A stretch of DNA of 64,000 nucleotides, from positions 119,971 to 183,970 of the forward strand of contig CAVSQB010000022.1 of the NCBI GenBank assembly GCA_963729895.1. The letters run 5' to 3'. Each line of letters starts with the position of its first letter. Position 1 is the stretch's first letter. Under the pieces are notes generated by a model. It saw nothing but the letters and a program-made list of their open reading frames with translations. It was not told the DNA's origin and searched no databases. Of this stretch, positions 1-64,000 are shown one piece after another. This stretch comes from an uncultured Fibrobacterota bacterium. GTDB taxonomy: Bacteria; Fibrobacterota; Chitinivibrionia; Chitinivibrionales; FEN-1185. Made by a program: the position numbers and the translations under genes.

Positions 1-680
1 GGACAATCATCAACAATACGTACCGTCGTAACGGACTTAAAAACGTCAAGTGAACGGCATATTTCGTCAAGGCACCGGTCGACAGTCCGGTAACGGATTT
101 TTCTGCTGGAAATCTCACGGACCTCGCAAAAAGAACAATTGAAAGGGCAACCTCTCGAAAGTTGGATCGGCAACCATTTCATCTGCGAACTTCCGATTCC
201 CCAACGGAAGTCCGCTTCGGGTATCGATCCGCCTTCCACCGGCGCCGGCCTGAGAATCCCGAGGTCTTTTCCCGAGAGAACCTTTGTGCAGATATCAACG
301 ATTACCTGTTCGGCTTCACCTCTCACAACAGCCGAAAAGAAAGGGTGCTCTTCCTGTAAGGTTTGGGCGTACAGTGCGACGTGCGGCCCGCCCGCAATAA
401 TCTTGCAAGCACTATTCTTTGCATGAAACCGGTGTACGAAATCAAGCGAACGGCCGAAATGAGTCGTGTACAACGATATGCCGCAAATATCCGGAGAATA
501 TCCTGCGACCCTCTCAAGAAATCGATCGTCGGGTTCGTTAAGGAACGACTGATCGAAGACGGAAGCCTCGAATCCGCTTTTCCGAAGTACGGTGGCCAAC
601 AGAACGAGTCCATAATGCGGCCAATGCGATCTTGTGTCCGATCGGCCGGCATTTATGGACACAAGAGCAACTTTATTCAC
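1..680 (-). CDS. B12-binding domain radical SAM protein (N-terminal part; gene runs off the left edge)
   Basis: Absent from the supplied ORF track because it has no stop inside the window. My reverse-complement translation from GTG at 680 reads VNKVALVSINAGRSDTRSHWPHYGLVLLATVLRKSGFEASVFDQ..KIIAGGPHVALYAQT..MKWLPIQLSRGCPFNCSFCEVREISSRK. This is a Rossmann-like B12-binding segment followed by the CxxxCxxC radical-SAM motif. It supersedes track ORFs 323..652(-) and 363..770(+). Confidence 0.8.
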   Translation of the reverse strand, partial: MNKVALVSINAGRSDTRSHWPHYGLVLLATVLRKSGFEASVFDQSFLNEPDDRFLERVAGYSPDICGISLYTTHFGRSLDFVHRFHAKNSACKIIAGGPHVALYAQTLQEEHPFFSAVVRGEAEQVIVDICTKVLSGKDLGILRPAPVEGGSIPEADFRWGIGSSQMKWLPIQLSRGCPFNCSFCEVREISSRKIRYRTVDRCLDEICRSLDVFKSVTTVRIVDDC

Positions 681-742
681 GGTATTTTCGCAAGCCTTTC
701 CATAGCTGATTTCAACACTCGCCACTCGCCACTCGTGCGCGC

Positions 743-1528
743 TTATTGTGCTGCCGGATACCTTGCATAAATATCGCCCGACATGGTCGGGGTTACCTTT
801 TCCCGAAAGGCGGCCAGGAATTCATGGATTGCAATCCAGTCACCATGTACGAAGTTCAACGAACCGTGGAGGGTGTAATTGAATGTGGGCGCACCGAGAG
901 CATTCAGCAATCTTAGACATTTCTCTACTTCATCAAGCATCTCGACCCTGAATTCAAATGAGACGAATGGAATGCAATGCGTCAAGCCTGACAGCACCTG
1001 TCGTTCGAACCCCTCGACGTCGATTTTACAGAATTGCGGCAAACCATAAGAGTCGATTAAAGAATCCAGCGTTACCGTTTCGATTGAAACGGTCTTGTTC
1101 CACTTAAAGAGGCCAGCATATCGGCTTTGCTTTACCCAGCGCGGCGACATCGTTGAGATTCCCGAATTATACTCGCACACATAGAGTTCCGTGTTCCCGG
1201 GTTCTTCGGCAACCGCTTTTCCGACAATGGAAACATTGGGATTGGTTCCATATCGTCTTTGGAGGGCTCGAAGGCACACTGTTTGGGGTTCAACGCTTAT
1301 GACACGCGCACCAAGCGCCAGGAATATTTCCGTTACGTCCCCTACATTGGCGCCGATATCGAAACACAGGCTTTCTTTACTTATGAAGTGCGAATAAAAT
1401 CGAGACAGAGTGTTGAATTGCGTTCTTCCATGCGGGGAATGATGATCGTACCAGATTCTAAGTTGTTGCGCCAGCGGATACATGCGAAAAGCATGGGCAA
1501 TTTTTGTCGCGAGAGCAAAAGCTTTCAT
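743..1528 (-). CDS. FkbM-family SAM-dependent methyltransferase
   Basis: 261-aa ORF with ..CFDIGANVGDVTEIF.. (SAM-binding loop) and ..FCKIDVEGFE.., typical of FkbM-family methyltransferases. Confidence 0.85.
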   Translation of the reverse strand: MKAFALATKIAHAFRMYPLAQQLRIWYDHHSPHGRTQFNTLSRFYSHFISKESLCFDIGANVGDVTEIFLALGARVISVEPQTVCLRALQRRYGTNPNVSIVGKAVAEEPGNTELYVCEYNSGISTMSPRWVKQSRYAGLFKWNKTVSIETVTLDSLIDSYGLPQFCKIDVEGFERQVLSGLTHCIPFVSFEFRVEMLDEVEKCLRLLNALGAPTFNYTLHGSLNFVHGDWIAIHEFLAAFREKVTPTMSGDIYARYPAAQ

Positions 1529-1633
1529 GTACCGGCCTGACGCTGCGGTTGTTATTCGGATTCCGTCAACTCACGCATTGCTTCACTCATAATATACTAT
1601 CCGGTTTTGCAGGTAGCCGCCGGTTCTTGGCTG

Positions 1634-1662
1634 TTGACAAAACATGCCAGGAAACGTACAAT
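1634..1662 (+). promoter_or_regulatory. sigma70-like promoter (TTGACA-17-TACAAT)
   Basis: TTGACA at 1634-1639, a 17-nt spacer, then TACAAT at 1657-1662. It lies about 115 nt upstream of the 1779 ATG in a divergent intergenic region. Confidence 0.4.
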
Positions 1663-1778
1663 CTCAAATAAGGCGGGCCGCGGGAAAGGCGCCGGCGAGG
1701 GCGCCGTCCACGTTCTATAATCCGTCAAGGCCGCAGCCCTTCTGAGCGGTCCGGAAATCACCAACGAAACGGGACAGC

Positions 1779-4094
1779 ATGAGAAGAGAGATCAACTCCG
1801 CAGGCATGATGTACGCCATTTTCTTTCTGTCGGGAATAAGCGGACTTGTGTACGAGACGGTTTGGCTCAGGATGCTGATCCGGGTCCTGGGAAACACCGT
1901 GTATGCGACGTCGGTCATTCTGGCGGCTTTCATGGCCGGATTGGCGATCGGAAGCTTTGCGATAGGCCGGATTACGGGGCGGATAAAGAACGGATTGCGC
2001 TTCTACGCTTTTCTTGAACTGGGTGTGGCGCTGTCGGCGGTCGCCCTGGTGTCGGTGTTCGATCACCTGGCCCCTCTCTACCGGGTTATGTATGCGCTGG
2101 CTTCGGGTCACCGGACACTGCTCACGCTGTTTCAATCGATTCTTATGGTGGCGCTGCTTATTGTTCCCACGAGCCTCATGGGCGGAACGCTTCCGATCTT
2201 GAGCGCGTATACCAGGCGTTTTCAAAGCGGACACTCACGGCGCATCGGCATTCTGTACGGATCAAATACGCTCGGCGCGTTCATCGGCGTTGTCGGCAGC
2301 GGGCTGTATGCAATCGGCGCCTGGGGAGAATGGCAAACCGTTTATGGCGGGGCTCTGCTGAACCTGGTTGTTTCGTTGTTTGCATTCGGAATGTCCCGAG
2401 AGCTTGCGGGCGTGGAAAGCCCCGCAGCGTCCGGGGCAGACGGAACCAAGACCGGATCACCCCTGACATACAGGAAACTCATTCTTTGGGCTTACGCCGC
2501 GAGCGGGTTTGCGGCGATTTCCTACGAAATCGTCTGGACACGCATGTTTCAGATCGAATTGGGAACGTCCATCTACGCTTTCAGCATGATGCTCGGGTTC
2601 TATCTTCTCGGCATCGGCCTGGGAAGCCTTGCCGGAGGGATCCTCATCCGGAAAATCAACAACAGCCTCAAGCTTTTCGGCTGGTTGCAGCTTGTGGTGG
2701 CGCTGTACGGCGTGGCAGGCATGTATTTTCTCGCCCGGTTCGAGCCCGTTACCTTTCTTCAGAACCTCGTTTTATCCAACATTATTGCCGTACCGCTCCT
2801 TATCGTAACGCCCCTGACGCTGGTGCTGGGCCTCATGTTCCCGGTCGTTTCTTCCCTTTATGTAAAAGAGCACGAGACCGGCCGCGGTGTGGGGCGGCTC
2901 TACTCGGCCAACACGGCCGGCTGCATCGCAGGATCGCTGGTGTGCGGTTTCATTTTGATCGGTACTTTTGGCACCAGGGGAACCATGATTCTTCTGGCAG
3001 GGATGAATGCCGTTCTCGGTGCGGCGATCCTTCTGGTTGCCGGTCGCCGCAGGGCTCTTCTTTCCGCCGTGCCGGCGGTCGCGGCAATAGCCGCAGCCGC
3101 GCTGTTTTCTCCTGATCCGTTTCTGGCGGCAATCGGCAAAACGGTGCATAAGGTGTACGGTGACCGGGCCTCCCAGGTTACCTTGTACCACCATCGGGAG
3201 CGCGCAGCAGCAACTACCACGGCGCTCGGCATCACCAGCGACCCGCTCACCAAGGAGCTCTTTGTCAACGGCATCGGCATGACCAGGCTGTGCACGGAAG
3301 CCAAGCTCATGGCGCATCTGCCGCTCGCGCTCCACCGCAATCCGCACAGCATTCTTGTGATCTGTTTCGGCATGGGCACGGCCCTCAGATCGGCGTGGAC
3401 TCACGAAGGTATTTCCTGCGATGTCGTGGAGCTGGACGGCGAGACCTACAAATGCTTCAAATATTTTCATGCAAACGGCGACCGGGTGCTGGCCGATCCG
3501 CGAGTGCGGCACTACGTTGACGACGGCCGGAACTTCTTGCTTATGAGCAGGCGGACCTACGACGTGATAACCATGGACCCTGCTCCTCCGCTTTGGAGCG
3601 CGGGCACCGTGAACCTTTACACGAGAGAATTCTTCGGTTTGTGCCGGAGCCACCTGGCCGGCGGGGGCATCATGTGTCTATGGATACCGCCGGCCGGCTT
3701 TTCCGAGGTACGGATGATCATGAAGACCTATCAGAGCGTTTTCCCCGCAACCTGGGTCTATGGCGGTCCCCACAACGCAGGATTTTATATGGTGGGTTCT
3801 ACAGTCCTGCCGGATACAAGCATTGCAAGGCTCCGCGAGGTTTTGGGCAGCGGACCCGTTGAAGCGGACCTGAACGAGTGGGAACTGCGGCCTCTTACCC
3901 CCGAAGCAGTCCAGAGCCTTTATCTTATGGGCCCGGACGCGTTGAGGATATTTGCGAGCGGCGCTCCGGTAATTACCGACAACAATCCGTACACCGAATT
4001 CCCTTTGTGGAGGAGCATGTGGGACAAGACCTACCGCTACACGCTCGACGCCGGGGGGCTGTGGTCCTGGAAGATTCACAATTTCCCCAAGTAG
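1779..4094 (+). CDS. membrane-fused spermidine-synthase-fold protein ('fused MFS/spermidine synthase' type)
   Basis: 771 aa. The N-terminal ~450 aa are multiple hydrophobic helices (..FFLSGISGLVYETVWLRMLIRVLG..). The C-terminal class-I SAM-transferase/spermidine-synthase-like domain reads ..ILVICFGMGTALRSAW..YDVITMDPAPPLWSAGTVNLYTREFF.. . Confidence 0.8.
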   Translation: MRREINSAGMMYAIFFLSGISGLVYETVWLRMLIRVLGNTVYATSVILAAFMAGLAIGSFAIGRITGRIKNGLRFYAFLELGVALSAVALVSVFDHLAPLYRVMYALASGHRTLLTLFQSILMVALLIVPTSLMGGTLPILSAYTRRFQSGHSRRIGILYGSNTLGAFIGVVGSGLYAIGAWGEWQTVYGGALLNLVVSLFAFGMSRELAGVESPAASGADGTKTGSPLTYRKLILWAYAASGFAAISYEIVWTRMFQIELGTSIYAFSMMLGFYLLGIGLGSLAGGILIRKINNSLKLFGWLQLVVALYGVAGMYFLARFEPVTFLQNLVLSNIIAVPLLIVTPLTLVLGLMFPVVSSLYVKEHETGRGVGRLYSANTAGCIAGSLVCGFILIGTFGTRGTMILLAGMNAVLGAAILLVAGRRRALLSAVPAVAAIAAAALFSPDPFLAAIGKTVHKVYGDRASQVTLYHHRERAAATTTALGITSDPLTKELFVNGIGMTRLCTEAKLMAHLPLALHRNPHSILVICFGMGTALRSAWTHEGISCDVVELDGETYKCFKYFHANGDRVLADPRVRHYVDDGRNFLLMSRRTYDVITMDPAPPLWSAGTVNLYTREFFGLCRSHLAGGGIMCLWIPPAGFSEVRMIMKTYQSVFPATWVYGGPHNAGFYMVGSTVLPDTSIARLREVLGSGPVEADLNEWELRPLTPEAVQSLYLMGPDALRIFASGAPVITDNNPYTEFPLWRSMWDKTYRYTLDAGGLWSWKIHNFPK

Positions 4095-4168
4095 GACGGT
4101 CGAGAGCGGGACACGCTTCTTTCCGAGAGAGGATATTCTGACCGCTCCTACGAAGATCCGGTCAAGCG

Positions 4169-6184
4169 TCAATCGCTTTTTATTTCCAGGATCCAATAGT
4201 GGTCAATCGGCACGTTCAGAACGGGAACGACCCCTTTGTTTTTCCCCTCCTCAACATCGTAGTAGCCCGGATAATCCGGCATCAGGAGATATTTGATCTT
4301 CAGGTCTTTTAACTTTTGAGAAAACGGACTTATTCCTATTCCGTAGCTGTCTTCATAGAATCGCTTGAAATTCACCCTGTCAACTTCCGGTCGATTGAGT
4401 ACCATCACATGTGCAAACCGATTGTAAATGGCCTCGTTTTTCCCTAAAGGGTCCAGTATCTTCATTGCCGACATATCGGGAACATATTTTGTTCCATTAA
4501 AAACCCTTGCTCCCGTTGCCATAATGAATCCGCTTTGTATTTCGTCGCCGTAAACGACCCAATTTGCCTGAGGGTCTCTTACGACGATATTCTTCACGGC
4601 GTGATAAAGCTTCTTATCAATAATAAAGCCAAGACCGCGGGAGATCGGATAGACGGAATAGGTCGAGAGCACGACATAGACAAGGATCGCAAGGCAAAAG
4701 AGCCGCGTCTTATGATTTAAGAGCAGGCAAACAGCCAAAGAAAAGAAAACACTAATGAGGCCAATGTGCCATAACTGGAAAAAGTTGTTTGTTCGTGACT
4801 TCAAATACAATCCATAAACAACAAAACACGACAATAGAATGACGAACAAGATCATGTTCTTGCTCGGACTAAAACGAATCGCGCTGTTTTTCGAATGCAA
4901 ATAGACAACGGTCAGAATAATAGAACCGACCCCTATTCCAATAACGGCCCGGTAGGAGGGAACAAAAGTCAATAAGGTCAACTTTGAAAGGATCGGCGGA
5001 AACCCGACAAGGACGAAGAATGTCAAAAACAACAGGTATGCCGATAGCGCAATCTGCAACGGGTCAAATTTTCCCTTTATGACATCAACCAGTACTGCCG
5101 TGATAATAACCGGAAAAAAAAACAAAAAACTGCTTGTTTCACAAACATTGAGCCAGAGAAACTTTTGTTCATTAAAGAAAATGCCGTAAAATCCTGAAAA
5201 CAACCGGTCTATTCCAAACCCTCCTCCGCTTGATATCCGTTTTCCGGGATATGCCGTATTCATGGTCAACGCAATAGTTTCCTTTAAATCCGTATAGAAT
5301 AAACAGGCAACGATGATCACTGCGAAGAAGCAAGCGCCCAGCAAACATATCCGCAGCGCAACGTGTTGCATCACGACATCGCGCTTCAGGTTCTTGACAA
5401 AATACCCCGTTACCACGGCAATCATAAGCAGGCCCAACGGGACCTGAAAAGGCGGGTAGATTGCCAATGAGAAATTCAGAATGAAAAGAAACAAGGCTGC
5501 TGCGCTTATGATCATGGTGAGACGTTTTGTGGATGATACAACGTAAATAGAAGAAATCAAGATGCAATTGAATGCGGACAGGACCACGCTCGGCGTCGAA
5601 AGGTTCCACCATTGGACAAAGCTGGAAAAAAACAGGAAAAGACATCCGAAAACCGAAAGCAACAGATTATTCTTCGTTAATAGCATAAACAGCAAAAACG
5701 AGCTTATGATGAGACTGAACACTCCGTAGTTCCAAATATAGGAAAATCCTTTCTCCATCTCCAGAACCAAGAAACCCCAGTACTGAGGTTGAAAGAAAAC
5801 CGAAAAATGGGAAGTTGGAAGGCCCATGAGAAGAGACACTTTCTTGGGCCCAAAGGAATAATTTTCAACAGGAAATTTATTCGCCGCCTGGGATAGAAAG
5901 AAAGGGGAGGCAGTAAGCCATTCGTCGACTCTGATGAACTTCGGCGAGCCGAAAAGGACCTTTGACGCGGTTCGCGGGCCGCCGTACGTGGGAAAAAAGG
6001 CATCCCATATAGCAACAGAGGAATAGTGAATTTTGAAGGAAACGAGGATGACAAACAGGACCAGGAGGGCGGAAATAAGGATCAGACTTTTTTTCTCAAA
6101 GACGATGAGATGTTCTTCGGAAATTCTTTTGCCCGCGGCGTCCAGCGAAGTGCCGATTCGCGCAATAAGAGTTGAAGCAATCAT
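4169..6184 (-). CDS. large polytopic membrane protein, possible GT-C-type glycosyltransferase (function uncertain)
   Basis: The track ORF is 4169..6334, but its first 50 codons are Arg/Cys/Pro-rich and a better start is ATG 6184 (MIASTLIARIG..). It has many hydrophobic helices, an acidic first-loop motif (..KFIRVDEWLT..) and a ~150-aa soluble C-terminus. The gene is visibly AT-richer than its flanks. Confidence 0.65.
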   Translation of the reverse strand: MIASTLIARIGTSLDAAGKRISEEHLIVFEKKSLILISALLVLFVILVSFKIHYSSVAIWDAFFPTYGGPRTASKVLFGSPKFIRVDEWLTASPFFLSQAANKFPVENYSFGPKKVSLLMGLPTSHFSVFFQPQYWGFLVLEMEKGFSYIWNYGVFSLIISSFLLFMLLTKNNLLLSVFGCLFLFFSSFVQWWNLSTPSVVLSAFNCILISSIYVVSSTKRLTMIISAAALFLFILNFSLAIYPPFQVPLGLLMIAVVTGYFVKNLKRDVVMQHVALRICLLGACFFAVIIVACLFYTDLKETIALTMNTAYPGKRISSGGGFGIDRLFSGFYGIFFNEQKFLWLNVCETSSFLFFFPVIITAVLVDVIKGKFDPLQIALSAYLLFLTFFVLVGFPPILSKLTLLTFVPSYRAVIGIGVGSIILTVVYLHSKNSAIRFSPSKNMILFVILLSCFVVYGLYLKSRTNNFFQLWHIGLISVFFSLAVCLLLNHKTRLFCLAILVYVVLSTYSVYPISRGLGFIIDKKLYHAVKNIVVRDPQANWVVYGDEIQSGFIMATGARVFNGTKYVPDMSAMKILDPLGKNEAIYNRFAHVMVLNRPEVDRVNFKRFYEDSYGIGISPFSQKLKDLKIKYLLMPDYPGYYDVEEGKNKGVVPVLNVPIDHYWILEIKSD

Positions 6185-6448
6185 TTGCAGGCCTTTTTGT
6201 ATTCTTGTTGAACCATGGTGTGCAAATGGTTCAACACGACGGCAACTTTTTTCCTTCAACAAGGGGCAAGGGCGGCTGCCCGCACAAAACAACGGGGCTC
6301 GAACAAGGACAAATATACTACGACGGAGCGTCAATGAGAAGCGCGCGGCCCTGCGTCAAAAAATTCGCCAATTTTGCCTTGAATGCCGGCGTTCGTAATT
6401 ATATAGTAATGAGGAAACGGGGGTTATTTCCTTTGCAGGAGCTCTCCA

Positions 6449-6721
6449 ATGACAAAATGGGAATACCAGTTCTTAATCGCGGAAAAGTACGGCAAAGGAA
6501 TTTTCGGTTTTGTGCTGCCGCGGGAAATCTCGTGGAAGATCCATTACATAAACGGCAAGCAGCAGCAGAATTGGGCTGACGTGACTCTCTTTAACTATCT
6601 CGGCAAAATGGGCGAACAGGGGTGGGAAGTCGCATCCATGACATCGCACATGTCGGTACGGTCCGGTACGCTTCCGATCGAGCATCTCTATATAATCCTG
6701 AAGAAATCCCAGGAATCCTGA
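6449..6721 (+). CDS. small DUF4177-like protein
   Basis: 90 aa. MTKWEYQF.. at the N-terminus and ..LGKMGEQGWEVASM.. resemble the DUF4177 pattern (MxKWEYK ... LNxLGxEGWELV). Confidence 0.55.
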   Translation: MTKWEYQFLIAEKYGKGIFGFVLPREISWKIHYINGKQQQNWADVTLFNYLGKMGEQGWEVASMTSHMSVRSGTLPIEHLYIILKKSQES

Positions 6722-6874
6722 CGACAAAGATCCCTTTTTTCCTTTGTGTTCACGCTCCGTTCCTCTCCGGTAGTTCATGCATCCCATCAAACGGTGAAAC
6801 ACTTTCAAAACGCGATCGGCCCCTTTTGGTATATTACGGTGAGCCGACAAACCAGCCATTCGATATAACGGCGC

Positions 6875-8536
6875 ATGGAAAACATTTCCCTGAGAACGAA
6901 GATTCTGCTTGCCGCGTGCGCCGCGCTTGTCTACGGCGCGGGCCTGTGCGTTACGGTGATGGACATTGATGCAGCCCAGTATGCCTCAATGAGCTGTCAA
7001 ATCGCCGCAAGCAGGCACTTCTGGACTTCGCTGCTCCAGCCGGCCGGATATCTCGACAAGCCGCCCCTGCTCTTCTTCCTTTCCGCCGCGTCTTTCAAAG
7101 TCCTGGGCGTTTCCACGGTGAGCTACAAGACCCCATCGTTCCTTATTACGCTCCTTGGGTTCTATGCAACCTACCGCCTGGGCGCACTACTTTACAATAA
7201 GCGAATAGGCATACTTGCGGCTGCCGTTCTTTGCTCCTGCGAAGGGATCATCTTTTTCACCAATGATGTCCGGACCGATGCGCTTCTTACGGGAACGGTT
7301 GTCTTTTCCGTGTGGCAGATAGCGGAGTTCATCAAAACCGGAAGGGCCGGGTTCTTTCTCGGAGGAACTTTCGGCGTCGCGCTTGCCATGCTTGCCAAAG
7401 GCCCCATCGGCCTTATGGTTCCGGTTCTTGCCGTGGGGAGCTACTTGGCGGGAAAACGCAGGTTCGGGATGTTCTTAAAATGGTACTGGCCGGTGGGCGG
7501 CTTTATTGTGATGCTTTTGCTCATGCCCATGCTGTGGGGCCTGTACTCGCAATACGGGTGGCGCGGCATCCGGTTTTATTTCTGGACCCAGAGCTTTGGA
7601 AGAATCACCGGCCAAAGCTCGTGGCATGACACATCGGGATACTTCTATTTTGTCCATACTTTCCTCTGGGCGTTCCTGCCGTGGATGCTGCTGGCCTATT
7701 ACAGCATCGGCGATCACGTTTTCCGGGCAATCAAGAACAGGTTCGACCCTGCGAAGGCAAACGACCTGCTGCTTCTTGGAGGAACCGTTCTTCCCTTTGT
7801 CGCACTGTCGTGCTCTCATTACAAATTGCCGCACTACATCTTTGTGATTTTTCCGCTGGCGGCGATACTGACGGCAAAGACCATTTGCGAGCTGGCCGAG
7901 ACGCAGCGCGAGAGGAAAGCCTTCCGCATATTTTTTCATACGCAGCGAGTGTGCTGCATGCTGATGTGGGTCTTTGCTCTTGTATGTATGACCGTCTTCT
8001 TCCCCTGCAAGAACCCTTTCGTATGGCTTCTTTCGGTTACGGCCTGCACCGCAACGTTCCGGTCCACTTCCGGGAAGCATTCACCGCTTGCCCGCCTCGT
8101 TTTGCCGTCTCTTTGGGCCATCTTCGGAATGAACATTATGGTGAACCTGCACCTTTTCCCTCAGCTCATGTCATTCCAGGGCGGCAGCAACGCAGCAACG
8201 AGCATCAGCCGAAATCATGTGCCCGTGGATCGTGTATTCGGATATCGCGCCCAGGATCATTCCATGGAGTTCTACACGCGGCGCGAGATTCCGCTGCTGG
8301 ACAGCACCCAAACCATGGCTGCGTTGCGCAGTCGAGACGTTTGGATTTATACGGGCCGTGATGGATACCGTTCCATACGGGAAATGGGGTTCTCGCCTGT
8401 GGCCGTTGATTCATTCCCGGATTTTCATGTTTCAAAGGTTACGATGAAATTCCTCTTCCACAAAACCAGATCGGCGATGCTGGGCCGGCAATACATTCTG
8501 CACAACATCCCTGGAGTGATGCACCCGGGGACATAA
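6875..8536 (+). CDS. ArnT/PMT_2-like glycosyltransferase (GT39/GT83-type, GT-C fold)
   Basis: 553 aa and polytopic. ..DIDAAQYASMS..YLDKPPLLFFL.., ..FTNDVRTDALL.. and ..LAMLAKGPIGLMVP.. match the 4-amino-4-deoxy-L-arabinose transferase / dolichyl-phosphate-mannose transferase family pattern. Confidence 0.8.
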   Translation: MENISLRTKILLAACAALVYGAGLCVTVMDIDAAQYASMSCQIAASRHFWTSLLQPAGYLDKPPLLFFLSAASFKVLGVSTVSYKTPSFLITLLGFYATYRLGALLYNKRIGILAAAVLCSCEGIIFFTNDVRTDALLTGTVVFSVWQIAEFIKTGRAGFFLGGTFGVALAMLAKGPIGLMVPVLAVGSYLAGKRRFGMFLKWYWPVGGFIVMLLLMPMLWGLYSQYGWRGIRFYFWTQSFGRITGQSSWHDTSGYFYFVHTFLWAFLPWMLLAYYSIGDHVFRAIKNRFDPAKANDLLLLGGTVLPFVALSCSHYKLPHYIFVIFPLAAILTAKTICELAETQRERKAFRIFFHTQRVCCMLMWVFALVCMTVFFPCKNPFVWLLSVTACTATFRSTSGKHSPLARLVLPSLWAIFGMNIMVNLHLFPQLMSFQGGSNAATSISRNHVPVDRVFGYRAQDHSMEFYTRREIPLLDSTQTMAALRSRDVWIYTGRDGYRSIREMGFSPVAVDSFPDFHVSKVTMKFLFHKTRSAMLGRQYILHNIPGVMHPGT

Positions 8537-8618
8537 TCCGGGTGAAATCAGCTTTCCGCAAACAAGGAAGCGCCACAGGATCGGGAAGAAAAGAAATCAG
8601 CCGGGAATAAGAATACTC

Positions 8619-8647
8619 TTGACAATACAATGCATTCAGTTTAATAT
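8619..8647 (+). promoter_or_regulatory. sigma70-like promoter (TTGACA-17-TAATAT) upstream of the prepilin gene
   Basis: TTGACA at 8619-8624, a 17-nt spacer, then TAATAT at 8642-8647. It lies about 140 nt upstream of the 8787 ATG. Confidence 0.45.
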
Positions 8648-8786
8648 TATGTATAGAGTCCTGATCTCCAGCGGAGCTGTGATGCTCAGGAAAGGAGGGT
8701 TTCGACGTTGCGTGATTTCTACACCATGCAACCGTAATTGCAACAGTGAGTTATTTCAAAGGAAACCCAACTTGAAGGAGCTTTGT

Positions 8787-9215
8787 ATGAGATTCCTACG
8801 CAACAAAACCAAGGGATTCACCCTTGTCGAACTTATGGTCGTGATCGTCATCATCGGCATTCTTGCCGCAGTTGCGATTCCCAAGTTTCTCGATGCATCC
8901 CAGAAGGCGAAAGCGTCTGAATTTCCAACACAGTTGACCGCTATTTACACCGGCCAGTTGGCATACCAGGCGGAGAGGGGCCAGTATGTAACGCAGTTTT
9001 CTTACCTGAGAGACTCTGCGGGCGTTGATGTGCCCTCCTCGAGCAGGTGGTTCACCTACTCAATGTCTGCTGCCAGCGCCACTGCTTTTGTGGGCAATGC
9101 AACGGTGGCTCAACCATTTGGAAATGCGACGACTTCCGACTATGGTGCAATCGATCAAACCAATTCAAAGTATTGCACTGCCACATTGTCGAGATACTGC
9201 CCGAGCTGGAAGTAA
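8787..9215 (+). CDS. prepilin-type N-terminal cleavage/methylation domain protein (type IV pilin-like)
   Basis: The track ORF starts at 8619; the AAGGAG RBS and ATG 8787 give MRFLRNKTKG|FTLVELMVVIVIIGILAAVAIPKF (Gly-1/Phe+1/Glu+5 prepilin peptidase site). A C-terminal Cys pair (..KYCTATLSRYCPSWK) resembles a pilin disulfide loop. Confidence 0.85.
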   Translation: MRFLRNKTKGFTLVELMVVIVIIGILAAVAIPKFLDASQKAKASEFPTQLTAIYTGQLAYQAERGQYVTQFSYLRDSAGVDVPSSSRWFTYSMSAASATAFVGNATVAQPFGNATTSDYGAIDQTNSKYCTATLSRYCPSWK

Positions 9216-9240
9216 CAGCGTAGCAGAGTTCCTAGTGGAA

Positions 9241-9273
9241 AGCCCCGGCCTCGAAAGAGGCGGGGCTTTTTTT
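9241..9273 (+). terminator. rho-independent terminator after the prepilin gene
   Basis: AGCCCCGGCCTC-GAAA-GAGGCGGGGCT forms an 11-bp stem with one bulge and is followed by T7. It lies between convergent genes (ends at 9215 and 9288). Confidence 0.7.
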
Positions 9274-9287
9274 ATGGGGAACACTCG

Positions 9288-18292: not shown

Positions 18293-19042
18293 TTAGAGTT
18301 TTACTTCAAAAATATACTGCCATCTTTTTCCCGTGATGTAAAATGTCCGCGTCTCGGGGTTATAGGCAATGCCGTTAAGCACATTCTGGTTGCTTGGCGC
18401 CGCGTTTTGCGCGACAAGTGATGTGCAATCGATCACCCGGACGACAACGCCGGTCCTTGGCTGGATCACGAAAATGGAGTCGCTAAACCACACATTGGCA
18501 TAGATGAGGCCCTTTGCATACTCGAGCTCGTTGAGCGAACGTAATGGTTTGCCCAAAAAGGTGACCGCAATCTTCCTTTTTATGGCGAACCGCTTATCCC
18601 TTGCGTAAAGAGTATCGCTGCCATTGCTCATGTAAAACAATGTGGAATCGGCAGTGAGCCCCCAGCCTTCGCCAGAATAGGAAAAAGAGCTCTTCAGTTC
18701 AAGCGATGGAAACCTGTAGACGGGCGCTCCTTGTTCGCGCCAGGAAAGCTGCACGAGAGAGGAGTCCATCCTTGCGCATCCTTCGGCAAAAATATCGGGA
18801 ACGGGAATGGTCTTTCGGATGCTACCGTCTTTTGAATCGAGAATGCGCAGGCTCGATTGTCCGTAAAGTCCAGTACTTTCGTATAAGAGCCCCTTGTCAT
18901 AGAACAGGCCCTGCGTGAAGGCTCCCGTGTCATGGGAAATGGTGCGAACGACAACAGGGATGGAACGCGGCATGGTTCCCTCCTGGCCGGAAATCGATAA
19001 ACCAAGGAAGGCGAGCGAAAAGATGACATGCTGGGTTTTCAT
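18293..19042 (-). CDS. glutaminyl-peptide cyclotransferase (beta-propeller glutamine cyclotransferase family)
   Basis: Signal peptide from ATG 19042 (MKTQHVIFSLAFLGLSISG). Motifs ..HDTGAFTQGLFY..LYESTGLYGQSSLR..GEGWGLT..LNELEY..IYANVW..LNGIAY.. . Confidence 0.85.
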   Translation of the reverse strand: MKTQHVIFSLAFLGLSISGQEGTMPRSIPVVVRTISHDTGAFTQGLFYDKGLLYESTGLYGQSSLRILDSKDGSIRKTIPVPDIFAEGCARMDSSLVQLSWREQGAPVYRFPSLELKSSFSYSGEGWGLTADSTLFYMSNGSDTLYARDKRFAIKRKIAVTFLGKPLRSLNELEYAKGLIYANVWFSDSIFVIQPRTGVVVRVIDCTSLVAQNAAPSNQNVLNGIAYNPETRTFYITGKRWQYIFEVKL

Positions 19043-19146
19043 TAAGCCAGAAAATACTATAAATGGTGCAGATCCAATGACCAAAACATTTTGACAATAT
19101 GACACTGGCGATATATTTTTATTTCTTATTTAGTTTCCATGCTTGC

Positions 19147-19222
19147 TGGAGTGTAGCTCAGTCGGCAGAGCAAGTGGCTGTTAACCACTGGGTCGGGGGT
19201 TCGAATCCCTCCACTCCAGCCA
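19147..19222 (+). tRNA. tRNA-Asn (anticodon GTT), CCA encoded
   Basis: Manual cloverleaf. The acceptor TGGAGTG pairs with CACTCCA; D arm is GCTC/GAGC; the anticodon stem AGTGG/CCACT carries loop CTGTTAA (GTT at 19180-19182); T arm is GGGGG-TTCGAAT-CCCTC; discriminator G is followed by CCA. Confidence 0.95.
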
Positions 19223-19371
19223 ATTTTACTATCTCTGGAATACCACGAAGTACTCCCCAAAGTGCTTAAACTGGGCCTGAAATAGATTTTACCCCTTCAG
19301 GCAAATTATTCGACTTCCCCCGAAGACTACCGGTTATTACGAAAATGTGAAAACATGCGTGAAAACATCAA

Positions 19372-19553
19372 GGAATGCAGGTTTGAAAAGGTGTCCTAAC
19401 AACCAGATCTTGACCACCTGATTTTGCCGAAATAGGGTGACACTCCGATTGTAGGTGTTTCTGTGGTACAGAGGCACAGAAGGAGTGTTATCATGGTTAA
19501 GAAGAAGAATAAGAAGGTATTTCCTTCCTCGCGGAATGCAGGTTTGAAAAGGT
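19372..19553. repeat. perfect 21-bp direct repeat GGAATGCAGGTTTGAAAAGGT (19372-19392 and 19533-19553)
   Basis: Read directly from the sequence. The copies are 161 bp apart, and the second ends 7 bp before the left end of the adjacent IS. Confidence 0.85.
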
Positions 19554-19560
19554 AAGGACG

Positions 19561-20860
19561 TGTTGCCTCATAATAAAAGGTAACCGAAGGGTCAGATTCG
19601 ATGCCTCACAAATGAGGTAACCGTAACAAGGTTGAAAATGGTTTTGAGTTTTCTTTCGATAGTCTTTTTTAATTGGAATGGATTGAGAGCACGGTGGGTC
19701 AGTTCAAGGCTTTGCTTGACTTCTGAAGCTATGTAAGGTGATTCAACGATTCTTTGATAGGGAGTTTTCGGTTCTTCATAGGTCTTGCGGTATCGAGATC
19801 CTATCCGGATTTTAGATTTGAGTTTCAGCGATGGACAGAAGTGGTTTTGATAGAGAGACCACTCGTTGGCATAGAGGTCGTTAATGAGGGGAAGCGTGTC
19901 GGGGTTTTCGATCCGATCATAACCAAGCATGTGCCTGGCCTGCGCCCAGTTTTTCTGTTCGACATGGGCGTTGTCGTTTTTCTTGTAGGGACGTGACCGG
20001 GTGAACTTTACAGGGTCTTGTCGCACGGCGAAGTAGCGTTCGAGATGATAGTTGAGGAACTCGGACCCGTTATCACAGTCAAAGCCACGCAGGGCAAAAG
20101 GTATTCGTCGTTCGATGTCTTTAACCTGCTCAATGACACCCTGGGAGCCCTTATTCCACACAGCACGGCCTTCGGTCCAAGCAGTATGGATGTCAGTCAT
20201 GATAAGGCTCCACACAAATTCTCCGGCAAGGCTGGTGCCGCAATGGGCAACCGTATCCGCCTCCATGAATCCAGGCTGGGTAATATCCCAGTTGTCGGTA
20301 CGGATGGGGATTTGATTGCGCAGCATGGAGCCGGGCTTGGTGCCGCACAATCCCTTGCCCATACGCGTACGTAAAGGGCATAGGACGCGGTCAAGCGTGG
20401 AGCGGCTGACAGAGAGGAGCCGCGCACGGACTTCCTCGGAAAGCAGTTCAAAGGATTGTTCGTAGAATGGCAGCCATACTGGAATGACAACCTTAAGGCG
20501 GCGAGAGCACATGAAATCAGAGGCTTTCCAGATGTACTGTAACGCCTTAATAAAAAGCGGTTCAGCATATAAGGGTCTTCTTCCACGCTTGGCTTTTTGT
20601 TTCTGTTTGCGTTTTCCAAGTAGCCGGATAGCGTACTTGCGATTGTATCGGCAAATCGCACAAAACTCATCGAGAATCTGCTTTTTGCCGGCTCTGTTGG
20701 AATGGGCATATCGTTGTCGTATCGCTTCCCGATATGCTTCTTTTTCTTTGTGCCCCATAGTGGTAACCCCCTTTTTTCTTGGGTTACCTTAATTATGAGG
20801 CAACGAATCAATTGGTGCGTGTTTCGATTAAGCCTTCGGTTACATTTAATTTGAGGCAAT
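19561..20860 (-). mobile_element. IS element with a single rve/DDE transposase (IS481- or ISNCY-like; family not resolved)
   Basis: Imperfect ~30-bp terminal inverted repeats: 19561-19590 (TGTTGCCTCATAATAAAAGGTAACCGAAGG) against 20833-20860 (CCTTCGGTTACATTTAATTTGAGGCAAT). There is also an inner subterminal pair at 19601-19623 and 20781-20803. No target duplication was identified. Confidence 0.65.
19592..20758 (-). CDS. integrase-core (rve) DDE transposase
   Basis: 388 aa with an N-terminal HTH-like region. ..FMEADTVAHCG.., ..LRGFDCDNGSEFLN.. and ..DNAHVEQKNW.. are consistent with a DDE triad in an RNase-H fold. Confidence 0.85.
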   Translation of the reverse strand: MGHKEKEAYREAIRQRYAHSNRAGKKQILDEFCAICRYNRKYAIRLLGKRKQKQKAKRGRRPLYAEPLFIKALQYIWKASDFMCSRRLKVVIPVWLPFYEQSFELLSEEVRARLLSVSRSTLDRVLCPLRTRMGKGLCGTKPGSMLRNQIPIRTDNWDITQPGFMEADTVAHCGTSLAGEFVWSLIMTDIHTAWTEGRAVWNKGSQGVIEQVKDIERRIPFALRGFDCDNGSEFLNYHLERYFAVRQDPVKFTRSRPYKKNDNAHVEQKNWAQARHMLGYDRIENPDTLPLINDLYANEWSLYQNHFCPSLKLKSKIRIGSRYRKTYEEPKTPYQRIVESPYIASEVKQSLELTHRALNPFQLKKTIERKLKTIFNLVTVTSFVRHRI

Positions 20861-21124
20861 GCGCTATCTACAATCGTAGATGGATCGTCAGAGGACGCCA
20901 AACGCCCTGTCTTCCCGAGGCAGCATTGGCGGGGAAGGCGTGTGGTGGTCGTCCACGATGAGCGATACATCCGATTCGTGGGTACGACATACTTCTCTTG
21001 AGCGAGCGTAAGCCGCGTTAGTTACGGCATTGGTTACGGTTTCATCAGATAGTTGAAGCAAAGCGGACCAAATAGCCTTATTATTACAGGGAGGCTAATT
21101 TTTGGAGTTCTAAGCGCTTAACAA

Positions 21125-22446
21125 CCTAGCAGGTTGTTGAAATAGTCCTAACAGAAGCGCTCTTGTTGATTTTTTATGAACCTAACTTCAACTTTACATA
21201 TGTCAGAGAGGTTTTACCTGCCTCGTTCCGAGGCATTTCCCCGGATTCCCAGGCCATTCTCATGCTGCCCCCACCGTTTGCGGCATCAACTTAACCATGC
21301 GTATCAAGTTGTACGCTGCGGCAACCACGTAGGCAACAGTCTGGTTGATTCGTATTCCTCTTACCCGAGTTTTCCGCAGGCCACCGACGCTCTTGATCCA
21401 CCCAAATATCTCTTCAACCCGTTTTCGTTTCCTTTGACTTACGCTGTATCCCTTATGCCGAGTCGTTCTTCCATCCAACCCTTTAAGCGAAGTGTTGGCC
21501 TTCTCGGCAATGTGAGGCTTCACGTGCAGGCGTCGCAGGCTCTTGATAAATTCGGTTGCATGATACCCTTTGTCTGCACCCACCGTCTTCATCCGGCGTT
21601 TTCCGCGCCTGCGTTCATGCTTTATCAGCTCAAGCGCCATATCCCGTTCCGCTGTCCCCGTCGCTGGCGCAATGGCGATATCAACACACAACCCATTTCG
21701 GTTTTCCATCAGCACGTGACCGGAATACGCCAGCTGCGCTCCCGTTCTCTTGTTCTTCCGAGCCAACCGCGCCTCTGGATCGGTCGAACTCTGATGTGTC
21801 TCATTGCTTCGCTTCTCATGGTGGAAATCAACCGACGGATTACTCCGATCATCGTCAGTCTTGTTCGCCGATTCCGCGTCTTTTCGCTTGAAGCTCTTCA
21901 TCGATGCCCAGGCTTCAATCAACGTGCCGTCAACCGTGAAATGCTCATCGGACAACAACTCTTCGGAACGAGCAAGACGCACGATTTCCTGCATCAGCCG
22001 GTGCGCAATCTCCTGTTCCATAAGTCGATCTCGGTTCTTCGAAAACACACTATGATCAAACGATGCCGCATCCAGATCCATGTCAAGAAACCATCGGAAC
22101 AGAATGTTATAGTCCAGCATCTCGCAAAACAACCGGTCCGACCGTATCGAAAACAAAGCCATCAATATCTGTGCTTTCAAAAGCCATTCCGGCGGTATCG
22201 AAGGGCGTCCCATCCGGCTGTACATCGCCTCAAAGTCACGAGAAAGGCGGCGCAGCGCTATGTCCGTAAACTGTTTGACACGACGAAGCGGGTGCGTTGC
22301 CGGCACTCGGGAATCCGGAGAAACGAAGCTGAACATACCGCCTTGGGCTGGCTGGGAACCTCTCATCAATACTCCTTGGTTGGGGTTCCCCTATAATATA
22401 AGGATAAATGTTTACAAAAGGGAGACTTTTTCAACACCCTGCTAGG
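21125..22446 (-). mobile_element. IS5-family insertion sequence
   Basis: Terminal inverted repeats CCTAGCAGGTTGTTGAAA (21125-21142) and TTTCAACACCCTGCTAGG (22429-22446) match at 17/18. The outer CTAG on each side (21126-21129, 22442-22445) may be a 4-bp YTAR-type target duplication. Confidence 0.85.
21260..22369 (-). CDS. IS5-family transposase (DDE)
   Basis: 369 aa. ..MGRPSIPPEWLLKAQILMALFSIRSDRLFCEMLDYNILFRWFL.. is a typical IS5/IS1182-type N-terminus, and ..VGADKGYHATEF.. is the DDE region. Confidence 0.9.
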   Translation of the reverse strand: MMRGSQPAQGGMFSFVSPDSRVPATHPLRRVKQFTDIALRRLSRDFEAMYSRMGRPSIPPEWLLKAQILMALFSIRSDRLFCEMLDYNILFRWFLDMDLDAASFDHSVFSKNRDRLMEQEIAHRLMQEIVRLARSEELLSDEHFTVDGTLIEAWASMKSFKRKDAESANKTDDDRSNPSVDFHHEKRSNETHQSSTDPEARLARKNKRTGAQLAYSGHVLMENRNGLCVDIAIAPATGTAERDMALELIKHERRRGKRRMKTVGADKGYHATEFIKSLRRLHVKPHIAEKANTSLKGLDGRTTRHKGYSVSQRKRKRVEEIFGWIKSVGGLRKTRVRGIRINQTVAYVVAAAYNLIRMVKLMPQTVGAA

Positions 22447-22453
22447 AGAGGCG

Positions 22454-23506
22454 GTGGAAATGTTTTGTCCGGCATCTTTGAAAACTGCACCACTGCGCTT
22501 CGCAGCGCTTCTTATGGCTGCCATTTTGACAAACGCAACAGCAGGGGGGTGGAAGCTCTTCTGGTCCGATGAATTCGACAGCACAGCGCTCAACGAGAGT
22601 AACTGGACGGTGGATCCATCAAACAATCCGGACAACGGCGAACAGGAACATTACACAAGCGGACACGATCAGGCAAATTCCAACATATTCGTCAAGAACG
22701 GCTGCTTGATTATCGTTGCAAACAATAACGGCGGAATCACCTCCGGCCGCCTCAACACGGAGAACAAAAGGAACTTTGTGTACGGACGCATGGAGGCTCG
22801 CATGCGCCTTCCCATCACCCAGGGAATGTGGCCCGCGTTCTGGATGCTCGGCTCCAATTTCAGTTCGGTTGGATGGCCGGCATGCGGAGAACTTGACATA
22901 ATGGAAGGAAGGGGGCGGCTGGCGAACTGGACGTCCGGGTCGTACCACTTTCCCGGTTTCGACGTCTTTAACCAGTACACATTACCCACTGGGAACGTTC
23001 ACGACAGTTTCCATATCTATGCCGTGGAGTGGAATACCGATTCTATACGCTGGTTTTGCGACAGCGTGAATTTCGGGACTCTTTGCAGGACCAGCGACCC
23101 GAACCTTCCCTTTGACAACGAATTCTGGTTCATCTTTAACCTTGCCGTGGGCGGCAATTTCGATGGGAACAGTGACAACACCACCATTTTTCCGGAAAGC
23201 CTTATCGTCGACTACCTCCGGGTATACCATTGGGACCAAAGCATGAACGTCGGGGCGCCTGACGTTCGCCGAAGCCTTCCTGGGGCTGCCATCACGAATC
23301 TTGGCACGCGGCTTTCGGTTGAGCTTCCGAGGGAGCAGGTCTATTCAGCTGAAGTCGTTGCTGTAAACGGCGAGACGGTCTTTTACCGGAAAGATTTTGC
23401 CCGATCCTTTTTTATCCCAACGGCCTCGCTTGCAACGGGAGTGTATTTTGTAAATATACGCGGGACGTTCGGACAGTTGAGCAACAGGATTGTTGTCCGG
23501 CGGTAG
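22454..23506 (+). CDS. GH16 beta-glucanase (laminarinase-like) with T9SS-type C-terminal sorting domain
   Basis: ..GWKLFWSDEFD.., the ExDxxE catalytic motif in ..CGELDIMEG.., and ..HIYAVEW.. . The C-terminal ~75 aa (..GVYFVNIRGTFGQLSNRIVVRR) look like a T9SS CTD. The start is GTG 22454 or ATG 22460. Confidence 0.85.
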   Translation: MEMFCPASLKTAPLRFAALLMAAILTNATAGGWKLFWSDEFDSTALNESNWTVDPSNNPDNGEQEHYTSGHDQANSNIFVKNGCLIIVANNNGGITSGRLNTENKRNFVYGRMEARMRLPITQGMWPAFWMLGSNFSSVGWPACGELDIMEGRGRLANWTSGSYHFPGFDVFNQYTLPTGNVHDSFHIYAVEWNTDSIRWFCDSVNFGTLCRTSDPNLPFDNEFWFIFNLAVGGNFDGNSDNTTIFPESLIVDYLRVYHWDQSMNVGAPDVRRSLPGAAITNLGTRLSVELPREQVYSAEVVAVNGETVFYRKDFARSFFIPTASLATGVYFVNIRGTFGQLSNRIVVRR

Positions 23507-23566
23507 TCCGTCTCGGGACGATAGACTTTGCAAACAGTAACAGGAGCGATTGGCGTGGATCCTCAC

Positions 23567-25747
23567 CTATTCCAACACAAACTCCCTGCTGACGCTCCGC
23601 TGATTTGACTCCGCGGTAACAACGTACACACCCTTTGGATAGCCCGAAACATCAATGATTCTGATGCCCGAGGTATTCTTACCGCTTTGATACAATATGC
23701 GACCTTGCGTATTGACTATCATAAGCCTTTCCACCTGTAGGCCGCCCAGATTTACATGCAATTGAGTGCTTGCAGCATTTGGATACATTGCAACGGTTTC
23801 TGCGCGGGTGGCGCTTTTGGTCCGTGCACCGGCGGCGTTTTTTTCGATAAACCGGAAATAGTTGATATTAAACAGATAGCCTGATCCCTTGTAAACCAGA
23901 TAAATGTTTTGCAATCCTTTTGTTAGGGCAATCGGAGCTGTAATAGTTGTGTAGGTATTCCAATCACCTGTACCCGTGACCGCTATAGTTCCGACCAATA
24001 TGCCGGTCAGTCCGCCAAGGCGGATTTCAATGGTTCCGCCACCAGTTGCGCTCGACACTCTGAATTCCGCGCTTTCGGCGCCGGTTGAACCAAAATCCAC
24101 GTTCATGTATGCAGTGTAGTATCCGTCCTGAATGCCGCCAAGCTGGTCGATGCCGCTGACGTCGGCGGTTGGCTCAACTATGACTCCTTTCAAATAATCA
24201 AAGTCTTCCGCTTCAATTGTCGCGTACGCGTTCCGGGTGATTGTTGTAGACAAAGGACAATTGACCATCAGCGAAACTGCCGTGGATGCGCTGAATGCGG
24301 TATAGTGCGCGGTATCGGCGGCCCTGTTTCCCCACAAGGTGCCGATAATATCGCTCGTGTCCCGGTTGTTATAGGCCACTTTCGCGTTGAGTTGCAGCCA
24401 GGGTATGTAGTCGGGCCTGTTTAAGTCCACCACGTAACGACGGGCATACCGCATGAAAATTCCCTTGAAACCGCAGAGATCAGGGCCGTCCTCCGAATTG
24501 ATCACATTCGATTGGAACATGGTGTTTTGAGTATAGCCGGCTATCTTGATCGCGTCGTCGAGATACGCGGTGTCTTTGGTATGATCGTACAGCATCACCG
24601 CAGCGCCCAGATAGGTCCCTTGATTGTAGGTGGAACTCCAGTCGCCCACCGTTCCGTCATAACTGTCGTTCACCTTGCCGGTGCTTCTCACCAGTAAATA
24701 CAGCTTTGACCATGCATATATCTGCGTTGCCTTTGCAAAGTACGTGGTGTCTCCGGTTGCCTGTCCCAGATACATGGCCGCGACCATCGCCGGACCGTTG
24801 ATGCAGGAATTTTTCGTGGTAAGTCCCTCCTCCCACAACAATCCGCCTCCGTATCCGGTGGTCCATGCACGCGCAAACATTTCGTCAAATTGTTGCTTGG
24901 CCTTAGTCAGGTAGGTCTGGTTGCCGGTAAGCAGGCCGGCTCGCACACAGGCGATGACCGCCCAGGTAATATCATCGTTGTAATTATCCCACATCCAGTC
25001 CGCACCCTCTTTGGCGATAAATCCATTGTACATCGCATCGAACATGTCCCTGTATTTGGCAAGGCCGGTTACTTCGTAGGCGTCGTCCACAATTTCCATT
25101 ATCTCCGCAACGCCCCAGAAACCCTCGCCGTTGACATACCCTCCTGTCGCGTCCGTGGAGTAATACTTTGTCTTCCATGCCGAAAAGATCTGGTCCGCGA
25201 TTCCGGCTGTGGGCGCCGCGCTCTGCGATGTTTGCAGTTGAAGCAACCATTGCTGCGCGTCACTGGAATTCGATTGCGATATCTGGACACCGGCGCCATC
25301 AGCATTCGTTCCATTCAACAGATCGAGAAGGAAATTCTGGCTGGCGGCCGTTTTCAATTGATAATAGCCTCCGCCTGCATCAGCGATGCTCCATTCAACC
25401 GTATTGTCATTTGTATTGCCGTTCTGGTCCACATTCACCCCGTTGGCAGGTGTCGCTGCGGCAATGTGCAGCAGTTTGCCGCTCCCAACATTCGTCAATG
25501 TGTAGAGGTTGTTCGCAAGGGAGGTAACGATCCACCGCTCGGCATCCGACTTGGTGTCGGTCCAGGTGTCAACATTCCCGCCGTCGCCCATGGAGGAGTT
25601 GGCGACATCCAGCAATTTGCCGCTTGCTTTGGATGCAAGGGTATAGATTGCGCCGGACGCAACGCCTGCGGTTTGCGAGAAACAAACGCCGCCATTGAAC
25701 AGCACCACAAACAGCAAAAGGAAGACCGGACGAATGAATGATTTCAT
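23567..25747 (-). CDS. ricin-B lectin + GH76 (alpha-1,6-mannanase-like) + CBM6-like + T9SS C-terminal domain protein
   Basis: Signal peptide from ATG 25747 (MKSFIRPVFLLLFVVLFNGGVCFSQ). Ricin-type repeats carry ..ERW/..VEW/..QQW. The GH76-like core reads ..WDNYNDDITWAVIA..GGGLLWEE..YNQGTYLGAAV.. . The CBM6-like region reads ..IEAEDFDY..GDWNTYTT.. . The C-terminus is a beta-sandwich (..GVYVVTAESNQRSVSREFVLE). Confidence 0.8.
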   Translation of the reverse strand: MKSFIRPVFLLLFVVLFNGGVCFSQTAGVASGAIYTLASKASGKLLDVANSSMGDGGNVDTWTDTKSDAERWIVTSLANNLYTLTNVGSGKLLHIAAATPANGVNVDQNGNTNDNTVEWSIADAGGGYYQLKTAASQNFLLDLLNGTNADGAGVQISQSNSSDAQQWLLQLQTSQSAAPTAGIADQIFSAWKTKYYSTDATGGYVNGEGFWGVAEIMEIVDDAYEVTGLAKYRDMFDAMYNGFIAKEGADWMWDNYNDDITWAVIACVRAGLLTGNQTYLTKAKQQFDEMFARAWTTGYGGGLLWEEGLTTKNSCINGPAMVAAMYLGQATGDTTYFAKATQIYAWSKLYLLVRSTGKVNDSYDGTVGDWSSTYNQGTYLGAAVMLYDHTKDTAYLDDAIKIAGYTQNTMFQSNVINSEDGPDLCGFKGIFMRYARRYVVDLNRPDYIPWLQLNAKVAYNNRDTSDIIGTLWGNRAADTAHYTAFSASTAVSLMVNCPLSTTITRNAYATIEAEDFDYLKGVIVEPTADVSGIDQLGGIQDGYYTAYMNVDFGSTGAESAEFRVSSATGGGTIEIRLGGLTGILVGTIAVTGTGDWNTYTTITAPIALTKGLQNIYLVYKGSGYLFNINYFRFIEKNAAGARTKSATRAETVAMYPNAASTQLHVNLGGLQVERLMIVNTQGRILYQSGKNTSGIRIIDVSGYPKGVYVVTAESNQRSVSREFVLE

Positions 25748-26152
25748 ACCTTCCCGTTTCTCGGGCCCGCTGCCGCACCTAAGAATATACAGCGTTTTGT
25801 AAGTGCTGTCCACATTGAAGCGAGGGCAAGAATCATGTACCTCTTCAAGAGCTTGTGGACAAAAGATTGCTGAAATCAAAAGAAGCTTTTTGACTGACCC
25901 GGAGCGAATTATTTGACCACTCCCCAGGCCGCTGGGAAAATGTCATGCATGAAAACATCGGGAATGCAAAGTAGGTAAACTGTCAAGACGTAACGTTGCA
26001 ATCGAAGAACCTCTCAGCAAGCTGCGAGGAAAAGGCCGATGACACAATGTTTAGCGCGAAGCGCTATTACCACACCTTGGGGAATGAAATGACAATCTTC
26101 CATGCTCCAGGAGTAGCCGCGCAAGCGAACCTTCGGGGTTAACGTATGGGAT

Positions 26153-26704
26153 TCAATACCCTTTCAGATTGTCGGTATCTTTGTGTTTGTTTGGGTCTTC
26201 CTTGTCTTCTTTTTCAAAATCGGCGACAGTTTGGTTGTAATCCTTTTCGTCAAGAGATGGGCCTTTTTCTTCGGGATTCAAGATCTCATAATCCATTTCA
26301 TTTTTCTGTTTCTCAAAATCCTCAGGATTTGATCCGTTGAAACCGGTCCTGGCCGACATGATTCCCATGAAGATCAGTTGGTTGAGGTAATACACCTTGT
26401 TTGCCTCGAGATTGATCTTCGCGCATGCCTTGTTCTCCGCATCCGCAATTACATAGTGCGTGCCGGGATCGACTTGGGCGGCAAAGTAACACTTACCCTT
26501 GGTGGTGCCCACGTAGGCTTTGTCCACATAATTATGGATTTCCTTGACAAATCCGTAGCTTGTGCTGCGATAGATGACAAGTGTCGCTTTGGACGGATCA
26601 GGGGCGATTACCGGGCGTGTCTCAACCTTCCTCATATATTGGTTACCGCACCCGGCAAGAAAGAGCATCGACACGGCAATAACACCGACTTTTCGAAACG
26701 ACAT
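26153..26704 (-). CDS. lipoprotein, DUF2846-like
   Basis: 183 aa with lipobox ..MLFLAGC.. and ..ATLVIYRSTS.. in the beta-rich core. The tail is acidic and Lys-rich. Confidence 0.55.
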   Translation of the reverse strand: MSFRKVGVIAVSMLFLAGCGNQYMRKVETRPVIAPDPSKATLVIYRSTSYGFVKEIHNYVDKAYVGTTKGKCYFAAQVDPGTHYVIADAENKACAKINLEANKVYYLNQLIFMGIMSARTGFNGSNPEDFEKQKNEMDYEILNPEEKGPSLDEKDYNQTVADFEKEDKEDPNKHKDTDNLKGY

Positions 26705-26830
26705 AGGACCTCCTTATGGTGGAAAACCCGGGTATGTTGCTTGGCACTGTTCAGTGAAAAAGATACGTTGGCAGGAGTTTCCCGGCAAGAATAATCGGAT
26801 ACAAGCTCGCAAAGGCTTTATGGGAAGCCG

Positions 26831-27763
26831 TCAACGGGTAATAATAAACCGGGACTCTTCGGAGATTCCGCCAAGCTTCAATCTCAAAAAATAGACGCCG
26901 GAGCCCAACCCGGTGAGCGGCACGGTTTCCCTGTGCGCTCCGGCGGAAAGCAGGTGTTCCTGTTGCGGCCAAACCGCCTCGCCATGACAATTGACAATAG
27001 ATAAGCATGTTTTTCCGGCTTGAGGAAGGGCATAAGAAACTTCAAGTCCGCCTTTTTCAGAATGTGTTCGGAGCGCGTATGAACGGCAGGCATTCTCGCC
27101 GGTACGCGTCGGCACGGAGGGAGTTTCATTTTCGAGGGTGAAAATGAGTTTGTCGCAGTTGAACGAATTGGTGACAAAAGTAAGCTGCAACACAAAGAGA
27201 CCGGTATCCAGACTCGCTGTTGCCACGGTATTGAATGTGTTCCAGTTGTGCCAGATCTCATTGCCTGCCGGAGCCGTGGTTTGAGCCAGGTTCAAAATAG
27301 TTACCGGCGTCCCGCCGTTGAATGAAATTGTCTGGGTGTTCGGGGTGGCCGCAACCGCTTCATACGAGCTGATGCCGTACACGCCGGCAACTTTTACGTG
27401 AACCGTGAATCTTACCCATTCGCCGACATCTATCCAGGAAAGATGGTAGGAACCCGCAGGCGGAACAGACCCGTCCGCGTTTCGGTCACCGCTGCCAAAT
27501 GGCTGCATACCGACATGCATGTCGGCCGAGTCCAGGCGTATCGTGCCGAAATTAACGGACCATGTGTCATGGAATCCGACTTCCGGTCCGCCTTCGTCGA
27601 AGAAGACCGCCTTTATCACCCCGGGAATCGTCTGGGGATTACCCTTAAGCGTGTCGCCGGTAAAAACCCTTCCCGTGTATCCGGCGGGAATTGCGGCACT
27701 AACCAGAGAGGCCGACACGAAACAGGAAAGTGCCGTGACGGCAAATGCGGGGTAGAAACGCAT
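26831..27763 (-). CDS. CBM6-like carbohydrate-binding protein with T9SS-type C-terminal sorting domain
   Basis: 310 aa with a signal peptide. ..IKAVFFDEGGPEVGFHDT.. resembles the CBM6 AEDYDxGGxGVAYxDT motif. The C-terminus ..GVYFLRLKLGGISEESRFIITR looks like a T9SS CTD. Confidence 0.7.
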   Translation of the reverse strand: MRFYPAFAVTALSCFVSASLVSAAIPAGYTGRVFTGDTLKGNPQTIPGVIKAVFFDEGGPEVGFHDTWSVNFGTIRLDSADMHVGMQPFGSGDRNADGSVPPAGSYHLSWIDVGEWVRFTVHVKVAGVYGISSYEAVAATPNTQTISFNGGTPVTILNLAQTTAPAGNEIWHNWNTFNTVATASLDTGLFVLQLTFVTNSFNCDKLIFTLENETPSVPTRTGENACRSYALRTHSEKGGLEVSYALPQAGKTCLSIVNCHGEAVWPQQEHLLSAGAHRETVPLTGLGSGVYFLRLKLGGISEESRFIITR

Positions 27764-28002
27764 AGCGCAAACTCATTTTCGCATGTTGACAAATACGTAA
27801 TTTGTGTTTCCGCAGTATTTTGCCAAGATGACTGTGACTCTCAAAAATATAGAGTCCAACAGCCTTCACCCGCTGTAAAACGTGTCGGGACTGTTACTAA
27901 TCGTTACACGTCAATGTAACGCAACCCGGGCCATTTTGTACGCCACCATGACAAAAGGTAGTGCGGTAAAGAAATCCGCGGGATGAGAATGAAGAGTATG
28001 CT

Positions 28003-28026
28003 GGACAAGACGGAACCGTCTTGTCC
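28003..28026 (-). terminator. perfect hairpin downstream of lipoprotein gene (possible terminator)
   Basis: GGACAAGACGG-AA-CCGTCTTGTCC sits 32 nt past the stop at 28058. There is no clear U-run. Confidence 0.3.
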
Positions 28027-28057
28027 AAGGAATCTTCGGTCTTGTAGGCTCGGCGAA

Positions 28058-28852
28058 TTACTTCCTGTTTGCATTCAGAAACTGGTTCCACCAAACGGGA
28101 AGCGAATTGTTTGGGCAGGCGGATGGATCCGCGTAGCACGTATAGGGCCCGTACTCGGAATAGGTATTTGAATAGCCGATGTTACCCGAGGCATCCTCCC
28201 AAACGGTCGCGGTATAGTGAGAGCTGTCGCCGGTCAGGGTCACCATATTGGCCGCAATTTTAGTTACCACCACTGAGTAAACAGCGCTGTCCACGGTGTT
28301 CCATGAGGCAATGAAATCAGCGGCAAACGCAATCGAGGAATAGACCTGAATTTGACTCCCCGAAACGGAAATGGTGATCCCGCGGGCTAGGACACTGGGA
28401 AGCTGCGCGGCAATAATGGAATCCGTTCTCGCTGTGGAAGGCACCCCTTGTGCGCCGACAAGAGTCCACGCGCCCGAAAAGGAAGACCCGCTGCGGGTAC
28501 CTCCTTTAAAGATATACCAGACTACCGTATTGCGAAGCGCCACATTCAGGAAATATCCGAGGGTCAATGATCCGCTGGTTGCCAGCAGGCTGTCTCCCGA
28601 GAATTTATACAGCTCCCTGGATGTGTCGTACGTTCCTGCAACCAGATTATTCCCGTTACACCGATTGGGCTGCAGCGTAATCTCGACGATCGTATCGCCT
28701 GCGGAATCACCGGGAAACGTGGAATAGGCAATGGGAGTGCCGGAAAGTGTTGTCGCTCCTCCGTTAGCGGAGGGAGACGTGCTGTTTGAGCAAGTTATGC
28801 CCGAGAAAACCAAAAAGGCAAGAGCGGCGATGACAACAATTGTTCTACCCAT
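28058..28852 (-). CDS. hypothetical lipoprotein
   Basis: 264 aa. Signal peptide plus lipobox-like ..VFSGITCSNS.. . Ser/Thr/Gly-rich, with no recognised domain. Confidence 0.55.
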   Translation of the reverse strand: MGRTIVVIAALAFLVFSGITCSNSTSPSANGGATTLSGTPIAYSTFPGDSAGDTIVEITLQPNRCNGNNLVAGTYDTSRELYKFSGDSLLATSGSLTLGYFLNVALRNTVVWYIFKGGTRSGSSFSGAWTLVGAQGVPSTARTDSIIAAQLPSVLARGITISVSGSQIQVYSSIAFAADFIASWNTVDSAVYSVVVTKIAANMVTLTGDSSHYTATVWEDASGNIGYSNTYSEYGPYTCYADPSACPNNSLPVWWNQFLNANRK

Positions 28853-28901
28853 GCGGGAACTCCTTTGCGACCGTCTTCACGATGCGGTGAACGTTGACGC
28901 T

Positions 28902-28929
28902 TTGATCAATACCCCGTTGATAATATAAT
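28902..28929 (+). promoter_or_regulatory. sigma70-like promoter (TTGATC-16-TATAAT)
   Basis: TTGATC at 28902-28907, a 16-nt spacer, then TATAAT at 28924-28929. It lies about 100 nt upstream of ATG 29033. Confidence 0.35.
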
Positions 28930-29032
28930 CAAGAAATCTGCGTTTTCCAGCTGAAAAGTGTCGAGCACCGAATGGCGGCCCGGCAAAAAAGTATATTCGG
29001 AGACAACTACTCAAGGACGGGGCCTTTTTGGA

Positions 29033-31441
29033 ATGCATATTTATTTAGGAACTTTTTTGATTGCCTTTTCCACCCTTGCCCTGGAGGTCACGCTTTCCAG
29101 ACTGCTGAGTGTAATCACGTGGTACCACCTCGCATTTTTTGCGGTGTCAACCGCAATGCTCGGTATGACGGCCGGCGCCGTGATGGTATATATGAGGCCG
29201 CGGTGGTTTCCCGCCGGCGAACTTGCGGGGAGCCTGGCAAAATCGGCACTCGGGTACATGCTGGTCACGCCCTTTTCGCTGATTGTGCTCTGCATCCTGC
29301 CGATTTCCTTCGTGCCGTCGATCATGAGCCTTTTTGTATTGCTGTTTGCGAGTATTGCCTGCTCGTTGCCGTTTTATTTTTCCGGGATCGCGGTAAGCGC
29401 CGTCTTGACAAAAAGCTCGTTTCCCATAGGCAGACTGTACGCGAGCGACCTTGTCGGTGCGTCGCTCGGCTGCCTGTTCGTCCTCGGGGGGCTCCGGGTG
29501 ATGGATGCCCCGAGCCTCATTCTCTGCTGCGCCGCCGCGGCCGGTTGTGCGGCGCTCGCGTTTGCCTGGAAAGATGCTTCATTCAGGTACCGCCGCCTCT
29601 GCTATATCGGCCTCCTTGTCCTTGTGCCGGTTGCGGCTGTCAATTCCATGACCGTGTACGGGATACGGCCGTTTGTCGCGAAAAACGTCATCCAGAATCC
29701 CCTGGCGCTGCTCATGGAACGGTGGAACACCTTTTCGCGGGTCGCGCTTTACAAAGGCATCATGGCCCGCCCGCAATACTGGGGCGCGAGTTCCACGGCG
29801 CCGCAGGACGAAAAGATCTTTCAGTACTACATGAATATTGACGGCGACGCCGGCACCACGCTGCGCCGGTTCTCTTCATTGGAAGACATCGCCCATCTCC
29901 GCTACGATATCACCAACATCGCCTACTATGTGCGGCCGAAGGGAAAGGCCTGCGTCATCGGGGTGGGCGGAGGCAGGGACATCCAGAGTGCGATCCTGTT
30001 CGGGCACGACACCGTCACCGGGATCGACGTCAATCCGATCTTTATCGACATCGTCAAGAACAAATTCCGGGAGTTTGCCGGCATTGCAAATCGCCCGGGC
30101 GTCACGCTCGTTGCCGACGAAGCCAGAAGTTATCTCACCAGGAGCAAAGAAACCTATTCGACGATACAGATGTCCCTCATTGACACGTGGGCTTCAACCG
30201 GCGCAGGCGCTTTTTCTCTTTCAGAAAACGCTCTGTACACGGTGGAAGCCTGGCAGGTCTTCCTCGGCCGTCTCAAGGAAGACGGCATATTCACGGTTTC
30301 GCGGTGGCATGATCCGCACGATCTCGGCGAAACCGGGAGGGTCATAAGCCTTGCCATGGCGGCGCTGTTTCAATCGGGAGCACGCGATCCTTCGCGCCAT
30401 ATCGCCCTTGTAACCACAGGCAACATTTCCACGCTCATCTTGGGCAAGCGGCCGCTTGACGTGCAGGATATTGACGCGCTTGCAAAGGCCGCAGGAGCCC
30501 TGCGCTTCACGGTTGCCGTTCTTCCGGGCAAAACTCCGGATAACCCGACGCTTCGCGACATCATTTCCGCGCGATCGCCCGGCGCCTTGCGTGACGTCAT
30601 CGCCGACAAACCTTACAATTTTGATCCCTCCACCGACGAGAAACCGTACTTCTTCAACATGCTCAGGCTGAGCCGCATAACGGATGGCTTGACTGCGGGC
30701 TCGGGGATAATGAAGGGAAACGCGGTGGCAACCGTCATTCTCCTCGGGTTGATACTGTCTTTGACAATATTGACAATTGCAACAATTGTTGTCCCGCTTG
30801 TCATTGCTCCCCGCCTCGGAAGCAAGAGGGATGTTCCTGCAAAAATCATTTGGCCGGGCGCGTTTTATTTCTCGCTCATCGGCGCAGGTTTCATGTGCGT
30901 GGAAATTGCCCTTATCCAGCGGTTGTCGGTGTTTCTCGGACATCCGGTCTATGCCCTGGGAATCCTGCTTTTCACCATTATCGCGAGCACCGGCATCGGC
31001 AGCCTGCTCAGCGAGCGGTTGCCGCTTGTCCACTCACGCTGGGTTTTCGCGCTTCCTGTTGTTTCTGCTTTCGGCATCATCGCGCTGAGGTTCGGAGTAA
31101 CCGCGCTTATGGCGGGCATGATCACCGCGCCCGTCATGAACAAGATCCTGCTTTCGGTCGCTGCGATTTTCCCGCTCGGGCTGATGCTGGGGTTCTTTTT
31201 TCCCACGGGGATGAAAATGCTTGCATTGTCTGCTGCTGCCGAAACGCCGTGGTACTGGGCGCTCAACGGGATATTCGGGGTTCTGAGCTCTGCGGTCGCG
31301 GTACTTATCTCAATTTATGTCGGCATTTCCATCAACTTCTATATTGCCGCTCTGTGTTATGCGGCGCTTGTGCCCTGCCTTGCCGCCATGCGCGCAATGA
31401 CGCCGGTGGAACGTGCCGGTGCGCCGTCGAACACATTGTAA
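29033..31441 (+). CDS. membrane-fused spermidine-synthase-fold protein (second copy)
   Basis: The track ORF starts at GTG 28958; ATG 29033 gives MHIYLGTFLIAFSTLALEVTLSRLLSVITWY.. . The central soluble domain reads ..CVIGVGGGRDIQSAILFGHDTVTGIDVNP..STIQMSLIDTW.. and is flanked by N- and C-terminal blocks of helices. Confidence 0.8.
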   Translation: MHIYLGTFLIAFSTLALEVTLSRLLSVITWYHLAFFAVSTAMLGMTAGAVMVYMRPRWFPAGELAGSLAKSALGYMLVTPFSLIVLCILPISFVPSIMSLFVLLFASIACSLPFYFSGIAVSAVLTKSSFPIGRLYASDLVGASLGCLFVLGGLRVMDAPSLILCCAAAAGCAALAFAWKDASFRYRRLCYIGLLVLVPVAAVNSMTVYGIRPFVAKNVIQNPLALLMERWNTFSRVALYKGIMARPQYWGASSTAPQDEKIFQYYMNIDGDAGTTLRRFSSLEDIAHLRYDITNIAYYVRPKGKACVIGVGGGRDIQSAILFGHDTVTGIDVNPIFIDIVKNKFREFAGIANRPGVTLVADEARSYLTRSKETYSTIQMSLIDTWASTGAGAFSLSENALYTVEAWQVFLGRLKEDGIFTVSRWHDPHDLGETGRVISLAMAALFQSGARDPSRHIALVTTGNISTLILGKRPLDVQDIDALAKAAGALRFTVAVLPGKTPDNPTLRDIISARSPGALRDVIADKPYNFDPSTDEKPYFFNMLRLSRITDGLTAGSGIMKGNAVATVILLGLILSLTILTIATIVVPLVIAPRLGSKRDVPAKIIWPGAFYFSLIGAGFMCVEIALIQRLSVFLGHPVYALGILLFTIIASTGIGSLLSERLPLVHSRWVFALPVVSAFGIIALRFGVTALMAGMITAPVMNKILLSVAAIFPLGLMLGFFFPTGMKMLALSAAAETPWYWALNGIFGVLSSAVAVLISIYVGISINFYIAALCYAALVPCLAAMRAMTPVERAGAPSNTL

Positions 31442-32082
31442 ATCGCCGGTTTCGGCCTCAACAAAAGATCGTGCATCCGCCGCAATGAAAAAAAGATTGA
31501 CCCGTGCGCTTGTCATTTTCGCAGCCGGATGTCTGCTCACCGGTCACGGCGCCGCACAGGTTCGCCCGGGTACGCGTGGACGGTACGAAGGCATGCGTTT
31601 TGTTTCCGGCGGGACCTTTCGCATGGGTGAAGCGCGGATCGCGGAACCGGTGCATACGGTAACCGTGTCCTCATTTTACATCGACACGACGCTCGTGACC
31701 CAAAAACAGTATCAGGCGCTGATGCATGTCAACCCATCCCACTTCAGTGGAGATTCGGACCTGCCCGTCGAATCGGTGACCTGGTTCGACGCGGTTCTGT
31801 ATTGCAATGCAAGAAGCATAATGCACGGTTTGAACACGGTCTATTCTTTTTCGTCGCTGTCGGGCGCACCCGGGAACGGGTGCATGTCGCTGGAAAACCT
31901 GGCGACCGGATTCGGCAGGAAAGGGTATCGCCTTCCCACAGAAGCGGAATACGAATATGCCTGCAGGTCGGGAACCACAACCGACTATTACTGGGGAGAC
32001 ACGGTTGACGGAAGGTACTGTTGGTTCTACGGCAACAGCAATTTCACCATGCATCCGGTGGCGCAGAAGCGTGCCAATGTGG

Positions 32083-32940
32083 CTATACCCCAATTACTTT
32101 CTCAGTCGAAATGGGAGTTTTCTCTTTGAATTGACCTCTGTATTCTTCAGGTGTTTTCCCCTTTAGTGATCCGTGTGGCCGTATCCGGTTGTAAATGTTC
32201 TTCCAATGTTCGATTATTCTTTCTGCGTCCTCTAATGAGATGAACCAGTTTTCATTCAAGCATTGGTCCCTGAATATCGAATTGAATGATTCTACAAAAG
32301 CATTCTGGCTGGGCTTGCCGGGCTGAATGAATTCCTGCCTTACCTGGTTTCGTATTGCCCAGAGCATGAGTTCTTTGCTCCGGAATTCCGGGCCGTTATC
32401 AGTCAACAGAGCTTCCGGCTTTCCGTACCTGGCCACCAGGTGGTCTAGAACTTGGCAGACTCCTAGTGCTGGAATAGAACGTGCTACCTTGATTGCAAGA
32501 GCCTCACGGGTGCAGTCATCGACAACATTCAGGCATTTCAGCTTGCGCTTGTCGGAAGTACTGTCGAATATGAAATCCATTGACCAGCGACGGCTTGGCC
32601 GATCCGGCAGCGTCAACGGCATCCGTTGGCTATTGCGTTTCTGACGCCTCCTCCGCTTGCTTTTCTGAAGCGATTCTTCCTTGTAGAGCCGATGCACACG
32701 TTTGTGATTTACTATGTACCCAAGGTTGCGGAGATACCAATAAAGCGTCGGAAAGCCCCATGAACGGAACGATGAAATGGTTTCATGCATTTTTGTTTTC
32801 AACTCGCTGTTCAAAGCCGATTCCTGCGGTCGATAGCGGTACCCTGCCGGTGTCATACCCAGAAGTCCGCATGCTTTCCGTTGACTCAGGCCTTGCCGCA
32901 TTAGTGCGTCCACAGTCAGCCTACGCTGAGGACGCTTCAC
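32083..32940 (-). CDS. IS3-family transposase OrfB (integrase core)
   Basis: 285 aa. ..WSMDFIFD.., ..LLTDNGPEFRS.. and ..NAFVESFNSIFRDQCLN.. form the rve DDE core. Confidence 0.9.
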   Translation of the reverse strand: MKRPQRRLTVDALMRQGLSQRKACGLLGMTPAGYRYRPQESALNSELKTKMHETISSFRSWGFPTLYWYLRNLGYIVNHKRVHRLYKEESLQKSKRRRRQKRNSQRMPLTLPDRPSRRWSMDFIFDSTSDKRKLKCLNVVDDCTREALAIKVARSIPALGVCQVLDHLVARYGKPEALLTDNGPEFRSKELMLWAIRNQVRQEFIQPGKPSQNAFVESFNSIFRDQCLNENWFISLEDAERIIEHWKNIYNRIRPHGSLKGKTPEEYRGQFKEKTPISTEKVIGV

Positions 32941-33203
32941 TATTTTCTTTGCAGCACTTCCTTCATTGCATCGATCTGAAGTGCCTGGTCTGCAACAATC
33001 CGCTTGAGCCGGCTGTTTTCGCCCTCGATCTCCTTCATCCTTTTCAGATCAGAGAGCTCAAGTCCGCTGTATTTGCTCTTCCAACGGAAGTACGTGTTCT
33101 CTGAAATACCATATTGACGACAAAGATCAGCGACTTTGGCTCCGCGGTCGCCCTCTTGCAGGATCCGAAAAATCTGCTCTTCACTGTAGCGCTTGCCTTT
33201 CAT
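32940..33203 (-). CDS. IS3-family transposase OrfA (HTH)
   Basis: 87 aa. MKGKRYSEEQIFRILQEG..VADLCRQYGISENTYFRWKSKY plus a leucine-zipper-like tail. An A-run (CAAAGAAAATAG) just before the stop is a plausible -1 slippage site into orfB. Confidence 0.9.
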   Translation of the reverse strand: MKGKRYSEEQIFRILQEGDRGAKVADLCRQYGISENTYFRWKSKYSGLELSDLKRMKEIEGENSRLKRIVADQALQIDAMKEVLQRK

Positions 33204-33599
33204 GAGTCCTCCTAGTTAGTTTAAAATAACTCGGAAAACTCCCTTCTCAAATGAGCAAGTTTTCGGGGGTATAGCCAAATGCATTCGGCCTCTACGACAT
33301 GGCAGGCAGCCTGTGGGAATGGTGCAACGACTGGTATGGTGCGTACGGCAAGAAGAACCAGACCGATCCCGCGGGGCCCAAAACTGGCACCTTCCGGGTG
33401 GCTCGCGGCGGGTGCTGGTATATTTATTACCTTCCAATCATGAGCTCCGGGTTCCGCTCCTATTCTTTTCCCGCCCCGGCGAGGTTTAAGCCCCCACACG
33501 ACTACTACGGATTCCGGTGCGTGCTGGCCGCGAATTGATTCTTCAGCGCCGAGGAGTGAGGCGCGGGTGGTCTATTTTGTCAAGACCCTGGCAACGTTC

Positions 33600-34814
33600 C
33601 TACCGCATCAGAAGCATTTTCCTGACAGATACCACTTCCTCATCCACCGTGTAGCACGCAATAACGGCCTGCCGGTAATTCGGAAGGCAGGCGGCCGGAT
33701 CCTTGACGATTCCGGAATAGAGCTTCCGTCCGGACAGCGAATACAGTGACAGCGAGTTCGGAATCTTGTTGCCAAAGGCCCAGGAATGCGGCTGAACGGC
33801 ATACCGGACTTCCACTCCCAACCGATTCAGGATGGTGTCCGCGGATGCATAATCTCCCTTTCTGTAGTCGGCCCAGGCCGTCGCGACGTTCAGCTTCTCC
33901 TTTGTGGCGATCAGGAGCCTCATTTCAACATCCATGATGGCCGCAACCTCGGTTGAATCCACGTTCGCCACTTTGTCGGAGTCAAAAACCCCGGCCATGT
34001 TCTTTCCCGCGGCAAGACCGAAATAGGCGATCACGTAATCGGTCTTGATTTGGGAAGGATTGGCGCCGATATTTCCCCATTTCATCGAGTCGGCCAGTAT
34101 GGACGCAAACAGGTTCTGGTAAAACGACCACCCGAACTGAGTCAGCAGACTCTTGAAGGTGTTGTACACCGGATAGGTGGGATATTTCTCCGAGGTGAGC
34201 CAATAGGTTGCAAATGCGGTGTCAACGGCCTGCTTCAACAGTTCGCCTGCAACAAACCCCGGGAAATACCAGACATCGTCGCTCCACCAATCCCGCGGCC
34301 AGTTGTCGCTCACCGCGCCCGTGGTTGAATTGATCACTTCTCCGATGATGACGCCGCGTATCCATCGCAGGCCGTCGCCGGTCTGCGGCCGTCCAAAGAA
34401 ATCGCTCAGAGCGTATCCCACGTCACCGCCGGCCGACCAACCGCCCATGCAGCCGCCGCCGCACCCGGAATCTATCTCAACCCGCTGGGGTTTCTCCGGC
34501 GGCGCGATTCCCAGATCCTGTACGATGAGCGGGATTGCCTTGTCCAGTTCGGCCGCAACCGAGTCGAGGTTGACCTTGTAGGTGGTGCACCCGGCCAGAT
34601 TGTAATCCGGCGTCACCCACACGGCATATTGCGATTTGTGAAGCGTGTCCCAGGTCTGGGCGCACAGCAAAGACGCGTAGAAGGCGACGATGAGCGCCGA
34701 CGGAAAATACGGCGCGGTCCTCGTCCTACGGTAAAGCACTATTGGGCCGTTTGTGATACACGGTTTGCGATGCGGCATGTTCGTCCCTCCCTGGGGATTC
34801 AAAATGGAAGTCAC
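33600..34814 (-). CDS. hypothetical secreted protein, possible T9SS C-terminal domain
   Basis: 404 aa (alternative start ATG 34778). It has a hydrophobic N-terminal segment and a Cys/Gly-rich patch (..DSGCGGGCMGGW..). The C-terminal ~75 aa are beta-rich (..LSLYSLSGRKLYSG..). No recognised catalytic motif. Confidence 0.55.
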   Translation of the reverse strand: MTSILNPQGGTNMPHRKPCITNGPIVLYRRTRTAPYFPSALIVAFYASLLCAQTWDTLHKSQYAVWVTPDYNLAGCTTYKVNLDSVAAELDKAIPLIVQDLGIAPPEKPQRVEIDSGCGGGCMGGWSAGGDVGYALSDFFGRPQTGDGLRWIRGVIIGEVINSTTGAVSDNWPRDWWSDDVWYFPGFVAGELLKQAVDTAFATYWLTSEKYPTYPVYNTFKSLLTQFGWSFYQNLFASILADSMKWGNIGANPSQIKTDYVIAYFGLAAGKNMAGVFDSDKVANVDSTEVAAIMDVEMRLLIATKEKLNVATAWADYRKGDYASADTILNRLGVEVRYAVQPHSWAFGNKIPNSLSLYSLSGRKLYSGIVKDPAACLPNYRQAVIACYTVDEEVVSVRKMLLMR

Positions 34815-34859
34815 GGTTGAAAGGTTTCATGAATGAACGAGGCCTCACGTCGCGCCACC

Positions 34860-35945
34860 CTAGCGCTTGTTGCCCTTTTGTCTGCCCTTACCGTTTCCGC
34901 TCACGCCACGCGCCGCTTTTGAAACTCCCGGGTGGGGGGCCGGCATCGGGACGATTGGCCCTTGTGCAACAACCCGGCCCTTTTTTGCCATTGGATGAAT
35001 TGGCGGACCGGGCGGCAAAGGCGGCGTTGGGGCGGTCATGCCGCCGTGAGAAGCGCGCGGCAGCGGCATGCCCGGCACGGGCGGCAAAGGCGGGGCAAGT
35101 ACGCCGCCGCGGGAACCACCCGGCAACGGCATTCCGGGGCCGGGGGGCAAGAAGAACGGTCCCGGCACTATGAGCCGTCCGTGCGGCCCAACTGGCATGG
35201 GAGGACCAAGGGGCACGAACACTGTCGTAGAAACCACCGGCACAACAACAAGCGGCGCATCCAGCGTCATTTCGTCCGGGTTGACCTTGAACCTCACTTC
35301 GTATTCGTGATAGTACTGCGGCCCCACCAGGGGCTGCAGTTTCTTAAACTGACCGTAATTCATCGGTGCAGTCGCAACCGGCGCGGCGTTGTAGGCGACC
35401 GTCGTGTAGCAGCCGGGCGACACAAGGACCGGGGGCGCGGAAGGGAGGAACGGGTTGAACACGCGCACGCTTCCGTCAAGGACGCGAACGTGGGTGACAT
35501 ACGGTTGCGGGTAGAATTCCACCACAAAATGCGTACCCTCGGCGCGGGCGAGCGCCGTGGGTGTCCACACCTCATAGCGTGTGCCGCTTCCCTTGATATC
35601 CTTAACATCAGAGAGAACCTCGCCGCCGGCGTTCAGCACCGCTATGACCCGCTTGTTCTGGCCGTCAACCGTGTCGGTGATCGTGACGCACGTGTTTTCG
35701 CTCAGTTTTATGGTATTGTTTCCGAACGTGACCACAGCCTCGGCTTGCTTCAACGTTCGGACGGTGTCGCCGGTGAACACCGATGCGCCGTTTTGCGCCG
35801 GCGCCCACGACCCGCTCGCCCGTTGGAAAACCCGGGCCTCTCCGGTCACATAGGCCAGTTTCCCAAAGACACGGTGCGTGTTATGGCCGCACCCTGCTGT
35901 GAAGGTCATCAGTGAAAGAACGACGCACAACGCAAAATGTTTCAT
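34860..35945 (-). CDS. FecR-domain lipoprotein with Pro-rich C-terminal tail
   Basis: 361 aa with lipobox ..LMTFTAGC.. . ..GEARVFQRASGSWAPAQNGASVFTGDTVRTLKQAEAVVTFGNNTIKLSENT.. is FecR-like. The tail carries a PGMPLP..APPLPP duplication. Confidence 0.65.
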   Translation of the reverse strand: MKHFALCVVLSLMTFTAGCGHNTHRVFGKLAYVTGEARVFQRASGSWAPAQNGASVFTGDTVRTLKQAEAVVTFGNNTIKLSENTCVTITDTVDGQNKRVIAVLNAGGEVLSDVKDIKGSGTRYEVWTPTALARAEGTHFVVEFYPQPYVTHVRVLDGSVRVFNPFLPSAPPVLVSPGCYTTVAYNAAPVATAPMNYGQFKKLQPLVGPQYYHEYEVRFKVNPDEMTLDAPLVVVPVVSTTVFVPLGPPMPVGPHGRLIVPGPFFLPPGPGMPLPGGSRGGVLAPPLPPVPGMPLPRASHGGMTAPTPPLPPGPPIHPMAKKGRVVAQGPIVPMPAPHPGVSKAARGVSGNGKGRQKGNKR

Positions 35946-36315
35946 GGAAAAAACCTCCGGTTAAGTGCGGAAAATCCGAATCTTAGAAAGGCGTTTGCCG
36001 CGCAGCGTGCCGCAGCTGCGTTGGAAAGGGGTTTGTCTACAGAATATATTATTTTTGGAAAACAATAGCCAATTTTGGCTTGCATTACGTAGTTGACCGG
36101 CTCACAATTCTTGGCAGGAAGATTGAAACAAAGAGGAGGAAAGAGGTGTCTAAAGAGCATGGCGCCTGTCATTCGAAAGTCGGGAGGGCGCGGATTTCTC
36201 CCGGAAGCGGGAGTAGCGCACCAACGATTCTTCAACAATTTGCCAGGTATGAACGTATTTTTAGTACGTAGGGAAGAAATGTTTTTCCGGTGGTGACATC
36301 ATCAAGGGGTTTCCA

Positions 36316-37182
36316 ATGAAAAGCGTATCACTTTTGTGCGGCGTTCTTATTGTTTTTGTTTCGGGTGTGCTGGCCTCTCAGCAATACGACGATCTGGTGA
36401 AGCTGGTCAAATCCGGCGCGAGCGAGGATGTGGTTGTGGCCTTCATTAACGCCTCAGACTCGAGCTACAATCTCTCATCCGATCAGATTGTTCGCCTGAG
36501 GGAATCCGGCGCCTCTCCGCAGGAAATTATCGCGGCAATCAAGCATAAGGGAGGGGTTGTCACAAGTTCAGCCGCCCAGGCCCAATCGGCGCCTGCGGAA
36601 ACCGCTTCGGTCATCCACCCTGCTTCGCCGCCGCCCTACGCGGTTTACCGGGTTCCGCCTCCGAGGAGAGTTTGGAGGAACTATTGGTACTCGCCGAACG
36701 CGGATAAGACCAAGCAGGCGGTTCAGCTCGATGTGGCCGGACTTTTCCTGGGAACTCTGACACTCAACTACGAATATTTGTTCAACCGTCAACACGGGCT
36801 GGTGGTTGAAGGCAGTTTTTACCCCGGGTACGCCGATTGGGACACTCACGGAGAAAATGTGGAGCTGGCGTACCGGTGGCATTGGGCAAGGAGCATGAAT
36901 TCCGGCTTTGTAGGAGTTTTTGTGAATGGCGGCCGGTCGTATGGAAACGGCCGTGATTGGTTTGCCGATACCGGCACCGGATACACGCAAACAAGTATCA
37001 CGGTTGGGCCCGACATCGGCAAGCGGTGGGTCACTCCGTGGGGTTTGAGCCTGGTTGCCAAGATCGGCTACGGATATACCTGGAGCAAATTCGGTAACCC
37101 GGCTCCCGATCAAAACACCATAGACCGGTTGCGGTGGACCACGGGCTTCGACCCCGAGATATCGCTTGGATACGCGTTTTAA
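36316..37182 (+). CDS. exported protein: ~55-aa helical N-module + predicted outer-membrane beta-barrel
   Basis: 288 aa with a signal peptide. The C-terminal ~170 aa have alternating beta-strand character and end in ..EISLGYAF (an OMP-type terminal Phe). Confidence 0.6.
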   Translation: MKSVSLLCGVLIVFVSGVLASQQYDDLVKLVKSGASEDVVVAFINASDSSYNLSSDQIVRLRESGASPQEIIAAIKHKGGVVTSSAAQAQSAPAETASVIHPASPPPYAVYRVPPPRRVWRNYWYSPNADKTKQAVQLDVAGLFLGTLTLNYEYLFNRQHGLVVEGSFYPGYADWDTHGENVELAYRWHWARSMNSGFVGVFVNGGRSYGNGRDWFADTGTGYTQTSITVGPDIGKRWVTPWGLSLVAKIGYGYTWSKFGNPAPDQNTIDRLRWTTGFDPEISLGYAF

Positions 37183-37210
37183 TTAATAAGGTAAGGCGGA
37201 AGGAAGAATT

Positions 37211-37708
37211 ATGAAAAGGGTCTGTGTTTTCGCGATTGTGATGGTAGCTGTTTCTAGTTGGGCGTCCGGCGGATACGATGATATCGCAAAACTTGTCAAA
37301 TCGGGAACGAACGAGGATGTCATCATCAATTTCATCAACTCGTCCAGCACCGGCTATTCTCTCACATCGGATCAGATTATCCAGCTCAAAGCCATGGGCG
37401 CTTCGGACAAAGTTATTGTGGCGGCCCTTAAGCACGGAAAAGCGGGCATTGCTTCCCCTGCGCCGAAATCCGGCGCGGCAGCGGTTCCGTCGCAAGATGC
37501 TGCAACCGCCGAACAGCAATCGACCACTCCTGCAACCGCTCAGGACCCCAACGCCGTTTATGGGGCAGTGCCTTCTTCCGGGGGATGGGTTCTTATGAAC
37601 GATTATTGGTACTGGCAATATCCGACCGGCGTTATCGTCGATCTGGGATGGCAGCCTTATTACTACTCCCCTTATCGTTGGTTTCCCAGGGGCCACAGGC
37701 GCTGGTAG
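37211..37708 (+). CDS. exported protein sharing the N-module of 36316..37182, with a Pro/Tyr/Trp-rich tail
   Basis: 165 aa with a signal peptide. YDDIAKLVKSGTNEDVIINFINSSSTGYSLTSDQIIQLKAMGASDKVIVAALKH aligns with the upstream gene. A GGAAGGA RBS is present. Confidence 0.6.
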   Translation: MKRVCVFAIVMVAVSSWASGGYDDIAKLVKSGTNEDVIINFINSSSTGYSLTSDQIIQLKAMGASDKVIVAALKHGKAGIASPAPKSGAAAVPSQDAATAEQQSTTPATAQDPNAVYGAVPSSGGWVLMNDYWYWQYPTGVIVDLGWQPYYYSPYRWFPRGHRRW

Positions 37709-37915
37709 CAACAAGAAGTTTGCTTCGCGATGCAAGCGGTTCTCTTGAGAAAAGCGTTCTTGCCGAATCGGAATACCGAAAGCTCATTTCTTACCACTAT
37801 GAATCCTCAATTGAAACAGGCTTCACGAGTCGCCTGTACCCGCCCGAGGTTGTCTTAACAGTCAAGAACGACATAGTGCGAAAATCAAAAAGGAACCGTC
37901 TTCGCGCGGCGGCTA

Positions 37916-38840
37916 GTAATTATATTAGGTGATTATAAAACATCTTGCACAGGAATTATCTTGTGCATATGGGCTTTAGTCAATTAGAAACCTTTGAATT
38001 CATAGGGAAAACTGAAAACAGGGCAAAATTGTTCCTCAGAAAGTTCTGTTGGAAAAATGGCCATGTTTTCTGCATCAATTGTAACAGCCATAAAATCTAT
38101 CGTTTAAAAGGTAAAAAGTTCAGGTGCAAACGATGCGGAAATACCTTTCATGACTTCTCGAATCGGTGGATTGGTCAGTGCCGCGTCCCTCTGAAAAAGC
38201 TGCTGTGGATCATTAAGCTCTTTGAACTGGAAGTCTCAGCACGCAGGATAGCAACTCAGATCGGTTTGAGCTATCCCACGGTCTTGCGGATGTGTAATCT
38301 CATCCGAAGGGCCTTGATGGTCGCTGAAAGCGATTTCTGGCTCTCTGGAGAGGTTGAGCTCGATGAATCCTACTTCGGCGGCAGGCGTAAAGGTAAACGT
38401 GGCCGGGGTGCTGCCGGAAAGGTTCCCGTCTTTGGTATCCTGGAGAGACACGGAAAAGTGAAGGTGACAGTAGTAAAAAACGTCACTGCCGAAAGCCTGT
38501 TGACTGAGACTGTGAAAATGGTCAGACGAGGCTCCATCATTTACACTGACAAATTCCGCGGCTATGACGCCCTGATGTTCTGCGGTTATCGGCATTTGAG
38601 AGTCGACCATGGGAAAAGATTTGCCACAGGCAAAGTTTATATTAACGGTTTGGAAGGCTTCTGGAGCTATGCTAAGGAACGTCTTGCAAAGTTCCATGGA
38701 GTCTCCAAAGAATACTTTCCAGGGTATCTGAACGAAATGGCTTTTCGGTACAATCATCGTCATGAAAATTTCTTTGAAAAACTTGTCAAAATGATCACTA
38801 ATTTGGTGCAAGATCCTTTATAATTACCTTATATTATTAC
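37916..38840 (+). mobile_element. IS1595-family insertion sequence (~925 bp)
   Basis: Terminal inverted repeats GTAATTATATTAGGTGATTAT (37916-37936) and ATAATTACCTTATATTATTAC (38820-38840) match at 18/21. The element is AT-richer than its flanks. No target duplication was recognised. Confidence 0.8.
37945..38823 (+). CDS. IS1595-family (ISXO2-like) transposase
   Basis: N-terminal zinc-ribbon (..CINCNSHKIY..FRCKRCGNTF..), then ..VELDESYFGG..GRGAAGKVPVFGILER.. and ..IYTDKFRGYD.., the DDE_Tnp_IS1595 pattern. The probable true start is ATG 37969. Confidence 0.85.
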   Translation: MHRNYLVHMGFSQLETFEFIGKTENRAKLFLRKFCWKNGHVFCINCNSHKIYRLKGKKFRCKRCGNTFHDFSNRWIGQCRVPLKKLLWIIKLFELEVSARRIATQIGLSYPTVLRMCNLIRRALMVAESDFWLSGEVELDESYFGGRRKGKRGRGAAGKVPVFGILERHGKVKVTVVKNVTAESLLTETVKMVRRGSIIYTDKFRGYDALMFCGYRHLRVDHGKRFATGKVYINGLEGFWSYAKERLAKFHGVSKEYFPGYLNEMAFRYNHRHENFFEKLVKMITNLVQDPL

Positions 38841-38875
38841 GCGAATCTCTCGCCGGTTCTGCACACGGAAACTCC

Positions 38876-39661
38876 ATGAACACTATTCAGCAAACAAAGA
38901 ACCTTTTGTCCCGCACGGCATTGTGCGCGGCCGTTTTGAGCGCATCCGTCTTCGCCCAGGAGTATCCGGCCCGTCCTTCCGGGCCCGTGGCCGACCTTGC
39001 CGGCGTCGTCGACCAGGCGACCCGCGAGAAAATCACACTTGTCGCGCAGGCGCTCTGGGAACAGGCGGGCTTTGGCCTCGTGGTGGCGACGGTCCCCAAA
39101 CTCGAAAATGCCACTATTGACGAATACGCGCCTGAACTTTACAAGCGCTGGGGAATCGGAAAAAAAGGATCTGACGAGGGAGTGCTGGTCCTGCTGACGC
39201 TCGACCCTCGAAAAGCAAGGATCGAGGTGGGCTACGGGGCGGAAGGGTATCTCAACGATGCGAAAACGGGAAGAATACTTGATCAATCGGGCGTCCCGTA
39301 TTTCAAGAACGGCGACTATTCCGCCGGACTTCTCAACGTTTCCCTCCAAATAGCCGCAGAGGTCTGCCGCGAGAAGAACATCAGCCTCACCCTGCCCCGC
39401 CAAAACACCTATGCGCAGCCGCTATCCAGGTATGGAAAAGTTTCGCCGTTGTATATCGTCTTCTTCATAATCGCGCTGATCTTTCTCCTGGGAACCCGGA
39501 CCGGCCGTACCGTACTCTGGACCATGATCGTCATGAGTCTTATGAGCGGCGGCCGCGGCGGCGGCCGCGGAGGTTTTGGCGGCGGTTTCGGGGGCGGCGG
39601 TTTCGGCGGGGGGTTTGGCGGCGGCGGCAGCGGAGGCGGCGGAGCTTCCCGCGGCTTCTGA
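38876..39661 (+). CDS. TPM-domain protein (YgcG-like) with TM segment and Gly-rich tail
   Basis: ..VADLAGVVDQATREKI.., ..GLVVATVP.. and ..GVLVLLTLDPRKARIEVGYGAEGYL.. match the TPM phosphatase-like domain. The C-terminus is (GGF/GGR)n. Confidence 0.8.
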   Translation: MNTIQQTKNLLSRTALCAAVLSASVFAQEYPARPSGPVADLAGVVDQATREKITLVAQALWEQAGFGLVVATVPKLENATIDEYAPELYKRWGIGKKGSDEGVLVLLTLDPRKARIEVGYGAEGYLNDAKTGRILDQSGVPYFKNGDYSAGLLNVSLQIAAEVCREKNISLTLPRQNTYAQPLSRYGKVSPLYIVFFIIALIFLLGTRTGRTVLWTMIVMSLMSGGRGGGRGGFGGGFGGGGFGGGFGGGGSGGGGASRGF

Positions 39662-39735
39662 CCCCGGCGGGCATGCGCGTGCAAAAGCGACGATCGCGGC
39701 GGAAAAAAACGGCTAAAAGGAAATGAGGTCCATCA

Positions 39736-40449
39736 ATGAGCGCAATCAGAAATCCAATTGATCTTGCGCGCCAGGCGGCGCTTGATTTTCAAGAGTGCTA
39801 CTCGAGTGACCTGCTGTCCGTCATCGTATATGGAAGCGCGGCAGGCCCCGAGTTCGACTCGAAAAGATCGGATGTCAATCTTCTGCTCGTACTTTCATCC
39901 CTTTCCCTGGCCATGCTCGAAAAATCGCGCGCCTGCCAGGAAAAATGGATGAAAAAACGTTTTGCGCGGCCGCTGTTCATGGACAAGGATTATATCACGC
40001 GGTCCCTGGATGCGTTCCCCATAGAGTTTCTTGCCATGAAGGACAGCTCTACCGTTGTCTTCGGCGAGGACGTTTTCAAGGGCATTACGATTAAGCATCC
40101 GGACCTTCGGCTTCAGATTGAGCGCGAAATCAAGGGCAAGTGGCTGCATCTTATGCGGGGTTGGCTTGAATCACAGAAGAACCCGGTGCGGCTCAGAAGG
40201 CTGTTGGAAATTTCCTTAAAGGATTTTTCCCATATTTTCAAGAGCTTGCTTCACCTGAAGGAACTTCCTGTTCCAGGGGACAGAAAGTCCCTTTTTGCGG
40301 CAATCGCAACAGCCTATGGAATAGACGGCCGGGCTTTTGAAGAAGCGTTTGCGGCCGCCAAGAGCGGCGACAAGAACGCCGTCGCCGCGGTATTTCCGGC
40401 CTATTCGAGCGCCATCGAATCCCTTTCACGCGTCATAGACAAACTCTAG
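39736..40449 (+). CDS. nucleotidyltransferase-fold protein (possibly degenerate active site)
   Basis: 237 aa. ..VIVYGSAAGPEFDSKRSDVNLLLVL.. resembles the GS...DxD minimal NTase motif, but reads D-V-N. Confidence 0.55.
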   Translation: MSAIRNPIDLARQAALDFQECYSSDLLSVIVYGSAAGPEFDSKRSDVNLLLVLSSLSLAMLEKSRACQEKWMKKRFARPLFMDKDYITRSLDAFPIEFLAMKDSSTVVFGEDVFKGITIKHPDLRLQIEREIKGKWLHLMRGWLESQKNPVRLRRLLEISLKDFSHIFKSLLHLKELPVPGDRKSLFAAIATAYGIDGRAFEEAFAAAKSGDKNAVAAVFPAYSSAIESLSRVIDKL

Positions 40450-40463
40450 ACAAAGGAGAATAC

Positions 40464-41030
40464 ATGAAAGGCAGGTACAAAGTTCTGATCGTCGTCGGCG
40501 TCGTGGTGATCCTTGCACTTATTGTGGCAGGCCAATTCATAGGGTGGAAGAACCGCCTGGTGCAACTGGACGAAAACGCCAAAACGCAATGGGCGCAGGT
40601 TGAAAGCCAGTTGCAGCGGAGGCTGGACCTTATTCCCAATCTTGTTGAAACCGTCAAGGGCTATGCCAAACATGAAGAAACGGTGTTCACGGAAGTGACT
40701 AAGGCCCGCGCAAGCGTTGCGGGCGCAGGTTCCCCGTCGGAAAAAATCGCGGCAAACAATCAGCTCACGTCGGCGTTGTCGCGGCTGCTGGTGGTTGCCG
40801 AAAGCTACCCCGATCTCAAGGCGAACCAGAACTTCCTTGCGTTGCAGGATGAGCTTGCCGGAACGGAAAACCGCATTTCCGTTGCGCGCCAGCGGTACAA
40901 CGACGCGGCGCGCATGCTTAACGCGACGATCAGGATGTTCCCCTACAGTCTCGTTTCGCGTAATTTCAAGGAAGCGCCCTATTTTGAGGCAGCGGCGGCT
41001 GCAAAAGAGGCGCCCCAGGTGAAGTTCTAA
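40464..41030 (+). CDS. lemA: LemA family protein
   Basis: 188 aa with an N-terminal TM helix. ..WAQVESQLQRRLDLIPNLVETVKGYAKHEE..F..V..AR.. and ..YPDLKANQNF..LQDELAGTENRISVARQRYN.. are hallmark LemA motifs. Confidence 0.9.
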   Translation: MKGRYKVLIVVGVVVILALIVAGQFIGWKNRLVQLDENAKTQWAQVESQLQRRLDLIPNLVETVKGYAKHEETVFTEVTKARASVAGAGSPSEKIAANNQLTSALSRLLVVAESYPDLKANQNFLALQDELAGTENRISVARQRYNDAARMLNATIRMFPYSLVSRNFKEAPYFEAAAAAKEAPQVKF

Positions 41031-41131
41031 GGCTGCGCACCGGCGCCAGACATCATCGTGCGAACGCATCGCAACAAGATCATAAGGCACGGTCGCAGCG
41101 GCCGGCGGGAGACCGCAGTGAATGCGGTCAG

Positions 41132-42607
41132 CTATTTCACGATGGAAAAATGCGTTGACATATGCTGTATACCGCATGCCACATCAACAACATAGGTCCC
41201 TCGCGCGACCGGCGCCCGTGATGAATTCGTTTGGTCCCATACAAGGTGGTTTGCCACACCCAGAACCTTTTGCGTCATGCTTCTCACCGTGGTTCCCCTG
41301 GCGTCAAAAATGCGGATAACAGCCTCGTTTCCCGCTCGGTCGCGTGGTACGCCGAATTCGATAAACGTATAGTTGGCTCCCCGAATAGGGGATGCAACGA
41401 CGCCGTAAGTCGAATTTCCCCCTTGCAAAGAAACTCGGCCAATAACGGACGACGAAGAAACCCCGTTGATGATGCGCCTGATATCCATTGCGGTTTCATC
41501 GATAATTCCGATATTGTAGATTGTGGCCAGGGCGCCCGTTACGCCGGCCGAAGCCCTGAGGTAGGGCGGCATATCGGCAACCGTGTACGCGCCCGCCGGC
41601 TTTTTGTTCAAGCGCATTATCTTTATTGCCTGCATATCGACGCTAATGGGGTCAGTGCTCATCAACACCGTATTCGCCCCGATAGTTGTAGATGTGGGAT
41701 CAACGGTCTTTGCATACGTGGAATAATCCTGCGGACTTCCGCCGGGCCCGTTTGATTCGTTCAGCCCGAATATGGCGCAAAGAACGGTGAGAACCGTTTT
41801 ATTATAGACAGGCCCGGTGCAATTGATGCAACTTAAAAATGGCGGCGTATCGGTGTCATCGTGATAATCAGGGTTGTATGTTCCATAGTGGCTTTTGAAA
41901 CCCAGTGTCACGTTTCCCGCATAGTCACCATGGCCTCGAAGACTTGGAACATTGATCAGAAAATCGCTCGCGTGCAGGGTTGCCGTATACCCTTTCACGG
42001 TCTTGGTTGTCGAGCCGACCGGCGTGTATGCAGCGCCATCCGAGTAACTTTGTACGCCGCTTTCCTTGGTAATGGTTACGCCGGGAAATAATGCCGCCGT
42101 GATCCCCAAGGCGCTAAAGGTCCCGCTTCCCATCATATCGTAAATCGAAATGTTTGCGGCAGGGAAATTGGTACCATTAAATACCATCTGCTCAAGGCCC
42201 TGGACAATTGCAAGGACGACATAGGGGTTCGGCGCAGCAAGGCTGGTATTAAACCCCATCGGCACCTTGATTGCGATTTTGGATTGCAGGGTCACCAAGG
42301 TCGCACCGCTCGCATTTGTGGGAAAGACGGCCTTCCAGGCGTCGCCGACGGTTGCCGCCCCGGTCAGCAACAGTATTGAGTCATCAACCATCTTCTTAAC
42401 AACAGTTTGATCGTAAGAAGGATTTCCCGCGGTTCCCGTCACAGCGCCTTTATTGAAATTGACCACAATTCTTCCCGGCCACTTGTTTCCAGGACCCGCG
42501 GCCAGGGCAGTCTCCTTTGCAATAACCATGGAGGCAAACCCGCCGGATGCCGTAACCGCGGCGGCGGCGGCGGAACTTTCCAAAAATGACCTGCGCGAAA
42601 TTTTCAT
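41132..42607 (-). CDS. Tat-signal exported protein, DUF362-like core + C-terminal Ig/T9SS-like beta-sandwich
   Basis: Twin-arginine motif MKISRRSFLESSAAAAAV. ..ASDFLINVPSLRGHG.. and ..DPISVDMQAIKIM.. resemble DUF362 motifs. The C-terminus reads ..IRIFDARGTTVRSMT..GTYVVDV.. . Confidence 0.6.
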   Translation of the reverse strand: MKISRRSFLESSAAAAAVTASGGFASMVIAKETALAAGPGNKWPGRIVVNFNKGAVTGTAGNPSYDQTVVKKMVDDSILLLTGAATVGDAWKAVFPTNASGATLVTLQSKIAIKVPMGFNTSLAAPNPYVVLAIVQGLEQMVFNGTNFPAANISIYDMMGSGTFSALGITAALFPGVTITKESGVQSYSDGAAYTPVGSTTKTVKGYTATLHASDFLINVPSLRGHGDYAGNVTLGFKSHYGTYNPDYHDDTDTPPFLSCINCTGPVYNKTVLTVLCAIFGLNESNGPGGSPQDYSTYAKTVDPTSTTIGANTVLMSTDPISVDMQAIKIMRLNKKPAGAYTVADMPPYLRASAGVTGALATIYNIGIIDETAMDIRRIINGVSSSSVIGRVSLQGGNSTYGVVASPIRGANYTFIEFGVPRDRAGNEAVIRIFDARGTTVRSMTQKVLGVANHLVWDQTNSSRAPVARGTYVVDVACGIQHMSTHFSIVK

Positions 42608-42662
42608 GGCTTTCTCCTGCTTAATTGCTATGGGTTAAATTCCTCGAAGCTTGCTTCGGCTT

Positions 42663-42758
42663 TAACTCACCCCTCCTCGCTTCGCTCGGTTTCCCCTCTT
42701 TTCTTCCTCTTCAGGGATGCCCGAAGGGGCATAAAAGAGGGGATTAAGGGGTGAGTTG
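42663..42758. repeat. three-tier nested imperfect palindrome (~96 bp)
   Basis: TAACTCACCCCT pairs with AAGGGGTGAGTTG, TCCCCTCTTTT pairs with AAAAGAGGGGA, and ATGCCC-GAAG-GGGCAT is the innermost hairpin. It lies in the divergent intergenic region 42608-42883. Confidence 0.6.
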
Positions 42759-42883
42759 CAAGTTCAGGATACCTCGAAAGTGCCTAACGACCTATTGCAA
42801 GGCATCCCCATCACAATAATATATCCAAGAAAGTCTGAAAAGGAAGGCCCTTGTGATTATATTTTGTCTCATCACGGCAACGG

Positions 42884-43495
42884 ATGATTGCGTTTGCAGA
42901 CTTGCGGAGGGACTTGGCAATGAAGATCGAAGTAAGAGCATGGCGTGAAGGTTTGTTGTTTTACCTGTTCCTATGTTCGGCTACCCTGATGATTGTTTGT
43001 ATGCCGACCCAACCGAGCGGTCCCCCTCAAGTCACGCTCAAGGAGCTGTACGACGCAACAGTGTACAATGGTTGGGCTCCCGATTCCGGCAGCCAGTATG
43101 TCGCCTATGATACCGTAACGATATTCGACGCCATCGACGGCGGGGCGCAGGCGTATGTAAACGCGGGCCTTCAGGCGTTCACGCTCAAGCACCTGGAAAA
43201 CGTGGGCCCTTCCAGCAACCTGTCGTGCGTGATCTGGATGATGGATTTTGGAACAAGCGCAAAAGCCGTTGCACTCTTCAACACGAATACCGTCAAATAC
43301 AATGCGTCAACGGCCGTGCCCACATTCAGCAGTTCCGATGCTGCATATGCGGTTCAGGCAGGAGGAAACATCGACGTATACGCGCATTTCAATCAATTCT
43401 ATTTCGAGCTGGATCTAACGGGGTACGACAACGTGTCGGATTCAATCAAGGACGCCCAGTATTTTCTGACAAGATACAAAGCCCTTATCGGGTGA
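42884..43495 (+). CDS. hypothetical exported/lipoprotein
   Basis: 203 aa (alternative start 42920). It has a hydrophobic N-terminus with ..LMIVCMPTQ.. and no recognised domain. Confidence 0.5.
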   Translation: MIAFADLRRDLAMKIEVRAWREGLLFYLFLCSATLMIVCMPTQPSGPPQVTLKELYDATVYNGWAPDSGSQYVAYDTVTIFDAIDGGAQAYVNAGLQAFTLKHLENVGPSSNLSCVIWMMDFGTSAKAVALFNTNTVKYNASTAVPTFSSSDAAYAVQAGGNIDVYAHFNQFYFELDLTGYDNVSDSIKDAQYFLTRYKALIG

Positions 43496-43533
43496 GAGAA
43501 AGCGACGGTGCCCTGGGCGCCGCCGCAGGCGTG

Positions 43534-43568
43534 AAATCCGCGACGGGCCAAAGCCCGGTCGCGGATTT
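43534..43568 (+). terminator. long GC-rich hairpin between convergent genes (probable terminator)
   Basis: AAATCCGCGACGGGC-CAAA-GCCCGGTCGCGGATTT forms a 15-bp stem with one bulge. Its 3' side ends in TTT followed by AATT. Confidence 0.45.
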
Positions 43569-43620
43569 AATTGGTGGTGGAAGAATAAACCGGCGTTTTC
43601 TTAAATCAAGCGGCAGGAAG

Positions 43621-43899
43621 TTACTTCTTTTTTCCCCGCGCCTCACCTATGGACCTGTACGTCTGCGAGACCGACATGCCGAATTTCTTGGCTATTTCGG
43701 TTCCCGTCTTTCCCGCCTTGAAGAGCGAAAGCATCTCTTTGTTGCGCTTCGGGTTCTTTGCATATCTCGATTCGATTCCGTACTTTTGCCGAAGTTGATG
43801 AATAGCCTGCCGGGTAACCTTGAATTTCTTGGCGATCTTTTCGTCCGTTCCCAGCGACTTTTGCAACTTGACCAGTTCGGTCTTGCTCATCAAGGCCAT
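43621..43899 (-). CDS. small tandem helix-turn-helix protein
   Basis: 92 aa and basic. It contains two similar HTH-like units (..DEKIAKKFKVTRQAIHQLRQKYG.. and ..GTEIAKKFGMSVSQTYRSIG..). Confidence 0.55.
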   Translation of the reverse strand: MALMSKTELVKLQKSLGTDEKIAKKFKVTRQAIHQLRQKYGIESRYAKNPKRNKEMLSLFKAGKTGTEIAKKFGMSVSQTYRSIGEARGKKK

Positions 43900-44036
43900 A
43901 CGGTTCCTCCACGGTAAAGAAGAAAGTTGGTTGATAGAGAAAAGTAATGTCTATGTAAGAAAATATATTGTCCGGAGGTCAGGGAATGAAATAATTGATT
44001 TTTGATCGAAACTATCCTTTCGGTAACTACCCACCG

Positions 44037-44060
44037 CCCGTCAAAAAGACGGGTTTTTTT
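44037..44060 (+). terminator. orphan rho-independent terminator in a divergent intergenic region
   Basis: CCCGTC-AAAAA-GACGGG is followed by T7 (44054-44060). No annotated plus-strand gene lies upstream of it. Confidence 0.6.
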
Positions 44061-44170
44061 CAGTTTTTTAAGGTATTTTAGGGTCGCTGGAACGTATTCC
44101 AAACGTCCGTGTCGGAACTGCGCCGTTTCTCCCGGCGAACGCGGCCGAAACGGCAGGCAAGAAAACGAGC

Positions 44171-46939
44171 ATGATTTCAGACGGAGAACCTTTCGGCCGA
44201 GCGAACGTGCGGAGGCGGATCATTCCCGTCTTGTGCAGTCTCCTCGCAATCGCCTTCGTGTTCACCTGTTCCAACCCTCTTGACAAACACATTTCCAGGC
44301 CCGTTCTTTCCATCGTTTCGGACACGACGGTATCAGTCAAGGACTCCATCGTCCTTGCCGCGCACACCGGCACAGCCGGCGGAAAGGCAATCGACTACCT
44401 GTGGTGGCTGGATGGACGCCTTTTCACCACGTCCCCGGCTCACGACAGCTCGTGCACCCTGGTTTTTGGAATCCGGGATACGGGCCTGCATGTCGTCGTT
44501 GTAAAGGGACTCGGCCTCAGCAACACGCTGTCCGACCCGGAAACGGTGCTCGTTACGGTGTTGCTCCATCCCCCGGTAGTTCATTTCGTGACAAAGGATA
44601 CCACGGTATTCGCCAACGATACCGTTGTCGTTGTTGCCCGGGCCGCGGATTCGAACGGCTCGATCATCGCCTTTTACTGGTCGATCGATACCGCGGCAAC
44701 CGTGATCACCTCGGCAAGCGGAACGCTTGCCTGTTATTTCGGCGCAACCGGCCAAACGCATGTCGTCAGGGTGACGGCCATGGACAACGACAGCATCGTG
44801 TCCGCGCCGGATTCCGTGCATGTCCGGGTTGTTGCAAACCCTCCCCGCATTGCCGCGATCCGCGACACGGGCGTGCCCATCAACGATGCGCTCATCGTTC
44901 GGGCGCCGCGCGTCGATACGTTCAGCACATCGGCACACTGGATCTGGGCCCGGAACGGCACGCTGTTCTCAGACACAACGGCGGGCGATTCGTTCGCGGT
45001 CCGGTTCGGCAAAAGCGAGTGGGGGCCGCATCTTGTGCTTGCCAAGGCGCTCGACAGCCACCGGCTTGAATCGAACATCGATTCCGCGCACATCTACGTT
45101 CACCTCGATGCGCCGGTGGTCTCTATCGTCCACGACACCACCGTATACATAAACGATCCAGTGGTATTGCATGCTCCGGGGACCGACACCAACGGGTATA
45201 TCGTGAAGTACGTCTGGGCCCTCGACGGGACGCATTTCGCGGACACGACGGCCGGCGATTCCATCACCCACGCCTGGAGCAGGGCCGACACAGGCAGGCG
45301 CATTGTTGTGCGCGTCGAGGCAATCGACAACGACACCCTTGCATCGAACGTCGATTCGGCGCTGGTTACGGTGCGTCTGAAGCCCCTGCCGTCCGTGACC
45401 ATGGCCGTCCGCGATACAAGCGTGTATGTCAACGACAGCATCGCCCTTGCCGCGCAAGGAATCCCCAGCGCAAGCAAAAGCCCGATAACGGCATTTGTGT
45501 GGGCGGTGGACAGCGTGAATTTTACAGACACCACCGCTGCGGGCCGCATCGTGGTGCGGTTCGGCGTTGCCGACACCGGAAGGCATGTGGTGCGGGCAAA
45601 GGCAATCGACAGGGATACCATGGTATCCCCAATGGATTCAACCGTAGTGCATGTCCGCCTCGGAATGCCCGTGATCCAGACGATCCGCGACACGTCCGTG
45701 ACCTGGGGCGACACGGTAGTCGTGGTTGTCAAGGCAAGCGATGTAAACGGGGCAATCCAGAAATACCTGTGGGCCACCGCCGGCCCGGGCGCCACCAGCG
45801 ACAGCTCCGCGAGCGACACGTTAAAGTTTACAAGCAGTATTCACGCCCCGCTGAAAGTCGTCGTAGGAGCGCGCGACGACGACGGACTCGTGGCACGAGA
45901 CACCTTTACCGTCTGGTTCGGGGCCGTGCGCTGCACCGTAACGGTACGCGGACCAAAAACCCGCGACACGGCCTGGGTGCATTCCACCGACTCAAATGTC
46001 GTGACAACGCCGCTTTCGTTTTCCGCGAGGCGCGCCGACGGCGTTGCCGACACGTTCACCTATTCACTGTGGTCGGGAAGGTCTCCCGCGGCCCTTGCCG
46101 AGGCGTACCGCGGGAAAGATACGGTGTGCGCTCTCACAACGCTCGACACAGGAACCTGGTATTGGAAGATTGCCGCAGTCGATGGCCACGGCGATTCGGC
46201 GGCAACGCCGGTTTCGTCTCTGTCAATTCTGCTTCTGCGGCGAATTTGTTTTGCCGGGCACTCCATCGTGACCGGATTTCAAGGAACAGCCGGACTCGGC
46301 GGGTTCCGCAGGATGGTTGTGGATACCCTGCGGGCGGCGGCAACAACCGGCACAGCGATCAAATGCGTGGGTCCATTGACAACTCAGAACCTTCTGCCCG
46401 CGGAGGATGATTCCTGCCTTGCGGTCGGGGGGAAAACATGCGCTCAGATTTACGACTCTTTGCTGGACCACCCGTTCACCAACGCGGACCTGTGGATCTA
46501 TATGTGCGGCGTGAACGAAGGATACGAGTTTCCCACGTGGGGTTTTGACGGCATGTATTTCCGGCTGGAGAACTTTTCGGCCGTGACCCTGGATTCGATG
46601 CACGGAAGGAATCCCAGAAGCGAGATCTACGTACTCAACGCCGTCCCTTTTCCGGCCGATACCATAGGTAATTTCAATCAGGCATGCGATTCAATTTTCA
46701 AAACGAATCTTCCGGTTTTCAACCGCATGCTCGACTCGGTTGTCACGCTCCGTCGCCAGCAGTGGGGCGGGGGCGTGTGGCTCGTGGACGTATTCGACAC
46801 TCTGGCCGTGCTGCCCGATTCCGTGCAGAACCAGATTTACTTTTCAGACTATCTGCATCCCAATCAGCGCGGGTACGATGTCATGGCGGGGCAAATATTC
46901 AAGACCATGCGTTCCGCCAACAGCTCTTTTATCAAGTGA
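44171..46939 (+). CDS. lipoprotein with six tandem PKD/Ig-like repeats and a C-terminal SGNH/GDSL-type hydrolase domain
   Basis: 922 aa with ..AIAFVFTCSNP.. as a lipobox-like site. Six ~90-aa repeats span aa ~44-583 (nt ~44300-45920). The C-terminal domain has ..ICFAGHSIVTG.. (block I) and ..SDYLHPNQRGY.. (block V). Confidence 0.75.
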   Translation: MISDGEPFGRANVRRRIIPVLCSLLAIAFVFTCSNPLDKHISRPVLSIVSDTTVSVKDSIVLAAHTGTAGGKAIDYLWWLDGRLFTTSPAHDSSCTLVFGIRDTGLHVVVVKGLGLSNTLSDPETVLVTVLLHPPVVHFVTKDTTVFANDTVVVVARAADSNGSIIAFYWSIDTAATVITSASGTLACYFGATGQTHVVRVTAMDNDSIVSAPDSVHVRVVANPPRIAAIRDTGVPINDALIVRAPRVDTFSTSAHWIWARNGTLFSDTTAGDSFAVRFGKSEWGPHLVLAKALDSHRLESNIDSAHIYVHLDAPVVSIVHDTTVYINDPVVLHAPGTDTNGYIVKYVWALDGTHFADTTAGDSITHAWSRADTGRRIVVRVEAIDNDTLASNVDSALVTVRLKPLPSVTMAVRDTSVYVNDSIALAAQGIPSASKSPITAFVWAVDSVNFTDTTAAGRIVVRFGVADTGRHVVRAKAIDRDTMVSPMDSTVVHVRLGMPVIQTIRDTSVTWGDTVVVVVKASDVNGAIQKYLWATAGPGATSDSSASDTLKFTSSIHAPLKVVVGARDDDGLVARDTFTVWFGAVRCTVTVRGPKTRDTAWVHSTDSNVVTTPLSFSARRADGVADTFTYSLWSGRSPAALAEAYRGKDTVCALTTLDTGTWYWKIAAVDGHGDSAATPVSSLSILLLRRICFAGHSIVTGFQGTAGLGGFRRMVVDTLRAAATTGTAIKCVGPLTTQNLLPAEDDSCLAVGGKTCAQIYDSLLDHPFTNADLWIYMCGVNEGYEFPTWGFDGMYFRLENFSAVTLDSMHGRNPRSEIYVLNAVPFPADTIGNFNQACDSIFKTNLPVFNRMLDSVVTLRRQQWGGGVWLVDVFDTLAVLPDSVQNQIYFSDYLHPNQRGYDVMAGQIFKTMRSANSSFIK

Positions 46940-46969
46940 TGCGGCGGAAGTCCGGGCCGGGCAGCCCCG

Positions 46970-47353
46970 TCACTTTTCTCCCGCAACCTCCAGGTAGATC
47001 AGATACTCGCCCGATGCCTCCGCCCCGCCGATAAGTGCCAGGGCGTTCATTGCCGCAGGTTTCCGGTTTCCCTTGACCAACCGTAATTCAACCGCGATCG
47101 GAAGCGTCGGAAAGGGAATAGCCGGGCATTGTACGGCCACCAGGACATACGCGCTCCAGATTTCGTTTTCTTCGCTCAAGAGATCCTTGACGCACTGGTG
47201 AGGCGCGGACATAAGGTAGTACATGTCTTCGTAGGGAGACATATACCCCTCGCCTGCGCCGGCAACAACGCCGCCGATTGTTACCCCACCGGCGGTTATT
47301 TGAATCTCATCATTTTTCCTGAAGCCGATGCCCGAAGGGAGTTGCAATGCCAC
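46970..47353 (-). CDS. hypothetical protein
   Basis: 127-aa ORF with protein-like composition and no recognised motif. The call rests only on ORF length and context. Confidence 0.35.
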   Translation of the reverse strand: MALQLPSGIGFRKNDEIQITAGGVTIGGVVAGAGEGYMSPYEDMYYLMSAPHQCVKDLLSEENEIWSAYVLVAVQCPAIPFPTLPIAVELRLVKGNRKPAAMNALALIGGAEASGEYLIYLEVAGEK

Positions 47354-47590
47354 GACAGTATCCTTTCCCGATCTTTTCCACTGTCCTGTTTGAGGTTTCC
47401 AAAGCCTGCCACCGTATGTCTACATTATCCGGTGCGTGTGCAGTGAATGCCAGCAGAAGCTGCATTGCCGTGCTTCGATGGCGGGCCGGCCCGCCGGCGC
47501 GTGTTCCGGTATGCTCGAAGCCGGAAATCAATTATCTTAGTACCAAAGTCCACGCTGATTCCGTCTCTCCTCGAAAAGAAAGAAGATGCA

Positions 47591-48565
47591 ATGGCAGAGG
47601 TAACCATCAACGTTATTCCGTACACTCCGGACCGCAGAGACGCCTGGAACGCATTTGTAAGGGCTTCCAATAACGGGACCGTGTTTCACACGCAGGACTT
47701 TCTGGACTACCACCCGGAAGGAAGATTCACCTTCCTCCACCTGATGTTTTACAAAGGCGACGAGCTCGTTGCCGTGCTGCCGGGCGGGCTCTCGGGCGAC
47801 ATGTTCAAGAGCCCCCTGGGGGCGAGCTTCGGCGGGTTTGTGGCGAATGCGCGTCTCGGTTTGCAGGATGCCGACGCAATTGTAAAGGCGTTCATCCGCT
47901 TCTGCGCCTCCAGGCTCATCAAGGAAGTGTACCTTACACCGCCCATGCAAATCTACAACGCCACATTCAACGAGTCCATCGAATACGCCATGCACTACAA
48001 CCACTACATCGTTCTGTCGAGCCTGTTTTCCTCGGTCATCGATTTTTCGGTGATTCACGGAAAAGACGACCTCTCGCGCAACACGCGGCACAAAATCAAC
48101 AAGGCCGTCAACAAGGGCGTGCGGATCGAGGAAAACAGGGACTTCGACGCGTTCTACCCGATTCTCCTCAAGAACAAGGAGAAATTCAGCGTGACGCCCA
48201 CGCACACGCTTGACGAACTCAAAAAGATCGAATCGCTTCTCCCGGGCATGATGACGCTGTTTTTGGCCTACTTCGAAAACCGGCCCATCGCCGGGGAATT
48301 GCTCTTTACCTGCAACAAGCAGTGCGTTCTCAACTTCTACACCATGCACCTGTACGATTTTCACAACCTGTTCGCAGTCAATTACCTCATCGAGCATTCC
48401 ATCCGCTGGTGCAACCAGAAAGGCTTCCGCTATTTCGACTACGGAGTGTCCGCGGACACCTTCAGTATCGATCCCATGGAACCTTCGTGGACGCTCATCG
48501 AGTTCAAGGAGTCGATGGGCGCAAACGGGTGCCAGCGGAAGACGTACTACCGGAGAATTTTCTGA
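47591..48565 (+). CDS. FemAB/BioF2-like acetyltransferase-fold protein (Acetyltransf_6-type GNAT)
   Basis: The track ORF starts at 47447; ATG 47591 gives MAEVTINVIPYTPDRRDAWNAFV..GTVFHTQDFLDYH.. . The length (324 aa) and two-lobed GNAT-like pattern resemble FemAB-family or EPS-associated acyltransferases. Confidence 0.6.
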   Translation: MAEVTINVIPYTPDRRDAWNAFVRASNNGTVFHTQDFLDYHPEGRFTFLHLMFYKGDELVAVLPGGLSGDMFKSPLGASFGGFVANARLGLQDADAIVKAFIRFCASRLIKEVYLTPPMQIYNATFNESIEYAMHYNHYIVLSSLFSSVIDFSVIHGKDDLSRNTRHKINKAVNKGVRIEENRDFDAFYPILLKNKEKFSVTPTHTLDELKKIESLLPGMMTLFLAYFENRPIAGELLFTCNKQCVLNFYTMHLYDFHNLFAVNYLIEHSIRWCNQKGFRYFDYGVSADTFSIDPMEPSWTLIEFKESMGANGCQRKTYYRRIF

Positions 48566-48601
48566 GGCGGGCCGTGCCTGCAGCGGAATTCGTTCAAAGT
48601 T

Positions 48602-48766
48602 TTACCGCAGAGGCGCAAAGGACGCAAAGGAACCGGAGCTGGATTGAGTACCGTAAACTGATGAAGAGCTAACGAGCAATTATAGGGGTCATTGCGAGCG
48701 CAGCGAAGCAATCTCATTCACCTTCACAGAGTGTTAAACTTTGCGCTCTTTGCGTCTTTGCGGTAA
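48602..48766. repeat. paired inverted 28-nt arm element, copy A
   Basis: The left arm is TTACCGCAGAGGCGCAAAGGACGCAAAG (48602-48629). The right arm is CTTTGCGCTCTTTGCGTCTTTGCGGTAA (48739-48766). The spacer is 109 nt and lies between convergent genes. Confidence 0.85.
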
Positions 48767-48772
48767 GTCTTC

Positions 48773-49303
48773 TTACTCCTGCAGCCACGTCTTCCAGATT
48801 CCCGGGGAAGATTCCGGAATGTCAGTCGCGCCCACGGTTTTCCTGTAATAGTCCGCAGGCCCCACGCCGCCCACGATGGCATACCCGTACCCTTTGAGTT
48901 TCATGTCCTGCAGGGCGGCATACAGTAACGCAGTGCCGATCCCCTTGTTGCGGAACCCGTTATCCACGCCGGTGGGACCGAAATAGCCCAGGGCAGTGGC
49001 ATCGTAACACGCGAAACCGACGATCTTTTGCCCCTTAAAAAGGGCAATGAAGCAGGAGACAGGCCTGTTGCAGAGCGCCATGTCCGTTTCGCTCGACCAT
49101 GCCTTGTTGAATTTGGTTTTTACCCACTCAACAACAAGGTGCTTTTCCGGACCGATGGGTTTGCGGATCGTAACATCCTGGTCCCTTGCCTTTTCGATGA
49201 CCGGACAGTCGCCGGGAAGATTGTAGAGCTTGACGAGCATGTCGTGCATGCGGGGCAATCCTTTGTGATGGTACGGGTTTGTGGAATGAAAAGAAAAATA
49301 CAT
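48773..49303 (-). CDS. GNAT-family N-acetyltransferase
   Basis: 176 aa. ..IVGFACYD..GYFGPTGVDNGFRNKGIGTALLYAAL.. is the GNAT motif A (acetyl-CoA binding). The true start may be an internal Met (MHDMLVKLYNL..). Confidence 0.8.
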   Translation of the reverse strand: MYFSFHSTNPYHHKGLPRMHDMLVKLYNLPGDCPVIEKARDQDVTIRKPIGPEKHLVVEWVKTKFNKAWSSETDMALCNRPVSCFIALFKGQKIVGFACYDATALGYFGPTGVDNGFRNKGIGTALLYAALQDMKLKGYGYAIVGGVGPADYYRKTVGATDIPESSPGIWKTWLQE

Positions 49304-49408
49304 GAATCCTCTAGCGAGCGCATTGTCACTTCGTTCCCTAAGGTATGGTAGTTGCGCTTCGCGCTTTGTATCATGTCGTTTGCCTTTTCCCCGAAGGTTC
49401 GCTTGCGC

Positions 49409-49439
49409 ATGACCATTTTTCGGACTATATTATGGTCAT
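49409..49439. promoter_or_regulatory. palindromic operator candidate upstream of the TA operon
   Basis: ATGACCAT (49409-49416) and ATGGTCAT (49432-49439) are a perfect 8-bp inverted repeat. They flank TATATT, 12 nt upstream of the antitoxin ATG (RBS GGAGGG). Confidence 0.5.
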
Positions 49440-49450
49440 ATGGAGGGACC

Positions 49451-49729
49451 ATGAAACTCAGCGAAACGGTCAAACCGATAAGTTATCTCAAAGCCCACGC
49501 ATCTGAAATTGTCAACAGCATTACGGATTCTCATCAAACATTTGTCATCACCAGGCGGGGTGAGGCCAAAGCGGTCGTGCAGGATATCTCAAGCTATGAG
49601 CAGACGCAGGAAAGCCTGGCGCTGTTGAAAATGGTGGCGATGAGCGCTGCCAGTCTCGAAAAGGGCCGTTTTAAGCCGATGAAGAAAGCGTTTTCCCACC
49701 TTGCTGAAAGAATACAAAAATCCGCATGA
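49451..49729 (+). CDS. Phd/YefM-family antitoxin
   Basis: 92 aa from ATG 49451: MKLSETVKPISYLKAHASEIVNSITDSHQTFVITRRGEAKAVVQDISSYEQ.. . It overlaps the toxin gene by 4 nt (ATGA). Confidence 0.85.
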   Translation: MKLSETVKPISYLKAHASEIVNSITDSHQTFVITRRGEAKAVVQDISSYEQTQESLALLKMVAMSAASLEKGRFKPMKKAFSHLAERIQKSA

Positions 49730-50049
49730 AGTATCAGGTTTTTCTGATTTCGGACGCCGAGGAAGACATCTTCGAAATATTTTACTACATTGCCTCAAAC
49801 GATTCCGTAGAACGCGCCGATTATGTATACGGCAAGCTCAGGGAGACATGTTCAACCCTGGAATTCTCCCCCCGCCGTGGTCATGTCCCTCCCGAATTGG
49901 ACAGAATCGGGGTTGACAATTTCCTCCAGATACATTTCAAACCTTACCGGATAATCTATTCTGTGTCCGGAAACAAGGTGTTCATACATTGTGTTCTTGA
50001 CGGCCGTCGAAATCTGCAGGATTTGCTCCATCATCGTTTGGTCCGATAG
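49726..50049 (+). CDS. RelE/ParE-family toxin
   Basis: 107 aa. ..AEEDIFEIFYYIA.. and ..YRIIYSVSGNKVFIHCVLDGRRNLQDLL.. are typical of ParE-like toxins. Confidence 0.85.
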   Translation: MKYQVFLISDAEEDIFEIFYYIASNDSVERADYVYGKLRETCSTLEFSPRRGHVPPELDRIGVDNFLQIHFKPYRIIYSVSGNKVFIHCVLDGRRNLQDLLHHRLVR

Positions 50050-50059
50050 ATGTCAAAAG

Positions 50060-50929
50060 TCAGAAAGTCCATTTCTTAATCCTTCTCCCGATCAAAGCCT
50101 CGACCCTTGAAGAATTCAGATGCACGTTCCCGATCCTCGGCGGTCCGTCCACATCGTCCTGCCGCGACCATTTCTTAAGCGCCTCATTCTTGTACCTTCC
50201 CTTTTCAAGTATGCGCCTGCCTATTTCGTAGAGGCTTACCGGATGCGGGCCGCCAAGGTGGAACAACCCTTGTGTTTCCTTGAGAAGCAGCTCAGCAACG
50301 ATACCGGCAAGTTCGCAGCAATCAATGCAGCTTCGGTATTCGTCGTGAAACAGCGACATGGGAAGGCCGCGTTTGAGCCTGCCTTCGATGAAATCCACGG
50401 CGCCCTTTTCGCCCTGTATCGAGCCGCCCATAGGCAGGCCCAGACGCACGATGCCACAGCGGGGTGCGCGCTTGATCTCCTTTTCCGCCAGCGCATAGGT
50501 CTGGCCCACAACACTCACGGGGTCGGGATCGTCCTGTTCGGAGTACCCGCCGGGAGGAGGGTTATGGCCGGAAAACACAAGGTCGGCGCTCAGGTACATC
50601 ACATAACAGGCGGGAGAAAAGACATCGACGATGTTCTTTGCACCGCCCACGTTGATGTCCTGGGCGTACTTCGGCCGCTCCTCGCAGATATCAAGATCGC
50701 ATACGCCGGCAGCGTGCAGCACGTGCGTGGGCCGGAACGCCGCATTGATCTGTGCGAGCGTGTCCCCATCGGTCATGCACACCGAGGCGACGTTGGCGTC
50801 CTTGGGGACCACCGTCTGCGGCGGCCGGATGCCGAACAGGCGGTCGGCGGGGAGAATTGTTTTGAGCTTTTTGAAAATGGGCCAGCCGTGGATGGACGTG
50901 ACGCCCGTGATGAGGATGCGGCAGGACAT
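50060..50929 (-). CDS. NAD(P)-dependent reductase/epimerase, RmlD substrate-binding-domain-like
   Basis: The track ORF extends to 51508, but its first ~190 codons are Arg/Ser/Pro-rich and overlap speE. ATG 50929 gives MSCRILITGVTSIHGWPIF.. (a Rossmann GxxGxxG-like motif), then ..YLSADLVFSG..Y..AE.. . Confidence 0.7.
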   Translation of the reverse strand: MSCRILITGVTSIHGWPIFKKLKTILPADRLFGIRPPQTVVPKDANVASVCMTDGDTLAQINAAFRPTHVLHAAGVCDLDICEERPKYAQDINVGGAKNIVDVFSPACYVMYLSADLVFSGHNPPPGGYSEQDDPDPVSVVGQTYALAEKEIKRAPRCGIVRLGLPMGGSIQGEKGAVDFIEGRLKRGLPMSLFHDEYRSCIDCCELAGIVAELLLKETQGLFHLGGPHPVSLYEIGRRILEKGRYKNEALKKWSRQDDVDGPPRIGNVHLNSSRVEALIGRRIKKWTF

Positions 50930-51035
50930 TGGGGCCACTGTCGGCATGTTACTCCGGCGGAACGACGCAGCATGCATACAACCCTCAGGAGCAGTCGCAA
51001 CAGCGAACCTCCGAGGAACGCACCCGCGCAGGGAT

Positions 51036-51908
51036 TCAGGCAATGATCTTCCGGATGTATTCCGGCAGCAGAAACGCCCCGCGGTGGATGTCCGGGTTGT
51101 AGTAGGTGCAGCGCTTGGCCACCGACGAATACCGCTTGTCATTGAATTTGTCGATATCGGCGCCATCCTTGGCGCACAGCACGAAGCTGCAGATGGCCTC
51201 GGGAAACGACGGCATGGTGCATGTGTAAAGCTTATACGCCGCAAACAGCGTCGAAATCGCCGCCACGGTGGAGCGCAGGTATTCCGCCCTGATGGTGGGC
51301 GAATCGGTCTGGAACACCGCGATGCCGCCTTTGTCGAGCCGGTCGAATACGAGTTTGTAGAAGCCCGTGGTTTCGAGTGACTGCACCGGCCCGCCCGGAT
51401 CGTACGAATCGACAAGGATGACGTCGAAGGTTTCTTTGCATTTGGTAAGATACGAGCATCCTTCGGCGAATTCGACGCGGCTTCGCTTGTCCGAAAATGA
51501 TTTGGCAAGCGACGGAAAATGCACCGTGACCGCCTCCTTCACCATCTTGTCGATTTCCACGACAAGGGCGGTTTCAACGTCCTTGTACTTGAGCACTTCC
51601 CGGAGGCACCCGCCGTCTCCCCCGCCGATAATGCACACGCGGCGAGGGTCCGCGTGCATATTCATCGCCGGGTGGGCGATCGATTCGTGGTAGATATGCT
51701 CGTCGCGCTCGGTAAGAACGATGTTGTCCGCGAGTACCAGCACCTTGCCGAACGCATAGGTGTGGAACACCTCGATCTTCTGGAACGGGCTGGCCCCGTA
51801 ATGAAGCGCGTGTTTGGCGCGGAGGGTGATGCCCGCGAGCCCGTTCACCAGGTTTTCCAGCCAGAGCGACGAGTTGCTTCCTGTTTCGTACCGGGGAGAT
51901 GTTTCCAT
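51036..51908 (-). CDS. speE: spermidine synthase (polyamine aminopropyltransferase)
   Basis: An AAGGAAG RBS precedes ATG 51908 (METSPRYETG..). ..SPFQKIEVF..GKVLVLADNIVLTERDEHIYHE.., ..VCIIGGGDGGCLREVLKY.. and ..FDVILVDSYDPGGP.. are canonical SpeE motifs. Confidence 0.85.
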   Translation of the reverse strand: METSPRYETGSNSSLWLENLVNGLAGITLRAKHALHYGASPFQKIEVFHTYAFGKVLVLADNIVLTERDEHIYHESIAHPAMNMHADPRRVCIIGGGDGGCLREVLKYKDVETALVVEIDKMVKEAVTVHFPSLAKSFSDKRSRVEFAEGCSYLTKCKETFDVILVDSYDPGGPVQSLETTGFYKLVFDRLDKGGIAVFQTDSPTIRAEYLRSTVAAISTLFAAYKLYTCTMPSFPEAICSFVLCAKDGADIDKFNDKRYSSVAKRCTYYNPDIHRGAFLLPEYIRKIIA

Positions 51909-51936
51909 TGTGGCTTCCTTTAGTTCGAATATGAAG

Positions 51937-52029
51937 TTCACCGCAAAGGCGCAAAGGACACAAAGAAGGCAGGAGTATTATTTATGACAAACTCATTTTT
52001 TCTTTGCGCTCTTTGCGTCTTTGCGGTGA
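51937..52029. repeat. paired inverted 28-nt arm element, copy B
   Basis: The left arm is TTCACCGCAAAGGCGCAAAGGACACAAAG (51937-51965). The right arm is CTTTGCGCTCTTTGCGTCTTTGCGGTGA (52002-52029). The spacer is 36 nt, and the element ends 28 nt upstream of the speE ATG. Confidence 0.85.
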
Positions 52030-52047
52030 GTCATGATCTTTCTTCCG

Positions 52048-53148
52048 TCAGTCAATAACAACAATTTTCGCTTTTGGAAACCCGTTGAACGTGGTGGCGC
52101 TTGCCGTCGTGTAGGCGCCCATGGAATCGAACAGCAGCACGTCGCCGATCTCAAGCAGGGGCAGCGCGATGTTCTCGTACAGGACGTCGAACGAATCACA
52201 GGTGGGGCCCGAAAGCACCGAGTTGAACGTTTCGCCCGACCGGGGTACAAGCAGGGGATAGTCGGCATGATCGAAAACCTTGCCCGAAAACGAACCGTAC
52301 AGCCCTTCGTCAAGATAATACCACCACACGCCGCTGCGCAAGGATTTGCCCATCACACGCGTCGCAAGCACCATGCACGGCCCGGAGAGCACCCTTCCGG
52401 GCTCCGCGATAATCCGGTAGTTGGTAAAATAGCGTTCGAGATATTCGTTGATCGGCTGGCAGAAGCGCTGAATGGGAAGCACCGGGTTCAAGTAGTTGAT
52501 GGGAAACCCGCCGCCGATGTCGATGATGCTGAGAGAAATGCCGGAGAGCGCCGCCTTCCTGCAGATGTCGCGGCAGAAATCGAGCGCCTCGATATATTTG
52601 AGCGGATTCTCGTTTTGTGAACCGGCATGAAAGCTGATGCCCGCTACGGAAAGACCCATGGCATGCGCCTTTGCAATAAGGGAAAACGTCTGCGTTGGCG
52701 CGCACCCGAATTTATGCGAAAGGTTCACCATGCACGCAGGGTTCTGTACGCTCATGCGCACGAGGAGGTGCGCCCGGTCTTTGTACGGAAGGAACTTGTC
52801 GAGCTCGAATTCGTTGTCCACCACAAAAAGGGTGACGCCGAAATCGAGGGCATAGCGGATGTCCGCGTCGCGCTTGATCGGGTGGGTGTGCATGCACTTG
52901 CCGGCCGTGACGCCGCACTGCCGCACGATGTCGATCTCGCCGTTGGTGCAGATATCGAATGAGCCGCCCTCCTGCTGCAGGATGTCGATGATCTCCGGCT
53001 GGGCATTCGATTTGACTGCGTAAAAGAGCTCGACGCCCGGCAGGGCGTACGCAAGGGCGCGAAAGCTCTCGCGCAGCCTGCTTTGGGAAAGGAACAGCGA
53101 CGGCGTACCGTGAACCGAAACGAGCTGGTTCAGTTTTCCAAAATCCAT
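52048..53148 (-). CDS. type III PLP-dependent decarboxylase, ornithine (or lysine/ornithine) decarboxylase-like
   Basis: 366 aa. ..LFYAVKSNAQPEIIDIL..GGSFDICTNGEIDIV.., ..SFHAGSQ.., ..IIDIGGGFP.., ..LSGPTCDSFDVL.. and ..FDSMGAYT.. closely follow the eukaryotic-type ODC/DapDC family signature. Confidence 0.8.
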   Translation of the reverse strand: MDFGKLNQLVSVHGTPSLFLSQSRLRESFRALAYALPGVELFYAVKSNAQPEIIDILQQEGGSFDICTNGEIDIVRQCGVTAGKCMHTHPIKRDADIRYALDFGVTLFVVDNEFELDKFLPYKDRAHLLVRMSVQNPACMVNLSHKFGCAPTQTFSLIAKAHAMGLSVAGISFHAGSQNENPLKYIEALDFCRDICRKAALSGISLSIIDIGGGFPINYLNPVLPIQRFCQPINEYLERYFTNYRIIAEPGRVLSGPCMVLATRVMGKSLRSGVWWYYLDEGLYGSFSGKVFDHADYPLLVPRSGETFNSVLSGPTCDSFDVLYENIALPLLEIGDVLLFDSMGAYTTASATTFNGFPKAKIVVID

Positions 53149-53234
53149 AAGGGAGTACCGCTTGTGTGCACCTTTCTGAAAAGGGAACGCAAAAAAGATT
53201 TTAAATATACGTTAGGAGGGACAAAGTACGCGAT

Positions 53235-54176
53235 TTATTCATGCGCTATTTCGTCGGGAATGTCCGGGTGCCGGTCGGTGAGAATACGGGCGCGTTTGTT
53301 AAGCACACCATCGAGGAGCGGCCACGAGACCTGGGCCGCTTCATGGATCCTGCCCGTATAGTACTGCAGATCCTTTATGCCGTACGTTGAAAGCTTTTTG
53401 TCAACGGCGGCGCGTCCGACGGACGCCATGTCCGACGCGTCCGACGAAACGGTCACCGACCACAGGGTGGCATACATGTGGATATACGCGTACAGCGGCC
53501 GCACGTGGCGGAACACCGAACGCAGGGTGCACTGGATGCTTGCGAACGTACGCGGACGGGCCACGGGCGATTCGGTATGCATCACGAACACGCCGCGGGA
53601 ATCCACGAACGACCGCTTCACAGAACGGAAGAAGTCCCTGGTATACAGGAATTTCGCCGGGCCGAACGGATCGGTCATATCCATAATCACGATGTCGAAT
53701 GTCGCCGGGTTCCTTTCGACGAATTTGCGTCCGTCCGTGATGTGAATGCTCACGCGCGGATCGTCGAAAGCGCCCCGGTTGAGCGAGGGCAGATACTTCC
53801 GGGAAAACGCGATCACGCCTTCGTCGAGCTCGGCGAGGTCCACCGATTGCACGCACGGGTATTTGAGCACTTCCCGGATGATGCCGCCATCGCCTGCGCC
53901 GATCACCAGCACGCGCCGGGGGCGCGGGTGCGTGCACAGGGCGGGGTGCACCATGGGCTCGTGATAGTAGCATTCGCCTCGTTCTGCGGCCTGGGTAATG
54001 CCGTCGAGGATCAGGACCCGGCCGTATTCGTTTGTGTCAACAAGTTCGAGGGTCTGGTACTTGGTGGCGCCGAACTGCAGGCGGCGCTTGATGGTGTAGA
54101 AAAAGCCGGCGTCGCTGTTGAGCCATTCGGCGTGTTGCGTTGAATGCCGGGAACGGCGCAGGCCGAGGGATTTCAT
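53235..54176 (-). CDS. speE: second spermidine-synthase-family aminopropyltransferase
   Basis: 313 aa. ..YQTLELVDTNEYGRVLILDGITQAAERGECYYHE.., ..VLVIGAGDGGIIREVLKY.. and ..FDIVIMDMTDPFGP.. . It is clearly paralogous to, but diverged from, 51036..51908. Confidence 0.8.
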   Translation of the reverse strand: MKSLGLRRSRHSTQHAEWLNSDAGFFYTIKRRLQFGATKYQTLELVDTNEYGRVLILDGITQAAERGECYYHEPMVHPALCTHPRPRRVLVIGAGDGGIIREVLKYPCVQSVDLAELDEGVIAFSRKYLPSLNRGAFDDPRVSIHITDGRKFVERNPATFDIVIMDMTDPFGPAKFLYTRDFFRSVKRSFVDSRGVFVMHTESPVARPRTFASIQCTLRSVFRHVRPLYAYIHMYATLWSVTVSSDASDMASVGRAAVDKKLSTYGIKDLQYYTGRIHEAAQVSWPLLDGVLNKRARILTDRHPDIPDEIAHE

Positions 54177-54197
54177 GATAAATTCCTTAGAAAATTC

Positions 54198-54354
54198 TCA
54201 CCGCAGAGACGCAAAGGGCGCAAAGAAATAGCCATAGATAGTTTTTTGTCCTGCTGATTCATCGCCGGGAAAACGCGGAACAGCTTTGTTCTTGTTCCGT
54301 ATTTGTTTGACTCCCACTCTATTTACCTTTGCGTACTTTGCGCCTTTACGGTGA
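54198..54354. repeat. paired inverted 28-nt arm element, copy C
   Basis: The left arm is TCACCGCAGAGACGCAAAGGGCGCAAAG (54198-54225). The right arm is CCTTTGCGTACTTTGCGCCTTTACGGTGA (54326-54354). The spacer is 100 nt, and the element starts 21 nt upstream of the 54176 ATG. Confidence 0.85.
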
Positions 54355-54376
54355 ACTGCATTATTGAGGTCTCAAG

Positions 54377-55159
54377 TTACAGGTCGTACGAGTAAATGTT
54401 TTTGCACTGAAAAATCTCAAGCATCTCCTTGCGCAGGAGGCTCGATATCTTTGACCGCGCGGAGGGCGTGAGCGATTGGCTTTCGGACCCGAACAGGTAC
54501 TTTTCGAGTTCGAACTTGCGCTGCATCATCTTGGTATGAAAGATGTTGTCCGACACGATATTGATGTCGTAGGCGGTGTAGATGTCGAGAATCTCGTCGG
54601 AGATGTAGTCTTGTATCGACGTGATGTCGTGGTCGAGGTAAATTTTGCGGCCGTGCACGTCACGGGTAAAGCCCCGCACCTTGTAGTCCATCAGCACGAT
54701 GTCCGAATCGAAGTTGTCGATGAGGAAATCCAGGGCGCGCAGCGGCGATATCGTGCCGCAGGTGGTGACGTCGATGTCGACCCGAAACGTGCTCATGCCG
54801 GTTACGGGGTTGGTTTCCGGGTAGGTGTGCGCGGAGATATGGCTTTTGTCAAGATGGGCAAGGGTCTCCTGCGGCACCGATTGGTGCCCCTCGTTGATGA
54901 GCACGGTCACCGATGCGCCGCGGGGCTCATAGTCCTGGCTCGACATGTTGATGATGTTCGCTTCGATGATCCTGGTGACTTCTTCAAGGATGCTTCGGAT
55001 CTTCTTGGAGTTGTACACCTCGTCGATGTAATCGAGGTAGTCGGTCTGGGAGGCCTTCGACCGGGCATAGCAGATATCGTAGATGTTGAAACTGAGCGAC
55101 TTGGTGAGACTGTTGAAGCCCTGCAGCTTGATCTTTCTGCCGCGGCACCGGTTTATCAT
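54377..55159 (-). CDS. speD: S-adenosylmethionine decarboxylase proenzyme (E. coli SpeD type)
   Basis: ..KLQGFNSLTKSLSFNIYDICYA.., ..SQDYEPRGASVTVLI.. and ..LAHLDKSHISAHTYPE.. parallel E. coli SpeD ([22 protein letters not shown] / VAHLDKSHICVHTYPE), including the self-processing Ser region. Confidence 0.9.
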   Translation of the reverse strand: MINRCRGRKIKLQGFNSLTKSLSFNIYDICYARSKASQTDYLDYIDEVYNSKKIRSILEEVTRIIEANIINMSSQDYEPRGASVTVLINEGHQSVPQETLAHLDKSHISAHTYPETNPVTGMSTFRVDIDVTTCGTISPLRALDFLIDNFDSDIVLMDYKVRGFTRDVHGRKIYLDHDITSIQDYISDEILDIYTAYDINIVSDNIFHTKMMQRKFELEKYLFGSESQSLTPSARSKISSLLRKEMLEIFQCKNIYSYDL

Positions 55160-55187
55160 TGAGTCAACCCCCTTGGGAAATTAAGTT

Positions 55188-55346
55188 TCACCGCAAAGGC
55201 GCAAAGAGCCCAAAGAAAAGGCCGCAAAAGAATTATTGAGATTAAGAAAATCAGCTTGTGAATTATATCGAAAACCACGGTTCTCTTTAACCATCTAATT
55301 GTATTCTCTCCAGCTTTCCTTCGCGTCCTTTGCGCCTTTGCGGTGA
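55188..55346. repeat. paired inverted 28-nt arm element, copy D
   Basis: The left arm is TCACCGCAAAGGCGCAAAGAGCCCAAAG (55188-55215). The right arm is CCTTCGCGTCCTTTGCGCCTTTGCGGTGA (55318-55346). The spacer is 102 nt. The element starts 28 nt upstream of the speD ATG and ends 8 nt after the response-regulator stop. Confidence 0.85.
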
Positions 55347-55354
55347 ATCTTCCT

Positions 55355-56251
55355 TTACAATTCGTTGATGTAGAGCGGCTTGTACCCCCGGTACTTGGGG
55401 GAAAAATAATTGATGAGTATGACCTCGGTCTTTTTTTTCGGGGCGATGTTCACGATCATCCTGTCGGAAAACAGCCTGCTCATGTGCAGGCCCCTGCCGG
55501 AGTCGTCGAGTACGCCTTCGCCCAGCATCTGGCGTTCGATCTTGTAGAGCACTGTGCCTTTTGTCAATCGACCTATGTTGTCCGTGACCGAAACGCCGTA
55601 TTTTTCCGCGTCGTACCCGCAGTCGAGGTGTACGAATTCGGCGGGAGCAAGGGTGACATCGGAGAATTCCTCGTATTTCGCGGTACCGTCGGGAAAGGAG
55701 GGCGCGTGGTACACCGCATTGGTGATGATCTCGTCCAGAATAAGCCGCATGTCGCCGGCAACGCCGAGCTTCTCCGTGAGCAGGGCCACCGCCGCCTCCC
55801 GTATGCCGTTTGCCTCGCGGGAGGAACGGACCTCAAAGGTTCCCAGGCGGGTAAACTGCGGCAGCATGTAGCGGGACAGGCCGAAGATGTCGCCGGTGAG
55901 CAGGCCGTCGATGAGCGAGCCGAGCTCGGTGAAGTTGAACGGCGACGTTTTGGGAATGATGTTCGAGACCCCGCTGGTGCGGGCAAGGCGGACATAGTCG
56001 TCCACGTTGTAGGCGGTAATCAGTACGGTGCGCGTGGCCGGATACAACCTCTTGATTTCAGCGAGAAGCTCGGGCCCCTTCATGCCCGGCATGTTGATGT
56101 CCGATATCGCCATGTCGAACGGTCGTTCTTTGCACAGCGCGAGCGCAGCCTCGGCGTGCTCGGCCGTCACCGCCTCGTAGGTTCCCTCGAGATAATCCAG
56201 CAGCATGGTACGGATCGACACTTCGTCGTCGACGATAAGGATGCGGTACAT
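55355..56251 (-). CDS. response regulator: REC domain fused to a GHKL (RsbW/SpoIIAB-like) ATPase-type domain
   Basis: The REC domain reads MYRILIVDDEVSIR..PFDMAISDINMPGMKG..VLITAY. The C-terminal half has ..LILDEIITNAVYHAP.. (N-box-like), ..VSVTDNIGRL.. and ..DDSGRGLHMSRLF.. (G-box-like). Confidence 0.75.
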   Translation of the reverse strand: MYRILIVDDEVSIRTMLLDYLEGTYEAVTAEHAEAALALCKERPFDMAISDINMPGMKGPELLAEIKRLYPATRTVLITAYNVDDYVRLARTSGVSNIIPKTSPFNFTELGSLIDGLLTGDIFGLSRYMLPQFTRLGTFEVRSSREANGIREAAVALLTEKLGVAGDMRLILDEIITNAVYHAPSFPDGTAKYEEFSDVTLAPAEFVHLDCGYDAEKYGVSVTDNIGRLTKGTVLYKIERQMLGEGVLDDSGRGLHMSRLFSDRMIVNIAPKKKTEVILINYFSPKYRGYKPLYINEL

Positions 56252-57516
56252 CAGGCGGCAACCTCCGCCTCGCCCGCGCCCTTCCCGTGGGAAGGCAGGA
56301 GAAGCGAAAACGTGGTGAGCGACGCGGTGCTCTCGAAGAAAATGCGGCCCTGGTGCTCGTCAACGATTTTCTGGCATATTGAAAGCCCGAGGCCGGTGCC
56401 TTCGCCCGGCGGCCGCGTGGTGAAGAACGGGTCGAAAATCTTGCCCTTGATGTGATCGGGAACGCCGGCGCCGTTGTCCGAGACATCAATTCGCACCGCA
56501 TCTCCTTCCTGCCGGGTCGACACGAGTATCAGCCCGGAAAACGGCCGGTTATCGCGGGACAGCGATTCTGTGTTGTCAATCACCGACTGCACCGCGTTCG
56601 TGACGAGATTGATAATCACCTGTTGGATCTTGGCGGGGTCGCACCGCACGCGGGACAAGGCGTCGTCGAAGGCGATCTTCGGTTCCACGGCGCCAAATCC
56701 CTTGAGCCGCACTGCCGCGATCGCCTTGAGAACGAGGCCGTTGACATCCGTGGGCACAAAGGCGCCGTCGTCCTTGCGCGACAGGCTGAGCAGGTCCTTG
56801 ACAATAGCGCTCGCCCGCGACGACGATTCGAGGATGGTGGCGACGCGCGCGGCCCCTTTCTCGTTGAGGCCGTATTTATCGGGCATCTGCAGCATGTTGG
56901 CCGCCGTGCCCGAGATGCCGGAGAGAGGATTGATCATCTCGTGCGCAATGCCTGCAGTCATCGTGCCGATGGATGCGAGCTTCTCGGACCGGATGAGCTG
57001 GTCGAGGATGGCCTGTTCGTCGGTGGCGTCGCGGATGTGTTCGATGACGTTGCGGATGGTTCCCGATTGGTCGAGCACCGGATAGGTCGCAACCGTAAAG
57101 TACCGCGGACGGTCTTGGCGCGTCATGGCGGCCTGGTGCTTGTGCACGGGCTTTCCGGTGGCAAACGTCATCTGCGCCGGGCAGTGTTCGCACGGCTCGA
57201 CCCTGCACCAGAAAACTTCCCAGCAGTGCTTGCCGAGCAGGTCCGCAATTGGTATGCCCACAAACTCCGAGTAACTCCTGTTTACCCTGGTTATGCGCAA
57301 GTCTGCGTCGAGGGCGCAGATGAGGTCGGTTATCGCGTCGAATGCGGTCTCGAGCTGCTCCTTGCTCAGGGTGATTTTTTCGGTGGTGGCGGCATCGTGC
57401 CCCCGGTTTCCGGCGTCAAGCTGCCGCCGGAGAAAAGCGACTTTCCGCTTTTCCTTGCGATACAGGAAAAACGCCGCGGCAAGAAGCAGAAGCGCGGCAA
57501 GCAGTAGTGGAAGCAT
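56251..57516 (-). CDS. PAS-domain sensor histidine kinase
   Basis: An N-terminal TM helix, a PAS-like segment, the H-box ..GIAHEMINPLSGISG.., then ..LVTNAVQS.., ..DNGAGVP.. and ..GTGLGLSIC.. . It overlaps the RR start by ATGA. Confidence 0.85.
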   Translation of the reverse strand: MLPLLLAALLLLAAAFFLYRKEKRKVAFLRRQLDAGNRGHDAATTEKITLSKEQLETAFDAITDLICALDADLRITRVNRSYSEFVGIPIADLLGKHCWEVFWCRVEPCEHCPAQMTFATGKPVHKHQAAMTRQDRPRYFTVATYPVLDQSGTIRNVIEHIRDATDEQAILDQLIRSEKLASIGTMTAGIAHEMINPLSGISGTAANMLQMPDKYGLNEKGAARVATILESSSRASAIVKDLLSLSRKDDGAFVPTDVNGLVLKAIAAVRLKGFGAVEPKIAFDDALSRVRCDPAKIQQVIINLVTNAVQSVIDNTESLSRDNRPFSGLILVSTRQEGDAVRIDVSDNGAGVPDHIKGKIFDPFFTTRPPGEGTGLGLSICQKIVDEHQGRIFFESTASLTTFSLLLPSHGKGAGEAEVAA

Positions 57517-57518
57517 CG

Positions 57519-60239
57519 TCAGTTCACCTTGCCTGTTATAAACTGCCAGAGTTCGCTTTGGGTCTGAGATTTCCAGTCGCGTGCAACCACCCTCCAGTAA
57601 TAGGTGGTATTCGAGGCCAGGCCGGTCACGGTGGCCACCGTGTCGCCTGACGTTGCGACAAGTGAAAGTCCATCCGGTCCGCTTCCGAAATACACGTCGT
57701 AGAGGAGGCTGTCGTTGTCCGGATCGTGCGCCGAGAACGACAGGGCGACGCTCGCCGTAGTGACAATCGCGCCGCTCAGAGGAGATACCGCGACGGGCGT
57801 GTCCGGCGGCGCGCCGAAATACAGCCGTACCCGTATCGTGTCCGCGCTCGCCCCATCATTGACCGACGCGACAATCGTATCGTAGCCCGTGTACAGGGCG
57901 GGATCGACGGTGTACACGAACGTGTCCACGAGCGCCGAATCGAAGGTGCTGGCGGTGTGCGTTCTGGATTCCGTCAGGGACACGCGATGGCGTTCGACAA
58001 GCGGGTTGTTGGGATCCTCCACGTGAAACACGATGGTGAACGGCCGGCGGTTTGTGTCCAGGTTGAGCGCGCCGTCGGCCAGGGTGTCGGCGGTGTAGGA
58101 CGCCGATATCGAACAGGGCCGCACCGGCGGGACAACCAGAATGCGCGCGTACAAGGTATCGGTGCTCGGAAACTGGTCCTTGACAATAGCTATTATCTGG
58201 TTGTATCCCGTGTCGGCAAGCGCCGGCTCCCACACAAGCAAGCTGTCCGTCGTGTTGTTGAGCAGCAGAGAGGTTTTGCCCACAATCCTGACTGTAAACG
58301 TAAACGGAGGCAGGCCGGTGCCTTGTGCCACGGTGAGCACGGTGCGCAGCGTGTCCCTGCCGCCCACCAGAACCTGGGGAAAATCCTCCGGCCGCGTTCC
58401 AAATAAGACAGGCTTGGGCGGAGGCTTTCCGGGCAGGGAAACATACAGGGTGTACGAAACGAATACCGGCTGGTAGCCGTCCCAGATGCGGACGGTTATT
58501 TTTTGCGATCCCGTGTCGGCCACGCCCGGCGTCCAGGTAATCAGACCGTTTTGATCCACAAGCAAATTCGGCGGCGCCTGGGTTTTCTGGTACTGGAGCG
58601 TGTCGTTGTCCGGATCAACGGCCCTGATCGTGTCGCTGTACGGGACGGCGGCCTGGATAAACGCCGAGCCGGGCGACCGCAGAACAACGGGCAGGCTGTT
58701 GCGGAACACCACGGCCGCCTGGCGCACGGTGTTCTTCTTCTTGTCAACGGCAACCACGACGATTTCGTTGCCCGAAGGAACATGGGCGAGCGGAACCGTG
58801 TCGTAGTACCAGAACCCGTTCGGGGGGATTGGCTTGCCGTTGATGTACAGGGTATCAATGCCGGTCCCGTCGTCGATGGCCTCCACCGCGACATCCCCGA
58901 ACGCCTGGTTGGTGTACAGGCCTTGCGCAGGCTGGCCGTTGACGAGGAAATTCAGGATGCGCGGCGGCACGGTGTCCACGGCGTTCGGTGCGCAGAACAG
59001 AAGAAGGGTTTTTTTGTCCACAACGGCGCCGGTCTGGTTGTCGGTGGCAATGATCTGGACCGGATTTTCGCCTTGCACAAGCGATATGGGCCATTCCCAC
59101 GATAGTGCCGCGCTGGTTATCTGCCGGACAACGGGATTCACCGTATTGTTGACGGAAAGGTACAGCGAGAGACTGAGTGAATCCAGGGAATTATTGATGA
59201 TGTCGCCCGACACCAGATACGCCGTGGCGTTCACGGTGACGGTGTCCGCTGGGGGACTGATAACCTGAATGGACGCTTTCTTGCTTTGCGGTAGTGTCGC
59301 GGAAAATTCGAGCCAGAAGGTTGTGCGCGCCATGTTCCCGTACTGGAAATTGTCGAGCGCATAGACGTTGAGGCTCAGCGGGTTGGCCGACGTGTGCGTG
59401 TACACCTTGTCGAACAGCTTGTAATACACGGTGCCGCTTTTCCCGTCGAACGGCACGCCGTTTACCGATGCGGAATCGACGCCGTTGCCCAGGTCGTCGG
59501 TGATGCGCACCCGGAAGGTAAGGATGGAGTCGCTGGTGAAGATCGTGTCGTTGATCATCGTTTCCGTGTTGACGCAGGTGATCACGGGCTTCACCGTGTC
59601 GCGCAGGAAGAACCCGAAACTGTCAACAGGCGAGACCTGCTTTCCGTCCCACACCCACAGGCCGCCTTTTCCGGCAAAGAACGCCGAGGACGCCTCCACC
59701 TTTGTGCTGCACACCGGCGATACGTAAGGGACGCCAGCGCCGAACGCCCAGAAGTAGGTGACGTCGCGGTCCTTCACGGGCGGGCTGCGCAGCGTCACCG
59801 AATCGCGCTCGAACGCGACCACGCTGTCCTGGCGCAGGGGCGAAACAAGGTACACGTGCAGGCTTTCCGCCACGGCCGAGCCGTTGGTCTTGTACACGGT
59901 GGTGACCACGCTCTGCCAGCCCGTGTCGTAGAACGACACGAAAAAGGAGAACGGCTCCTGGTAAAACTCCCCATTCACCACGGTCGTCTCGGCGCTCGGC
60001 CACAGCCTGTTTGAGGTTGCGGAAACGGAAAACCGGTCCACAAGCTCCTTGACCGTCACGATGACCTGCAGGCTCTCGGTCTCGAAAATCTGCAGGGTGT
60101 CGCGGTTGCGGATGCTCTGGTGGGCCACGTACAGGCCTGCGTTGGCAAAGTCGGTAAAGGGGTTGTAGTCGCGGGAACAGAATACGAATGCCGACGCCAT
60201 AGAGAGCACGATAAAGAGGCGGTTGGTGATTGATTTCAT
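57519..60239 (-). CDS. large surface lipoprotein with Ig/cadherin-like and FN3-like repeats
   Basis: The track ORF reaches 60320; ATG 60239 gives MKSITNRLFIVLSMASAFVFCSRD (lipobox-like). It has a dystroglycan/cadherin-like 'putative Ig' segment (..PPNLLVDQNGLITWTPGVADTGSQKITVRIWDG..) and a C-terminal FN3-like unit (..NTTYYWRVVARD..). Its stop lies 2 nt before the HK start. Confidence 0.7.
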   Translation of the reverse strand: MKSITNRLFIVLSMASAFVFCSRDYNPFTDFANAGLYVAHQSIRNRDTLQIFETESLQVIVTVKELVDRFSVSATSNRLWPSAETTVVNGEFYQEPFSFFVSFYDTGWQSVVTTVYKTNGSAVAESLHVYLVSPLRQDSVVAFERDSVTLRSPPVKDRDVTYFWAFGAGVPYVSPVCSTKVEASSAFFAGKGGLWVWDGKQVSPVDSFGFFLRDTVKPVITCVNTETMINDTIFTSDSILTFRVRITDDLGNGVDSASVNGVPFDGKSGTVYYKLFDKVYTHTSANPLSLNVYALDNFQYGNMARTTFWLEFSATLPQSKKASIQVISPPADTVTVNATAYLVSGDIINNSLDSLSLSLYLSVNNTVNPVVRQITSAALSWEWPISLVQGENPVQIIATDNQTGAVVDKKTLLLFCAPNAVDTVPPRILNFLVNGQPAQGLYTNQAFGDVAVEAIDDGTGIDTLYINGKPIPPNGFWYYDTVPLAHVPSGNEIVVVAVDKKKNTVRQAAVVFRNSLPVVLRSPGSAFIQAAVPYSDTIRAVDPDNDTLQYQKTQAPPNLLVDQNGLITWTPGVADTGSQKITVRIWDGYQPVFVSYTLYVSLPGKPPPKPVLFGTRPEDFPQVLVGGRDTLRTVLTVAQGTGLPPFTFTVRIVGKTSLLLNNTTDSLLVWEPALADTGYNQIIAIVKDQFPSTDTLYARILVVPPVRPCSISASYTADTLADGALNLDTNRRPFTIVFHVEDPNNPLVERHRVSLTESRTHTASTFDSALVDTFVYTVDPALYTGYDTIVASVNDGASADTIRVRLYFGAPPDTPVAVSPLSGAIVTTASVALSFSAHDPDNDSLLYDVYFGSGPDGLSLVATSGDTVATVTGLASNTTYYWRVVARDWKSQTQSELWQFITGKVN

Positions 60240-60377
60240 GGGCGAAAGCATTTTACTTTGTCCGATTTTTTGTGATGACCGCCGGGTGCAAGGATGATCG
60301 TGCACACGGTTTATTTTCATTTCTGTCCACGTGGCGCGACACCCGTGCGTACAATTTTTAGCGCATAGACATGAAAT

Positions 60378-62123
60378 TTAGCGTTGTCGCTCCTCTTCTC
60401 TCTCGGCGATAATCTTCTTAGCCTCTCTTAAATCAATTTTGGCATGGAGTCCATGTTTTTCCAATAAATACAACAAATTTGATCCGTCTAATAAGGTAAG
60501 CGGTTTACCTTTGGCAAATTCATATGCATCTGGCCCATAGTTGGCAGTTGAAACCAAGATTCCCTTGGTAGCGCCTTCATTCATAACAGTGCCATATAGG
60601 TCACGTACAGCTGAGACCCCAACAGTGTTTGTATATCTCTTTGCCTGGATAACGATTTTGCCGCCTCGAATTGGATCCGGATCAAACGCGACGGCATCAA
60701 CGCCCCCATCGTGGCTTGCTTGCGTAACTCTAACTTCCCCACCTGCCGCTTTGAACTCCTTTTCAAAAACTTCCCGAATCAGGTGTTCAAAATCCTCCCA
60801 GTCCATGGCTGCGAGGTTTGTGGAAGTATCAAGGCCATCTGCAACCGCATAGCCCTCGATAAATCTTTTGTCTTTCCTATTAATTTGCAAGATTGGCTGG
60901 ATTGGTGTCAGGCTACTTAGCCTACTACCGGAAACGCCTTTGAGATTCCTGAAGCACGTTCTTGAATCAACATTCCGCAGATCAATTTCACGGAATTCCT
61001 CTTTTTTGACTTGAAGACTGAGAATGCAATTGTTTTCCTCCTTGCCTGTTGCCTTATTTATGGCTTTGACCCAACCGTTAAACGAAATAGCATCGAGTGC
61101 GGTTGCTTTGTCGGCTTCAAAAAGTTCATGAATTGTTCGAAGGGCAATACTAAACATGGATTCATCAAACATTCTACTTTGTTGCGATTCCGAAATGAAG
61201 GCTTCCTTCAATTCATTTTTAGAAGCGACGTACTTAACTTCCTTTACCTTTGGCATTAACTCAAGATTTGGTAGTTGATACTCAACAATAATAATTCGAT
61301 TGTCGGGGTTGTATTCCAGCTCAAAATCCTTGGGGAAACTATCCGGATAGTGAGAATTATTAAGTACCATCTCACAATATTCGGTAATCGAATCGGGCTT
61401 TTTGCCTTGGTAATCTCTATGCATCTGGTCTATTTTTGTGTTATAGTCAGCTTGCTTTGAGAGGAATATCGTTTTCTTGGCTTCCCATTTTGACACGTCG
61501 GATTTCCAAGTTGCCATGCTAACTTCGTATTCGCTATCAATCCCTTTATTTGCTTTCTCAGTTGCCATCCTTTCATCTTCCCATTTGGAAATTGCATCCC
61601 TATAAAGTTGTTCGTGTAAGGCGATTTTCTTATTTCTTAAAGAAGTTATTAGCTTTTCAAAGAAACTGAATTTCGGAACAAATGGATCGTCGGATTTGCT
61701 TGGCATTGAAGGACAAGATTTATAGTTGGGCTTTACAGGTTTATCGGGAATCTTGTCAGGGAAAGGTTCAATTGATTTTAAAGTCCCCCATGAAACGCTA
61801 TTATCAATTGATAACGAATTAACAAGTAAATTGGTAATACCGTTCAGCGCCTGCTCCGCTTCTTTTGTTTGGCGTTCTGCTTCTTCAAAATTGGCCTCTT
61901 TGTCCTCGTTTCGTATCCTCTTTGCTTCGAGCAAGTTCCACTTCTCAGACCATTTTTCCATTTGCATGGTGGCCTTATTTTGAAGCGTATAACTGTCTGG
62001 TGCTGAAACAAGTTTGTGTTCGTTAAGACCAGTATGGTAGATCTCCTGTGTATACCTCAAAACGCGATTGCCAGCAGCATTTTGATAAGCCTTTACCTCA
62101 CCGACCTTTACCAGATGACTCAT
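60378..62123 (-). CDS. Mrr-type restriction endonuclease domain protein with a long unrecognised N-terminal region
   Basis: 581 aa. The C-terminus ..WEDFEHLIREVFEK..HDGGVDAVAF..GKIVIQAKRYTNTVGVSAVRDLYG..GILVSTANYGPDAYEFA.. is the Mrr_cat (D..QxK) pattern. The gene and its flanks are visibly AT-rich. Confidence 0.85.
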   Translation of the reverse strand: MSHLVKVGEVKAYQNAAGNRVLRYTQEIYHTGLNEHKLVSAPDSYTLQNKATMQMEKWSEKWNLLEAKRIRNEDKEANFEEAERQTKEAEQALNGITNLLVNSLSIDNSVSWGTLKSIEPFPDKIPDKPVKPNYKSCPSMPSKSDDPFVPKFSFFEKLITSLRNKKIALHEQLYRDAISKWEDERMATEKANKGIDSEYEVSMATWKSDVSKWEAKKTIFLSKQADYNTKIDQMHRDYQGKKPDSITEYCEMVLNNSHYPDSFPKDFELEYNPDNRIIIVEYQLPNLELMPKVKEVKYVASKNELKEAFISESQQSRMFDESMFSIALRTIHELFEADKATALDAISFNGWVKAINKATGKEENNCILSLQVKKEEFREIDLRNVDSRTCFRNLKGVSGSRLSSLTPIQPILQINRKDKRFIEGYAVADGLDTSTNLAAMDWEDFEHLIREVFEKEFKAAGGEVRVTQASHDGGVDAVAFDPDPIRGGKIVIQAKRYTNTVGVSAVRDLYGTVMNEGATKGILVSTANYGPDAYEFAKGKPLTLLDGSNLLYLLEKHGLHAKIDLREAKKIIAEREEERQR

Positions 62124-62570
62124 TTGAACCCTTCCTCTTTAGGAAATATGCACTGAAAAATTCCGGTCTTCAACGTATACCACTGTCGCCCTCGACAGTG
62201 TTCTTTACAGTCTTATTTAACATGTTCGAATAGAAATCTTTCCTGTACACTCCCGCCCCCAAAGCCTCCCCGGCGGGGGAGGTTGGTGGGGGAACACAAT
62301 AAGCATTTTCCTTGCCGGGTATAAGGGCCGGCGACCCTTGGAAGCCCCTGACGAGGGGCGAGGCCCTTCCATCTCTTGCATTTAATTCTTTAATCCTTAT
62401 GCGTAAGATATCTCAACGGAATAACTGAATTATAATTTTTTGCCTTCAACACCTAATGGATTCCCGCATCCGCAAGAATGACAAGCCACACATCAATCAT
62501 TTATCCCGAGCAAATCCCAATGAAACCCCCAAACTCCCAAAACTCCAAAACCAAAAATCCCCAACCCCTT

Positions 62571-63455
62571 TCAAAACTTTAGCGACCAGCAAATCCCCAC
62601 CGCCCCCACGCACGTAACCGCGCAGCTTGCCACGAACTCCGCAAAGTCGGTGTTTTTCTTGTTCCGAGCCGTTTCCCACACCGCGCTCGTGCCCTGCGCG
62701 AGATTGTCGGGGCTCTTGCTGGACAGAGCGGAAAAGGTCTGCTGCGACGACGCATACTGCGTGCCGGTGACGACGGCGACAAAAAATCCGATGGCGGCCA
62801 TGGCCGCGCCGCCGTACCGCAGCGTGTTGCGCGTCGGCGCAAGCGGGTCCTTGAGCTCGGTGATGGGCGGGCTCGCGGCGGCGGCGTCCTTGAGCGTGAG
62901 CGAGTACTCGTACGGCTCGTCCGTCACCTGATACTGCGCGCCCTGGACCGTGAGATTGGCCCGGCCGTTGTGCAGAAAAATGCAGGGCGACAGTTGGAAG
63001 TATTTGGTAAGCGAGTTGATGCCGTCCACCGAGTACATCACCGCGCAGAAGGAAAGCCGCGTGCCGATCGCGTCTTCGTGAATGTAAATGCCGTTCCAGT
63101 CGTACGGGGCCGGGTCAACCGTGCTCTGCTTGTGATACTCCTTGTCGTGCTCCGAAGTGAACACGATCGGGTTGTTCTTGAGGCCCTTGGCGATGAGTGT
63201 CCCCTGCACGTGCAGGCCGGTAAAGTTCTTGAAGCACAGCACCGTGCCGGCGGCGATCTCCACGATTTTCCCCTGGGGTACATAAATGTCGCCGGCGACA
63301 AAATACGGACGGCTCCCGGGCGCGAGCCTGGCCGGCAGATCGCCGGCAATCGTGTCGAACGCGACGCTGTCCGGGACGCCCTGCGAAAGAGGCCCGGTTT
63401 GCGCGCAGGCGGCGAACGCCGCAAGAAAGGGAAGTACGAGAATCGTTTGTTTCAC
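62571..63455 (-). CDS. hypothetical exported protein with C-terminal membrane anchor
   Basis: The track ORF starts at 63551. GTG 63455 gives (M)KQTILVLPFLAAFAACAQTG, a signal peptide, and avoids overlap with the upstream gene. Two hydrophobic segments lie near the C-terminus. Confidence 0.5.
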   Translation of the reverse strand: MKQTILVLPFLAAFAACAQTGPLSQGVPDSVAFDTIAGDLPARLAPGSRPYFVAGDIYVPQGKIVEIAAGTVLCFKNFTGLHVQGTLIAKGLKNNPIVFTSEHDKEYHKQSTVDPAPYDWNGIYIHEDAIGTRLSFCAVMYSVDGINSLTKYFQLSPCIFLHNGRANLTVQGAQYQVTDEPYEYSLTLKDAAAASPPITELKDPLAPTRNTLRYGGAAMAAIGFFVAVVTGTQYASSQQTFSALSSKSPDNLAQGTSAVWETARNKKNTDFAEFVASCAVTCVGAVGICWSLKF

Positions 63456-63507
63456 GATACAACCTGCGTGCTTGTTTTCGGTTGCCGGGCCGGGTGCGAT
63501 GCCCGCC

Positions 63508-64000
63508 TCACTTGACTGCCACGTGGGCGCTGATCCTTCGAATCTCGGCATCGGCCTTTACATAATATTTATGTTCGGGAGAGGTTTTGAACAGGGATTT
63601 CACGTCGAACCACGCCTCCATGGCTTCCTTCCGGGTGTCTGCGTTCGGCCTCACGTCGTACAGGGCGCTTGCGCACAGGGCCTTGGAGTACAGGAGCAGC
63701 TCGCGGAACGCGCGGGGATCCATGAACTGTGCCGGCGACACCGACGCTTGCTTGACAAAATCATAAGCGGCCGTGAAGGCCTTTTCCGTGTAACACCACC
63801 GCGCTTTTTCGAGCAGCAACTCGCCGTCGCTGAAGTTGTGCGTTTCGAGAAAGTCCCTCACGCCGCGCGTGTCGCCGGCGCCCTTGAGCGAGCGGAGCTT
63901 GTACAAAAGCGCCTTTCTCGAATCCGCCAGACCGGCAGGCAGCATCTTGTATAGCAGGATGCCGTTTGCAAAACGGCCGGCCTCCACCTCGGACGAAAAC
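63508..64000 (-). CDS. hypothetical protein (C-terminal part; frame stays open to the right edge)
   Basis: The frame is open from the window edge to the stop at 63508. The composition is helical/TPR-like (..EKARWCYTEKAFTAAYDFVKQA..). No recognised motif. Confidence 0.45.
   Translation of the reverse strand, partial: FSSEVEAGRFANGILLYKMLPAGLADSRKALLYKLRSLKGAGDTRGVRDFLETHNFSDGELLLEKARWCYTEKAFTAAYDFVKQASVSPAQFMDPRAFRELLLYSKALCASALYDVRPNADTRKEAMEAWFDVKSLFKTSPEHKYYVKADAEIRRISAHVAVK

Follow-up and report, generated by a model that had tools for sequence, protein, structure and literature searches.

A REP unit is a short, imperfectly palindromic sequence whose 5' tetranucleotide is conserved, and the protein associated with REPIN-RAYT systems is a HUH/Y1 transposase. 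Palindromic MITEs such as the Neisseria Correia/NEMIS, ERIC and RUP elements are co-transcribed with their neighbours and are able to form RNase III-sensitive stems. The Ssn single-strand nucleases are found with NTS repeats; the nuclease cuts its own repeat and modulates natural transformation (PMC11893778). The 23S rRNA intervening sequences of Coxiella burnetii, Leptospira and Salmonella have been called a selfish element in print; that of C. burnetii has a 28-bp stem with AGAAGA plus three heptamers, and is excised by RNase III (PMC4990558).

The elements described here lie in a window of 64,000 nt from an uncultured Fibrobacterota bacterium, the whole stretch of DNA to which the positions refer. 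They share with the 23S rRNA intervening sequences a stem of ~28 bp made of terminal inverted repeats with tandem heptamers, an end made up of a purine-rich AGAAGA and then three heptamers in tandem, and a small cargo ORF that is optional. They differ in lying between protein-coding genes rather than in a 23S rRNA helix (the assembly of this genome includes no 23S rRNA gene), in belonging to a multi-copy and mostly gene-less family, in their cargo -- GxxExxY for the CGCAAAG arm family, S23p in the intervening sequences -- and in the heptamer itself, CGCAAAG as against GACAGAT.

With REP/BIME and REPIN-RAYT systems they have in common that they are short, dispersed, clustered intergenic repeats, often in inverted hairpin-forming pairs, sited after stop codons and within operons; as in REPIN-RAYT, a gene, in most cases present once, is linked to the repeat and has copies of it on either side. 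Unlike a REP, however, the arm consists of three heptamers repeated directly in tandem and contains no palindrome of its own; pairing is only arm-to-arm. The associated protein has a PD-(D/E)XK fold. No RAYT-like gene flanked by arms was found; the eight PF01797 matches are six full-length genes, insertion-sequence copies that score nearly alike, plus two fragments, and all of them lie away from the arms. The Ssn/NTS systems are similar in having a small nuclease gene framed by a dispersed repeat that is present many times around other genes, though both the fold (PD-(D/E)XK here, GIY-YIG in Ssn) and the repeat are different. The palindromic MITEs are comparable in size (80-170 bp), inverted ends, intergenic position and presence or absence between related genomes, but are alike over their full length and have defined target duplications, whereas here the arms alone are shared and there is no consistent duplication. 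Origin as a MITE by internal deletion from an autonomous element finds no support: the spacers match neither one another nor the interior of the cassette described below. No description of a GxxExxY-cassette or heptamer-array foldback family was found in print.

Four inverted-arm elements in the window

Four elements, to which no strand is assigned, lie within 6.7 kb, a clustering that exceeds uniform spread (P about 2e-4). They are A at 48602..48766 (arms 48602-48629 and 48739-48766, spacer 109 nt), B at 51938..52029 (arms 51938-51965 and 52002-52029, spacer 36 nt), C at 54198..54354 (arms 54198-54225 and 54327-54354, spacer 101 nt) and D at 55188..55346 (arms 55188-55215 and 55319-55346, spacer 103 nt). 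Arm matching confirmed the original prediction of four loci, each with an inverted pair of 28-nt arms made of three CGCAAAG units, and of right arms in A and B that are the same over 26 nt; the loci stand where they had been placed, except that B starts at 51938 and not 51937 and that the spacers have the lengths just given. The three tandem heptamers are present on both sides of loci A-D, in the layout TCAC + CGCAAAG-G-CGCAAAG-NN-CGCAAAG, with unit starts 8 and 9 nt apart. Seven arms in the window match the 28-nt consensus with <=3 mismatches and an eighth does so with 4, against a chance expectation of 0, and all eight fall inside loci A-D. Nested in the spacer of element A, at 48690..48713 on the + strand, is a second small dispersed hairpin motif, CATTGCGAGCGCAGCGAAGCAATC, of which the genome has 15 copies (<=3 mismatches).

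Element A starts 36 nt past the stop codon of the gene at 47447-48565 (+) and ends 6 nt short of the stop codon of that at 48773-49303 (-); GNAT genes were identified on both sides, in agreement with the claim that this locus fills the gap between two convergent acetyltransferase genes. Element B lies between the stop codon (18 nt) of a PLP-dependent Orn/DAP/Arg-type decarboxylase (52048-53148, - strand, PF02784, E 3e-49) and the ATG (29 nt) of its downstream neighbour speE, encoding spermidine synthase (51036-51908, - strand, Pfam PF01564, E 4e-48), whose start codon is kept in relatives. Element C separates the speD stop codon from the start of its own downstream neighbour, a second speE paralogue here called speE2 (53235-54176, - strand, PF01564, E 1e-50), while element D is found between a response-regulator stop codon (8 nt) and the ATG (28 nt) of its downstream neighbour speD, encoding S-adenosylmethionine decarboxylase (54377-55159, - strand, PF02675, E 2e-15). 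Elements B-D are thus placed close upstream of the ATG, as predicted, though at 29 (B), 21 (C) and 28 nt (D) instead of within 21-28 nt.

A dispersed family

The view that there was no further copy holds for the rest of the window but fails genome-wide, where ~40 arms were detected at ~25 loci on 18 contigs. The same arms flank unrelated genes across the genome, and the elements are not tied to polyamine genes. Typically an arm starts 3-22 nt past a stop codon and an arm ends 19-30 nt ahead of the next ATG; the spacing to the start codon seen in the window recurs elsewhere, at 19-42 nt (median about 24), and the suggestion that the hairpin-forming repeats are of a REP/BIME- or MITE-like kind, dispersed and strongly favouring sites just upstream of the RBS, is borne out across the genome. 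No gene-interrupting copy was seen among the ~25 genome loci, all copies lying between protein-coding genes.

The ends of the family consist of three CRCARAG heptamers after AAGAT-TCAC, and all that is common to the copies is the arms plus 5-10 nt. No similarity was found between spacers of different copies, or between spacers and the cassette interior. The copies show no trace of a recent burst of copy-and-paste movement, nor of having descended by internal deletion. Across copies the heptamers hardly vary while the linkers are variable and mismatch freely, and an arm resembles its partner in the same element no more closely than it resembles the arms of other elements, a combination that points to sequence recognition and not to selection for the stem. 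The exact arm is also present in at least 120 DNA stretches covering more than 10 phyla, one archaeon and 7 viral contigs, a spread consistent with the earlier remark that spurious TAKAQR-type ORFs occur in environmental genomes.

Gain, loss and replacement in related genomes

Five congeneric operons, from genomes G001, G003, G004 (two copies) and G005, were compared, with G002 and G007 as outgroups. The speD/speE2 junction is TGA-1 nt-ATG in all five, including both G004 copies, and the corresponding gap is 14 nt in G002 and 2 nt in G007. Since the congeners have this stop-1 nt-ATG arrangement, locus C is a 199-nt insertion (54177-54376), containing element C and found in this genome only. 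At locus B no element is present in G002 or in either operon copy of G004, where the spacer is 11 nt; G001 and G005 have one, as does G003, there with CACAGAG arms. There is no sign of operon decay where the element at locus C or B is missing. At the site orthologous to locus A, G005 has an element that has CACAGAG arms and a GTTGAAG palindrome nested in it. At locus D all five congeners have an element, with CACAGAG, CGCGGAG or partly replaced arms, and the site is empty in outgroups G002 and G007; the heptamer type there has been switched in both arms together, and in G004 the arms have drifted as fast as the spacer.

Between G001 and G004, which are 95% identical, 14 loci filled in G001 were compared: six of them have no element in G004, one of the six being a TAG|ATG junction, and the remainder have other arm families. 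CGCAAAG arms number only 4 in G004 as compared with 31-63 in this genome (G000), G001, G003 and G005, with 63 in G003 and 40 in G005. A possible ~10-nt duplication, CTTCCTTTAG / CTTCCGTCAG, flanks locus B; locus C and the resolved empty sites of two G001 loci (L031 and L032) show no target-site duplication, and no consistent one was found. The comparison establishes that the elements are insertions into very short operon stop/start junctions, and that their gain, loss and replacement by other arm types far outpace the divergence of the flanking genes.

GxxExxY cassettes

The sole GxxExxY gene of this genome (C9:22715-23065, TIGR04256, E 2e-46) is bracketed by the same arms, forming a cassette at C9:22657-23146. 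A GxxExxY gene is found between such arms at the orthologous locus of G001 as well, while that of G003 lies between CACAGAG arms and G004 has none; in distant phyla, 7/7 arm-near GxxExxY genes are between arms. In G003 and G005 the only GxxExxY gene has CACAGAG arms despite the many CGCAAAG arms there, so a strictly cognate nuclease is either missing from these two genomes or not assembled. The C-terminal tail of the GxxExxY protein co-varies with heptamer position 2, being long in 18/18 of the CGC type and short in 11/11 of the CAC type, and 3/3 well-supported independent contrasts point in the same direction (sign test p 0.25). The best matches to the structure model (pLDDT 89.5) are lambda-exonuclease and Cas4-type nucleases, and residues D68, E78 and K80 are invariant. 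The four-helix-bundle family (S23p, the "23S rRNA intervening sequence protein") has heptamer-armed copies of its own in this genome, a sister design in which the four-helix-bundle genes lie between other heptamer arrays.

Folding and transcription signals

All of the elements fold as long hairpins (z -3 to -12), with -45 to -70 kcal/mol on the transcribed strand, and an RNase III gene is encoded in the genome. A search of the region for sigma-70-like promoters found none, the arm-closed hairpins gave no T-tailed terminator call, and there was no match in Rfam. The only terminator-like match inside an element is a small hairpin on the + strand, opposite to that of the operon, within the locus C spacer.

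Interpretation

We consider it fairly likely that loci A-D are members, lacking a gene, of a dispersed foldback family whose full-length form carries a small GxxExxY gene with the PD-(D/E)XK nuclease fold. As gene-less copies of a widespread hairpin repeat, loci A-D look like inserted, fast-turning-over DNA and not like a polyamine-specific switch; the best reading of the elements is as selfish or near-neutral DNA, kin to intervening sequences and GxxExxY cassettes. Judging from the sequences, the heptamers are probably recognised by the cassette nuclease, and such recognition might lead to the spread or homogenisation of arms; the tail/heptamer co-variation and the scarcity of arms in G004, the congener that lacks the gene, point this way indirectly. 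Copies would survive only where the upstream stop codon and downstream RBS stay intact, which would give the constant 20-30-nt spacing. On transcription of the operon, 28-bp stems would form and, by analogy with the 23S rRNA intervening sequences, could be cut by RNase III, which would incidentally break the polyamine mRNA up gene by gene.

A wider proposal, which we put forward tentatively, is that gene-less copies, GxxExxY cassettes, four-helix-bundle cassettes and 23S rRNA intervening sequences make up one undescribed mobile-DNA superfamily that targets stop/start junctions. Its PD-(D/E)XK protein would read the heptamers, with the tail setting position 2 (Asn-bearing for CGC, short for CAC), and would drive arm insertion, replacement and cross-phylum spread.

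It seems rather unlikely that the elements are instead host-adaptive intercistronic RNA stem-loops, with arms kept for differential stability or processing of operon mRNA in the manner of REP/BIME stabilisers, which would adjust speD, speE and the decarboxylase relative to one another. Their invariable position between a stop codon and the next RBS, often within operons, the strong hairpins on the transcribed strand (z down to -12), the four copies in one operon and the filling of locus D in 5/5 congeners, with both arms changing heptamer type together, speak for such a role; but this genome alone has element C and G004 lacks B, neither case showing signs of operon decay, within-element compensation is absent and linker mismatches are free, the locus D arms of G004 drift at the spacer rate, and the same arm extends across phyla, an archaeon and viral contigs and also brackets a nuclease gene.

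Quite improbable is the idea that these are ordinary MITEs mobilised in trans by a classical transposase of the genome, such as the six-copy IS200/IS605 Y1 enzyme, with GxxExxY a mere passenger. No Y1 gene adjoins CGCAAAG arms, although six identical Y1 transposase genes are present in the genome, and inverted heptamer arrays are not what IS200/IS605 elements have at their ends. Terminal inverted repeats, small size, presence or absence between species and the possible duplication at locus B are all MITE-like; a consistent target duplication was not found, however, the copies differ in their interiors, and GxxExxY lies between such arms wherever both were examined, with a tail that co-varies with the heptamer. 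Paired operator arrays for a DNA-looping polyamine regulator, or bidirectional transcription terminators, are scarcely credible: three loci are just upstream of polyamine starts and one lies between convergent genes, and the repeated heptamers do look like iterated binding sites, but the polyamine-specific regulator of the original prediction is already contradicted by the distribution, with the same arms beside unrelated genes and sites not kept in orthologous operons (C absent from 5/5 congeneric operons, B from one, other heptamers at D and A in congeners). The lack of sigma-70-like promoters in the region, of T-tailed arm hairpins and of Rfam matches also counts against these readings.

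Implications

The repeats in the window, read as gene-less members of the GxxExxY-linked family, look like recent insertions and should not be annotated as polyamine regulators; one of the insertions, at locus C, broke a translationally coupled speD-speE2 junction. The family joins three topics that have been dealt with apart: the very common orphan GxxExxY / PF13366 nucleases, the "spurious ORF" repeats of environmental genomes, and the 23S rRNA intervening sequences, the origin of which has, to our knowledge, been unexplained since 1990. The 28-nt arm, which recurs almost unchanged across phyla, in an archaeon and in viruses, provides a concrete DNA partner for tests of the GxxExxY protein, as does the correlation between tail and heptamer, and if the nuclease is heptamer-specific it may be of use as a tool, as with the Ssn enzymes.

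Heptamer-armed elements in the polyamine region

A reading of 48400-55600 combined with a consensus search identified seven arms within 3 mismatches of TCACCGCAAAGGCGCAAAGGACGCAAAG and an eighth at 4, where chance would give none in the window. They form four elements -- A (48602-48766), B (51938-52029), C (54198-54354) and D (55188-55346) -- each consisting of two inverted 28-nt arms around a spacer of 109, 36, 101 and 103 nt, respectively, with a G+C content of 28-47% as against 55% for the genome. Each arm begins with TCAC, followed by three CGCAAAG heptamers whose starts lie 8 and 9 nt apart. The original prediction of four inverted-arm loci built from such triplets is thereby borne out, as is its statement that the rest of the window is free of them: the consensus search found no arm copy elsewhere in the window.

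By Pfam assignment, the minus strand carries genes for speE, an Orn/DAP-type decarboxylase, a second speE (speE2), AdoMetDC (speD) and a response regulator, and A occupies the gap between a convergent pair of GNAT genes. From the end of the left arm to the following ATG there are 29 nt at B (speE), 21 nt at C (speE2) and 28 nt at D (speD). The stem-loops that had been proposed for these sites are recovered by folding, which predicts a long hairpin for every element, on either strand. An Rfam scan of 48000-56000 with E up to 1 gave no match. No sigma-70-like promoter was found, and the only terminator-like match within the elements is a small plus-strand hairpin in the spacer of C. The region also holds a second small hairpin motif, CATTGCGAGCGCAGCGAAGCAATC, inside the spacer of A (48690-48713; present 15 times in the genome), a toxin-antitoxin pair, ParE and Phd/YefM, at 49352-50049, between GNAT and RmlD-like genes, and, between the RmlD-like gene and speE, a segment at 50973-51038 that is single-copy in this genome (G000) and has five matching loci (81-89% identity) in its congener G004.

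Genome-wide distribution and position

The G000 assembly (4.41 Mb, 41 contigs), in which the window spans C22:119971-183970, contains 38 arms at up to 5 mismatches, spread over 18 contigs, so that the consensus search proposed earlier does yield many further intergenic copies; a profile search gives about 40 at E < 0.01, and the looser pattern CRCRRAG gives 54. The arms resolve into approximately 16 inverted pairs, whose spacers range from 25 to 434 nt, and some 10 single arms, and at none of the G000 loci does an arm copy interrupt a gene. The distance from the upstream stop codon to the start of the arm is typically 3-22 nt (median ~9), with the stop codon lying inside the arm edge at two loci, and that from the arm end to the next start codon is 19-42 nt (median ~24), which leaves space for a GGA(A)-type ribosome-binding site. 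The fixed spacing to start codons noted at the polyamine genes is thus real and is reproduced across the family, but, being seen genome-wide, it is a property of that family and is not peculiar to those genes. With arms throughout the genome, the polyamine-specific roles that had been suggested are rejected. Under a uniform model the occurrence of four loci within 6.7 kb is non-random (P ~2e-4), as is a second cluster of five loci on contig C9 (P ~1e-3).

Orthologous sites in related genomes

The operon is conserved in five congeners, with G002 and the same-family G007 serving as outgroups. Nucleotide identity to G000 is 82-85% for G001, G003, G004 and G005, and between G001 and G004 it reaches 95%. 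At locus C, the TGA of speD and the ATG of speE2 are separated by 1 nt in G001, G003, both operon copies of G004 and G005, by 14 nt in G002 and by 2 nt in G007; on this comparison, the 199 nt present in G000 are derived and were inserted where the two genes are otherwise translationally coupled. New sequence separates the arm from the ATG: 21 nt (GAATTTTCTAAGGAATTTATC) that include an AAGGAA. Locus B has no element in G004 (11 nt) or G002; G001 and G005 have one, and so does G003, there with CACAGAG arms and a 104-nt spacer. The flanks of locus B, CTTCCTTTAG and CTTCCGTCAG, suggest that about 10 nt, including the ribosome-binding site and stop codon, were duplicated. Locus D carries an element in each of the five congeners and in neither outgroup, with CACAGAG units in G001 and G004, CACAGAG/CGCGGAG units plus a nested GTTGAAG palindrome in G005, and one arm lost to another repeat in G003. 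The G005 counterpart of locus A likewise has CACAGAG arms and a nested GTTGAAG palindrome. G004 holds two whole polyamine operons, 97.8% identical (L013 and L014, on contigs C53 and C48), attributable to a duplication or else to a bin that mixes two strains (stated contamination 5%).

Turnover is also seen outside the operon. Fifteen G001 elements were taken and their flanks sought in G004, and 14 sites could be compared base by base. Six of these, all occupied in G001, are empty in G004; one reads TAG|ATG, with no spacer, where G001 has a 178-nt insert, and another has 18 nt as against 131. A further site holds a degenerate remnant, and the remaining ones carry elements of other kinds -- CACRGAG arms, GTTGAAAG palindromes or TGTAGAT arrays. 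One site is found in three states: a gene-less CGCAAAG element in G001, 18 nt in G004 and, in G005, a cassette in which CACAGAG arms enclose a gene for GxxExxY, a PD-(D/E)XK nuclease-fold protein. Since six of six heptamers have been swapped at 95% gene identity, point mutation cannot account for the replacements, and insertion, excision or conversion is needed. CGCAAAG arms number 31 in G000, 47 in G001, 63 in G003, 40 in G005 and four in G004, and none are found in G002; no GxxExxY gene is present in G004, at 94% completeness. Within the loop of one G004 CGCAAAG element (L045, C19:15480-16300) another ~170 nt are inserted, with a palindrome of their own (…TCGTCCTGAGCTTGTCGAAGGATGAGCG…), and it seems that other small repeats land in the loops of these elements.

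Conservation of the arms

Copies have in common the arm and 5-10 nt outside it (consensus AAGAT|TCACC), and nothing more. No spacer matches another or the interior of the cassette, so that the spacers are neither mutual copies nor remnants of GxxExxY genes. The heptamers of the arm hardly vary; variation falls at linker positions 12, 20 and 21. No compensatory evolution is detected between the arms of one element (4.2 mismatches, versus 3.8 between different elements; permutation p 0.96). As arms of the same element are no more alike than others, this argues that what is maintained is the heptamer sequence, as in a protein-binding site, rather than base pairing.

GxxExxY and four-helix-bundle cassettes

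The pair with the 434-nt spacer (C9:22657-23146) contains a 127-AA ORF that encodes the only GxxExxY protein of G000 (TIGR04256, E 2e-46). The family corresponds to Pfam PDDEXK_3 (PF13366), whose function was given as "Unknown" in a survey of PD-(D/E)XK proteins (PMC3424549). Sequence search with the protein found no solved structure; an AlphaFold model (pLDDT 89.5), for which seven relatives were used, has its best matches in lambda exonuclease, LHK-Exo and SSO0001, a Cas4 protein, and D68, E78 and K80 are invariant. Literature searches on GxxExxY, PF13366, TIGR04256 and the heptamer turned up no account of the repeat or of its link to the gene. The two four-helix-bundle genes of G000 (TIGR02436, "23S rRNA intervening sequence protein") lie outside the window, at C19:102921-103238 and C9:9982-10296, and each has inverted arrays on its two sides, made of different short tandem units, of GTTGAAAAG and GCGTATAGGCGTGAA type; there are also 23 GTTGAAAG arrays in G000.

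Of the 30 GxxExxY loci at which heptamers were assigned by eye, 9 came from pattern scans and 20 from genomes of Fibrobacterota, and one lay on a viral contig. All 18 proteins associated with CGC-type units have at least five residues past a conserved arginine, usually R-x-[VIA]-N, and all 11 with CAC-type units have three or four. Proteins with the same heptamer type tend to group together on the protein tree (6 changes of type, versus a mean of 10 with shuffled labels). On a tree built without the tail, all three well-supported independent contrasts are concordant, one of them CGCGAAA versus CACGAAA inside a single clade, though three are too few for significance (sign test p 0.25). Taken together, these observations are suggestive of a GxxExxY tail that co-varies with the heptamer.

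Occurrence beyond the genus

The exact pattern TCACCGCAAAGRCGCAAAGNNCGCAAAG occurs in at least 120 stretches of the species-genome collection and in seven viral contigs. Among the matches listed are Pseudomonadota, Chloroflexota, Acidobacteriota, Planctomycetota (anammox bacteria included), Nitrospinales, Desulfobacterales, Thermodesulfobacteriota, Latescibacterota, Bacteroidota and Fibrobacterota, together with one Roizmanbacteria genome and the archaeon Candidatus Methanoperedens. An inverted partner lies within 1.5 kb at 75 of the 127 loci among these matches, and seven have a GxxExxY gene, in every case between the arms. Among the six proteins from other phyla with CGCAAAG arms, five show 61-68% identity to the G000 protein and that of Chryseobacterium 46%; the G003 protein, whose locus is orthologous but CACAGAG-armed, shows 62%. 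Scanned with the GxxExxY alignment, viral contigs yielded one locus; viral contig L173 (IMGVR_UViG_3300018080_000843) carries four paired CGCAAAG elements of 92-94 nt each within 10 kb.

Relationship to known systems

The suggestion of a REP- or MITE-like family was right in spirit, but strict membership fails for both. The arm is not itself palindromic, as REP/RAYT would have it, and no RAYT gene was found in G000; its Y1 genes are ordinary IS200/IS605-type insertion-sequence copies, none near an arm. The six full-length transposase genes (C5:146214, C5:430734, C15:79585, C31:83634, C40:38630 and C22:78-440) have near-equal scores, and this insertion sequence looks active, and one copy stands right at the beginning of the contig that contains the window. 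Nor do the elements qualify as MITEs, since copies are not alike over their whole length, the spacers being unrelated. Ssn/NTS, in which a small nuclease is framed by a dispersed repeat that Ssn cuts (PMC11893778), provides a working analogy for the nuclease gene between dispersed repeats.

The intervening sequence of the Coxiella 23S rRNA, which has been called a selfish element, has a 28-bp terminal stem with AGAAGA followed by three tandem GACAGAT heptamers, encloses an S23p (four-helix-bundle) ORF and is excised by RNase III (PMC4990558). Its anatomy is like that of the present elements, though location, cargo and heptamer differ; a 23S rRNA gene was sought in G000 for a same-armed intervening sequence, but none is assembled. 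Given this likeness and the RNase III gene present in G000, it is reasonable to infer that RNase III would cleave the transcripts of the operon within the stems. The view that fits best is that the elements belong to a heptamer-armed family akin to intervening sequences and are selfish or nearly neutral. What is added here are the precise sites, in a conserved operon, at which elements are absent or replaced, from a comparison of six congeneric genomes, along with the lack of compensation within elements, the correlation of tail with heptamer and the match to published intervening-sequence anatomy.
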